DNA of 64,000 nucleotides from Rhizodiscina lignyota (taxonomy: Eukaryota): contig ML978128.1 of the NCBI GenBank assembly GCA_010015805.1, positions 248,001-312,000 of the forward strand, given 5' to 3'. The position numbers and the translations under genes were made by a program. Numbering within the stretch: position 1 is the first letter of the stretch; every line of letters begins with the position of its first letter. Positions 1-64,000 of the stretch are shown one piece after another. The notes beneath the pieces are model-generated. The model was not told the origin of the DNA. It searched no databases and was given only the letters and a program-made list of their open reading frames with translations.

Positions 1-667
1 GCGCAAAGAGGAAATCAGGAAGATCAAGGAGGCAGAGGAAGATGCTATGGCTACAGCGCTCGGCTTGCCACCACCAAATAGAGCGAAGGACAACCCAAAT
101 ATCGTCGAACTCGGTCCCAGCAAGATTGCTCAACCTGCTGCAGAAGAAAGGGCCCTGAGGAGGGAAGAGCCTCAACGTGAGGAGGTTAGGCATCGACGCC
201 ACAGAGATGACGATCGGGAGTATGACCGCCGTGAGCGGCGAAAGAGGGAGGACGATAGGGAGCGATACAGACGGAGGAGTCGCAGCCGCTCGCCTAGGCA
301 GCATGACCGACGACGAGAGGATGATCGCGTTCGCCGACGAGATGCTCGATCAAGGTCTCGATCACCACATGAGAGCAGGGACAAGCACAGAAGACGTTCT
401 CGTTCACGCTCAATATCTCAAGACCGTCGCGCACCAAGGAGAAACCGATCGCCTAACGTGGACCGATACAGAGAGAGAAGTCCGATGTGGCGGAAGCGAC
501 GCAGAGAAGAGTTGGACAGCGATTCTCAGGCAACATCTCCTTCCCCTCAACGAGACGAAGGTCGTCGCCAGAGGGAAGAATACCCGCAGGACAACAGGAG
601 GCGAGATGGGAGGAGGAACCTGAACGAGTCAAGACCTGACGCAAGGCACGACTACAAACGTCGATGA
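1..667 (+). CDS. 3' part of an MMTAG2-like (multiple myeloma tumor-associated protein 2 / 'kinase phosphorylation protein') RS/RD-rich nuclear protein; 5' end lies outside the window
   Basis: Frame open from base 2: RKEEIRKIKEAEEDAMATALGLPPP, followed by an Arg/Ser/Asp-rich tail (RSRSRSP repeats); stop at 665-667. Confidence 0.65.
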   Translation, partial: RKEEIRKIKEAEEDAMATALGLPPPNRAKDNPNIVELGPSKIAQPAAEERALRREEPQREEVRHRRHRDDDREYDRRERRKREDDRERYRRRSRSRSPRQHDRRREDDRVRRRDARSRSRSPHESRDKHRRRSRSRSISQDRRAPRRNRSPNVDRYRERSPMWRKRRREELDSDSQATSPSPQRDEGRRQREEYPQDNRRRDGRRNLNESRPDARHDYKRR

Positions 668-1468
668 GGGGCTCTTCCAATTGATGACATCAAATTTCAA
701 CACCTCTGACAAACTTGTTTTCCTCCAAAGTGTCTGCTCGGAGATGTTCATCTTGGCCTTGGAAACATTGCAATGTTTCCAGCGGCCGTCAACCACATAT
801 CATGCCGCACCTACGATAGATTGTTTTCTGTAAACGATTGCGGCTCAACAGTCATGCGCACGAACTGTGCCTGCACATTCAGGCTATTTGATTTGTTTTC
901 TGGGTTTCGCTTGGGTGCCGCTACTGGCAGGATGCTGGAACAGAAGACGTCTCGACCTTGGCGCATACGGCCAACCTGCTGTCACGTTTCAAGTAAACGT
1001 CGTTTGTCACCTGTCGCTGCCGATTCTTGCAGGAAACAGCCAACACCTTATTTATTCAGGCCCGCAGTCAAAGGCTCGGCACACTTTATTCGGAATTCGT
1101 CACTCTAAACTATCGTGTTGTCCTCTCCTTTTGTCACCGCAACTAATTCCCGCGGCGCCCTACCGATTGTGCCCTAGGGCGTGTAGTCTCAAACCTAGTG
1201 ATATAGAGGGGCTAGCAAGCATGAGAAAATGTGTTCAGTTTTTGATTAATTGATCAGGTGGTTGACCTCCTGATGTGAACTCCTCGAACTAAGTCACTCG
1301 CGAGAGCTCATCGCAAGATAAATATCGAGCGTTTCCGGGCCTCAGTCTCTACTTTCTCAATCACTCGTTCCAGCCATTCATTTCTTGGGACTGCTCACCT
1401 TCGTTCTACGCCATTTACCACAATACAATATTCAGTTTTTTTTATCTTCGGCTCCACAAGCTATCAAG

Positions 1469-2407
1469 ATGCTCAGCCACAAGACGCTCACACTTGTCTT
1501 CTCAGTTTTGATCACACTCCCTCGATACACCGCCGCTCACGGCTACGTACAGTCCATTGTCGTTAATGGCAAATCTTTTCCTGGATTCAATCCTTCCGAC
1601 ATCTACCAAAACCCAGCCCCAGCCGTTGCTGGATGGACCGCCGGCAATCAAGACAACGGTTTCGTCGCTCCAGACGGGGGTGACGACGTGATCTGCCACA
1701 AGAATGCTACGCCGGGACAGGCTTATGTTACAGCCAATGCCGGTGATATTGTCGGCTTCCAGTGGAACACGTGGCCAACTTCGCACCACGGTCCTATGCT
1801 CGATTACATCGCAAGCTGCGACGGCGAGTGCACCACTGCCGACAAGACCACGCTTTCCTTTGCCAAGCTCGATGCCGTTGGACTCATCTCTGGCTCTAAC
1901 CCTGGAACCTGGGGCGACGATGAGATGATCGCGAATAACTTCACCTGGAATCTACAGCTACCTACCACATTGGCTAGCGGCAACTACGTGATCCGCCATG
2001 AAACTATCGCACTTCACCAGGCGCAACAGCCTGACGGCGCGCAGCTGTATCCGCAGTGTGTCAACTTCAAGGTAACTGGCACAGGCGACGCAGTCCCAAG
2101 TGGCGTGCCAGGTACCCAGATCTACCCAGATCCCAGCGACCCCGGTCTCACGTTCAATCTGTACACGACATTCGACAGCTACACCCCTCCTGGTCCACCA
2201 GTTTGGAGTGCCGCTGCTCCGCCTGCCGCTCAAGGAGCTGGTGGCTCTGCAGCGCCGTCCGGAAGCGCAGCGTCATCTGCACCAGCTGCTTCGGCTGCAT
2301 CTACCGCTACGCCTACAACTATGCAGACTGTTGCAAGTCTGTCGAGTGCTGCTGCGGTAGCGACTGGAGAGTCCGCATGCTCATCGAAGAAGAAGCTGAA
2401 GTTCTAA
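1469..2407 (+). CDS. AA9 (GH61) lytic polysaccharide monooxygenase, secreted, with Ala/Ser/Thr-rich C-terminal extension and no CBM
   Basis: Signal peptide ending TAA|HGYV gives His1 of the histidine brace; motifs ICHK, SHHGPMLDY, GNYVIRHETIALH, GAQLYPQC; intronless. Confidence 0.95.
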   Translation: MLSHKTLTLVFSVLITLPRYTAAHGYVQSIVVNGKSFPGFNPSDIYQNPAPAVAGWTAGNQDNGFVAPDGGDDVICHKNATPGQAYVTANAGDIVGFQWNTWPTSHHGPMLDYIASCDGECTTADKTTLSFAKLDAVGLISGSNPGTWGDDEMIANNFTWNLQLPTTLASGNYVIRHETIALHQAQQPDGAQLYPQCVNFKVTGTGDAVPSGVPGTQIYPDPSDPGLTFNLYTTFDSYTPPGPPVWSAAAPPAAQGAGGSAAPSGSAASSAPAASAASTATPTTMQTVASLSSAAAVATGESACSSKKKLKF

Positions 2408-2756
2408 ATTCCCTGTATATATTATTTGGATGATTTGGTCTCTGAATGTGATATGATGATGATGACGGAGAAAGGTGTATATAGATTGGACAATTTATAC
2501 TAGGGTTTTCACAGCTTCTCTTTTGATAATGCCTTCGCATGCTTCGCATCCCTGAATATAAAATCCCCGATGCGGCAAACCTCGGCAATTGGAGAGACTT
2601 CATGATATCCTTCCTTTCTTAGAAGGATGCGCCTTCATGCACATCTCTCGTCAGAACTTCTTTAATTCTTGTAAAAATGTTCTCACTGTCATAATAAGAC
2701 AGCCTCGTACAGTCCTCAATCCTCGAAGACGCTGCCAATTAGCGCTCCAGAGCGCG

Positions 2757-4023
2757 ATGATGTCTAATATGTCTTCGCAACATCCACCTCCGAAGTACAT
2801 TCTCTCGTTCCTATACTTACCATTATAAGAATATAAATCGAGAATGAGTAACTGATAGACTACCTTCTCCATAGGGAGAAGCCGGTTCATATACTAGTTG
2901 TCGGCGCGGGTGCAATTGGCTGTTTCTACGCGTCGCGATTACACCATGTAAGCTATCCTATAGCTATCAATGCCGCTATCATTCTCTATAGAAAATCCTG
3001 ACAATTTTGCGACAGCCTTCCAAAAACATATATGTATCCCTCGTTTGCCGCTCCAACTACTCTATCGTCGCGCGTTCTGGCGTGCAGATGAAAACTCGTA
3101 CTTTCGGCGATTACACCTTCACGCCTGCCGCTGCCTATCCATCTATCCCAGCCGCCGCATCCTCATCCTCCGCTCCAAAAGATGGCTGGGACTACATATT
3201 TGTGACCACCAAAGCGCTGCCGGACATTGTGGACGATGCAGCAGAAATCGAGCCGTTGGTTAGGAAAGGACCAGACGGCAAGAGCTGTATAGTGCTGATA
3301 CAAAATGGCGTGGGTGTTGAGGAGCCGCACCGGAAAAGATTTCCAAATAATCCTTTAGTGAGCGTGGTCACGATCGTCAGCGCCGAACAGATCAGTCAAG
3401 GGGTGGTGCGGCAGAACCGCTGGACACGTACATCGCTCGGTCCTTACAGCGACGGTCTTGGTGGGCGCACAGCTGAGGGAAAGGAGCTAGCAAGGAGAGG
3501 ACAGGCATGCACAGATGATGTGGTCGATCTGTTGACAAGATACGGCGGAATCCGAGACGCAGAGAGCTACGACGAGATAGGGATGCAGCAAGTCCGCTGG
3601 CACAAAGTCTGCATCAACGCTGCCAACAATCCGTCTTCAGTCTTGTCTGGGGGTCGAGGCAGCGCAAATATGGTCATGGACCCTGATCTACGGCTGCATT
3701 TAAAGGGGTGCATGGAAGAGGTGTTCGAGGCCGCAGAGCATGTGCTGGGAGAACCCTTCCCCGCAAAGCTGGCGAAGCCGGAGAGAATATTGACAAGCAC
3801 GGAGAGGAATACGGATGGACGCCCGAGCATGTTAGTAGATTGGATACATGGGCGGCCGATGGAGCTAGAGGTCATTCTGGGGAATCCAGTGCGTATTGCG
3901 CGGGAGAGGGGGTATGAGATGAAAAGACTGCAAACGTTGTATGCTTTGTTGAAGAGTGCGCAGAAGATGAGAAAGGAGAGTACGGAGCAAGACGCAAAGA
4001 GACAAAATGGCGCAAAGTTGTGA
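2757..4023 (+). CDS. 2-dehydropantoate 2-reductase (ketopantoate reductase PanE/ApbA family)
   Basis: Exon with ILVVGAGAIGCFYASRL (Rossmann fold), intron GTAAGC at about 2948-3016, then FVTTKA, LIQNGVGVE, RWHKVCINAANNP, PSMLVD, MELEVILGNP; a further short 5' intron (about 2795-2873) is inferred, so the start is approximate. Confidence 0.88.
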
Positions 4024-4816
4024 TGAGAGGATGGGAGAGCAGTGGTTGAGGAACCTTTGGGAGAGCTATAAAGACTTCTACTGTACAGATCGTAAACAAG
4101 TTACAAGATACCATGAATTAAATATCTGGACTCCGAGCATCATATCAGTACTTTCTATCACAGTTTCCGCCGCTGCTCAATCTTGTTGCTGGATTGTGGC
4201 TAAATTTAGTAACTGGAACTTGCACTCAAGAAAGAAAAAGAAGACTACGAAGCACGGGACAGGAATGTAAAACGCTGCTCAATGGAGACATACACGAGGC
4301 AAACACTTGGTTATTTCATTCCAATCCGCACTGCTTTCCCTACTCTTTGATACACCTCTTAACGCGGTGTCTTATCTCAGGGCCAGGGTTTATGCATGTG
4401 CTCCCCAGAAGGGTCTTGCGTGCATCCAAGGGTTGCCTGTGTCACCAATGGCTGGCAGGTGACGCGCGACAGGATCTGCCGGCCCGCCGAAGACATGCAG
4501 GCATTTTTCAGTCCCTGCATTGCGATGTGATGTGATTTTCTCCTTCCGTCCCATAGATTTTCTCCGCCTCTTTCTGTGCCTCACTGTGCCTCTCTGCGAC
4601 TCTATCTTGGCACTGAGGGCATTTTGGCCCTCTCAAGCGCTTCGCATCGCCAATTCTGCTTATCATTCTACTATATAATCCGAGTCAGAGGCCCGGTGGA
4701 TCCGCAAAGATCACCACTCTCCATGCATGTCGACTGACTCGAACATTTCGATGCGGAAGATGAATTTGGCTACGGAGCATTTCGACCACCATTAAAACAA
4801 CAATTCATCACTCAAC

Positions 4817-7504
4817 ATGGTCGTGAGGAACCAGAATGAATCTCAGCAGCCCGGACAGTGTAGTGATGGAAGCCAGGGACAAGACAAAGAAGAAGTTGAG
4901 GGTCCAGAGAATCGACTACGCATCCTGTTCATCGATGCGTACGATTCGTTTTCCAATAACATCATTGCACTTCTATCAGAATGCCTTGATACTACCGCTA
5001 ATCCATACTCTATCAAGAGTATAAAAATAAACGATCGAGAATTCTTCAAGAAAAGCCGCCACGCATTTCACGAGTATCTGGCAAACTCTTTCGATGCCGT
5101 TGTCGTGGGACCAGGACCAGGAAATCCAACGAAACCGAGCGACGTCGGCATCATCCGTTATCTATGGAGCTTGAGCGATGAACGGACCCTTCCAGTGCTG
5201 GGCATCTGCCTCGGGTTTCAATGCATGTGCATCGCTGCCGGTGCAGGCATTCGTCATCTTCGTAAACCGCGCCATGGCCAGATTACTGAGGTCGTTCATT
5301 CTAACAAGTCCATCTTTGCTGGTGTCGGAGAAATCAAGGCCACGCAATATCACTCATTGCATGTGGGTCTGGACCATGACATCCAGATTAAGAAGGAGGT
5401 GAAGGTGAATAGTGATCTCTGGGAGCCTTCAGACGAATTTCCACTCCTTGAGCCTTTAGCTTGGGACAGCAGTGACAAACCGAACGGTGCCGTATTGATG
5501 GCGGCAAAGCTCAGGGGGAGACCGTTCTGGGGTGTTCAGTATCATCCAGAAAGCATATGCACCAATGCTGAAGGGAAGAAAATCATCGATAATTGGCTGC
5601 GAGAAGCCAAGGCATGGCTACGACAAAACCGGCCAAAGGGCAAGGCACAAGCGGTCAGAACTGGCGTTTCATCACCAACATCATGGAAGAGAGCTGCTCC
5701 AAATGACGTGTCGGAAGACCAAGGACACGCAAAGAAGCAGCAGGTAGTAACGACAGAATCGTCAGATTCTGACTACGGGACGCCTAGTGATTCTTCCGAT
5801 GAGAGTGAAGACGGGAACAAGCATGAAGACGATGACGAAGCCGTACACCTAAACTCCACGCAAATCGAGACGATGCCGGCGCGGTATGGCGGGTTTACCT
5901 ATTCTAAAGTCATCCAGCACAAGAGCTTCAATATGAGTGCACAATACCGCATCAGGGCCAATATCGTCCCATTTCTTGTAAAGTGTCTGTCTATGAACAC
6001 AAAGGAAGCTGTTGTTCTGCAGTCAGGAGTAGACGGCAATGGAATGCCATTGCACAAAGATACAGGAAGATTCAGCATCCTTGGCTTGGTTGATGAGAAG
6101 ACCATCAAGCTCCACTACTATATGTCAGAGAGGCGAGTTGTAGTAACCCGTGGCAGTGAGGACGATATCATTATGGAACATACGGAGGTAGACTTCTGGT
6201 CTCTTTTGGCCGATTTCAAGAGTCGTTTCGTAGCTGATGGAGGCGACGACAATGTGCCATTCTGGGGAGGTTGTTTCATGACTGTTAATTATGAGGCATG
6301 TCTGGAGACGATCGGTGTGAATGCTACAGAGCAAGAGATCAAACCCAGGGCGAATCAACTGACGCAACCGGATATCACTGTCGTCGTTATCCTCAGGAGT
6401 GTTGTTATCGATCATCAGTACAAGAAGGTGTTCGTACAGAGCATAACTCCTGGCGATCAGAAATGGTTGAGGAGAACCGGGAATAAGCTGAAAGAGAGTA
6501 TGGAAGTATCGGAAGCGAAGTTTGAAAGGTATTACATGAGAGATATGACGGGTGGCCGCTCAACGTGGAACTATGGGCGCGTAAGTACAGAGGAGCCGCA
6601 AGAAGAGGATTATAAGGGTAAGGTTCGACAATGTCAGGCATACATTCAAAGCGGAGATTCGTATGAGTTATGTCTGACTGATCAAACCGTTGTCCATGTC
6701 CCACAGGCTGGGAATGTTGTCGCAAAAGACTGGCAGCTGTATGAGAATCTTCAAAAGCAAAACCCTGCACCATTTGGAGCATACGTGCACTTGGGAGCCA
6801 AAGGAACAGGATTGACTATCATAAGCAGCAGCCCTGAACGGTTCTTCAACTGGAGCAGAAGCGGCAAGTGTCAATTTCGACCTATCAAAGGCACGATGCG
6901 AAAGACAGCAGGAACGACCCGCCGCGATGCTGATGAGTTCTTCCAATCTGTCAAGGAGCGTGCGGAACTGCTTATGATTACGGACCTCATGCGCCACGAC
7001 CTCCAAGGTGTTCTCAGCGACACGGCCGGTGCTGGAACCGTAAAAGTACCAAAGGTCTTCCATATCGAGGAACACCAAACCGTATACCAGCAAATGTCCG
7101 TCATCACAGGCAACCTTCGCGGCACGGGAAAGACGGGAATCGATGTCCTCCGCGCCAGCCTGCCTCCTGGCTCCATGACCGGCGCACCGAAAAAGCGTTC
7201 ATGTGAACTACTCCAACAGATCGAAGGATATCGCGCTCGCGGGCTATATTCTGGTATATTGGGGCATTTCGATGTCGGTGGAGGAGGAGACTTTTCGGTT
7301 GTAATTCGCACGGCCGTGAAATGGGATGAGGACACGACGATGGAGGAGCCTCGCAGACCGGGCTGTGCACCAGTTGCCATGGGCAAGTGGCGTATCGGTG
7401 CTGGAGGTGCGGTTACGGCGCTCAGCACGCCGAAGGATGAGTTCGAGGAGATGGTTGTGAAGCGCAATTCCGTGCTACATCCGATGCTGAATTTGTTGCA
7501 GTAA
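4817..7504 (+). CDS. ABZ1: Aminodeoxychorismate (para-aminobenzoate) synthase, fused PabA-PabB
   Basis: IDAYDSF, VGPGPGNP, LGICLGFQ, QYHSL, GVQYHPES glutamine amidotransferase motifs; GDSYELCLT, NPAPF, SSSPERF, RPIKGT, PPGSMTGAPK, GAGGAVT chorismate-binding motifs; 895-aa intronless ORF. Confidence 0.96.
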   Translation: MVVRNQNESQQPGQCSDGSQGQDKEEVEGPENRLRILFIDAYDSFSNNIIALLSECLDTTANPYSIKSIKINDREFFKKSRHAFHEYLANSFDAVVVGPGPGNPTKPSDVGIIRYLWSLSDERTLPVLGICLGFQCMCIAAGAGIRHLRKPRHGQITEVVHSNKSIFAGVGEIKATQYHSLHVGLDHDIQIKKEVKVNSDLWEPSDEFPLLEPLAWDSSDKPNGAVLMAAKLRGRPFWGVQYHPESICTNAEGKKIIDNWLREAKAWLRQNRPKGKAQAVRTGVSSPTSWKRAAPNDVSEDQGHAKKQQVVTTESSDSDYGTPSDSSDESEDGNKHEDDDEAVHLNSTQIETMPARYGGFTYSKVIQHKSFNMSAQYRIRANIVPFLVKCLSMNTKEAVVLQSGVDGNGMPLHKDTGRFSILGLVDEKTIKLHYYMSERRVVVTRGSEDDIIMEHTEVDFWSLLADFKSRFVADGGDDNVPFWGGCFMTVNYEACLETIGVNATEQEIKPRANQLTQPDITVVVILRSVVIDHQYKKVFVQSITPGDQKWLRRTGNKLKESMEVSEAKFERYYMRDMTGGRSTWNYGRVSTEEPQEEDYKGKVRQCQAYIQSGDSYELCLTDQTVVHVPQAGNVVAKDWQLYENLQKQNPAPFGAYVHLGAKGTGLTIISSSPERFFNWSRSGKCQFRPIKGTMRKTAGTTRRDADEFFQSVKERAELLMITDLMRHDLQGVLSDTAGAGTVKVPKVFHIEEHQTVYQQMSVITGNLRGTGKTGIDVLRASLPPGSMTGAPKKRSCELLQQIEGYRARGLYSGILGHFDVGGGGDFSVVIRTAVKWDEDTTMEEPRRPGCAPVAMGKWRIGAGGAVTALSTPKDEFEEMVVKRNSVLHPMLNLLQ

Positions 7505-10500
7505 GCGTAGAGGAAGGAATAGAGATGGAAGCATGTCACTTGAAAAAGACGCCAGGGCTGTCTATAGATCTGCATTGGGACACGCAAGCAATTGCTGGTC
7601 TGTTTCGATTGGTTTGTGGTCTAGTGTAGCGTACCTTTCTCAACTCCAAAAGGAAGAATATTCAACATGAAATTTCTGGTTGGATGATTGAGCCGTATCT
7701 CTGATGTTCTGAATCATATACTAATATCTCGTCAGGCCTTTATAGCTGTCAACGCTCCCATCTCAACAGAGAGAAGGATGAGGCTACTGGCCTGGACCTT
7801 GAGCTCATTGAAACGGATGTGAAGCTGACCCCGACAGTCCCTGCATGCCTTTTTCCTTCTTCTTATCCGTCGCATCGTCTCTCGTTGGTGATTGATTGTT
7901 AAAATCGTCGTTTGCGATAGGTACGTGACAACGCAAAAGTTTGGTGACGCCGAAAGGATAGAGCTTTTGGCTAGATGATATTTTCGACTGCAGCACGTAA
8001 GTATCCCATGTAATTTATTGTATTCCAGTATTTCAGGACGTACCATATGCTTCTGTGTGACCATTAGTTTCAGCGTCCTGGTGCGAGGTGGCCGCTCTGT
8101 GGGCGCCTCACCGAATATGAGAAGCCAAACCGCCGGCGTGATATGGTGTTCAGCCTTTAGCAGCTTGAGACGCGGTCAACGCGAAACGCTCTGCAGATAA
8201 AGACGTAAAATCTGACATGTATACTGCGGCTTTCCTTAAACATAGTAGAAGACTTTCGTATGGGAGACATACGTCGGTAAATTTGATCACCATTGATCCC
8301 TCCTGGTTAAAATTGAAGAAAGCGGCTGTTGTAGGATCAAGCTTCAGAGGCCAGGAAAGCTCTCTGATGCCGCGTTTACTCAGAGATCATTATGGACCGG
8401 CACAGCGCGCACAAATAGACCACGAAATCTTAGAATCACAGCATGAAGGTCGACAGAAATGGGGCAGCAGCGCAAGACACCCAATCACACTATCACGTCG
8501 TTCAAAACTCATCAGCTGGTGGACGGGAAGAATCATGAATTTGTCTAGCCATAATAGCCATTGGAAACTATTGCTACTTTAAAGCTATCTAAACATCTAT
8601 CTGCCCCTCTTACAGGGCTCACTTCGATCATATCAACCGAAAACAAAGACTGGGTGAGGTTGGAATGATGGATTTGGGTGGACTGAGAAGAATATATCAT
8701 GAGCACTGAGAGTGGGGAGAATCTACAGAGCTCAAGACTTGACGGGCCACAATGTGAATGTGGCCCAAATGATATTGATCTACCCGTGTTCGAACTGTAT
8801 CGACCAAGATAGATGCAAGGTGATGGCGGCCCAAACAGGGTGTAGCAGTGGGCTAAGCCAATTCACCACTCATGTCTCCATGGACGCAGAGGCTCTGATT
8901 GGCGTAAGCACCTTTCAGGCTGTTTCAGACCTCGGTGGAGCACAGACAATCGGACCACTAAGGCCAGCAAAAAAAATTGTATGCCTGTGTTGGCACAGAG
9001 CTTGGACCCGCGTTTGATTCACAGATGTGGCGCAGGTCTCGCCCTTTAATCATCAGTGCCGATCCTCTGGGTATAAATACTTCCTAGGCCTCCCCTCTTT
9101 TCTTCCTCTTCATACTCAGAATGTCGGGGACACCGTGATCAAGAATACGGCTGTTCTATCACCCTGCCTGCACTGCACAACGCGGAGTAGGACCTGGTAT
9201 GAATCTCCTCTGGGCGGTTCACCGGCGTAATTTTTGCTGGCTACAATCACACTCTTTTCATTGATTCTTCTGCCTTGAGCAGGAGGTTGACGAAGAGATT
9301 TCTTCATTTGGAGAAGACCAAGACGCGTCACGCCCGGAACGAGGCTGGCTTAAGGAATGAAGATAGCAGAGATGCAATGTTTTTGTGTGTGTCAATTGGC
9401 GAAGGGATAAGCTTGATGTTGTGGACCAAGCTGGAATCGAAGAGCTGTGGACATTTCGCAAGTTGTTAGATTGACTCAGTAGCTGCGTAACTGGTAGCTA
9501 CGCAACTGGAAGAGCCAGTGTACAGGTAGACTGCCATCGATGCAGCCCCCAAGTATTCGTCGTCCGCCTGTTTCGTTGGGCATCATCAGAAAAGCAACCA
9601 TGATGCAGAGAACTGCGTGTGGTGTTCTAGTGCGAATGGAGTTCGAGGTATACCTAGAGCCTAACTACGGCATGTTCCGCCAAAACCCAGCTGGCTTGAC
9701 GTGGCTGGTGGGCCCAATCAGTGTGAATTTCTGAGATTCTCGTACAATGGCTCTTCCAGTGCCCCGTGAGACCATTCACTGAGAGCACTGGGCAAACCAT
9801 TGTGCTCCAGTTGGTGACTGACCGCGCTGCTTCAGGCTCTGCCATTGCTAGAGCACAGATGCATTCCTAAACGGCCGAGCTCGGTGAGCTTGCTGGCCAG
9901 TGGCGGACTCAGTGACCACCTTCTCTCAATTTGATTGGATGATAGGGCATGTGCGTGACTGTGTGTGGTTAGCCGGGGCGGAGATAAACTGTCGGCGCTA
10001 AGGTGGGACCCACTTATTCTGAGTATATAAACCTCCCTTCCTTCGGCCTCCGTTCCCTTTTCTTTCTTCAGCTCTCTTCGCCTTTGGCTTAGATCAGTAT
10101 GTTTATCTAAGGCAACCGAAACAGAAATGTTGTTGTATTATCTATCTTGGAAACGAGGTTACGGCCCCACATTCAAGATAGCTAAATTTTTTGTCACCCG
10201 AGTTTTCCTCTGTGCTTGCACAGTTGTCTTCTCCCACTGGGTCCCGGTATTGCACTACCTCCGGTTGACGCGGCAGCAATGTCGTTTTTTCATTCTGGCA
10301 TCTGTCTGGCACGGATCCTTGACGAAGAAAGTGACTGGAAATCATGTTGAAGAAGGCCATTGATATTGGGATTTCGTGATGTTGTCCGTGCCGTCGTAAG
10401 CTACAGCTGACAGTGTGCGAAGGACACCGTGAGAGTGCCGTCGCAGTGCTTGCCACTTGCCCGTAAGCTTCCTAATATAAGCTAAGCTTGGGTTGAGCTG

Positions 10501-13351
10501 TGTGGTGAGGGCCGCTGGTGCGAGGCTATTGACACCCCGTTTGTAGGGAGTACCATCCACTACAACAGGCCAGTGACCAAGTGGGGATGACATATTATAA
10601 GCACAAATGAGGCCCGTAGTCTGTAGATAGCAGATAAACATAGCAACGATGCTTCAAAAGCGTCTAAGATGTGCAGCTTTGTCGTTTTGTGCCTATAGTA
10701 TCAGTTATCCGTAGCTGCTCCAAGTGAGGATGAAACCTCAACTGATCGCCGCAACTGATAACGCATGAGCCTCTGAGTCGTTGTAAATGGGTAACTCCAG
10801 TGCGCCATCATTGACAGGGAGCAACTCATTCTCGTTTCAAAGCCCTCTATCTCCTGGTGTGGAGCCTACGATCATGGATAGAGATGCCGTGCCTCCACCC
10901 ACCCGCCATTGCTACCAGTCAGGGACGCCTCCAGTTATGGTAGCATTGGCTGGGAATAGCTTGGAATGAACCAGAAGAGTCTAAATGCATTGCAACAACA
11001 TAGCGCGGCTCTGCCTGACCAACTTTAGGCACTCCAACTTACCGTCACAGGGTTTCGTTCTGTAGAGTCATAGCCCCCAGCACTCGCGAGCTCGGAGAAC
11101 ACCAAAGGTGTCCCAAATATAGCCTACAAGTCCTAAATAGCGCGCCTTGGTCCTTTCTAGTCGTATTAGCCATGTGATTCACTGTGGCTGGCTCTATGCG
11201 TCGGACCCCGGGCAGCGGACCTCCGGAATAGCTGTTTGACTTTAGGTATTGATGAGAGCTCCCCAACAATCGAACAACGACCAACTAGGGAACCAGAAAC
11301 AAAGTGTATGCCGCTTTTGAGACACTTGTTTGAGCCGTATCTGACCCAGTTTCCGCATGACTGCAGAAGAACAGTAAACCAGATTGGTTCCAGTGGCGTT
11401 GCGAAGACCTATTCGACGCGTTGGCGACAACAAACAGCCGAATTGCCTCCAACCTTCTCATGACAATTGCAGCGGCATGCAACTCCTGAAGTCGGACCTT
11501 ACTTCTCTATGAACAGCTGCGCGACAAGGAAAAAGTTGCCTTGCACGGTTGAACAGCTGTACCTTCGACGTCGAGGAGCAGCAACTACCAAGAATAAGAT
11601 ATCCAGAATGCTAGCAGTTGCGATTGCTGCTGGCAGCCTCCACAACCGCGCGACAGACGATTCCCACCTCCCGAATACAACGTTCTCTCAGAGCAAGAGC
11701 TGTTCAGCAGTACAATGCAAGGACCAAGCCCCAGCGCTTCAAACAGCGTGGCTGGATGTTGAAAGAGCACAGCCTGCCTTTGAGACACCGCATTGTGATA
11801 CATTGCGGTTGGGTCTGGGGGAACAGTTGCTGGAGTTGTCCATCGCGATACACAAACAACTGGCTTTGTTGGCACATTGCTTGCGGTATTTTAAATGGAG
11901 TTCTCCGCGAGGGGCCGGCAGTAGAAAAGCAACTGCACTGCCAGTGGAAGCCTTGCAACAGCGATGCGAGTGATCCAGAGACACCATTCGCCGTCCGATC
12001 TCTGATTCAAGATCGTTGGCTTTCGCAGTTCGGACGACGTTCGGTCACACCTTTGGCAGATACCACTGACCTGACGAGTTTTTCGAAGAACGAATGCGAA
12101 TGCCAGCCTTTCGAACACCTTTCCCTGGAACTCATTCGTTTGTACCACTGCTCGGTGTCGTCTGTTGAGGCAACGCATTCAGAATGTCGGTAGCAGCGCG
12201 AAATGGGCTGTCCAGGCTCTACACACTCTCCATAGCTCCTCGGCCGTCCCGTTCATTGGTCCTTCAGCATCCTTCGAAGACCTTCTCCTAGCAGTTCCGA
12301 TAACTATCACAGTCGCATGCTTTGATGGAGGGCATGAGGTGGATGCGATAACCCAGAGAAGAGACGTGGGGGCAACAATGGTTGAAGAGCTTCCAAACCG
12401 CAGTCCTCCTGTGTGGGAAGGACAGCATTGCTGGAGATGACAGAGATGTCCCCCCGCATGAATAGATATCGCCGAGCACCTTATGTGACAACAGTGTCTG
12501 GCCATGCTTTATTGCTTTGGGACAGTGTCGTACTATCGCCAAGTCCATCCAACCTACATCGAGACTGGTAGACGGTGCTTCCAAATTCCGCAGCGGTGCT
12601 CGTTGAGAAAGATACCCGAAGGCTCGAATATCGTCAATATGAAGGGCATAATGGGGAGAGCAGCACCTAAGGAGCAGGGAAAGGCCGACTCACGACGTGA
12701 GTAGAAGTCGAGCAGATTGGTGTGACGAGACGACATTGTTAAACCGAGGCGATTGGTGTTTGAGTGTGACCGCTGGAATTGCGGGTTTCTGCTGACGCAG
12801 CTCAGGCCTTTGAGGCATGAGAGGCATTGTTGCAGTCAACTGAGTTATCAGGAGGGATAACTTCGCAATTTGGGGTGAAAATGGTGGCCTGGTAGCTCCA
12901 CCAATGCTTGCATGGGCCGTTAGGAGACGTCGTAGGATGCCTCCATCCAGACAGCATCCATTCATGAATGGTAATCTCGAGTTCAGCCACTCGGTCGCCA
13001 GTCATAAAAAGTAAGGGCCCGGTCGGAGCTCTTTGAAGAACTCTCAAGTCTTTGCTACCAAGCACACAGGTCGTGTTGGTGAGGGGGCAATGCAGCTGTT
13101 GATGGCCGCTGAGCTGCGGCGCGTACAGAGGCTTGTCGCCGACCCCCATCGCAGTTGCTGGCGGCCGTGAGACTATCATGATGCCCCGTAATGTAGCTTC
13201 CTTCCCTTTCGTCACCTAACCTGTCCAGAATGCATGCCCCGAGTTCCCTCGGAAGTCCCCGAGCGAAGCGTCCTCTAGTGAGAGTTGGTCTGGTATGCCA
13301 AAGGTAGTCCGGGCTCCTGGATCCTTCAACGGGTCCTGGCAATGGAATGGT

Positions 13352-13400
13352 CTCCTGGGTGTCCCTGGATGTCCCTGGATGCCCCTGGATGCCCCGAATC
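13352..13400. repeat. 10-bp tandem minisatellite (GTCCCTGGAT/GCCCCTGGAT), about 4.5 copies
   Basis: tctcctgggt gtccctggat gtccctggat gcccctggat gccccgaatc read directly. Confidence 0.85.
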
Positions 13401-13821
13401 CCTCCAAACATGAATATTTCCCTGCGCAACTGCTGACTTGTTTTCGCAAGCAGGCACAGGTATCGAAGCGCATGTGGTGAGTGGTCCCCAAAAGATGAGG
13501 ATCAGGCAAGAATGAGACGACTAATAGAGAATAGAAAAGATACGAAAAGAGACTCAGACTTGGAATTCGACTGTATAACCGGTACTTTGAAAAACACTGA
13601 CGTTAATGAAGCAACAGGTGATTGGGATCCTGTGACAGACGAGAACGACCACGCACTTGAGTATTTTGGCAGTACGAAGGAAAGAGACACGAGAGCAACG
13701 AATCGAGGGTTCGAATATCGCATGGGAAGAGCAAGGTCTTTCTAACAGAGTGCAGCTTGGGTGAAATTCGATAATGAGGTATCTATCGACGCCTCCACGC
13801 CGGGTATCCGAGGCCGTCTGA

Positions 13822-14722
13822 TCAGAAGAAGCGCCACCAGATGAAAATGATCATGATGAGGCCTAACGCGCCAATTGGCCCGTACTGTTTGACACATTAG
13901 TATTTATTTGGCGATTTGCCAATGCCATATATTCGCCACATATAAATTTCACACGCACCTGCTTGAGCAATAGCTCCCAATTGATCCTGACAGCAGCTTT
14001 CCTGTACTTCCTGCTGTCTTCCCTCAGACGTCCACTCATCTCTCCCATTCGCTCCAGGCTGTCGCCGCGGTACAGGAGATCCTCGATGTTCTTGGTCATC
14101 ACTTTCGTCACATCCTTCAACTCGTCGTTAAGCTTATCGAGGTTCTGCGTTGCTCGGCTATCCTGGTACGTCTTCTTTGTCCGCTGGATGAAGGTGTCGA
14201 ACTCGACAAAGGCGTATGGTCGGCATGTAGGGCTGAGGTACTGCTGCGAGGGGTAGGTAGTGGTGAATTCGGAGGCAAGATCGGAGAGGTAGGTGAAGGC
14301 GAGCTTGCGGGGGTAGGAGCGGTCGCAGATGCAGAGGAAGACGACCGAGTCTTGGATGGTGTAGCTGCCGCACGTCGTCAGCGATCAATCAGGCACACCC
14401 TCCTGCTTGATTAGTCTATGCAAGACGTACTGTATTGTGAATTGGCCGCTTTCTATAGTGGCCTGGGGCTCGCTGTTGCGGTTAACGCGTCGGAGAAGCT
14501 GCTTGACCTTGGTCTTGATGTCGACGAGTTCGGCCTCTGACTGAGTCAAGATTAGTTGTACTCATCTCGCCAGTCGCTCATCCACAGCTCGAGCTACCTG
14601 TTCATCATCTACAGACGCAGCCAGGACAAGACCTGATGGTCAGTTAGCCTACGTTGTCGTGGGTGAGCTGTCGACGGGACTGGCTGACCGTCCAGGCGCG
14701 CAATCTGCGTGGACCTGATCAT
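13822..14722 (-). CDS. SEC22: R-SNARE Sec22 (longin + SNARE + C-terminal transmembrane segment), 5 exons
   Basis: Spliced product MIRSTQIARLDGLVLAASVDDEQ...YPRKLAFTYL...RPYAFVEFDTFIQ...VMTKNIEDLLYRGDSLE...YGPIGALGLIMIIFIWWRFF*; four GT-AG introns with branch sites. Confidence 0.96.
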
Positions 14723-16237
14723 GTTGAGCGACAGCTGCGATCTCTGACATGAAGACAGAGGCAAGGCGAGGTCAGAAAGGTGTTCTCAAGTCATCAAGGT
14801 TGAGGATACGTGTTGTCCGGCGGTGGGTGTGGTGGAGTTTTTGGATCGAGGTCCGGGGTGAGAGTCGTTGCTGCCAAAAATGGAACTAGGGACTATCCTA
14901 GGGAGACCCGCCCGATGGGAATCGCCGCATCACAGCCAGGCCACAGACGACGCCATCTCGTCTGAAGAGAGGTATATGGACCTTGGATCGGCTCTATATA
15001 GGTGGTCGAGCAGACAGATTGGCAACAGATATGCATACTTCCACAGGGCATTCAAATACCGGCTTGGGGCGCATACAGTGGGCGCGCGCCGGACACTTCC
15101 ACTCCCATCCGCCTAGGACGGTCACCGCAATATCAACCTGAGAGCGGCCCTGTTACGATCTCGCTCTCCTTTGGACAGTGTATTGAGCTACCTCAGCTCG
15201 CATCAGTCTATCGGAGCCTCCTTCAAGCCGTCCTGATCTCCTCTGATCTGAGACGCGGTGGCCCTGTGGCCTTGTGACCTGGCCAACAAGCATTCACGAC
15301 CTGCGTCCTATTTAAGCAATCAAACACATCGCAGCCCTTACGCGTTTGCAGCCTCTTCGAGTTCTAGTCGCGGCCAAGCTCGAAGCAGCTGTTCTCTCAT
15401 CGACACGACTGGAGGATCTACTTGGGAAGGAAACCTTTGCCCACCACTGCATCGTCGCTCTGCCGTCCATTTCTGGTCAGTGCAACGTGCCAGGGAGCGA
15501 CGCTCTGGGCTACGGCTCGTTCCAGAACGAGCAGAACAAACATATTCGGTCTCCCGACATTGCTGCAAAACGTGGCTGTTGATTTCCAACTGGTTTTTGG
15601 CAGCCTTCACAGTCAGCACAGCTGCCAGAGCCAATTGCCATCAGCAATCAAAGTTCTGAAGCATTAAAAAGTCCACAATATCAAGTCAACATTCACCCTG
15701 GTGTACGTTGCGGGCTCTGCGTCAACCACTGCGGAGCCCACTGCAGAGCACTTCTCCGCCGTTGATACTGGCGTTCCAGGAGCGCCATCTCTTCTCAGCC
15801 GTCACTACAGCGATCCTCCAGCGATAAAACAAGCGTTCGCTTCACTTGTTTGTAATAACAACACTATATCAACAGCGCTACGTGATACGCCAACTACTTG
15901 ACCACAACAAGAAGTCACGTGCCCCCCCGAGCTTGAGTAGGCGTGTTCACAAGATCGGCTGTCCTCTAGCCTCCTACTATTTCACAACATCGGGAATACA
16001 ATCCATCTCCTTCATCTGGAACGGCTTGCGCTGTGGATCTTACACTCGTCCAATCAACAGCCTAACTCGCATACACCGAAGCTTTCGTCACTGCTTCTCA
16101 CACCACTCGATAACACAATTTCAGTGAGATCTCGAGGACAAAGCACAGCTGCAACCATCAAACGCAGAGATTCTGCTAGTATTCTTGCACTAACAACCAA
16201 TCTTCCTGTTATTCAACCCTCCCAGCCTACTCCAACA

Positions 16238-17143
16238 ATGTCTGCCCAGAAGCAATCTCGCGAATCCAGCCCTCTCTCAAGCGTTCCCAGCAGGGTCGAC
16301 ACACCATCTCCTACTGGTTTGCGTAGTCAACTAGACACCATGGAGTCAACAGCACAGAGTTCCGCAAAGGGCTTCGACTCGGACGTTGAAGACGAGTGGG
16401 ACGACGACGTTTTCACGGACGATCTTGCCAAAACCGCGTCCGCTGCTGCTGATATTATGACGGACAAGGCTCCAATCCCAGATATAGATGGTGCCGATGA
16501 TGGCTTCGCAGAGCAAGACATTGCACGCGCAATAGCCGAGTCCCTTGGCCAGGGCCACACCAGCGCCGGCGAGGCTTCCAACACTAATTCGAAAAAGCGT
16601 GCCCTCTCCATTCCCTCTGTCGACCAGCCCCTCGATGCCCCTGTCGTCTCCTCGTCGAAGATTAGGTCTATTGACCCCCGCCCGATATCCAAGGTAGCCA
16701 AGACGCGCAAAGTCACGTCGCTCACTACCTGGGAGCACTCACCCGTCGCCAAGGTCAAGTTGCACAAGATGCTCCGCAGCCCTCGTGCTTGGCGTTCCCT
16801 CACGCTTCCGCAGCAGCAGTCCCTCGCCAAGAAGTTGCAGAACAATCCTCCCGTCGTCAGCACAAATGGCCACTCGACGCACAACGTCATGCTCGACGCG
16901 CTCATGAGTAATGACTCGCTGCGTACGGACGTGCGTGAATGGCAGGAGGGCCTCGCTCACGGGTTTGAGGATCCAGAGTGGATCCGTCAGGCCAGCGTGG
17001 CAATGGAGAAGAGAGCTCGTGGAGAGCTCGGAAGTGGCATCTGGGGAGAGGAGGATGATGAGAAGGAGGAGGAGGGCGAGGAGGAGAATGCCGTGGTAGG
17101 GGAGGGGCGGGAAGCATGGTGGAAGGATCCAAATTTGAAGTAA
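16238..17143 (+). CDS. Asx-homology (DEUBAD) domain protein with a UIM-like motif
   Basis: C-terminal MLRSPRAWRSLTLPQQQSLAKKL...NDSLRTDVREWQEGLAHGFEDPEWIRQASVAMEKRARG fits the fungal ASXH pattern; EQDIARAIAESL fits the UIM consensus. Confidence 0.75.
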   Translation: MSAQKQSRESSPLSSVPSRVDTPSPTGLRSQLDTMESTAQSSAKGFDSDVEDEWDDDVFTDDLAKTASAAADIMTDKAPIPDIDGADDGFAEQDIARAIAESLGQGHTSAGEASNTNSKKRALSIPSVDQPLDAPVVSSSKIRSIDPRPISKVAKTRKVTSLTTWEHSPVAKVKLHKMLRSPRAWRSLTLPQQQSLAKKLQNNPPVVSTNGHSTHNVMLDALMSNDSLRTDVREWQEGLAHGFEDPEWIRQASVAMEKRARGELGSGIWGEEDDEKEEEGEEENAVVGEGREAWWKDPNLK

Positions 17144-18314
17144 ATGAACGACGAATGCCTGATTTGACTAGTTTGGCGTGGCGTTTAGGACCGGAGTTAC
17201 AGGAACTTAGCATAGATACCCAATGAACTCAATAATGATGCTCTGCCTTAGACTTGAATAGACTTTCACTTTTGGATTAAAACGTGGTGAAGTGGCTGTT
17301 CATCCAGGACTATTGCCCATTCACAACTCATCCAAGCTGGCTAGAAGAATGATATTACGAGTCTAAAAAATATCTCAAGACCGCGCATGCCAGTTCAGAG
17401 GAATGTAATCTAGATTACTGCTCGAGGTTTTAGAGGCTTGTGTATCGGAAGGACGATACTAATGGTTCTCAACGACGAAATACTGCCTATCTACTTGTCT
17501 AGAAGAGACGGCCCGGGAAACATCCCAGCAGCTAGATTCCCTGTTCTATAGTAAACGGAAGTGGTAATTTTCGAGCACACATGACATGACTGTTATACAT
17601 ATAGCTTTGGGCGAATAACCTCTCCAAAGGCATTTGTTGCTTCCAAATACTCACAAATGCACAAGATCGAGTTCCGCAGGACGTCAAATGCTTCGACCAA
17701 GTACTGGGACTTTAGAAGTTGCTCAGAGCGATACAGCGAATAAGTGTAAGAGACAAACGCTTCGATAAAAGGTCTCTAGCAATCTTCCACAAGACAAGAC
17801 CTTGTCCACCAAGAACATAACGGGCTTCCTGAGTGACTCGAACATTAATGATCTTATGTAGCCGAAATCTAAGAGAGTACTGTGATCTATCCAGCTTAGA
17901 AAACAAACGTAAAGGACATATCCTCGATCATCAGACTCGTAAGAAATCGTCGTGATGCATGCACACTTGGGCAAAATTCGTGATGGGACTTGTGATTCGA
18001 TTGAGTTGATTGACTAAACTGAATATACGAGGGTTAAAGAAGTTATTTTCAAGCAACTCTGACTTCCTAAACTTGACGAGGGAAGAAAGGGACGCTACCC
18101 CAATATCAAAAGGTCTTTCTGGTGTCGTCGGCCGTCCTTGCTGCTTACATCAGCGTTCTAATGAACAGGTTTTCGGCTAATATCCGGCAATTCGTCGGTT
18201 GCTATACCAAGAGCAAGGACAAGCTCCACCATAAACGTCTTTGCCTGCACTCCGCAGAAACGTGTCACTATATTCTCACACAATCCTTTTCCAAGTCCAT
18301 TTGCTCTCTCCAAC

Positions 18315-19158
18315 ATGTCAGGCGCAGTAGAGCCTCCTGCGAAGCGTTCTCGCAGGACCAACAGTGCGGCGATGTGGGAGCAAAACTCAAACTCCGCACA
18401 AGCGAGGGATCGCGAACGCGCAACACCAGCACCAACAGAGAAGACAAAGGCTATTAAACGCGAGCGATCGCGTTCGAGAGACAGGCGAGATGGTAGGCGA
18501 GACCGCGATCGGGACTACAAGAACTCGCGCACTGGAGGTTTACGTGACAGGCCAAAGGACCGAGACGAGCGAGACATGCGCCGCGAGCGAAGTCGCAGTC
18601 CAGATAGGCGCCGTGGTGGTGGTGGTCGTGGTAAGTGTCATATCTATTGAGAGTACTGAGAACATCTCACAGCCTAATAGCCTCATAGGTGGCCCAAGAG
18701 ACCGCTCGAGATCGCCGCAGCGCGACGACAAGAGCAACTACAAGCGCACACGATCACCGCCGAGAGGCCCACGCTTAGACCGCATAGGAGACGGCCAACG
18801 CGGCCGCGATATCGAGCCACCACCTAAGAAGGATACGACCACCAATATGCCCAGTACGACTGGCCCTTCGGTGCCAACCTCAATAGAGCCGAGGAAGACA
18901 AAGTTGATGCCGAAGTCTCAAAAGGCTGACGGGGACGTGGTTATGGCAGATGGAGTGGAAGAAGAGGAGCACCAGACGGATTTGGAGGCCCTCGAGCTTA
19001 TAGGAAAGGTCATGGGCTTCGCAGGCTTCAGGACCACGAAGGACACGAAGATTCCTGGCAACGACAAGAACTACGGCATACACAAGGAAAAGAAGGCGAG
19101 CTACAGGCAGTACATGAACCGCACGGGAGGCTTCAACAGGCCACTCAGTCCCGGTTAA
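18315..19158 (+). CDS. SNRNP27: U4/U6.U5 tri-snRNP 27-kDa protein (DUF1777)
   Basis: RS-rich N-terminus; intron about 18631-18688; C-terminal MGFAGFRTTKDTKIPGN...YRQYMNRTGGFNRPLSP signature. Confidence 0.92.
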
Positions 19159-19588
19159 GTCACTACAGGAACTCTCTGATCATGGCTCTCTTTGGTACTT
19201 CTGGCGAGTTGACATGCATGGCGAAGGCGTTGGACAAGGGGGAATGAACACGAAACATCTGAACAAAAACGGTTCGGAACTATAGCCCACCGTATCTACT
19301 AGCTTCCCTTGAACATAGTCGTGTACACAGGGCCGTAAGAATACAAATGCTGGTGAATGCAAGCAATAGATTTCCTTCGTCGCCAAATGTGTGCACTTGT
19401 GTCAACTCCGCAAATTGAGCGTTCTGATTGGTTGTGAGCTCCCCCTTCTCCTTTGGGCAAGCGCAACGTCCAAGGATGTCACTGGCGCATACAACAGACG
19501 TGGTCTTAATGAGCCTCCGTCTCTAGAAATACTCGGTAGTGCTTCCAGCTCCCATTCGAGCGAAGTCCTCACATGTTGAGATAGCAGC

Positions 19589-22248
19589 ATGTTTCCTCGC
19601 ATCGCAGACCTGGGCCTGCTTTGCCTCATTTTTCCCATTCTGAGCTTATGGTCGAGCTTGGTTGTTGCAGATGCAGCAGCGGACGACTCGCTGGAGCTAG
19701 AGAAAGCCTCTAACAATTCGCTGCTATGGGGGCCATATAGGCCAAACCTTTACTTTGGCGTTCGTCCGAGAATACCTATGAGCCTACTGACTGGTCTCAT
19801 GTGGGCTCGGGTGGAAGACTACCAGTCTGTTCAAGAAAGTGCGCAGAGACTCGCCTCGAAAATAATGGATGTCTGCTAAATCTTGTACTAATTACAATGA
19901 TGATACAGACTTCCGACATACATGCGAACAGCACAACTCCATCCATGGCTACGGCTGGGATGCGTACGACGCGCGCCGCGGCGGCATTCAAACGATCCAT
20001 GACACTGGCAACGGCATCGACCTGACGACCACCTTCATTAAAGTACCCGACGCCGGCGAAAAAGGCGGACACTGGGGTGTGCGCATAAAGGGGACACCAC
20101 GGCACGAGGCGATAGATGATGTGAAGACTACAGTCATTTTTTATGCGGCGATGGAAGGCTTAGGGCTGCTCGAGCCTGTGGGATCTACGGTCGAAGGCGA
20201 TGGGACATACGGTGACGGCGTCGCTGGAGATGTAGAGTTTCAGGGCGAGAGCTCTGCATTAGGACCGTTCAAGATTACAATCAAAGAGGATAGGACAAAA
20301 GAAGGTCTGAACAAGCATCCAATTCATGGCCATGTGAGCGAGGACGAGAAGCCGTTGTTGAAAACATTCGTGAAGAGCATGGAAGTGCCAGTGTCTGCAC
20401 TATGGCAAACGACGCGTAAGTACCCGATTCTAGGACAATATCGACAGACAGTAGGATTTAAAGACTAACACAGTGCTTTGCTAGCCATCCTCTTCTCAAG
20501 CCTTAAGAATCAGATTGATCAATACGTGGAGAAATTCGGCCAAGACAATCTTCCACCCCCATACCAACTCTACACTATCCCGCATGAAGTCGGTAGAGGA
20601 AACCTCCATATGATCCAAAAAGTCTTTGAGGGCCCGTTTGAGTTTGACGTACTCTTCTCCTCTGAGTCAGCGAAGGAGCCGCTGACCTCTGAGATCCTAT
20701 CAGAGAAGGCAGCACAAGTACTCTCTGATTTCCGCGAGCGCCACGCAGAGATCTTGAAACCACAAGCGCCTTTCCAAGGCGAGAAGTATGAAGAGTTTTC
20801 AAGGTCTCTCTTGTCAAATTTGGTTGGTGGTATTGGGTACTTCTTTGGCGATTCGAAGGTCGACCGCACCTACGCACCCGAGTACGAAGAAGAAAATGAA
20901 GGCTTCTGGGAAGAGGCGGAAGACGCTAGACAGCGGGCTGAGATTCAGCTCGAAGGTCCAGTAGAGCTGTTCACAAGCGTGCCATCGAGACCCTTTTTCC
21001 CCCGAGGATTCCTGTGGGATGAAGGTTTCCACTTGCTACCAATCTTGGACTATGATGCAGATCTTGTCATGGATATTGTGAAGAGCTGGTTCAATCTGAT
21101 CGATGAAGACGGTTGGATTGCACGAGAGCAAATCCTTGGACCCGAAGCTCGCAGTAAAGTTCCGGCGGAATTTCAGATTCAATACCCTCACTACGCTAAT
21201 CCTCCGACATTGTTCTTCGTGCTCACGGCGCTTCTCGACAAGCTTGGGTCTGCAGACTCTACCAAAACGAAAGACAATTCGAGGCATCTCAGCAACCCTG
21301 ACGTGACCAAAGAATCTCTTCGACAGCTTTACCCTCTCCTTAAGCGTCACTACAACTGGTTCCGCCGAACACAAAAGGGGGACATCAAGTCGTACGACCG
21401 CAATGCCTTCTCAAGCAAAGAAGTATACCGATGGCGGGGACGAACACCAGCCCACATCCTGCCTTCCGGCATTGACGACTATCCCCGTGCGCAACCGCCT
21501 CACCCAGGGGAACTACACCTCGACGCTATATCGTGGGTCGGCTTGATGAACAAGGCGCTTAACCGCATCGCTTCCTTCCTCGGCGAAACCGACGACGTCA
21601 CCGAGCTGACGGGCCACGAGACCGCCATTGCGCACAACATCGACGACCTGCACTGGGACGAGGCGAAGAAGATGTATTGTGATTCGACCATTGACGATTT
21701 TGAGGAGGACGTGCATGTGTGCCATAAGGGTTACATCTCGCTGTTCCCGTTCATGACCGGCTTGATGGATCCGAAAGACAAAAAGATGGGCGCTGTTCTG
21801 GATCTGATCGCGGATCCGGAGGAGCTGTGGAGCGAGCACGGAATCAGGAGTTTGAGTAAGAGCAGTGAGTTTTATGGCACAGAGGAGAATTATTGGAGGA
21901 GCCCGGTGTGGATGAACATGAATTATCTGATTATAACGCAATTACTGGTAGGTATACCCTCTCGATCAGACCATGACTTGTTTCACTAACATGGCGCAGA
22001 ACGTTGCCCGAACGAGCGGCCCATACCAGAAGCAGGCGCTCAAGATGTACAATGAGCTCCGCAAGAACCTCGTCGAGACAGTTTTCAAGAGCTGGGAAGA
22101 AACCGGCTTCGCATGGGAGCAATATAACCCAGAGACGGGCGAGGGCCAGCGCACGCAGCATTTTACGGGATGGACGAGCTTAGTCGTCAAGGTCATGGCA
22201 ATGCCGGATCTATCAAAGGGCGTCGATCACATCAGGGATGAACTTTAG
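19589..22248 (+). CDS. CWH41: Mannosyl-oligosaccharide glucosidase I (GH63), 4 exons
   Basis: Signal peptide; [68 protein letters not shown]; ends RDEL (ER retention). Confidence 0.96.
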
Positions 22249-22418
22249 ATCAAAAGCAATTTTCCAAAGGTCTTAGAATCGAACACTGTTATTTGCGTGG
22301 CCCTCTATAAATTGATGCTATTGCCAGTACAGTGCTCGTTGATACCCAAATCCCTATTTCTATCAAGAAGCTGACAGATCAAGCTAGATGTCTATGTCTA
22401 TGTATAAGGCTGCAGCAA

Positions 22419-24118
22419 CTACAGTGTATATTTGAAATATGGGTTTTTATCCCCCTCATCTTTGAACTCGGCATCTAGATCCCGGCCTTCCTCTTCCGCC
22501 TTGCGTACTTGCTCCACTCTCTTGGTATTGGTGCGCCATAAGAGGAAAGCTTGTAGCACGGCGGTTACCATGCCAGCGCATGTGATAGATATCTCGAATA
22601 TGTATGCTGTTCGATAGAACGGCTTCTCTCGCGCGAGGAAGATATTCGAGCCGATGACTCCTCCGAGGCAATTACCGATAGTGAATTCTAAAATAAGGTC
22701 AGTAGTCTATCAGGGGAAAAAATTGCACAAGATTACTCACCAAGCGCCATACCAGCTGCACGCTTCCATTGCCCTGCCAAGTTATTCGACAGCCATGCCA
22801 CGAAAGCTGGTGTATTGGGAAAAAGTCCGCCAGCGATGAGGAACATGGAAAAATATACCACGCCTGGTTTCTCGATTGGCGATACCGTCAGTGCGATGAC
22901 AAACCCAGTCAGACTAGAACATAACGGCACGACAACGTGCGGGAATCGTATCATAAAATGATCTGCAGACAGAGCATTGACCAACGTGATGATACAGGCG
23001 TATACATAGACCGGGATGGTGAGCAGCTGCGCGTTTGCGGCGGTATAGCCAAGCTGGTTGATGACGGTTGGGAGGGAGAAGGAGATGGCGTATGTCCCGC
23101 ATGCGACGACGAAGAACATGAATGCTCCGAGCTGGGCGTGAGATGTTAGCTCCCTTGGTATGATACGCGACACCCTAAACGAGTAATTTGAGATACTCAC
23201 ATAGCACTTAGAGTCCGTGAATGCCTGCTTCACATACTTCCACTTGAACCCGCCTTCGGTGTATCCATCAGATTTTTCATGGCCATCAAACTCTGTAGAG
23301 TGCTAATGAGTATAACGCACTAGAGCCGGGGTGTAAAGGTACTTACGTAGTCGCAGGATGACATACCGCTTCTCCTCGTCTGTAAGCCACTTGACCTCTT
23401 GTGGAGTATCACTGATCAAAAAGTACGACGCGGTCGCAACGCAGATTGTCAGAAGACCCTCGAGAATGAAAATCCATCTCCAGCCATGGTATCCGCGAAT
23501 TCCATCCATGAATCCAATCCCATACGCCAGTAATCCAGAGAAAGAGCCCGCCAGAGACGCTGCGCAATAGAACGCAGCCACTCTGACCTGCAGCTCGTTT
23601 TTCCGATACCATGTAGTCGTGATATAAGTCGCTCCGGGAAACAGTCCAGCCTCTGCAACGCCCAGGAAGAATCTTGCAGCGAGGATTCCTGCGTAATTTT
23701 GTGTCCAGCCCATGCACATCATCGTTATGCCCCAGAACAGCATGATAAGCGAGAGCCAGAGGGACGGTCTGAGGAATTTGAGCATAAGGTTCGCGGGTAC
23801 TTCGAAGAAAGAGTATGGAAAGAAGAAGATTGTTAACGCCCAATTGTATTGTTGAGGCGAGAGTCCAAGGTCTGTTTCGAGGCCCAGAAGACGAGCGTTG
23901 CCGATATTGGTGCGGTCCATGTATGAAACAAGATAGAGCAGCGTCAGGATGGGCATAAGACGCAAATCAATCTTGCGGAGGAGCTTTTTCCTGCGCTGCT
24001 CATCGAACTTCTCGCAGAGTGCTTCATACTCTGCGCGCTCAGGCGCAACGAGTGGTTTGCTCTCTGCAAACTCGGTCTGCTCGAGGGCGGGCTTCTCGGC
24101 GATCTCCTTGTCTGACAT
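22419..24118 (-). CDS. MFS transporter, anion:cation symporter (DAL5/TNA1-like) family, multi-exon
   Basis: LLRKIDLRLMP, YMDRTNIGNA, FEVPANL, ARFFLGVAEAGLFPG, WYRKNE, GWRWIFILEG, AQLLTIPVY, WLSNNLAGQWKRA; C-terminus GDKNPYFKYTL*. Confidence 0.93.
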
Positions 24119-24318
24119 GGTTCCCGAAGTGCCGTACTTGGACGCTTGGATGCTGAATACCTGGCTCTTGCAACGTGCTGAACGCACGTTTGGGGTTCTC
24201 GTCCCATCTTATATTGACGTATGCATGAACCTGACGATCTCTCGGCGGCGATATTCGGCTTCCACAGTCTCGGCCTCCCCTGGGAAGCAAATATCCGCGG
24301 ATCGCTCTTAAGTTGACG

Positions 24319-24516
24319 GTGGAGTCCCAATATCTTGGTTCAGTCAAATGTGGGGACCAAAAGCCCTTAGGGTTGGCTGTGATCATGGTATTGCACGGGC
24401 ATAGCATGACTCGTCGTGCGCGGTTCTGCGTTTGTGTGCGGTGCGCTGCATGGCGACAGTGAGAGATAAACTCTGTCCCGTCTTATTCCCCACACCCATG
24501 GTTGTGGGGACCCCAC
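24319..24516. promoter_or_regulatory. Cluster of CreA/Mig1-type SYGGRG sites upstream of the MFS gene
   Basis: GTGGAG 24319, GTGGGG 24350, CCCCAC 24488, and inverted pair GTGGGG-A-CCCCAC 24504-24516; five matches in about 200 bp. Confidence 0.5.
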
Positions 24517-25509
24517 GAGGCTGGCCTGTGGGTCGTTTTAGCCCAGATTGAGCTTAAGAAAGCAACGATAGAGAGGACGGCGTCTTGGTCGAGACTTGGC
24601 TTGGAATGTGGCAAGGGGTTTCCAAAACGCCGAAGCTATGAAGAATCGCCGAGAAGTGGAACGACAGGAACTGTCTCTAGGTATGACTCTCAGTGGAACA
24701 TAAACAGTGAAAGAATAACTCTTCCATGCCGAGTCTGTACGTCTTCCTATAAAGAAAAGCGTATTTGCAGCTAATACAAATAGGCTTTCAGTATTTCTCG
24801 TACCAAGCCGCGTCCACAAGTCATGTGACTATGACGATGCCTCTCAGCAGAGAAGACGTAAATCGCCGCGCCCATTACTCGTAGCAAGCCCTCACCAACC
24901 GCTTCCGGACAAAAGCCCGACGGAAAAGCGTGTCTCTCAAGTCTCAACACGGTTGTACATACGGCTGGTACCTAGTACCGAAAGGTATGTACACGAGGCC
25001 TGAAGAACCCCTTGAAGCCGCCGAGCGGCACAGGTCCAGAATATGCAGGTTGCTGATATCTCGAATAACTCAGCTGTGGCTTTTGGGAGCTCTCACGAGA
25101 TCTTTTGGGGGGAACGAGCTACGAACAGTATTTGCTAACAGGATTTCCACTCCATTACAGGCTCTAAGGATTCTTACGGGATCTCATACTGCTAGACCAC
25201 AAAGTGCTAAGCGGGAGCTAGAAATTGAACTGCAAATGTACGCGGGATTGGAATACCGCCAGGACCAAACCCGCGTGGTGCTTGCGCCGGCCCTGGTCCA
25301 AATGGTTGGTTTGGTGGATGAGTACACATGAGTCGTTTGGTCAAGGAATTCCGTTTCTTAGGCAGTGCGACGGGTGTGATATCTCGTTTGACGGCCGAAA
25401 TCGTTGCGATATTACCTAAATCGTATATCAACGGGCACTATATGGACTATGTAGCCAAGAAGGGAGAACATTGGACTTGAATATACAGACTGATGTCTTT
25501 TCTCGGCTT

Positions 25510-26651
25510 TTAACTAGAAACGGGGAACCTATTCTTGTTCTTCTCAAACCAATTCATGTCATGGTGCAAAATGATCTCGACACCACCTTCATCCCTCAGC
25601 CTCCTGACGCGCTTGATGTGGGTCTCCGCAGCCTCCTTGTCGCTATGTGCGCATTTCAGACACCCTGTGGCCGCGTCGGTGTATGTAGAGACTTCTGCCT
25701 TGCCGTCGAGGAGGTCCGAATGATGGGCAGTGTCGCCTGCGAGGTAAATCCAGCCTCCGGATCGTTCGCGGACAAGGAGATTCACATGCCTGAAGGGCAA
25801 AGTTAGTAGTTTCCAAATGGGTAAAACTGATATGACTGCTGCTATATATCTGAACTCCCACACTGGTAGCAGTTCGATCAGTCCCATCAGCTCGCGAGAC
25901 TTTGTGATATTGATGGGAAATGCCTAAACAGTGCACATGCAAACAATAATGTCCACGAGATACTCACCCTGGGAGATGCCCTGGAGCATTAACAATAAAT
26001 ACACTCGAGTCGCCGAAGAAATCATGAGCCTCTGGGAAGGGGCCGAGAGGCTTCCAATAGCCCTCCGGTGCTTCTCCTGGGATTGGTAGCTCTTTCGCTC
26101 GGTCTCGTGGTAGCAGCTTGGAATCAAAATGTGAATGCTTATCCACGGGATATGCATTTTCTCCCCATAGCAGTTTGCCAGCTCCTGGCCCGACCATGAA
26201 CTGCGTATTAGGTCCAAATTTCGAGGGGTCTCCGCAATGATCATAGTGGATATGGGAAAGGAGGCACTTTCGTCTTCAGAAACCTTTCATTCATAAAACG
26301 CTGAGCGGTTCTTACCAGATCTATATCCTTCTGTGGATCCACGCCGCCCGCACGGAGGGAGTCAAAAACGTCTTCGGGAATTTCGGACTTGATTAGTTCC
26401 TGTAGCCGCTTATAAACACCTGGAGTGAAGTTTTCGATGTCCTTTCTCATCCCGAGGTCAAAAACCATTGATTTTCCAGAAGGATGACGGAGAAGCCAGC
26501 ACATGTCCGGAACACGGAAGTGAGTGGTATTGGTAGTATTAGGAGTCATGAATAGGTCAGAAGGGAGATGAAGGTAGCCTCCTTCAAGACGAGAGAGTTG
26601 AATAGTAGGTTGATTTGACGACGGTTCTGGGAGAGGTATGAAGTCTGACAT
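25510..26651 (-). CDS. Metallo-beta-lactamase-fold hydrolase (AHL-lactonase-like fungal lactonase/lactamase), 3 exons
   Basis: VFDLGMRKD; spliced LLSHIHYDHCGDP (HxHxDH); HDFFGDSS; NAPGHLPGHVNLL; YLAGDTAH; terminal ILHHD; introns about 26268-26315 and 25790-25967. Confidence 0.92.
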
Positions 26652-26918
26652 TTTGTGCGAAATGTGACTCAAATTATACGTGAGTAAAGAAATGAGGCAA
26701 TGGAATTATCGATTGCACAGGATAGAGTCTTTTGATCTCCTAAGATATATTGTTGGATTTGAGGTTGTGGTGGAAGAAGAGTTGCCGCTCACTCCCCGCA
26801 CCTTTGACATACCAACCGGGAGGCGGGTTCCGGAGATAAATTTGGTGAAAGAGGTATTGGGTAGAAAATATAAATGTAAAATTAAAATAACTGTTTATGT
26901 TTTCTGCACTTTACCACC

Positions 26919-27752
26919 ATGGGCCGCCTCGAGAACAAGGTGGCCATCGTTACAGGAGCCGCATCTGGCTTTGGAGCTAATATCGCACAAGCAATTGTCC
27001 GCGAAGGCGGCAAAGTAATTGCTGCAGATATCGACATTGAAGGAGGACAAAATATAACAGAACAACTAAATAAATCTTCACCAGACTCGGCTGCATTTGT
27101 TGACTTCGACTGTACGAAGAAGGTCGCGTGGGAAGTCGGGCTCCAAACCGCCATAGATAAATGGGGAAAGCTGGATATCGTCTGCTCGAATGCGGGTGTC
27201 TCCTACAGACGAAAACCTACTGCAGAGGTTACGGAAGACGAGTTTGACCGGGTAATGGGCGTAAACGTCAAAGCGCTGTACCAAGCAGTTGTTGTTATCG
27301 TCCCGTATTTCGAGAAAATGAAGCGTGGAGTTTTTTGTTCCACGTCTTCGGTCGCTGGAGGTAGAGTTCGACCCGGCCAAGGAATCTATGGCTGCTCCAA
27401 AGGCGCCGTCAACAATGTGGGAGGGATCTCTATTTCGTCTATATTGTATCATGAAGGCTGACTCAAATTGGTGCAGCTGATCCAAGCACTTGCAGCAAAA
27501 TACGGTCCGTCAGGCATCCGTTTCAATGCAGTTGCACCATTAAGAGCTCCAACTAAAATTGTGGGAGTGATTCAAGGGGAGGGTTGGAAAGATAGTAAGG
27601 AGGAGTGGGAGAAGTTTGGCAAGACTGTGCCCCTTCAGAGGGTGACCACAATGGAAGATATTAGCAACGCAGTTGTGTATTTGATAAGTGAAGAGGCCGC
27701 CTTCGTTACGGGAGTAATATTGCCAGTGGATGGGGGGAGATTGGCAGTGTAA
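26919..27752 (+). CDS. Classical short-chain dehydrogenase/reductase (FabG-like)
   Basis: VAIVTGAASGFG, CSNAG, YGCSK (YxxxK), RFNAVAP, TGVILPVDGG; 60-nt intron 27417-27476. Confidence 0.93.
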
Positions 27753-27810
27753 ATAGGGCCGATGTGGGAAATTAACTGACGATGTCTTGTCAGGGGCTGT
27801 CCGATTGAGC

Positions 27811-28640
27811 TTAGTGCACCTTGCGATTGTGTCGCTGCGAGGGTCTTCTCGCGGACCTTCTCGCGATATTTCTTCTCGTATTTTTTTCGTGTTGGTTCTT
27901 AGATACTGCGTTAGCCTGCTCACGATTGTGCCACCACCGCTGATATTCAGCGTTGGTGAAACCCGAGCGAGCATTACTCCGTCGCCTGTTCTTCTCCTCT
28001 CTGGATGTTGATCTCACTGACATCGTATTTTGGCAGCGCGTGCGAATGGCTTGTGAACCGAGTTGCGCCTTCTTTTTGCTGTCGCGGCGTTCATGCCACT
28101 CCTCGAGCCGGCTTATGTCTACATCGTGATCGTCTTCCTGCGCGAAGCGTTGAAGGGTGTGGATTGTCTTCGTGAGGCGTTCAGCATTCGCACCGTATAT
28201 GATGAATTCTAGGTGATCGACAGGCGACACACGAAGGCTGAAGAGAGGGAAAACTCAAGGAACGCTAGGAGCCAGACAAGAACTGGTTTCTCTCTGAAGT
28301 CGAGATTGGTACGGTTTGAAGGACGGAAACCGTATGGAGCTGGGTGAAGAGAATGATGTTGCCGAAACTCGTCCTGGATATCCGTCGGCAACGCCTGTCA
28401 GAAGCTCGTATCTAGGACTCGTCGATGCTGGGACTTTCGTGTGAGGTATTCTCTTGCCCCGAAAGAAGGCTAAGCACGGCTTCGTCTCGTGCATCGTGAG
28501 GTAGACTTGCTCTGGCGGTGATGACTGGATAATTCCATTCTTCGCGCGAGGAGTACGATTATCGGAGACGAAGTATGAAGGGAGCTTCTGCCGCTATTTG
28601 TTATGTTCTTTGGAGAGCTGGCCGATTCGTAGTCATGGCA
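27811..28640 (-). pseudogene. Possible decayed or orphan gene of unknown family
   Basis: 139-aa protein-like ORF (VDHLEFIIYGANAERLTKTIHTLQRF...) without ATG; upstream frames from ATG at about 28636 are interrupted by several stops; no recognisable motif. Confidence 0.25.
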
Positions 28641-28759
28641 TTCGTTGAAAGATTTTTACTATAGTCAATTAACATCACTCGTTTCGCATCAAGCTCTGTA
28701 CATGTTCCGCTCATTTTGCGCACTACTCATACCCAAGTTTGAATATAAAGAGGGATACT

Positions 28760-29596
28760 TCAATGCTGCTTCCGCGCCACCGCAACAAAAACACCATCGA
28801 CATCCTCTACCTTTCCGTTAACACTTGCCTTCTCCCACTCTCTTTTAAAGGCCTCCAGCGCTTTCTCCCGTACCTCAGTTGGTTTCCTGAAGTTACGCCC
28901 ACTCTCTGTCATTAGCTGACTGACGAACCTATCTTCGGCTTCATCTATGCCGAAATATTGGGTACCGAGGCGTGTCTGCTCAACAAACTCTTCTCGCTCA
29001 ACGACCAATCCGGCATTTTCAAGTGCTTCTTTCAATGAGTGTTGCCCTTTCACCCAAGATCGATGATAAGGAACGGGAACTCCGATTTGTTCGCCAACAG
29101 TTTCGAGCAACTTCCCAACCATGAGATTGCGTGGGTGTGGAGCATCAGTAATGAGTTTTCCCCCAGGTCTTAGGTACCGTGTCCATACAGCCAAGGCAGC
29201 ATTGGCATCCTTGAGCAAAACGAGTGCAGATGCGCATGTAATAACATCGAACTGCTTCTCTTTGAGGTCTGGAAGGCCATCAAGATCCGCAATGTCGTGC
29301 AAAAAGAGCTCAATGTTTGCCGCCCGGTCACCTTTCTGCTGTTTCTTTGCTTGCGCTACGCCGAGCATGCCTTCGCTCACATCCACCCCAATGACTTTCC
29401 CGGATGGGCCAACTCTGTTTGCTGTATCGAAGGTGATGAGTCCTGTTCCGCATGCTAGATCGAGTACTTGGTCGCCAGGCTGTATTCCTGCCATTTCGGT
29501 GAAAGTCCTTGCAAAGCTCGGATGCCATGAGTTCTCGTAGTTGTCAGCTCGAAAGTTGTAAAGACGCTTTGCAGCATCTGCCTGCGTTTCTGCCAT
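28760..29596 (-). CDS. Class I SAM-dependent methyltransferase (UbiE/COQ5-like)
   Basis: VLDLACGTG motif I, VIGVDVSEGML, FDVITCASAL, LRPGGKL; intronless. Confidence 0.92.
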   Translation of the reverse strand: MAETQADAAKRLYNFRADNYENSWHPSFARTFTEMAGIQPGDQVLDLACGTGLITFDTANRVGPSGKVIGVDVSEGMLGVAQAKKQQKGDRAANIELFLHDIADLDGLPDLKEKQFDVITCASALVLLKDANAALAVWTRYLRPGGKLITDAPHPRNLMVGKLLETVGEQIGVPVPYHRSWVKGQHSLKEALENAGLVVEREEFVEQTRLGTQYFGIDEAEDRFVSQLMTESGRNFRKPTEVREKALEAFKREWEKASVNGKVEDVDGVFVAVARKQH

Positions 29597-30446
29597 TTTG
29601 TAAAATTGCGCTTGAGGTGTGGCAATTATTGATAGAAAACGGGTGCTTTGGACAGTAGAGAGATTGAGCACGCGAAGGCAATCTGTTTGGGGAGAATAGG
29701 ACAGTTCCAAAACGCTCACTCGACTAGGTACAGACCATTGCCCTTAAACAAGTCGCTAGGCCTTTAGAAAAATTAAAATTATGGCACAGGTAAGGCGTTT
29801 GGATGGGAATATAGTAGCTGTGAAAACACGAGATGGACTTCCACGGCATGCCGTCGATTGTGTGATTATAGACTAACCCCAATCCAGCTGAAAATACGTG
29901 CGTTATTTTTGACCCCTTGTCGGAACATTCGAAACCTCCCAAGTGGGCGACAAAAGAGTTGAGTCGCAGCTGTAGTATATCCTCGGAAGCTACTCTAGAT
30001 TATATATATTAGAACTACTTGTTTTAGATAAATATTATCTAGCGTCTATTTACTCAAACTTTTAGAGATGCTCTTATTCGTGTTGAAGAACAGATTCGTC
30101 CTTACTGCAGGCTGCAGCCGTTCAGTTAATCGGGTTCAACTATTTTGTCACGCACGTGTCTCCGAATACGGGTACTGCAGGAGTCACGTAACAGGAGCCA
30201 TCGAGATCCTTCAAAGATCGCCTTGAAACACTCATCGAGTATCGTACTGCGCCCCCAAAGTGTAGGTTCTGTAAGAATGGCTGCCTTGAACACCAGCGAA
30301 CACTGCGTGCCAATATCCATACGTAGAAGTGTGTTCTTGCCTAACACCAACACTTCATTCTCCTCACCCTTTTCAATGTCCATCACTTAACAGCATATAT
30401 GTTTTGACAATGACATTCACTTCCATGCTTCCTGTCTCACCCGAAG

Positions 30447-32005
30447 ATGGGCACACAGAGAGCTTTGCACCGAGTCAAGGAGCGCCTTGAGTGGCTGCTC
30501 GATGAATGCGGACTGTACGCGGTTGTTAACGCTGGACCTGACATCCATCTTCTCATCCTATCTCGTGTCAATCGAATGCTCTCCTTTGGTACGTTTAACA
30601 TCCCCGTGTTATGAACATCCCTCATTGTTTGACAGGAGCTACCGCGCTCGTACTTGCACTTTACCTTAACGAACTCGGATTTTCAGATGAGTGGACAGGT
30701 CTTCTCTTTAGCTTGACATTATTGGGAGATGTTGTTCTGAGCTTGCTCATGACAATGGCCGCTGACCACTTTGGCCGCCGTCGAACTCTTGTCCTGACAT
30801 CCGCCCTCGCTATTCTGTCGAGTGTGGTATTCGCAATATCTGGAAATTATTACATCCTGCTCCTGGCCGCAATTCTCGGAGTTATTTCGCCAAGTGGCAC
30901 CGAAATCGGGCCCGATCGAGCCATTGAAGAGAGCATCATCGCTCAATTGGCAGAAGAGAATCGGAGAACCGATCTTTATACGTGGTACAATACTCTATCG
31001 ATGCTTGGAGCCGCCCTTGGAATTGCTGTGAGCGGACTCATGGTGGGCTTTGTCCGCGAAAAGCTTGGTGGAACGGCTATCCAGGCTTACCGCTCCATCT
31101 TCTGGTTGAACGCGATACTAGCCTTCATCAAAGCTATCCTAGCTTTGTTGCTCTCTAAGCGATGTGAGCGACCTGCAGAGGATTGTACTCCAGCTTCTAC
31201 ATCGGAGAACGGAATAATCGCAGAGTCGCCTACGCGCGAAATCGACGAGACAGAACCACTGCTTCAGCAGGTCGGTCGAACATCAGAGCCCTGTAATGGC
31301 CCGGATCTACCTCAAGTGGAATTGCAGCCGAAGAATCACTGGAGCCGACTCTGGCCCTTCTCAAAGGACTCGACACTGACCATCCTCCTTCTGTGTGGAC
31401 TGTTCTCTCTCGATTCATTCGCAAGTGGATTGGTTCCATACAGCTTGATCAATCTGTACTTGGAGCGAAAATTTTCGATCCCAGAGAAGACTCTCGGGGG
31501 CATCATGTCCGGCTCTCTGCTTTTATGCGTTCCGTTCAATCTCCTTGCCCCTGCGATTGCGAAACGGATCGGAAACGTCAAGACAATGGTCTTTGGGCAC
31601 CTGCCTGCTGCGGTGCTTCTGAGTCTTGTTCCAGCTCCTTCATCTCCCTTCCTCACCTTCGCAATTATATACGCTCGGCAGAGCGTGAATTCAATGGATC
31701 AAGCACCTCGCTCAGCGTTTGTATCTGCCGTGGTCCTTCCTGAAGAACGCACAGCGGTGATGGGGCTATCCAACGTTTTGAAGACGTTCAGCCAGAGTTT
31801 TGGACCAGGCATTTCGGGGGTACTGGCGGGTCGGAAGCTCTTCTGGGTTGCTTTTGTGCTTGCGGGTGCTTTGAAGGCACTCTATGATGTTGGGCTGTTG
31901 GCGATGTTTGAATACGCCAAGTTGCACAATCGTAAGAAAGCTTACAATGGCGCAATTCCGGACGAAGAAGTCTCTGTGGAGACTTCGCGCCAAGAGGAGG
32001 CCTAA
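30447..32005 (+). CDS. MFS transporter (YJR124C-like)
   Basis: Exon 1 MGTQ...ILSRVNRMLSFG, intron about 30589-30635, then ADHFGRRRTL, GVISPSGTEIGP, AKRIGNVKTMVF, SMDQAPRSAF, ERTAVMG. Confidence 0.88.
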
Positions 32006-32256
32006 GGTTCTCCTTAGAGGGCCATGATTCAGTCAACTCAGAACTCGTTGTCAGACGGCGGAGAGGCACTTGTTGAAGCTTTGGATAGTCAAGCAATTAC
32101 TAAAGTATTTTAGATGGGATTGATAAATAAATACAATTAAATTGTTACATATCCACATTTTCTTTGTCGTGATGAAAGTCTGCAGCGCAGCGGGAGTGCT
32201 TCTTTACGCACAAACATACTTTCAGCGGTTCGCTGAAGCCTCAAACTTCTTCAACA

Positions 32257-33388
32257 ATGGCCCCAGCTCAGCTTCAGCACCGGCGAACGCACAATTTACT
32301 TCTAATCAAGAAACTGCTGGACTGTCGCGACAATGCATCACCGTTTACACTCGTCATTGATTCTTTGGCGCAGGGGGCACGGCATCTCCTTCGAGAGGTG
32401 ATTGTGCGAGGCAAAGTAGGAAAACTCTTTCAGCTACCAATTTTTCTCATTATTCTGACTTATTTAGCAGAAATCAAAAACACGGACCATATATCTATCC
32501 TTTGAGACTTTAAAGATACCAACTGGAGTTGATGTCAGCGTACCTGCACACTCCCTGGACGTACAAGGCCTTCAGCGAGAGTTGAGCAGGCACTTGAAGG
32601 ATCCTCAGCAGCGTTCGTTGCTTCAAATTCGTCTATTGGCAAACACATTATACTAATATCTCGAAGGGAGTATCTTGATATTCGACTCATTGAACATCTT
32701 CCTACACTACCCATCAGTGTCACCAGAACTTCCGTCCATTCTTTCATCTCTCATTAGCCCAAGCACTTCTCTGGTAGCTGTGTACCATTCGGATGTCCCA
32801 GTTCCGCATGATGCAACCTCATACTCCCCTTCTTCACTCACGCTGCTCAAATATCTCGCTACTACAATCATAACGACGCATTCTTTGACTCATGTGCTCG
32901 CCGCAAAACAAGCTCGGCAGCGGAGCCTTGCCGAGCCTGTCTTTGGACTTGCAGAAGAGAAGGAAGGTATCATCGTCGGGTTGGGTAGCAATGACAGAAG
33001 AGGAACGGTGATTGAGATGGAGTATCGACGGAAGTCCGGGCGCGCTGTGCATGAGCTGTTCTTCCTTCCAAGACGCAGGTCTAAAGCAACAGATTCTCTC
33101 CAGGGCAAAGGTGCCTTCATCGAAAACATCATGCTTCTGGACGACCACCCACGGTACAAAGTCGCCGGGGCAGAGGGATTCGATTTGACTTCTCCCGGAG
33201 CAGGAGAGGGCGAGGGAATAGATAGCACGTTCAATCTTGGTCTCACGGAGAGGCAGAGGAGGGACAGGGAAGGGGTTGTGCTCCCGTACTTTGACGCCCA
33301 GAATGAGGGAGGAGTTGGCGAGGGAGGGAGAATCTTGTACGAGATGGGCGTTGAAGATGATTTCGATGAAGAAGAGGATGAGATATAG
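32257..33388 (+). CDS. ELP5: Elongator complex subunit 5 (Iki1/Hap2), 3 exons
   Basis: SPFTLVIDSL, MEYRRKSGR, STFNLGLTERQRRDREGVVLPYFDAQ, GRILYE...DDFDEEEDEI; introns about 32416-32467 and 32613-32666. Confidence 0.9.
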
Positions 33389-33743
33389 TCATGATCTCTC
33401 TTTGAATTGTCTCTGCTGTGGAGCTTTCTCTCCCTCGTGGCCTTTGGGTGTTTTCGAGTTGCTAATACAACGAGCAGCCCATCCATGGTGTGGGTGAGCT
33501 GTACCGAAATTTTAGGTACTGCCGGCCCCGAGCATTGGTTGCCCCCCGGGTGCCTTCTCCTAGATTTTTGCGATCGGAGGACATCCTTGTCTTGGTAGCG
33601 AGTATTTTAAGGATACAAAACCGCTAACTAGATGTGTTGATATTTGTATCAAAAAGTTGCGGGGGATGTAATTTATTCAACATGCCGCAAACGCATCGTC
33701 ATCTGTTCCTCAAGACTGCGAAAGCTCAATCCCCCGACGCGAA

Positions 33744-35118
33744 ATGTCGGCTCCACGACTCTACTTCCTATACCCTGCCTTCTATAGATCAATACAAGCT
33801 TCAGAACAGGCTTCCTTACGTGCAAAGCCCAAGCGCAACCCTCTTGCCTCCCAACCTAGAGCCGCATTCAGCTCTCGCCGTCGAAGCAACGCAGAGGCAC
33901 GACCTCACCAACGATATGGAACAGCAAATGCGCCCCCGCCGCACCTGGCACCGAGGCCAAACCAGACAACTGCCGTCGAATTGAAAGACCAAAAGCCATC
34001 CGACAGCCAAAAGCCACCCGACAGCCAAAAGCAACAAGAGCCGTCAGACGAGAAAGAGTCTGAAAGGATAGTGATTGGGGGAACGTTTAGCCAGAAACAC
34101 GACTCAGATAATTCAGAGAAGGCCGAGGAGCCTCCTCAGCCGCCACCAGAAGAGCCTAAACCCAATGACGATCCCCCTGTTCAAGGTCCCTACGTCGCTC
34201 CATCCAACCCCATAGAAACCGTCCTTCAAATGCCCTCGCCCGCCGAATCGGCCGCTGAGGAGAAAAAGCAAAAGCCCCCGCACCTCCAACCCCCTCCATA
34301 TGTACACCATTTCGACACCTACTCTTTGGTGCAAGACCTTGAGAAGGGCAACTTCAAGTACGGACAATCGGTGGAGCTCATGAAAGCGATGCGCAGCATC
34401 CTCGCCGAGAATCTGGGCGTTGCGCGCGACGGACTGGTGTCGAAGAGCAACGTTGAGAATGAGACGTACCTCTTTAGAGCAGCGTGCAGCGAGTTGAAGA
34501 CGGAGATTCAAAATAACCGGAAGGGTGAGATGGAGAAGATGCGTGCGCAGAGGACACAGTTACAGCATGAAGTCGATATTCTGACGCAGAAGATGACGCA
34601 AGGGATTCAGAGTATGAAGGATGACCTGAAGGGGCTGTTTGATGACCGGAAGATGAATGTGAAGATGGAGCAGAGGACTATGGAGAGTAGGGTATGTCTT
34701 CTAGCTTGGAACTTCAATATGTTTGTTTTGGGCACAATACTGACCACCAGTGCAGATCCAAGAGCTTAACTACAAGATCACGGTCACACTCAACTCGGAC
34801 GCTCGAAGTGACGTGGAAAGCATGAGATGGGTCCTCACACGCCGCGCAGCGCTCGCCTTAGTCATCGTCGCTCTAGCGGTGCTGGGCACACTCCGATATA
34901 CAGCATACATGACACAAATGCAAGAGGAGGAGAGGAAGAAGCTCGCACAGTCCCATGGCGGGGCCGGAAAAGATGGCAATCCTGGCAGCTCTGGTTCCGG
35001 AGCGACTGGTGTAGCGACCGGCAATCCAGGATCGGTGGTGAGCAAGGGAATGGGCGAAGGGGAAGAAGGACTCCTGGTTAGCGAGAGCGGTGGTCGTGGT
35101 TATGTTTCTTTGGGATAG
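33744..35118 (+). CDS. Mitochondrial CCDC90/MCUR1-like coiled-coil protein (DUF1640; Fmp32/Put6/Put7 family)
   Basis: Arg/Ser-rich presequence; YVHHFDTYSLV, NETYLFRAACSEL, coiled coil, ESMRWVLTRR followed by a transmembrane segment; intron about 34692-34755. Confidence 0.85.
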
Positions 35119-35560
35119 AGTTCTATACATGTATGGTTTTAGACAGATACCCCAGACCAATCAGTTTGAATGATGTGAATTAACTAATTTCGTAAATTTG
35201 GCTAATTCGGATTTGGCTATGTCTAACGTGAATTTTTCGATAGTTATACGACTGAGGATGAGCATCTCAGTCGAAGGCACAAAAGTATCATCAATGGTAA
35301 ATAAACTAGTGGCTCAAACTTGTTGACTCATCAAAGGAGCGTCTCCACTCCATCTCAAGCTGCGGCGACCTATGAACAGTCACGTTAATATTCACGTCAG
35401 CCAGTCCATCTGTCGAGTAATCGGAACCCAGCAAGCGCGGCTATTCACGAAAGTGCACCTTCAAGAGTCCGGGGGATCAAAACCTCGTTATCGGCTGGAT
35501 TCACGTTGGAGCGTCTTCAACGGCCGTAAGAAGTACTTCAATCTTGTGCTATCATTTGAA

Positions 35561-36643
35561 TCATACAAGTTTCGTGAGAAGCTTTCCCTTGTTCGCTCCT
35601 TCAAACAGCAGGGTCCACGTCTTCGGTATCTCTTCGAACTTGGTATCCACGATAGTATTGTTCTCATCGCCGAGCTTCAGCTTCCCGTCCTTCACCGCCT
35701 GCACCAGCGTCTTGATATACCCAGGGAACAGGTCCATCCTGTCACTGAGGATGAAGCCCTTGATCTCTAATCGCGAGCTGATTATCTCGAACCAGTTGCC
35801 GATGCGTTCCCTGTTGTCCTTCTCGGCGCCGAAGTTCTTGCCTGCGGCGGCGTTGTAGTTCGCAATGGTGCCACAAGCGATGACGCGACCGTACTTTTTT
35901 AAGCGTGTGAGCATCAGGTCGAGAATGCTGCCACCGACATTGTCAAAGTATACTTCGACGAAGCCGTCCGTTGCTTTCTTCAAGTCCTCGACAAAGGCGC
36001 TGCTCTTGTAATCTACGCAGACGTCTGCACCGAGACTCTCCACCCACTTGCACTTCTCCTTACCACCTGCAATTCCAATGACCTTCTTACACCCAATGAG
36101 GTGTTTCGCAACCTGAACAGCCATACTACCTGTGCCACCCGCAGCTCCAGATATCACGACAGCATCGTCCTTCGTCGTATGACCGATTTCGGTCAGCCCA
36201 TGCAGCGCCGTCAGTCCAACGCCGCCAAAAGCGCCGAGGTAGTGCACAATGCTCAACCCAGGAATCTCCTGAAGCGGCAACAGTCCCTTTGCATCGATTA
36301 CCCCATACTGCGTCCAGCCCAAAGAAGCATTGACAAGAGAGCCGGTCGGCAGCTTCTCCGCTTTAGAGTCGAGCACCTTGCACAGATTGCGTGTGGTGCG
36401 CATGACATCGCCTATATTTACTGGAGGTGCGTACAAGCGTTCCGGGTCCACATCGAAGATCCATGTGCGCTGGGCGGGGTCATTGGATAGGTAGAGCGTT
36501 TGCAGAAGGACTTCGCCATCTTTCAGCTGTGGAAGAGGAACGTCGTGCTTCAATGTCCAAGTTGCGTCTGGCCCGGAGAGTACGACGTGCTCGGTGGGCT
36601 TCTTGGCCAGGACCCACTGCGATGTTGTAGTTGGAAGGCCCAT
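35561..36643 (-). CDS. NADP-dependent MDR oxidoreductase (prostaglandin reductase/CurA-like alkenal reductase)
   Basis: YLSNDPAQR, GLTA, VISGAAGGTGS, GIAGGKEKC, YFDNVGG, CGTIANYN, GANKGKL. Confidence 0.92.
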   Translation of the reverse strand: MGLPTTTSQWVLAKKPTEHVVLSGPDATWTLKHDVPLPQLKDGEVLLQTLYLSNDPAQRTWIFDVDPERLYAPPVNIGDVMRTTRNLCKVLDSKAEKLPTGSLVNASLGWTQYGVIDAKGLLPLQEIPGLSIVHYLGAFGGVGLTALHGLTEIGHTTKDDAVVISGAAGGTGSMAVQVAKHLIGCKKVIGIAGGKEKCKWVESLGADVCVDYKSSAFVEDLKKATDGFVEVYFDNVGGSILDLMLTRLKKYGRVIACGTIANYNAAAGKNFGAEKDNRERIGNWFEIISSRLEIKGFILSDRMDLFPGYIKTLVQAVKDGKLKLGDENNTIVDTKFEEIPKTWTLLFEGANKGKLLTKLV

Positions 36644-37627
36644 TTTGAAAGCCAGATAAACGTGATGATAAGAACGATCAGGCGGAAGCAAAGAGACGAT
36701 GGTTCAGTTTATAGGAGAAACTTCTGAAACCTGTGACAGATACCGAGGGACAGCAGAGAAGCGATTTTGCCAAGCTGCTTGCAGTCACTTCAACGTAACG
36801 AAAAGTGCAACAGACGCGAGGAACGTGGAAAGTGGGCAATATCAGGAGGTTAAGACATTGAGACACTGATTATAATATATACCGGTGCTATTCGGCAACA
36901 ATAACGACAATGATATAATCAAGCTTTTAGCACTTGCGGGGCTCTGCTACCACAACTTCGGGTTGCATGCGTGTATGCTTAACCTGTGACGCGGAGATCC
37001 CGCTACACAAGACTTGCATGAACCGAAGCCGGAAATCTAACCACCAATCAGTGCGCAGCCTGCCATTTACGTCCGTATCAAGAATGATGCCATTTCAAAT
37101 TCACATCGGATTTGTACGGACATAAAGAAACAAAAAAGATATATGCTCAAATAGTATGTTGCTCACGTTACGAGTGTGGAGTACGAAGCTTGCTCTGGTC
37201 CAATAGTTGGACGAGGGGGCCACGGCTCAACTGCGGTGTAAGTCCATTTGTAAGCAAAGCTGAGTGAGTACTCATGGGTATGTACATTGCATTCGTAAAG
37301 GCGCAACGCAGGACTCGCTTTATTGTTTTCGATCACTCTCCAGAGATAAGCTGCTTGGAATGCCCATTTACGAATTTTTCGTATCGAGCATATAATTTGC
37401 TGTCTCGTGCTCCTTTCCAGTAACGGCATCCATAGCGGAAGACAGCCCATCAGGACTATTGTATCGTCTTCAAAAAGAAATTTGTGTTGCCGAATCCCTC
37501 GCTACTTGTTGAGTGATTAGTTATTGGATGACCACGGTAGAGTTGTCGCTCTCAGAGTGCAGCTAAGAGTTTGTCCGTCAGATAGTTCGTGTATCGCAAT
37601 CGGAATGGTTCCAAAACTTTCAGCAAA

Positions 37628-38358
37628 TCATCGGTCAGATCCAGAGTCATAGTCGGAGGACTCCTCTGAGTCCTCATATCGTCTCCTCCTCCGATCGTCA
37701 CCTCGGTCGCTCTCCTCATCCTCTACAGGCTTTTTCTCCTTTGCCTCGGGAACGGCCTCGCGCAGCCGCTCCTCACCCTTGCGCCAATGACCGCCTTCTT
37801 CATAGTCTTCGCGTATGCCTAACGCTTTCCGCAGCTTCTCTGTTTCCTCAATCTTTGCCTGTGCCAAGTCGTGAATTTGATGTGACTTCAAGCCCTTGGT
37901 GTTCGGTTTGTCACGTCGATTTCCAGCTTGATCTTCGGCTTCAAGCTTCTTTCGTAGTGCAGCAGTTTTGACTTCGACTTCATCTTCGTCGACACTGAAA
38001 GTTGTCAGCTAACATGTTAATTCAGAGGTGCTCCTACTTGGAACAGTTCGTCTCCCAACTGTAATTGATGACGAGCTGGAGTAGTCCAGCACAAATACAC
38101 ATCATCGTGTAAAACTTACCCTTCATCTTCGAGCTGATCACGCAGTTCAAACACTTGGTTCTCAATCCTTCGCTTCCTTTCATGCTCCATGATCTCGGGG
38201 TCTGGTTGCCTCTGTCGATGCTTCTTGAACTCGTCGGGATCGCTGGGATATGGCGCACCACGGTCACGATTTTGTTGTCTTAACAATGAGAGATTGCGCT
38301 GAACATAGCCGCTTGTGCCGCTACCGCGCGGCGTATTTAGACCGACGTTCGCAGACAT
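37628..38358 (-). CDS. CWC21: Pre-mRNA splicing factor Cwc21
   Basis: MSANVGLNTPRGSGTSGYVQRN, EHERKRRIE, KSHQIHDLAQAK; intron 37995-38119. Confidence 0.95.
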
Positions 38359-38572
38359 TGTGGTCGTGTTGGAGAGATGATGTTGAATGAAGTTCGAAGA
38401 AGGTTGACAAGGTTGCGGAGTTGGACACTGATGCGGGAGTTTTAACCGCCATATCGGCTGAATCTCGGTACAAATAGCGCGATGATTCAGATGGTGAAAT
38501 GACTGTCTGTTCGACCATCAACCTTGATGTTCTTCTGTATAACACTGCAAGTACACTTCATTCTAATGCAAT

Positions 38573-39864
38573 ATGGCATCTCCAGAGAGCAATAAAAGTA
38601 GCACGATCCCCCCTACAGACACCGAAGTCGAATTCGTCCAAGATGCTCCCCCTCCATCCAAATTACCATTCCCGCCACTCACCAAAAGACACATTATAAA
38701 CTGCTCCTTTCATTCATGGCATCCAAAGTACGTGGTGGCCAATATTTCCCGAACCTTGATGAGCTGAAACTAATATGAGATTGCAGATACCGCTCAGTTA
38801 CTCCGAAAGCACGCCTCGTTCCTCTAACCCCACCTTTCCTTGAATACCTCAGAGCGGACGGAATCTTGCTCCCTCCGGATGACGATACGCAGACGCACAC
38901 AAACGGAGACTGGTCAGACACAGACAGTGGTATCTTCTCATCAAACGAAGACGGAGCTTCAGAATCCTCGGAGGAAGATGAGGATCCTTCTGCGGAATGG
39001 CGAGATGTACATCAAGCCATCAAGGCGACAATATCAGAACTCGGTGGCAAAGTCGTACCGAAACTCAACTGGTCAGCGCCAAAGGATGCGACCTGGATAA
39101 GTGCTACGAATACTATGGAGTGTCAGATGCCGAACGATATTTATCTGTTGCTCAAGAGCTCCGACTTTGTAACGCACGACCTAGAGCATGCCTTTGATGG
39201 TTGCGAGGATGACGAGCAGATTGATATACCCTATCACCTTGTGCTAAGGAAGCATGTACTGATGCACGTTTCACTGGAGTTCAGATGTTTTGTGAGAAAG
39301 AGACGGATCATCGGGACATGTCAGCGAGACCTCAATCATTACGACTTCCTCTTCAAGGATAACATGCAGGAGAAGCTGCGAAGGGTGATACAGAATTTCT
39401 TCGACGACAAGCTAAGGGCTACATTTCCGGACGAAAATTTTGCGTTTGATGTCTACATTCCGCCGCCTCACAATCGCGTATGGCTAGTAGACATCAATCC
39501 TTGGGCAAGACGCACCGATCCATTGCTATTCAGCTGGATGGAGCTTTTGAATATGCCAGAACTTATTAGTCACGTGGCAGAAGATAGCAAGGATAACGAG
39601 GAGGATGCTTCAGCCGAAGATGATTACGACGATGACTCTGCTGATGAAGAGTTGGACTTCAAGCCAGAATTCCGCGTTGTCCGCCGCAACGACCCAGAGG
39701 CGTACGCGTTTAATTCACCCCAATACAGCGCACACAAAATGCCTCGCGATGTTGTGGACGCGAGCCAGAAAGGCGGAGGCGTACTTCGAGAGTTCGCAGA
39801 GGAATGGAAAGAGGCGCTTGCGCGGCAACAAAGCCGTGCTCAAGACAGTAGCGACGACGACTAA
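38573..39864 (+). CDS. CDC123: Cell division cycle protein 123 (ATP-grasp eIF2 assembly factor)
   Basis: [60 protein letters not shown]; one intron about 38728-38786. Confidence 0.95.
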
Positions 39865-39929
39865 GTATGCGGCTCCTATATAGACCAGATTCCAGACATC
39901 TAACTTGGGTATCATTCCCACCAACCAAC

Positions 39930-42900
39930 TCACGTCCCAAACATCTTTAATGCAATTGTAGGCTCAACCTGTTTCTCCTTCTTCTCTTCACTACTCAGCG
40001 CCTTAAGCACGTCCTCTGTGAAACTCTTCATCTCGGGCTCCATTCCGCCCACAATGGCACGAAAGATGGTCTGGTCAACAGCCGCGAGCTCCAACAGTCT
40101 TGCGGCAATCTCTTTGTGAACGGTAGATCCTTCTAAGCTCGCGCGCTTAAGCAGTGTTGGGATCACGAGAGCCATGCTCGGAGCCACTTGTGCCTTGTCC
40201 AATGACTGCACAAACGCGACGAGCGCAGAGACGCAGATCATGCGGGACTCTTCGAGTCCTTCGACCTCTTCGTCATCGGCCTCCCTCGTCACGAATGCAA
40301 TGACTTTGGGAAGGAGCATTGTGGCAATTGCTTCTTCCGTCTTACCCCTTCGTGAGAGGACCAGGAGTGATTTACAGCATCCCGCGGCCACTTTACTCGG
40401 CATCGGGCTGTCGAGGCACTCTGTCATGTCATCTATGAGTCGCTCCAAAAGTGGATCAGCGCCATTGAAGAGAGAGCCTGCTGTCGAGAGCAGGATGGTG
40501 GAAGCGAGCAGGACGTTCTTTTCACACTGAATAGAGGTCTCGACTTGGCGCTGCTGCGAACGTTTGAGAGTGGCGAGACATTTGGTGAGAGCGCCACGGA
40601 GTTGTCGGGGAGTGTCCTGCTGCGGCTCTCTCGCAAGGCTTGTCAGGAACTTGCGGAAAATTGGAAGCGCGCTGGGAACTGCTGCAGGCTGCGCTGAAGG
40701 CGTGCCAAGAATGACGGTGAAAATGTGAATGAGGCAAGCGTGGAGGTCGGTGCGGATAATGGAGGGAAAGACAGACGCTGTAGATACTAGGGCCGAGAGT
40801 GCAGAGAGGAGAAGATGGGTGGCTTCGTCGTTCAGCTCTGTATGCGCTATGATGATGAATTAGTATTGAAAATGAGTATGTAGCGAGAGAAGAAAGATCA
40901 CTCAAACATACCATTCGTCTTGCTCTCAGATAGGTTCGGAACGAGGCCGGCAAGAACCAGAACGATAATGCGAGTCAGTTCAAAAAGCTGCTCGATGTCT
41001 TCCGAAAGGTTTTCCTCTTCCACCGGCGCACCCTTGACTTTCCTGGCAGATGGGTGGCTTAAGCACAGATTCTTCACAATGTCCACGACAACAAGCTGTA
41101 GGTTGAGAGGTTCAGTGAGAACGAGTCTGTCGAGCAAGTCCATTGTCTCAGAAAACACAACGTCTCGGTAGATGGCATTTCCAGAGACTGCTGGCCGTAA
41201 TATCTTTTTCAAAGCGAGCAGAATCTCAAGTTTCTGATCGCGGGAGTGTCGAGAGTCCTCCGAACGACCAGCAAGGGCTTCGAATGCTAGGCCGAACAGG
41301 ACAAAGAAAAAGGCAGCTGGTTCGTTGCGGTAGTTGATGTCTGTTGGTTTGCCGTTCGTGCGATCCTCCGCATCGCCTTCTGTCCGTCCATCAAGTGCAT
41401 CAAACACAAAGTCGCTGTCCTGGTCTACGAGACTGGCGATAGCATCGACAAACTTCAGCCAACCCGCCTGATAAAATTGCAGGAGTGTGTCGCGGTTCAG
41501 CGCTGCATAAATTGAATCAAGATTGCCAGACAAAGTAGATCCAGCAACGTTTGATGAGGCATCCGGTTCGAATCGCAGACGCGCGTACTCTCTCAATGAG
41601 GTCAACCAGAGTGGAGTCAACTTCTCCAAATGAGGCGCGAGTACGTCCACTAGGTAGCTCTGCTCAGCGCTAGCTATCTGCAACTCTGCCCATGCGGAAA
41701 AGACCGACATCTTGACCATCACCATAGCATTAGATCCAAGCCCTTTCAATTCTCCAATGGAAGCTGTGTCTGCATCTGTTGAGAAATTCTCCAAGGCGGA
41801 GACGAGCAGCTTCAGAATTCGTCCCATGCGGTCGACATCCGTGACGATACCTGTCGCGAGGAAGGTAGCACAGACATTGACAGCTTGCGCTGCGAGTTCC
41901 GGCGAGGAATCTGCAGCGAAAGCAGGTGTCAATGCTGAGCCTATCTGTGCTTGGTACTGCTCAAGCAATGACGCCTCCGCGAAGTCAGGATCTGGCGTTT
42001 TGCCGAACAATTTCAGGACTTGATCCACGATCTGTAGGCCACGAACTCTGAGGGAAACGACGCCAGCTGTCGAGGCGGAGAAAGCAATCCTCACTACATC
42101 GCCAATCTTCGCTTGTAGCGCTTGTTCTGCAGTGGACTCATCCTTGGCTGCTACATCCTTTGCGACCATGGAAAGTAGTTCTTGTAACAGATCCATCGCA
42201 AATGTGCGCACTTGCCATCTGAGCAGTTGCTGACTTGATGTTCCTGAAACTGCGGATTCATCCCCAGCATTTCCCGAGGAAGCGGCAAAGCCAGCGGCTT
42301 CTTCGTCTTGAAGATCAGGCACTCCGGTTGACTTTGGAGGCGCGGTTTTCGGAGGTGGTTGCTGACCTGGTCGTGCTGTGATCTTGGTCAAGACGTGATT
42401 GCAGCGCTGTATCCATTGCCCAGTTTCGACGAGACCAGTCTGATGCAGCCAGTTTCGAAATATACTCTGGATAACGTCTTGATCTCTCAAATCATTAAAA
42501 GCAAGCCACAGCTGATCTTCGAGGCCTTTATCTGCGGTCCGTATAACGTCGTCGGCATCACGCCTCATGAGATTGTGCAAGCCATCGATAGCCATCGATC
42601 GCATTTCCAGGGAGTCGGAATCCAGGTTCTTCTGCAATCCTTTCACATATGCAGCGTATTCCATGAACCCTGGTGCGTAGAGTGACAGATGCTCTAGACA
42701 ACGAAGGCTCTCCATTTGCACAAGTTCCTCGCTCTCATCCTGAAACTGCGCAACGAGCTTCATTACAAGGTCTCGAGCCTTTGACATATCTTGCAGATCA
42801 GGACCTAAAACATTAATGATGCTGTCGATGCATCTTGTAATAGCAGCAGGAGAAAGCAAAAGCATTTCAGAATTGGAAGACGCGGCGGAAGCGGCCTCCT

Positions 42901-45900
42901 CGTTGTGCGTATCAGATGAATAAAGCTGCGCAAGCATGCCAAGAGTACTTGTCACATAGCCCGAGAATGTGAGGCCCGCCGACTCTGCGACTCTCGAGAG
43001 ACTTTCGAGGGCCCAGAAGTGGACCTCGGGGTGAGGGTCGCTCGCCAAAGACATGAGGATACCCAAAATGTTCTTGAGATGGTATCCAGCAGCCATACCG
43101 CCTAGCTGAGTATGGATGCAGCCCAGTGCTACAGCGCATCCCGATCTCGCAGCGGGTTCCCGATTTGAAACAATTTGCTCTACAATCGTGTTGACCTCTG
43201 CAGTGGTGAATGCATTGCCTGCGGAGCTGCAAAGACGCCCAAGCGCTTCAGCCGCTACATTTCGCACGTACTGGTCCTGGTCCATAGCAAAGACGTGGAG
43301 TAGTTCTTGGATAGCTTTCTCCACAGGGCCGCTCTTCAGATCACCTGATTGAAAAGCAGTCTCTTTATTGGCAACTTGCAACGTTGCCAACATTGCGATT
43401 GCAACATTTACCGTCATCGCTGCCTTTCGTGGAGGATCGCGCTGAAGGCTGCTCGCGGAAAAGAACGTTGATATTTGTTCCAGCATGCCTTCTTGGACTT
43501 TCGGCGCCTGAACCGGCAGTAGGATCGCAAATAATCTTATCGCGGCATTTACAACTTGGGTGATGGGTGGATCCGATTGCCCATCCTCGTGCGGAGGCAC
43601 GCTATACAACAGAATAGAATCATGCTCCGCAGCATGACATATTGGTCGGAGAAGCTGATGGTCAACATCCGCGTCCGCGTCCCTTTTAGTCAACCAATGT
43701 CTCTGATGGCGGCTAGATAGGTAATGCGCCATTGGTGTGGCCTCGAAGCCACGTATCATTCCTGACACGCCGAATCCGTAATTGTCGCCAACATCCCAAA
43801 TACTCTCGAAGGATCCGGCCGCACTTGCGATTGATGTGCTCAAAGAGCTTGGGGCATAGTTCTCGGGATCGGCAAAGGAAGCTAGTGCGAAAGGTAGAAG
43901 ATTAGATTGTTGCAGCACTTCGCTGCTGCCAGTTTGTCCATCACTAATGAGCTTGGCGTAGCATTGCAGGACCCTTCGCCGAACCATAAGGTCGTAGTCA
44001 TAGAGATCCAACGCTGACGACAATCGCTGTGATGGGTCCTCAGTAGACTTCCTTGACGGCAGGCTGCCAAGGAAAACAGTAGTATTTTGGAGCATGGCTG
44101 CCAGCCGCTTTGTCACATCAACGGTGAGAAGTCTGCTGTTGAACTGAAGAAATGTCAACATGCAGCCTAGCGCACATTCGCGAACATGCGCAAGGTAGCT
44201 GAGTTCAAGCACGCTGCGCTGCACCATGTGGTCTTTAGTGAGGGGCTTCGGGAGAGCATTTTTCCACAGTAAGAGCAACTGCGACAGATGGATTTTGACA
44301 AAGTTTGGTCCCAAGGTCATGAGTCCACCAAGCATGATCCATGCCACCTGAATTTGTGCGCTAGAGACTTTCAATTCCGAATTAGCCGCACCTTTCAAAA
44401 GACTCGTAGCTTGAGACAGGATACGCGAGTTGACGTCCACAGATCCGTACAATGGCTGGTAGGGTGACGTGCTCAGCATGGCCGAAAGTCCATTTGCAAA
44501 GCCCACGCATCGCCGAGGTGACGATCTGGCTCCAGTGAGAAGATTCAACTCCCTGTTGACGCTGTTCATGCAAATCGTTATTGACGGGAGAAGGTTTTGC
44601 GGAGATGCAACCACAAAAGCTCGGAAGCAAGCCGCCGCATGTATTTGCACCGTGTAGCTCGGATGCTGCAGTACCTGTAACAAGCCTTCGCGAACACTCT
44701 CGGCGATTGACGACACGGCCAATCCCAAAGTTCGAATCAGGGAGCTAAGAGCACTGAGAGCACCAATGAGAGCTTGCTTAGTGGGTTCTGGTCTCTCTTT
44801 CAATGCTTGAGGATAATCCTTGATGACTTCGTTGAGGAGAAATTTGCCAGCATCCAGCTGTGCAGACTCGCTCAAAATTTGTCGTCCGACAACTTCTTCA
44901 AGGATGGTCCTCACAAATTTCCTTGTAATCAGGAGACGGTATCGATTCCAAGTTATGCTTGGTGAGCTTAGGACGTCGTTGAGCAAATGGCGTGCAATCT
45001 CGCCGTACTTGGTCTCGATAATACGTTCACTCAGACCCTTGAACACTTTCATGTAGCAGACAGCGATTCCAGCCCTTGCTCGGTTGCTAGTAGCAGGGCG
45101 AACGTACTGTCCAGAGAGGTGTTTCAGAATATCTGGGACGCTCAATGATAGCTGTATGGCGGGCTTTGTTGGGGCCGGCGATTCAGACCTCTCAATTGGC
45201 TCGTCGTCGCCATCTGTCGGCTTCTTGTTTGTTTTCTTGGGTTTCCTGATCCTTGGCACACTATCATTTACCGGAGTCTCTGAGTGGTTCTTTACTAACG
45301 CTGCCGCAAATGCAGTTGCCGCTGCATGTCTCAGTGGAGGAGAGGAGCTGTCGATTGCCTTCCAGATCGTGCTTTGGAGCTTTTCGAAATCGTTCGAGTT
45401 GTCGAAAAAGTTAGTACAGCGGATGAGATGTTCCAGGCACCAACAAGCATTGGCTTGGACAAGATGAGCTCTATCAGACGATGCCGCGGTGCGCGCCTGT
45501 TTCCATACGTCCCTTGCCGTCTGTTCGTCAGCAGAGGGCTGGATACCCTTGAAGATCCTTCCGAGTGTCTTGTATATCGAGCTCCGGAAGCCTGCATGAC
45601 TTGAGGCAGGCTTGATCTGTTTAATGCAACTAACGCATGCCAACGTAGACAAGCTGATCGCACTGTCACCAGCGGCCTCAAAGACAGCGCCCAAGCAATA
45701 CACAGCGGCATGCTTTGTCTTGAGGTCCTTGCCCTCCTTTCCAGTATTCAAAATCCCAACAAGCTCGTTTATTGACTCGAACAGTAGCTTCCTATCTCCT
45801 TTCTGGAATATGCCCGCCAACGCCTCGCCGATATTCTTTCGAATGACCCTGGTTGGGGCGGGAGAGGATAGGTTGATGATTTTGAAAACTTCGCGCTTGA

Positions 45901-46084
45901 CGTATACTTGTTGTGCGGAGGCGCCATCTCCGTCGAGATCTCGAACGTGTCGAGAGAGATCTGCCGCGAAATTGAGAAGGTAGAGATCCTGTTGTTCAGA
46001 AGGGAGAGCATGTAATTTCGTGATGTCGAGTTCAGGATTCTCGGCGGTGCCGTTAGTGACGCTTGCGGTCTCGGTCGATGCCAT
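39930..46084 (-). CDS. LAA1: HEAT-repeat protein Laa1/HEATR5 (AP-1 accessory factor)
   Basis: About 2000-aa HEAT protein with GPNFVKIHLSQLLLLWKNALPK, PDPDFAEASLLEQYQAQIGSALTPAF, C-terminal PTIALKMF; intron about 40847-40911. Confidence 0.9.
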
Positions 46085-46315
46085 TCTTGAGGCAGTGTCG
46101 GGGTGTTCTAGGTTCTTGCGTTTTATATCATTATCCACCGTACATATGGTGACACTCGGCCATTACCATGAAGGGTTGCTGTCGTGCTCGTGTGATTCTG
46201 AAGCTGAATTGCTGTCATCAAAGAGGTGCAAGCCTAGCGGGATGATTGACAGGGGTGAGCTCCGCTTCGATTCCACTTCCAGAAATTTTCCAGAGGCCCC
46301 TTTCTCCGCAGCTCA

Positions 46316-47243
46316 ATGCTCACGATTCACATATTGCGACGGCGGTTGCAAAACTGTGTTAGCCAACAACGTCTCTCGAAGCAGCCGTTGTCCATATCGG
46401 CCGCTGTAGGCTCTGGTCACAGCAAATGGGCGACTATCAAACATGACAAAGCTAAGAACGATGGAGTCAAGAATAGACAGCGCTCGACTCTCTCGAAAGA
46501 GATAGCGTTCGCTTCAAAGCGCAAGTCTGCAGGCCACTTGACTTTTCTCAGGCTAATAGTCACTAGTATTCGGCCCAAATCCTGACCAGAACCCGCGACT
46601 TGCAATAGCAATTCAAAATGCTAAACGAGCAGCTGTCCCCAAGACCTTAGTCGAAAGCGCAATTGCCCGCGGCCAGGGTCAGTCTGCTTCTGGAGCTAAG
46701 TTAGAAGCCGTCACACTCGAAGCAATTCTGCCTCAATCCATCGCGATCGTAATCGAATGCGAGACTGATAGCCGGCTCCGCACATTAGCAGAATTAAGGA
46801 CCCTGGTGAAGGATCATGGAGGCAATGCAACGCCTACAGTATACCTGTTCGAGAAGCAAGGCAAGGTGGTGTTGAAACAAGGCGAGAGCATCGCAACGGC
46901 GGATGAAGTCTTAGAACAGGCTCTAGACGCGGGTGCATTGGACATCCTCGAAGGCGAAGACAGCACACACATAGTCTTCACCGAGCCTGCAGCCACAGTA
47001 GCAGTGTCTCAGTCGCTATCTTCTTCGTTGAACATGGAGATTGCTAGTGCGGATATCGTCTGGACTCCAAACGAGGACACTAAGGTATCGTTCGCGAATA
47101 GCGAGGAAGGCGAGAATTTTTCTCAGTTCTTGGATAAACTGCAAGAGATGTCGGAGGTTCTAGCCATCCATGCGAACATTGCGAGAAGTGGAGTTCTAAG
47201 CGATGAGGAATGGACCGATCTACAGAGGAGGGTGAATATGTAG
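46316..47243 (+). CDS. TACO1: YebC/TACO1-family mitochondrial translational activator
   Basis: Presequence, then SGHSKWATIKHDK, NPRLAIAI...AK, ECETDSRLRT, YLFEKQG; requires GC-AG intron 46521-46566. Confidence 0.9.
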
Positions 47244-47360
47244 CTACGCATGCTTGCGTGTACTGTACAATAATCGTACAAATTTTTGTCGACCGTGAAT
47301 GCCCAGAACCAGAGAGAAGTTAGCCGTGAATACTCCAACGCCATAGATTCCGTTCGCCAA

Positions 47361-47759
47361 TTAACCGTCGCTTTTCTTAAAGTACGACATTATACTCCTC
47401 CTGGGCTGCTCTTCGGCGGGCGCAGCAAGTGATGACTGCCCCGTCTCTTCGGCTGTCTTCAATCGTTCTGCCTCTAGTCGCAACGCTCTTCGCTCTAGTC
47501 TCCGGGCTTTGAGTCGATCAAGCTCCGCACCGATTTCCTCTCTCTCATAAGGGATCTTGTGCGTCTGTTCGGGCTTCGGCCAGAAATCTGGAACGGAGAA
47601 CTTGTTGTCGAGGTTCGTGCCGAAGTAATACATGATTCCGATGGGGAAGAGGACGTAGAGACCAAACTGAGAGGTAAAGTAAGTAAAAGTGGACAGAGCG
47701 CTCGCCTCGGCGGGCCGTGGGTAACTCACTTTGAAAACCTCGAGATTAGGGCCTGCCAT
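47361..47759 (-). CDS. PET100: Cytochrome c oxidase assembly chaperone Pet100
   Basis: MAGPNLEVFK|FGLYVLFPIGIMYYFGTNLDNKFSVPDFWP; 63-nt intron 47667-47729. Confidence 0.9.
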   Translation of the reverse strand: MAGPNLEVFKVSYPRPAEASALSTFTYFTSQFGLYVLFPIGIMYYFGTNLDNKFSVPDFWPKPEQTHKIPYEREEIGAELDRLKARRLERRALRLEAERLKTAEETGQSSLAAPAEEQPRRSIMSYFKKSDG

Positions 47760-48020
47760 TGTGACCTGAGAGCTATTGGTTGACTTCAACGTGCGCTTGC
47801 TCGAACATGTATATCTTCATGAGGATCGTGACGGCCGGAGCTTCCCTGAAGCTCGTCTGACCAATAGGATGCGACAGGCATTTTTGCAGCCGAAGGCTGG
47901 AAAAATGTATAATCCGATGCCGAATCGCAGCCCCTGTCACGTGCACCGCGCAGCGGTTGGGTAAAGCAGGGGGAACATCAGCAGACATCAGCGAGTGTAA
48001 CAAGCTCGAACATCTTGAAG

Positions 48021-50656
48021 ATGGCTGCGCAGCTACCGGACCCAAGGGACTTCAAAGGCTGGGAAGATGCGTTCCAATATCCTCTCCCTGCTGTACGTAA
48101 ACTGGAGCAGCAGCTTCGCAGCAATGCCGTTGAGAACCGCGAGAGGCTCCGTACACTCGTTGGGTAGGTAACAGAAGTTTCTAAATGAGCCTAATATGAT
48201 ATGACAATCGATACTCACCAGTAATATAGGGCTAGCTATCGAGATCTGTTGGGGACAGCAGAACGGATTTGCGAGATGGATGAGAAGATGCAATTGGCAG
48301 AAACGACCTTGGGTTTAACTGCAAAGAAATGTAACTCTGTGGCCGTCGACAAGATATTCTCAAATTTCTCAACATTAGATACGGGGATTCAAGCAAATAG
48401 TAAGTTTCACGCTTCAGAAAAGATCACTTTGCTCACAGCATTACAGAGAAGCGTCAAAATTCAGCTGCGGCTCAGCTGGCCATTCTCAGGAGTTGTCATT
48501 CGACAATATCAGCTGTGCTTCAGAAGGAAGGCTCAACATATCTTGCAGCCAAGGTCCTCGTTCTTGCACGACTTCTGCACAAAACGCTGTCTCAGAGCCC
48601 GGATGCTTCTCCGCTGGTGGATAGCCTCCGTAACAGACTCGCATATTTACGCACGAGGCTGCTCAGGCACATCGATCGCAGCTTCTCAAATCCAGAAATT
48701 GAAATCCCGAAGCTAGTGGAGAACATGTGTGCATTGTCCCTTGCGACAAGTTCTACTCCTACAGATGTTCTGAGGCACTTCCTCCACATCCGTCTGGAAG
48801 TCATTCGTTCTGGCCCTGAAGCCGCTCAACATATGCGCAAGGGCTTACTCAAAGCTATCAAGCTCTTTAAAGGTAGCTTAATCGACTCGCAGACGATTTT
48901 TCCCAGGCGGTTGGCGGAGTCTCTGAGTAGACTCAAACTGCAACCGCTACTTCAGGACAAGGAGATACAGACCTTGCCAGACTTGAATCTGGATATACAC
49001 GGCCGTTGGATCGCAGGCGAAGTCCGGAACTTTACACCTTGGCCTCGTCATGACGAACTACAGAAGTCAGAGGCCGAGAAGATATTGCGACATTGGGCGC
49101 CGGCGGCATTGAAGTCGCTAAAAGAGGCTGCTCAGTCCATGTTGAGCGAGCAAGAGGACTTTGCAGATGTGGTGAAGCTTCGAGAAGATGTGCTTGAAGT
49201 GCATCTCTCTAGTAATCCTCGCATTGCCGGGGTTCAATCCTCGGATGTTCTGGAACTTCTACGAGATGTCTTCAATGAGCGTTTACAATTCCTCGTCCAG
49301 AAGCGTGCCGACGGCCTCGCTGCATTACTGGGAGGCATCTCATCTGCTATCGATCCCAGCGCATCTACATATGAGGGTCAGCAAGCATCAACATGGCAGC
49401 TCGCACATGATCCAACGACTCTGGAGAACGGCGCCTTTGCTTTCAAAGATGCCATCAGCGACCGCTTCCATGGAAATGAGCAGGCTACGAAGAAGTGTCT
49501 GTCAATTGCTGAGAAATGGGCTACTAGCATCATTGATATGCGGAGCTTGATCAAGACCATGAGGGAAAAGCGGTGGGAGGACGACGTACTTGATGCCACC
49601 TCTGAAGCAGACGACGATCTTGATCTAGATTCCAGACAGGCACTTCTCAGCGAGGATGATCCCCGAGAACTCAACGACGCGCTCGACTCTGCTCTTCAGT
49701 CATCCTTCGCGAGGTTTGGGGAAGAGTTCAGAAAGATCGCTGCTGTTGCTGGTGCGAGTACGAACACTACACAGTCTATTTTCCTGTTGCGTGTTCTACG
49801 TCAATTCGCACAGAAGACGATTGACTTGACCAGCACTAGTTCTGCTGCCAATGGCAAGTTTCAAGGCGCTCTTGATATCCAAGGCCTCTCATCACCACTG
49901 TACGCCTCAATCGTCACGTCAGTCTCTCAGTCTTCTCTTCAGTCCTTTGAGAGGTCTCTCTCACGGTTTACAAACAATCCATTTCACGGTAATATGCTGT
50001 GGGAGGGTCATCCACCCTTGCCTGTTCAGCCCACTCCCTCATGTTTCAGACTGCCGTATTGCTTGGTGAAAGGAATGGCAACCTTAGGTCAGGATCTTTG
50101 GGCACCCGGATTGGTCGAGGCGTTGAAGCAACATATGGATGCAGAGGCTCGGAAGTTGCTGGATGAATGCCTGTCTGCTGTCAAAGCCTTGCCGGAACTG
50201 GCTTCTGTTGATAGCACACCTGTCTCTGACCCTTCTGAGGATGCGGAGCCGCAACAAGAAGCCGATGTGTCGGCTGAAGACTTGGAGAATGAAACCACCA
50301 TCAATGGCACGAAGCACGAGGACTCTTCGGACGGACTGGCCAATGGAGCTGGTATAGATGGCCCAAATGATTCTTCCATCACACATGCGGCCACAAATGG
50401 TGCTGTGGAAGGCGATTCTGGCTCTAAGACCGCGAAGTTGATTCAGTTGTTGTTCGATGCGATGTATTTGCAGCGCGTCTTGCACGTGCCAAATGCAAAA
50501 GTATCGGACTCTTCGAGATTAACCTTGTCGAACCAATCTTACCTCGAGGAACTCGCGAAGGAGTTGGATCTTGAGACGGAGAAACTGGAGCGGATGAGGA
50601 AAAATGCGGTTGACTACTGGAAAAGAACGTATCTGCTCCTCGGATTGTTGTCGTGA
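48021..50656 (+). CDS. COG1: Conserved oligomeric Golgi complex subunit 1 (Vps51/Vps67 domain), 3 exons
   Basis: WEDAFQYPL...RERLRTLVG|ASYRDLLGTAERI N-terminal Vps51 motif; LWEGHPPLPVQP; QLLFD; YWKRTYLLLGLL. Confidence 0.88.
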
Positions 50657-50874
50657 AGCATGAAACGTCAACAAGATGTGCACGGGCCCCTAATTTTCTC
50701 TTTGGTGCCTGGGGCCTGGGGCTGCGTGCCTGCTTAATTTGTTTCAAGTTCGAGCAGGGTGGCAAACTTCTTAAGAGGCTATAAATTAAAAGCTTGGCCT
50801 TCAACCTCACTTCTTCTTCTCCACACCTCAAAAAATAATCAGATCCTCTCTTACTTTACGACCAATCTGCCAAA

Positions 50875-51757
50875 ATGGCGTCGCCTAACCTGACGCCTGA
50901 CTTTGCTCCAGCTGACCTCGCGACATCATCTCCCTTCCACAAGGAGGTTGCCGCTCTCGAACTTCTTGTGCTGCGTAAGTCGTTACTCTCATGCCCTCAA
51001 ATATACATACCAATACTTTTACGTACAGCAAGGCAACGCGAAATTCATCTACCGTGGTCTCTTCAATGAGTTCCAGATCATCCTGGGACAAGCTCCACTA
51101 GAGTCCGCTGGTGCCGAAAATGCGATCGATGGTGCTAGCCACACCTCCTCGCGCTCCGCAAGCCCTCTCACGACGCCTTTACCCAACTTGTCTCCAACAA
51201 TCGCGGCCGGCAATGACGCCGAGGTCGAGACCGACCCCCTTCCCTCCTCCTTCCATCCTCAACGACTCTACGCAGCTCTGATCGGCATCAAGCCCACGGC
51301 ACTTCATAGCCCTGGAAAAGAGAGCCTCCTCCTTCGCACTTATCCCTGCATCGACGAGTATTCCGCCAAACGGGAGCTCTTCGATCTCACCGTCGTCGAG
51401 GTCGACAACCGTCTCTCCGCCTCCGCCAAGCTCAAGATCTCTCTCGAGAAGCTTGCCACCAGCGCCAAGGCCATCTCTGAGCTCCCAGACGGCTGGAGGA
51501 TGCTCATCCACGAGACATACGGCATGATCTGCTTCGCGAACGACAACCTCACTGGCGACGAGCCAAAGGTGACCTTCCAGCTGCCTGGCTACGAGAAGAA
51601 GGCGAGGCGCATCGCGGTCAAGGTCCCAAAGCAGGAGCTGATCGACGAGACTATTGCCGAGTTCAAGCTGCCGTCGGAGGGTGGTGACAGCGGTGCGACT
51701 GGTGCGGCTGGTGCGACTGCTGAGAAGAAGTCTTGGTATCTTTGCATGGTGATGTGA
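50875..51757 (+). CDS. Hypothetical protein ending in a CaaX box (KKSWYLCMVM)
   Basis: TATA-like TATAAAT at about 50780, CAAAATGG start context, GTAAGT donor at 50975 (in-frame acceptor probably AAG at 51032), C/G-ending codon bias, stop 51755-51757. Confidence 0.75.
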
Positions 51758-52052
51758 AGGGTTGGTTCTAACCGCATTTGGGGGTTGATGGCTTCCTTTT
51801 TCCCTCTTCAGGCATAGCGAGGATGTTGGGCGAGGCACTGGCGCCTTGAGCATCCACTTTAAGCAAGATAGCTTAAATGAATCAAAAGTGATTTCTCAAC
51901 TCTGTGTTCGATGCAACTAGTCATAACCATTTCACTGTGATATATTGGATATTTGGTAAGCTTGGTAGATCTGTCGAGACACTACTATGCTAAGAAGTAT
52001 TTGAGACTTTACAGTCCGCACTTGCGCTCTCGAGGAGCCTCCGGCCAATCAC

Positions 52053-52710
52053 GAACAGATACTCGACGGCCGTCGCTACAGCAGCAATTTTTAGACTTTG
52101 GAATCGCGAGCAGATGTTCGACGGCCTTCGTCACAGTCGTGATTCGCCATCCTACTGAGACTCCTTTAACAATTCAAAATCTGTAGCCTTACACCCAAGA
52201 AGATCCTGAGCTATCTCAAATGGATGCTGGAAGACCTTTGTTGGAGTCGTACTTCTTGCAGTTAATCATATCAAAGATGCTCAATGATCTTTACTGCAGC
52301 ATTTGCACTTGATCGTACTTGAAGCTAATAGATCCTCGAGACTTTCTCTGTAGTAATAGTTCTCAATCCGTGCTATACCAAGCGTATGTTTGACGGTCTA
52401 CGTCGCTACAACAGTTCTTCATCCGAGGTACACCAAACAGATGCTCGACACAATGTGTGGTAGCAGTAATTCTCAATCAGAAGTATAGCGAATTAATGCT
52501 CGAATATCTGTGCCGCAGCGGAACTTCTGAATCAGAGCTGTAACAAACATGTGCCTGACGACGATGCGTACAGCTGTAATTCTTAAGCATCGCTACAGCG
52601 AACAGATACTCAATCGACAATCCACAGCAGTAATACTCACTCCTAGCTACATTGAATAGAGGTTCAACGCGCACGAGTGCAGCATTAATTATTCATGGGA
52701 CGAGTTATAT
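52053..52710. repeat. Diverged tandem array, about 12 units with a 55-bp period
   Basis: Anchor ATGCTCGA-like motif at 52059, 52114, (52169 decayed), 52224, 52277, 52332, 52386, 52441, 52496, 52551, 52606, 52660; consensus about RAACAGATGCTCGAC-N11-CAGCAGTAATTCTYAATCC-N3-CTAYANC. Confidence 0.85.
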
Positions 52711-52834
52711 TTGCTTTCCATTTGCACGCCGGCGTCGAAACTAGTATGTACAATGAAGACTTCATTTTCTGGTGTATCGTGTCCAACCTTCCTTCCATCC
52801 CACCCCGTCTGCAGTAGCAGAGCCATCCATTCCC

Positions 52835-55800
52835 TCAATATTCCGCCAAGATCAATCTCCTTCCAATCTCTCTCCTCCTCTCCGCCTTTTCACTCGGGCG
52901 CCCATCGCCGTCCTTGTCCGCCTTGAGTGCCGATAGGAGCATGCCGGCGTCGAAGAAGCCGTCTATAAAAGGAAATTGAGAGTCAGCCCACTGCTTTCGA
53001 CTCCGCAGCGACTATTTTCGTGATGTGGGTGGTGATGCGTGCGAAGAGTAAGCAAAAAAAGACTTGTGAAGGAAAAGAAGAAGCAAACGCTGGGGGCGAG
53101 TCTAGTCTAGTTCTATATGCCAGATGCCCGTTGAAGACCGCTCGCAATGCAATGCAATAAAGACGCATGAAAAAAGAAACAAATAAAGCAAGAGCATCAC
53201 AGAAAAGCGTGCGGATGATGCACACTCCCATTCCGCCCATCCCTCGTCAACCGCCTCCCTCGCTTGAACTCCGGCTTCTTCGGCGAGCTTAAAATGCTCG
53301 ACACGAAACGGGGTGGCGAGGGCTCGGGTGTCGGAAGGCCATCCTGGAACACCGTTTTAGGTGTCGGAGTCTGCGGTCGATGCGCCTCTGCGTCGCTCTT
53401 GCTCTCTGTGCGGAAGGTTCGAATGGGGATCGGGGAAGTGTGTGTTGGTATAGAATCGGGTGCAAAAATAGGAATGAATCGCCTACATCCACCGAGTCCT
53501 TCATCATCGCTTTCCTCAAACTCATCCTCTTTGGGTGTCTGCGCCTTGCCTTCACCCTTCAGATCGCCCGTAATTATACGTCCTCTGCTCTTCATCCTGC
53601 CTGCCTTGGACTTGTTCTCCTCCGCCACTCTCGCACGACTGGCGCTTTTGTCTACGCTCGATCCACGCTTGTTGAGTTGACGCAACAATTTCCTGATCTC
53701 GAGGAAATACCCCTCCAGAGCATCGACGAAACGCTTAGTCTGCCGGTGCTTGGAAGAGGCGCAGATGGACACGCTACCGTCTTTGATGATGTAGCCTATG
53801 CCGAAGCCATCGCCGCTCGTCGGGCCGAAGCCGAATTGTCGAAGGGATGGATTGCCGCAGTTCGAAGTGGATAGGATGGTATTGTTTAATTTGTCCCAGC
53901 CTGCGTCTGCGAATAGTGCTGGCATTGAATGGCTGTGCTGCTGATGTTGGGGGGCTGGCGGACTTGATGATATAGACCCTTCGTCCGAAACGAGGGTGTT
54001 GTTCCGATTCGGCGAATTGACATTCGATGGATTGTCCGATGAGTTGATGGGACTGGTGCGACCGGTGGACGTTTCGTATGAATTGTTGCTCGCCACATCG
54101 AAGTTCTCGTCATCAAGAGAGCGTTGCCAGATGCAGTAAAGTGCATACATATGCCTATCCTGTCCTTGTGCCTTCGCGCATTCCTTTGTGACTCCAACAT
54201 GTTTCTCGCATGCTCGTTTCAAAGTTTCGACCTTCTTGCTTGCTGGATTCTCACCCCAGAATGTACGTATGAAATCCAGAGATTCTACGGTTACCGATCG
54301 GATGGCTTCAGTGCGCCCATGGTAATAGAACTTTGTCATAGCGGGTTCGTACACGCACTCAACGCGACCATAAAGGCCGTAGTACGCTGCTTGAAACGCC
54401 ATTTGCACGAACGCATCTGGCGAGAATCCCATGGAAGTCATGAAATTCTTCCCGTATGATTGAAACTCAAGGGTCTCAAACTCATTTTGAGCGATCAGGT
54501 CGGCCAGTCGCGTCTCTGCAAAGCGAAGTGCAGTGCTCAGTTCGGGAACCATGTCCCACTCCAATTTATGCGGAGTTGTCGAAACGTCTCCAAAGCTCTC
54601 AGGGTCGCGCTTTGACGGATCAGGACTTGTCGATGTCCACAGGCTCGGTGCTTGCCCATTGATGGATCGCGCGAATCGCAGGATAGTGTCCGTGTAGATA
54701 TCGCTTGCAAATCTCAGTACGGTGTGACCATCAACGCCGGTGTGTTCGAAATTGATCCCAGCACTGCCATTCTTGCACACAATAATCTGCAGCTTGTCGT
54801 ACCAGCGGTTGGTACAAGTCCCGACTTGTACACCTTTCTCAATCTGGCTTGAGCCGCAGAGCATGTTCATGCACAGTTCTGCGGTGGTCTTAGGTGCGGT
54901 ATAGTCGAGGCATATAATGAACAAAGCTGAATCAACAATGTTGAGACAATCGGAATTGTTAGACCCCTCTTCTCTTTGCAGCACGTCCCGTAGACCAGAC
55001 CAGACCTTTCGGTTCTCAGTGCTCAAAACTCCAACTGCGCCTTTGGCTGCCTCCTGAATCGGAACTTGAGACGCGTCATCAACGATGACTTGCAGGTTCA
55101 GAGCGACATCCTTCTCAGTCATGATCAAGTCGGAGTTGTCGTCCAGCACATCAAAGTAATAGAATTGGCCGTGGCACATAACAACGACGTGTTTCGACTC
55201 GGGATCTTGGCCAATTTGGCATCCGTGTTCCGTTGGTATCCTTGCTGTACCGAACAGCCTTGAATATTGGTACATATCCAAAGGTTGTCCCCTTATCATG
55301 TCTGGTGGCAGTTCCTCCCTTCTGACAGCTCGAACAAACGACAGAGCTGAGATGACCAAAGAAGCGGCTCTTGTGACCTGATTGTTTCTTGCAGGTGTGG
55401 GATCATCTTCAAGGAGGAAGAAAGGATTCAGGTTGAGGACGACAGGATTATCGTAGTTCAGGTAGGAATCATACCCTGCGATTAGTATCTGTTAGTGTGA
55501 CGCACGAAAGACTAAATGAAGATTATCAGCAGTCGTTGAAGGTTGCATACAAAATTGCTCGATGTAGTTGGCTCTGCCACTGGCATACTTCTTAAGCTTC
55601 TCTTGTAAATCTGGGCCATCGCGCTTGAGAAACTCTTGTACGGCAAGCTCCGAATCATGTTGCTCTTTCGCAGATTGCAGCGGCTTCAACGCCTCTAGGT
55701 ATTTCTTGCATGAGCTCTCTAGCTCGGGTATTGGGAGCTTTGGAAGCTTGTCTTGCGACGCGAAAGTGATGCCCGGCTTCGAGGTACTTTTGTGTGATGC

Positions 55801-55968
55801 CAGTGGTTCTCGTTCACTTGGAGAATAAGATTGAGCGGCCTTTTTAGCAGCCTCTGGCGACCGCGACACGCCATCCATGTGAGGCATCTCGCCTGTCTTC
55901 AAAGTGACCAAAGAACTGACTGATTCGTCGAGAGTTGGTGCAGGGGGTATGAACGTCCTGACTGCCAT
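52835..55968 (-). CDS. YAT1: Carnitine O-acetyltransferase, Yat1/FacC type, 3 exons
   Basis: TFASQDKLPKLPIPEL, LNYDNPVVLNLNPFF, TCTNRWYDKLQ, FEHTGVDGH, STSNCGNP, GFGPTSGDGFGIGY; last exon YGFFDAGMLL...ILAEY* after intron 52963-53486. Confidence 0.93.
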
Positions 55969-57290
55969 ATTGAAGAAAGCCGACGTTAGCTATGCGTGAA
56001 GAGGAGAAATAAAGACAGCGATAGAAAGAAACCGCAAAGCGGTGCGGTAGAAGTAATGGCAATCTTGAAGACAATAAGATGGCATTGAAATTTTCCAGTC
56101 AAGAGTTGAATTAAACCGGTATCGACAGCTCAAGGATAAGCTCGATATACCGAAAGTGGTCGAGCATAGCCGTATAAAACCACAACCAGAAACAAATGGG
56201 GGAGTAGAATACGAAAGCTCCGGCCCCGCAAGGAGGCATCGAATAAATATCGACATGTGAAAGAAGGTGTGTTATATGGCTGGCTGTTTCCAGGCCCGCA
56301 TAGCCGTGTCGCCGGAAGATGACCGAATGAGCAGCTGTGGGGACCTTGGATTTCCAGTGACACCTTGTGCAAGGGAGCTACTAGAAAGCGTGACGACAGA
56401 AATTCGGGAACGTACCGATGGATCAAGTGACAACCCGATGTAGGAGAAACAGTGGACCTGTGAATCCAATTAGTTACCCAGAGAGACGCCTACCTTACCC
56501 CGACTCCGCTCGTAGTCTTCGCTGCAAATACGAGTAATGCCGCAAGCTCAAAGCAATGACGGAAATGCACTACCGCTCAAGGGCCTCACGTTTCCTCTCC
56601 CAGGGCAGCTCAAGTAGTGCAGATTACCGGACAGCTGGAGCTTAGTGGCGTGTCTTCACCGAGGATGAAGGAAGGTGATCCTGGGACGAGAATAGGCTGC
56701 AGACCAGCGACACGGACGAGAGGAAGTTGACGATAGACGCGATAGTATCGCGGAGCAGCGCAGCCTTAGCTCGGGAGCGCCCTATTGGGTGGATTTGAGA
56801 GCTCCAGATGGAGCTTGGAGGTAGCTGATGCTAGAGGCGATCAGGTGGAACGGATAGATAAAACAGTTGCAGTGACGACGCAAGAACTCGTATGGCGTCT
56901 CGCAGGCGAAGATATCACAGGAGTGGAGTTCAGCCTCAATGCGAAACCTGAGTGATGGCCTTCTTACGTAGTAGGGAATTGTGGCATCGGTACAGCATCA
57001 CGAGAACGCAGGCTTTCCCATGAGGTCCATGTGCAGCAGTTTGCGGGGAAGAGATAGACGTGGCGACGCCTAGAACGACTTCGCGGACCAAGGGATCGGG
57101 CATTACGTGACCTCGATCGAAAGATCACGATCACGTGCTAGGTATCACCACTCGTGCTTATGTCATGTGCTCTCCGGTGTTTCTCGCGTCAAGTTCGTGA
57201 TTCGACCTCGCCACCGCGCGTGATACGCAGCCTCAGCCTGCCGAACTCGGAATTCGCATTCAGTCATGGGCAGAAGCGCACTGCTCAGTG

Positions 57291-58652
57291 ATGACCGACC
57301 TCCTGCAGGCGCTGCCTGACTTCCCGACTCACCTCTTCTCCCATCTGCTGCCCTCCCTCGACAAGCACCAAGTCACTCTGAGCGATCTGCTCACCCTTGA
57401 CGCCTACGATGTCGCCAGAAGGGCTCAAGTGCCGCCTGGAGAGGTGCGCAAACTTGCGGACACTGCGCTGCAGCAGCTACATGCGCAATTGGGGTTGAAA
57501 GATGGGAAAGAGAAGGAGAATGGGGGTACAAGCAATGTCGAATCCCAGCAGGGACGGGATGAATGGCACGCGATCAGTTCTTTGGACGATGATATAGATA
57601 CTGCACTAGGAGGTGGCTTTGCGCTTCGCTACCTCTCCGAAATCGTAGGAGAGAGTGGCGCCGGAAAGACCCAGCTCCTTCTCACCCTCCTCCTATCCGT
57701 CCAGCTGCCTCCAGCTCACGGTGGCCTTTCCGCGACGAGCATATACATCTCGACCGAGTCGACGCTCAGTACACCTCGGCTGTCGCAACTGCTGCGCACG
57801 CATCCGCGATTGTCATCCCTTCCACCGGCTGCAAGGCCCTCGCTTAACCGCATCTTGACAATGCAAACCCCCGATTTGGAGAGTCAGGAGCACATTATAC
57901 GGTATCAGCTTCCCGTCGCAATAAGTCGACATGGCGTCAAACTCGTCGTCATCGATTCAATTGCTGCGAACTTCCGCGCTGAATTCGAGCGGCGAAGCGC
58001 AGGGAACAGAGGGAGCCAGGAGCAAGACCAACGTCGGAGTGGTGGAAAGGCTATGGCGGAGCGAAGAGCACAGCTCCTACAACTTGGTGCCCTTCTCCGT
58101 GGCATAGCGCGCAAGGAGAACGTAGCCATAGTGGTGGCAAATCAAGTTGCAGACCGTTTTCAGCAAGACGGCGGAGTGCTTCGCTTGGATGAGGAGATTT
58201 CTGCCACATCGCAGAATGGCGAAAGCCAACAGCAAACTGGTGTGAATAAAATGGCTGAGGTAGTATCAGTGCCCGTGCCTCCGCTGCCAGATAACCTTCC
58301 AACCATGACATCCGATCCATTAACTTTGGATCACCAGCAGCGCTGGTTCACAGGCTGGGGCGATATCCCGAGTCTGCAGTCGCAACTGAAGACTCCGTCA
58401 CTTGGTCTCGTCTGGACGAACCAAATCGCCGCTCGCGTTGCGCTCATCCGTCAACCGGTTATAGCTGGAAAGACAGCAGGTACAGTGAAGAGACGGATGC
58501 GAGTTGTCTTTGCAGCTTGGGCACCGCCTACTGAAGGGACAGGTTTGGAATTTGAAATCTCCGAGGGAGGCGTAAGAGCAGTCCGAGAACGTAACGATGA
58601 GGAGACAGAACCCGCAAGCAAGAGACGAAGAGTCGAAGCGGATCATTTATAA
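57291..58652 (+). CDS. RAD57: Rad51 paralogue Rad57 (XRCC3-like)
   Basis: MTDLLQALPDF N-terminus, Walker A GESGAGKTQ, YISTE, DLESQEHIIRYQLP, Walker B VVIDSIAANFR, VVANQV, PSLGLVWTNQI. Confidence 0.93.
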   Translation: MTDLLQALPDFPTHLFSHLLPSLDKHQVTLSDLLTLDAYDVARRAQVPPGEVRKLADTALQQLHAQLGLKDGKEKENGGTSNVESQQGRDEWHAISSLDDDIDTALGGGFALRYLSEIVGESGAGKTQLLLTLLLSVQLPPAHGGLSATSIYISTESTLSTPRLSQLLRTHPRLSSLPPAARPSLNRILTMQTPDLESQEHIIRYQLPVAISRHGVKLVVIDSIAANFRAEFERRSAGNRGSQEQDQRRSGGKAMAERRAQLLQLGALLRGIARKENVAIVVANQVADRFQQDGGVLRLDEEISATSQNGESQQQTGVNKMAEVVSVPVPPLPDNLPTMTSDPLTLDHQQRWFTGWGDIPSLQSQLKTPSLGLVWTNQIAARVALIRQPVIAGKTAGTVKRRMRVVFAAWAPPTEGTGLEFEISEGGVRAVRERNDEETEPASKRRRVEADHL

Positions 58653-58940
58653 TGTCCTGAGATACCCCGAAATGTATAGAACGTTTGGCCAAAATGTATT
58701 CGTATTACAATGAGATCATGCAACTCGAATAAGTCCGTCGTAAAGCGGTTAGAAAGACACGATTTAAATGCAAAAGCGCCTAAGGCGTTGTGAGATCGTT
58801 TCAATTGTTCAAGTAAATATAACAAAAGCAGCCTGTAGTCCGATGTCCAGTGGTATCAAACGAGCCAACATCACGCTACGCCTCATTCCAAGCAGCCTAA
58901 CAACGCTGACACCGACCACATATAAATCACACAAAATCCC

Positions 58941-61447
58941 TCATGAATCATTCATTTCATAGTCCTCATCTTCCATGTCCCCATTTCCCCCGTTCTCCGC
59001 CTCACTATCCCCATCCAACTCTTCCAACCCTCTGCACTCTTTTTCTGCTTCACCCTCAATGAACTCCTCGTAACCCAGGAGCGACTCCTGAATGTGGACC
59101 TTGAACTTGACCACATCGTTGAGGATGCGCTCGATCTCGGTGTGGAGTTCTTCTCGGAGCGCTGCGGCGCGCTGCTTAAGTTGGTCGTACCTAGTAGCGT
59201 CATTAGAATGCTGAAACGACTGAGATGAGCGGAAGGATTAGCGTACTCAAGATCTGTATTCGTCTCCCTTTGTTCCATCAACAGCACGCTCTCGTTCAAG
59301 CCTGCTCTCATCTTTGCAAGCTCCTTCTCCATCTTTTCTATCTGCGCATCGGACGCCATTTTCTGGGCATTGCTGATCTAAGAATAAGCGTTAGCAAACT
59401 TCCCTTCATACATGATACAACCATGTTATAATACCTCACGAGTCTTTTCGAACTCTTCCTCCGCTGCCCTGACTTTATGATCCAAGGCCGCCACTTCAGC
59501 TTTCATATCATCGATGGCTTCTGTGGCTTTGTCAAGAAGATCATGATTGTTCATGTCCTGCTCGAGAGCCGCGTTTCTTCTTTCACTGATCTCCTTTCTG
59601 AGCGTCAGGATACTGTTCTTCACGGCGCCTTTCAAATCCAAATTGAGCAGATGCTGTGGCTGGTATCCTGACGTCGGGTCTGCAAGCAAGCGATCTGAAG
59701 CCTCGGTGCCCTGGGAGCTACCCATCTGTGACGACGAAAAGTTTGGTCCTTCATTTACGTTGAGAACGAGTTCGTAATTCTGGCCCTTCGCGTTGTCTGC
59801 AGTAGAGGGAATGATGCCAACCTCGTAACCGAGCGAGTTGTAGTTTTGAATGGATCGCTCTAGTTCCTCTAATTTCTGCGATGCTTCGCCCTCTTTCTCT
59901 GCTGCTTTCGTTTTAATTTCTTCGAGTCTTTGGCTTGCGGACTCTACACCTTTCTGAAGTCGTTCACGATCAGAATTCATGCGATCGATGTCATTGATCG
60001 TGATCCCTTGCGCGTCGACGCTCTGTTGCATCTCTTGCCGTTCTCCCTCCGCCTCTTCTAGTTCTTTCTCCACTTTCTCGAGCTCTTCCTCGATGAGTTT
60101 CATCCTTGTCTGATATTTCTCCATTCTGCCCTGCATCTGTTCATTGTATTGCTCGAACTTCGTCTGATCAGATTCAAGCGTCTTAATGATCTCATCCAAT
60201 CTCCTGCCTTTTTCTCCAGCCCTCCCCAGTTCTTCGATCTGGTCACTGAGTGCCTTGCTTTCTGCTTCGAGCATTTTGACTTGGTCGAGATGTTGTTTAT
60301 TGGCGTCCTCGAATCGCGTAGCCATAGTTTCAACATGCGGCTTTATCAGTTCTTCTGCATTGTCATCGTCGTCATCATCCACGCTTAACCATTCGCGATA
60401 CGCATCGGTGAGAAACTGGAAGATGATTCGATCCGCACCGACATCAAAGCCCGACTCTGCAGCCGCATCATCGTAATACCCTTGTGCGTACTTCTCCGTC
60501 ATCTGAGCAAGCTGCATCATCCAATGTAGCAGCCCAAGAAAAGTATGCCAATTGTTGCCTCCGACAGCCGCGATCTGGCTCTTCATGATGCTCTTTTCAA
60601 ATGGATAGCGCATCTGCTTCAGCAACGGCGGGACCTCTTGATCGATATTCTTCTGAAATCGGTATGCAGGGTCGAGCCGATGATATAGCCACTGGAACAT
60701 CATGTTGAAGTCTTTCTGCGTCGGACTCGTCATTGCCTTTGCCGAGAGATTGTGCTTCGACTCCATCTCGAAGTTATTGTGCGTCAGATATTCCACCAGC
60801 TCCTGCCCCATCTGCGCCCTGACCGACGCGTCTTTCAGCCGTCTCGGGTCCACTGGCACAGTTGCAGGCGCTGGCCCTGTCGTGAAGAAAGACTGGTGCC
60901 CCACCACTGGCCCATTGCCTGACGGGCGTGAACTATACACACTACTCCGCCGCTGCGCACTTGCATCCATACCTTGTGACGATATCACAGGCGCTGGCGT
61001 CGACATGCCGAAGCCCGTAGGCGCGTAAGACTTGCGCGCCGCACCCGTGCTGTTGCGCTGGACAGAAGCCATGCCCATGCCCGCGAGATTGTCGCCTGAC
61101 GAGGAGCGCTGGAAGATAGGTTGACTTGGTCGCCCAGGCGCGAAAGACATGCGCGAGCCTGAAGTTGAGCGGACGTGCGTCTTGCCGCCTGTAAGTGGTG
61201 CTTGAGGGAGGTTCGTGTGTGAGGTGGAGCGTTTCATCGCAGATGGGGGCATTGGAATCGCGGAGATATTGCCATTGATACCGCCGAGTGTCTACACGGG
61301 CTTGTCAGTTGAGTGATGCAAATTCACGCTTGAATGCGCTGAGGGTCGCGCATGCGTAGCACGCGATGAAGTTGAAAATGGGAAAGATCGAGTCGCACTC
61401 ACCTCGCGCGGTCGGCGCACTGAGAAGAGGCCTTGATCTTGCGACAT
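58941..61447 (-). CDS. NDC80: Kinetochore protein Ndc80/Hec1, 4 exons
   Basis: [15 protein letters not shown] exon 1; [51 protein letters not shown]; long coiled coil; [12 protein letters not shown] in the last exon. Confidence 0.95.
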
Positions 61448-61566
61448 GACGCAAAATTTACAGCCTTAAAGCTGCTAGGTTAATTTATATCTCACAGTTG
61501 AAGAATGCGTGGTCCGCGAAGTTCAGTTTTGGGACGAGTGATAGTGAGTGATGTTGTTGATTGTTT

Positions 61567-61573
61567 TGTTTAC
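61567..61573 (-). promoter_or_regulatory. Candidate forkhead site (GTAAACA) about 120 bp upstream of NDC80
   Basis: TGTTTAC on the + strand; fits cell-cycle regulation of a kinetochore gene but is a single 7-mer. Confidence 0.3.
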
Positions 61574-61789
61574 AGTCGAAGTTGAAAATCAGCCGAGCAA
61601 CAACAACAAAAGGGCCGTGCGCGGAGACAGTATAGGCCCTCCCCATTCCATATAATTAAGACTCCGTACTTCCTGCCCCTTCTTGAATCACTTAAATTAG
61701 GCCCTGAACCTCACTCCGGCCTATACCAACTGCTTCAAGCATGCAATCTTCATAGAATGGCCAGCAAACCAAAGCGCAGCTGAAACTCC

Positions 61790-63017
61790 CTAGAGAATCA
61801 CACAACATCCAGGCTCCTTCGAACGTTGCGGAGACGTCACCGCGCCCACATACATCAGCATGGCCCCAGTTTCCGTGTTTGTTCTCTGGTTCTGGTCTCT
61901 AAAGACTTGTACGGCGGTAATCTGTTTCACGCCAAGGTCTCGTTTGTGCGAAATGACTAGATCGCGCGCCGTCAGGTCGCTGAGATCGTTGCAAGAGCTG
62001 AGGGATACTTACGGAACCAAGCTGGTGCCCTGCCAACCGGAGTTGCTATGAATGGTGCCGCCCAGTGGATATGCTTACTGATGATCATCTTCTGGTTTCG
62101 TTCAGAGCTCCACTCTGGAATTTGATCGTCGGGCCAGTTGTATCTGTACTGTGCCATATGCTGGAAAGCGATATTGTTGACGTGCCAAATCACGAAATAT
62201 TTGATCTTCCGGATACAGCCAGCATTGTTATTGCACTGATGCTGCCATTCAATCCATGTAACGTCCGACCATTGCTTGATGTGTTCTGGGAGCTGCGGAT
62301 TAGGGGCGATTGGTTCGCGGTGGGTCATCATGTAGGCGGGGCCGTAGGCAAGAATCATGATTATGATGCCTTCTTCCGTATTGAAATAGTTCAGGTACTG
62401 CGCTTGTGTTCCTGTCCATTTGCCGTCTGACTATTTCCTTCCGTCAGCAGTGCCCGCGAGGTCGGGAACGGCGAGCATACAGTCTGCGTGCCTTTGTGCT
62501 TCCAAAGCACTGGCGTGTACTGGTCATTACTGGTGGACTGCTCAAGCGATTGCAGCATGCCGGAGAACATGTCAACGTTGACAAATAAATTATTTGTCTG
62601 CCGAACCCATCCGTCGGCTTCGAGTTGCTGAAATGAGTCCCACTGGCTTTGCGTGTTCGTTTCCCTTCCCTTCAAATTTGCGTACAGATTGCCATTGCCG
62701 TCTAACCTCTCTTGCATGAGGCAAATCAGCTCTTTACCCTGTGTACTGAGGCCTTTCCGCTCTTGGCTATACTGGTCGCGCTTTGACAGCGATGTCGAGT
62801 CTTCAGAGACCGAGGAGGTGTTCGACTCAGTGTGATGGGCCTGACGAGGGAATTTGGTATTGACATCGAGGCCCAATCCATTTGCAGGTCGACCATCTTT
62901 GTCCCGATCACCGTGAGAATCAGCTTGTACGCCAACACTTAGAGAGAGTGCAGTCCATGATACGACCACGGCGACGAAGAAGACGACCAACCAAGACAGC
63001 AGTCTGGAAATTCGCAT
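61790..63017 (-). CDS. Uncharacterised 373-aa protein: signal peptide/anchor, LSKR Kex2-like site, WSD-motif domain, C-terminal CCVIL
   Basis: Exons 63017-62481, 62430-62013, 61956-61790 total 1122 nt in frame; canonical GTATGC and GTAAGT donors, CTGAC branch sites, TAG acceptors; colinear with the neighbouring paralogue. Confidence 0.85.
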
Positions 63018-63525
63018 TTGTGAAAGGAATTGGCAAATGAAGTATGCGGTGAGGAGAGATGAAGTCAATGAAGGACCGAGAAGTCAAGCGTCGACAGTTG
63101 AAAGTTTGAAACAGACCCGAAAACAGAGTCGTTTAAATAAGTAGCAGTGTCAGAGGGTCCGAGGAACGTTGTCACTACCTTCATTATAAGGTTGGACAAG
63201 TACAATAGAAGCAGTTTCGTCATAAAACTGTGTCCGCGGAGCAAAGTGAAGATATCTCGATGTCCCATATGAGGGCGAATGCAATGACGCAACACAACAG
63301 AGAGAATGCCTTGGGTTTTCCAAAAGGAGTGTCTTCTGCAAATACAGTATTATGGAAGAACCTGTCCTCGGCAGTCCCTGAGCCAAAGAGACAAATATCC
63401 CAAACCAGCGGAGAAAATTAACCAACTTGTCCCGTAGCCTCATGCATGATCCACTAAACATAGGTCGAAAAGACCTGAGTATGTTCCCGCACGTACAGCC
63501 CATCAGCTCTGACTACCGATATAGG

Positions 63526-64000
63526 TTACAGAATAACACAGCGTGTCGAGCCATCCAGGTACCTCAGTCTTTTCCGGCCTTCCGTAACGTCCTCCACGTA
63601 AAGGAGCATGCTGGCAGTGTCGGTGTTTGCGGTTGTCCCTTGGTGTCTAAATATTCGAATACCGGTTATTTCCTTCTTCCCAAGAGTGTCTTTGTTGCTA
63701 ATCAAGAACCAAGCTGGACCGCGACCAATAGGACTTGCAAGCATCCGTTTACCGAAAGCATCATCAGTGGAAACGTAGGTAGACTGTCCCCAGGTAGGGA
63801 ATGCCCAAGATTCAGACGCGGGATTGAAATATTTCGGTTTTGCAAGCTCTCGCCAATATTCATTCTGGATGTCGTGGACGAGGAAGTACTTGATTTTCTG
63901 AATTGTGTTGATCTGATTGTCACACTGGCCCTTCCACTCAACCCAAGCGATATCCGACCATCTCTGGATTTCCGGCAATTCTGGATGCGAAACACCGGCG
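63526..64000 (-). CDS. 3' part of a tandem paralogue of the 61790-63017 gene, ending RKRLRYLDGSTRCVIL; 5' end lies outside the window
   Basis: LPEIQRWSDIAWVEW...IQKIKYFLVHDIQN...SPIGRGPAWFLISNKDTLGKKEITGIRIFR...MLLYV aligns with LPEHIKQWSDVTWIEW...IRKIKYFVIWHVNN...TPVGRAPAWFLISHKRDLGVKQITAVQVFR...MLMYV. Confidence 0.85.
   Translation of the reverse strand, partial: AGVSHPELPEIQRWSDIAWVEWKGQCDNQINTIQKIKYFLVHDIQNEYWRELAKPKYFNPASESWAFPTWGQSTYVSTDDAFGKRMLASPIGRGPAWFLISNKDTLGKKEITGIRIFRHQGTTANTDTASMLLYVEDVTEGRKRLRYLDGSTRCVIL

What the first reader, a model, noticed from the sequence alone, without database searches (positions are those of the whole stretch)
52053..52710. Cryptic diverged tandem array with a strict 55-bp period
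Seen: 12 units with anchor spacings 55,55,55,53,55,54,55,55,55,55,54 between two convergent genes. Examples: gaacagatactcgacggccgtcgctacagcagcaatttttagactttggaatcgc (52053), aaacagatgctcgacacaatgtgtggtagcagtaattctcaatcagaagtatagc (52435), gaacagatactcaatcgacaatccacagcagtaatactcactcctagctacatt (52600). No two units are identical; two conserved blocks alternate with more variable stretches, and length is kept despite heavy substitution. No long ORF explains it. Inference: constrained length suggests function (phased protein-binding array, processed small-RNA array, or cassette reservoir) rather than a neutral satellite, though an old satellite is not excluded.
Basis: partly seen in the sequence, partly recalled or inferred. 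Interest (0 to 1): 0.8.

Follow-up and report, generated by a model that had tools for sequence, protein, structure and literature searches.

The report
Dispersed 55-bp repeat family in fungus
This odd row of 55-base units is one of about twenty related, old non-coding arrays scattered behind genes in a fungal genome; some of them ride inside small jumping elements, so it is most likely a transposon-spread repeat whose short shared motif and fixed spacing once served, and may still serve, as a protein docking pattern.

Summary
The array is real (lag-55 self-match 0.38, shuffles at most 0.32) and longer than reported: 14 units, 51943-52708, of two unit types. It is not unique: at least 21 homologous arrays lie on 13 contigs of this Dothideomycete genome. 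Across subfamilies only a 14-base box and the 55-bp period are shared; the rest is at random identity. Multi-unit blocks were copied between loci after their units had diverged. At two loci the units join, in the same phase, the arm of an abundant ~234-bp MITE; one 974-bp composite has terminal inverted repeats and a perfect 5-bp target duplication. The window array itself has no terminal repeats. No ORF, Rfam hit, consensus fold, RIP signature or partner gene; no RNA data; no array in 80 orthologous loci of distant fungi. Against a MITE-calibrated indel rate, length constraint is marginal in the window (P 0.07-0.27) and significant family-wide, with ascertainment caveats. Best reading: old transposon-spread tandem-repeat family with a phased protein-binding box. 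A host function at gene 3' ends (18 of 20 arrays lie behind a same-strand gene) is not excluded. The scan noted one sister array before (e1-7566109) as an isolated relic.

The parts
51943..52708 (+). Whole array: 14 units of 53-55 bp, member of a dispersed family (strand = the orientation in which box 1 reads as in the other arrays)
51943..51997 (+). Extra upstream unit, degenerate R-type; 49% like the first R unit of the C9 array
51998..52052 (+). L-type unit; with the next unit it forms the block best kept between loci (82% over 55 bp with C9:493.5k, 78% over 49 bp with C4:318k)
52053..52162 (+). R-type units 1 and 2
52163..52217 (+). Second L-type unit, 165 bp after the first; 52102-52242 is colinear with the C9 array (67% over 141 bp, one gap)
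52218..52708 (+). R-type units 4-12, mean identity of the 11 R units 52%
52435..52448 (+). Clearest copy of box 1 (unit positions 1-14), the motif shared by all arrays of the family; logo
50876..51757 (+). Upstream neighbour: 274-aa protein of a small fungal family ending in a CaaX-like motif; no Pfam match; not part of the array
52835..55968 (-). Downstream convergent neighbour: carnitine acyltransferase (PF00755); last exon ends about 127 bp from the array

Best explanation
The array is a relic of an old family of 55-bp tandem repeats that was spread through the genome as multi-unit blocks, at least in part inside non-autonomous cut-and-paste transposons (MITE-like elements with terminal inverted repeats and 5-bp target duplications). 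Shown: the family, its two unit types and 110/165/220/275-bp higher-order repeats, block copying between loci, and carriage inside one element with intact ends. Inferred: box 1 is the binding site of a protein, most simply the transposase, and its 55-bp phasing was kept by selection on mobile master copies, as for subterminal repeats of foldback elements; copies survive mainly just behind genes because insertions there spare promoters; the window copy is so old that its element ends have decayed or were lost, and it now does nothing for the host.
For: At least 21 loci on 13 contigs. Colinear multi-unit blocks between loci: 130 bp at 88%, 241 bp at 69%, 141 bp at 67% (the window with C9), 112 bp at 70%, 127 bp at 64%, i.e. 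closer than units within an array (52%). An abundant MITE (40 places scored, lower bound, 68-86% to the query; six of ten two-ended measurements 222-241 bp) is joined to R units at L144 (twice), L148 and L267, always replacing the MITE's left half near the same profile position 115-124; at L144 and L148 box 1 lies 159, 214 or 269 bp from the element end, one phase. L144:1453-2426 runs from one terminal repeat to another over 974 bp, carries R units and has identical 5-bp flanks. One MITE copy differs from its sisters by an insertion of exactly 55 bp. Flanking genes have unrelated functions. No array in 80 orthologous loci of distant fungi, 40 of which hold 2 kb or more behind the match. Precedent: dispersed short arrays carried by non-autonomous elements (PMC7492417, passages); subterminal repeats bind transposase (PMC5499845, passages).
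Against: The window array has no terminal inverted repeats (0 of 22 array spans showed a pair at the array ends; two had nominal P 0.015 and 0.03 for matches about 200 bp away; both controls were found) and no MITE arm. Only 3 loci (2 of the 21 firm ones, plus marginal L267, which is 6 bp out of phase) are tied to the MITE. The MITE consensus itself does not score as R units (three-unit sum -10, shuffles up to 11), so the MITE may have captured, or landed beside, arrays that were already there. No autonomous partner: 4 hAT relics, 1 DDE_1 match, no MULE; none has MITE ends or arrays within the 6-10 kb fetched. Boxes differ less than other positions even between colinear copies (18% against 31%, P 4.5e-4), indels between copies are scarce (3 against 10.9 expected, P 0.005, blocks chosen by a gap-averse aligner), and 18 of 20 arrays lie behind a same-strand gene; these could mean selection at the present loci.
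Confidence: 0.55

Rival explanations
1. Host-recruited phased binding arrays. Whatever their origin, the arrays are now docking platforms for a host DNA-binding protein placed at gene 3' ends (termination zones, nucleosome phasing, insulation or chromosome organisation); three units make 165 bp, about a fungal nucleosome repeat (recalled).
For: Window against 16 arrays outside its own subfamily: box 1 identity 0.59-0.76, rest 0.24-0.29 (units were chosen by box score). Next box found freely 40-70 bp away in 28 cases: all at 53-55, 22 at exactly 55. 42 of 54 adjacent spacings are exactly 55, against 41-55% expected (P 4e-4 or less). 12 convergent, 7 tandem, 1 divergent context; 18 of 20 behind a same-strand gene (my assignment; P 2e-4). 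165-bp higher-order repeats at the window, C13, L280, L295.
Against: Orientation is automatic in convergent gaps; in tandem gaps it is 6 of 7 (P 0.06). Many arrays are broken, truncated or interrupted by other repeats. Units with large indels escape detection, which inflates the exact-55 share. Absent from distant fungi at this locus. Higher-order periods also include 110, 220 and 275 bp.
Confidence: 0.2
2. Neutral old minisatellite family: a 55-bp unit amplified locally and was scattered by occasional copying (circles, ectopic repair, capture by MITEs); box and period persist only through common ancestry, a low indel rate and the way arrays were found.
For: Indels are rare in this genome's relics (0.031 per substitution among 22 MITE copies); the window array alone does not depart clearly from that (P 0.07-0.27). 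With blastn, array alignments show about 0.036 gaps per mismatch (my sum over 21 alignments) against 0.041 for the MITE. All searches selected for box 1. No RIP signature, transitions/transversions 2.1.
Against: Box excess holds in colinear blocks with ends trimmed and in five contiguous runs where no unit was chosen by score (box 1 0.59-0.77 against 0.42-0.64 for positions 16-37). Subfamilies saturated outside box 1 all keep 55 bp.
Confidence: 0.17
3. Array of small RNAs or guides (TIGR-like or CRISPR-like): transcribed as a read-through of the upstream gene and cut into 55-nt units whose variable parts guide a protein.
For: Two boxes alternating with variable parts; arrays usually lie in sense orientation just behind a gene. 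Two local minus-strand folds in the window reach z about -4 (52495-52604, 52000-52164; 2 places among 80 windows tested).
Against: No consensus structure for R or L units; 94 units fold as shuffles on both strands (mean z -0.19 to +0.25); 1 of 18 L units has z below -2. No Rfam match. No Nop-domain, nuclease or other shared gene beside the arrays. Variable parts are homologous between units, not unique spacers.
Confidence: 0.05
4. Tandem mini-intron plus micro-exon cassette: each unit is a ~53-nt intron and a 2-nt exon.
For: In the window most R units carry an acceptor-like triplet followed two bases later by a donor-like hexamer in some units, and 55 bp is close to local intron size.
Against: The homologous C4 units and other subfamilies lack these signals; no good branch site; donor dinucleotide present in only about half of the window's units.
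Confidence: 0.02

Closest known systems
Dispersed satellite-like arrays carried by non-autonomous elements: Cg_HINE of Crassostrea gigas (PMC7492417, passages read), Pearl and DTC84 MITEs (named in those passages; PMC3879986 seen as listing and start of abstract only)
   Same: Short tandem arrays scattered through gene-rich DNA; arrays sit inside small non-coding mobile elements; unit families diverge between element subfamilies.
   Different: Fungal; unit 55 bp rather than 140-180 bp; units far more diverged (about 50%); carrier seen here has terminal inverted repeats and a 5-bp duplication, not Helentron ends; most arrays have no detectable carrier; one short box and the period are kept across subfamilies.
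Subterminal tandem repeats of foldback-type transposons (Muta1 MULE; PMC5499845, passages read)
   Same: A short conserved motif repeated at fixed spacing with more variable linkers near an element end; copy number varies between non-autonomous derivatives.
   Different: Muta1 repeats are 12 bp with 3-4-bp linkers inside symmetric long inverted repeats and 8-9-bp duplications; here 14 bp every 55 bp, on one side only, 5-bp duplication, and no transposase identified.
hAT5 elements (5-bp target duplications; mentioned in PMC12730594, passages read)
   Same: 5-bp duplication in 2 of 8 two-ended MITE loci, 4 of 5 bases in a third.
   Different: No hAT transposase relic in this genome carries these ends; superfamily unassigned.
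TIGR arrays (PMC12045711, passages read)
   Same: Degenerate fixed-length units with two conserved blocks and two variable parts.
   Different: 55 not 36 nt; no adjacent Nop-domain gene; variable parts homologous; eukaryotic, dispersed, no RNA evidence.

Membership tests
MITE-borne tandem repeat (window copy) | Terminal inverted repeats around the array | tested here: not met
   Flank-against-flank alignment P 0.25, controls found; no match to MITE end profiles
MITE-borne tandem repeat (window copy) | Target-site duplication | tested here: inconclusive
   Element ends cannot be placed for the window copy; perfect 5-bp duplication for the 974-bp sister composite
MITE-borne tandem repeat (family level) | Homologous units inside an element with inverted ends | tested here: met
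   L144:1453-2426; R scores 11-27 bits with a profile trained without those loci, background 99th percentile 10.7
MITE-borne tandem repeat (family level) | Dispersed copies, non-coding, no shared flanking gene | tested here: met
MITE-borne tandem repeat (family level) | Autonomous partner with the same ends | tested here: not met
   Three transposase families searched; 0 of 5 matches carry the ends; other superfamilies not searched
Helitron/Helentron-borne repeat (HINE) | Conserved flanking modules shared by arrays | tested here: inconclusive
   No shared flanks in all-against-all alignments; no Helitron family search was run
TIGR-Tas | Adjacent Nop-domain (Tas) gene | tested here: not met
   Pfam scans of 6, 37 and 60 flanking ORFs
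TIGR-Tas | 36-nt units processed into guide RNAs | not testable with these tools
   Unit is 55 bp; no RNA holder listed
CRISPR-like array | Near-identical repeats with unrelated spacers | tested here: not met
   Box 1 identity 0.66, middle 0.44 within arrays
Structured non-coding RNA family | Conserved, covarying secondary structure | tested here: not met
RIP-degraded repeat | A+T-rich, TpA excess, CpA/TpG loss | tested here: not met
   17 arrays pooled: GC 0.47, TpA/ApT 0.74, substrate index 1.18; window array borderline at 0.90 and 1.13
One-per-chromosome centromere element | A single array per chromosome | tested here: not met
   Five arrays on C3, three on C2, two each on C5 and C9

The most novel reading that the evidence does not exclude
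A transposon-derived but host-domesticated system: dozens of phased arrays of one 14-bp site, spaced at exactly a third of a 165-bp repeat, sit at gene 3' ends of a filamentous fungus and bind a host protein that positions nucleosomes, ends or insulates transcription, or organises chromosomes, in the manner of clustered periodic motifs known from animals but not described from fungi in the searches run here.
Probability: 0.15. Interest if true: 0.8.

Novelty: new variant of a known kind. Interest (0 to 1): 0.45.

Why it matters
It shows a repeat class that standard tools miss (Tandem Repeats Finder and BLAST of the array find nothing) yet occupies at least 21 intergenic sites of a compact fungal genome. 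If the best reading holds, it is a fungal case of tandem arrays spread by small transposons, with a preserved ruler-like binding pattern that points to an unknown transposase. If the arrays are still under selection, they define a testable cis-element family at gene 3' ends: one motif, one spacing, many natural replicates.

Tried and rejected
BLAST of the array against its own genome: only itself; the upstream part finds only C9. First pattern hits L005-L011 and L014 held no array. Of 127 own-genome stretches scanned, 16 held arrays and 4 were marginal (L019, L080, L084, L135); L080 was later supported, L019 was not. L267, L282 and L295 (chain scores 10.6-12.7) are not above the best background value of 11.0 and are left out of the count of 21. 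tRNA, Rfam, promoter and terminator scans: nothing. Phage collection: one chance match, E 0.8. No RNA holder listed; the one run laid is a single contig identical to the window and may be this DNA's source, so it is no independent support. Metagenome scan with the upstream protein family found no relative. ESM Atlas gave no usable hit for that protein. Hairpins in L units looked promising by eye but gave no consensus fold. A second MITE family (~220 bp) lies in phase with the C2:2714k array, but its interior does not score above background, so it is not counted as part of the family. Intron/micro-exon and centromere readings rejected as above. Literature searches listed no description of this family (one returned no paper); the library lacks most subscription journals, and Repbase-type catalogues were not searchable. 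No motif scan of the public contig collections was made, so presence of the family in other fungi away from this locus is open.

Full report
Setting. The window is G000:C8:248001-312000 of a 33.4-Mb fungal assembly; a source names the upstream protein as from Rhizodiscina lignyota. The array lies in a 1.08-kb gap between a + strand gene without Pfam match and a - strand carnitine acyltransferase.

Observation. The 55-bp period is real and the strongest in the window. It extends to 14 units, 51943-52708, of two types: R units with a conserved box at positions 1-14 ('box 1', example 52435-52448), and L units at 51998 and 52163. There is no ORF, tRNA or Rfam match and no consensus fold.

A family, not a single array. 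Pattern searches (the 14-base pattern hit 61 places against 13 for the reversed control) and scans of fetched stretches showed homologous arrays. In one search a box-1 profile trained on six loci scored 11 untrained loci at 11.8-82.6 (best site left out) against a background maximum of 5.5 in 50 windows; 10 of the 60 stretches fetched after held arrays. With later finds there are at least 21 loci on 13 contigs, window included; only about 1 Mb of the genome was seen, always around motif or BLAST hits, so this is a lower bound. The C25 array spans 1445 bases and is probably e1-7566109 (inferred from length and unit number).

What is shared. Between arrays, box 1 is 0.60 identical, positions 16-37 only 0.295; within arrays 0.66 and 0.44 (units chosen by box score, which inflates the box values). 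A weaker second box at positions 38-45 resembles box 1 on the other strand (my reading of the logo). L units recur in most subfamilies and mark higher-order repeats of 110, 165, 220 and about 275 bp. Spacing is exactly 55 in 42 of 54 adjacent pairs, and in 22 of 28 when the next box is sought freely 40-70 bp away.

How it spread. Several loci share colinear multi-unit blocks that are more alike than units within an array, so units diverged first and blocks were copied later. An abundant ~234-bp MITE with 15-bp inverted ends (probably e1-7578723) is fused to R units at L144, L148 and L267 near one junction, in one phase at the first two. L144:1453-2426 is a 974-bp unit between inverted ends with identical 5-bp flanks. 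A MITE copy inside a GIY-YIG frame carries exactly 55 extra bases. Against this: the window array and the other spans tested show no inverted ends, the MITE consensus is not itself R-like, and no transposase relic with these ends was found.

Is it under constraint? Using 22 MITE copies as a neutral yardstick (0.031 indels per substitution; a Neurospora mutation-accumulation study gives 231 indels to 1077 substitutions, most 1-bp indels in homopolymers; 10.1101/2022.03.13.484164, passages), the window array is only marginally short of indels (P 0.07-0.27), the family clearly so (P 4e-4 or less for 42 of 54; 0.001-0.08 for 22 of 28; 0.005 for colinear blocks), all with ascertainment in favour of intact units. 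In colinear blocks boxes differ at 48 of 261 sites, other R positions at 115 of 375 (P 4.5e-4). This shows selection on box and period somewhere in the family's history; it does not say whether on mobile masters or on present copies. RIP does not explain the substitution excess.

Position. By my assignment of flanking ORFs (several rest on codon score only), 12 of 20 arrays are in convergent gaps, 7 in tandem gaps, 1 in a divergent one, and 18 of 20 follow a same-strand gene, often within 200 bp of its stop. Tolerance of insertions explains most of this; the tandem cases (6 of 7, P 0.06) leave a hint of more. Neighbouring genes share no function.

RNA readings. 94 units fold as their shuffles on both strands; L units give no consensus fold. 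Two local minus-strand folds in the window (z about -4) are not repeated in other units. No Nop-domain or nuclease partner; unit anatomy does not meet TIGR or CRISPR definitions (passages). Expression is untested.

Relatives. 80 carnitine acyltransferase loci from metagenome contigs (67-82% amino-acid identity; 35 keep the RAD57 neighbour; 40 have 2 kb or more downstream) show no array; best chain score 11.0 from two units. These fungi are distant, so this dates the family only loosely.

Verdict. Real, ordinary in kind (dispersed repeat linked to non-autonomous transposons) but unusual in keeping one box and one exact period across saturated subfamilies. I give 0.55 to the transposon-spread relic with a transposase-type docking pattern, 0.20 to a present host function, 0.17 to neutral persistence, 0.07 to RNA or intron readings. 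The likeness of 165 bp to a fungal nucleosome repeat and of part of P0001 to a WW domain are recalled, not tested. Papers were seen as passages or listings; no supplements were read.

Noticed in passing
window 50876-51757: 274-aa protein with a CaaX-like end and a stretch that looks WW-like (recalled resemblance, no Pfam match); only four credible relatives among 1.84 billion representatives.
   Followed up: partly
window 30056-30156: Probable relic of the ~234-bp MITE's right arm (E 0.006).
   Followed up: no
window ~52965-53480: The last intron of the carnitine acyltransferase gene appears to be about 500 bp, long for this genome; may hold an alternative exon or a small RNA.
   Followed up: no
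window 52495-52604 and 52000-52164: Minus-strand folds with z about -4 among 80 windows tested; not shared by other units.
   Followed up: partly
L144:8527-10000 (G000:C3 ~2835.5-2837k): GIY-YIG nuclease frame (PF01541) interrupted by a 288-bp MITE with perfect 15-bp inverted ends placed just after a donor-like site.
   Followed up: partly
L025:2203-2425 and 2477-2668; L144:7716-7935; L152:2996-3195; L241:6755-6973; L235:3290-3523: Second MITE family of 190-235 bp with 18-30-bp inverted ends; the L144 copy is A+T-rich as if hit by RIP.
   Followed up: partly
L018:1638-1966 (G000:C9 ~1648k): A 329-bp piece of a younger repeat (92% to copies on C9, C3, C7) splits an L unit of that array and leaves the 55-bp phase within 1 bp.
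   Followed up: partly
L066:1201-1806 (G000:C13 ~382k): Clean 165-bp higher-order repeat in which only every third unit keeps box 1.
   Followed up: partly
L016:3790-3960 (G000:C9 ~493.3k): Short-period degenerate repeat just upstream of the C9 array.
   Followed up: no
G000:C2:577.5k and 595.2k: Two hAT dimerisation-domain relics in opposite orientation 18 kb apart, each with three TAG stops.
   Followed up: no
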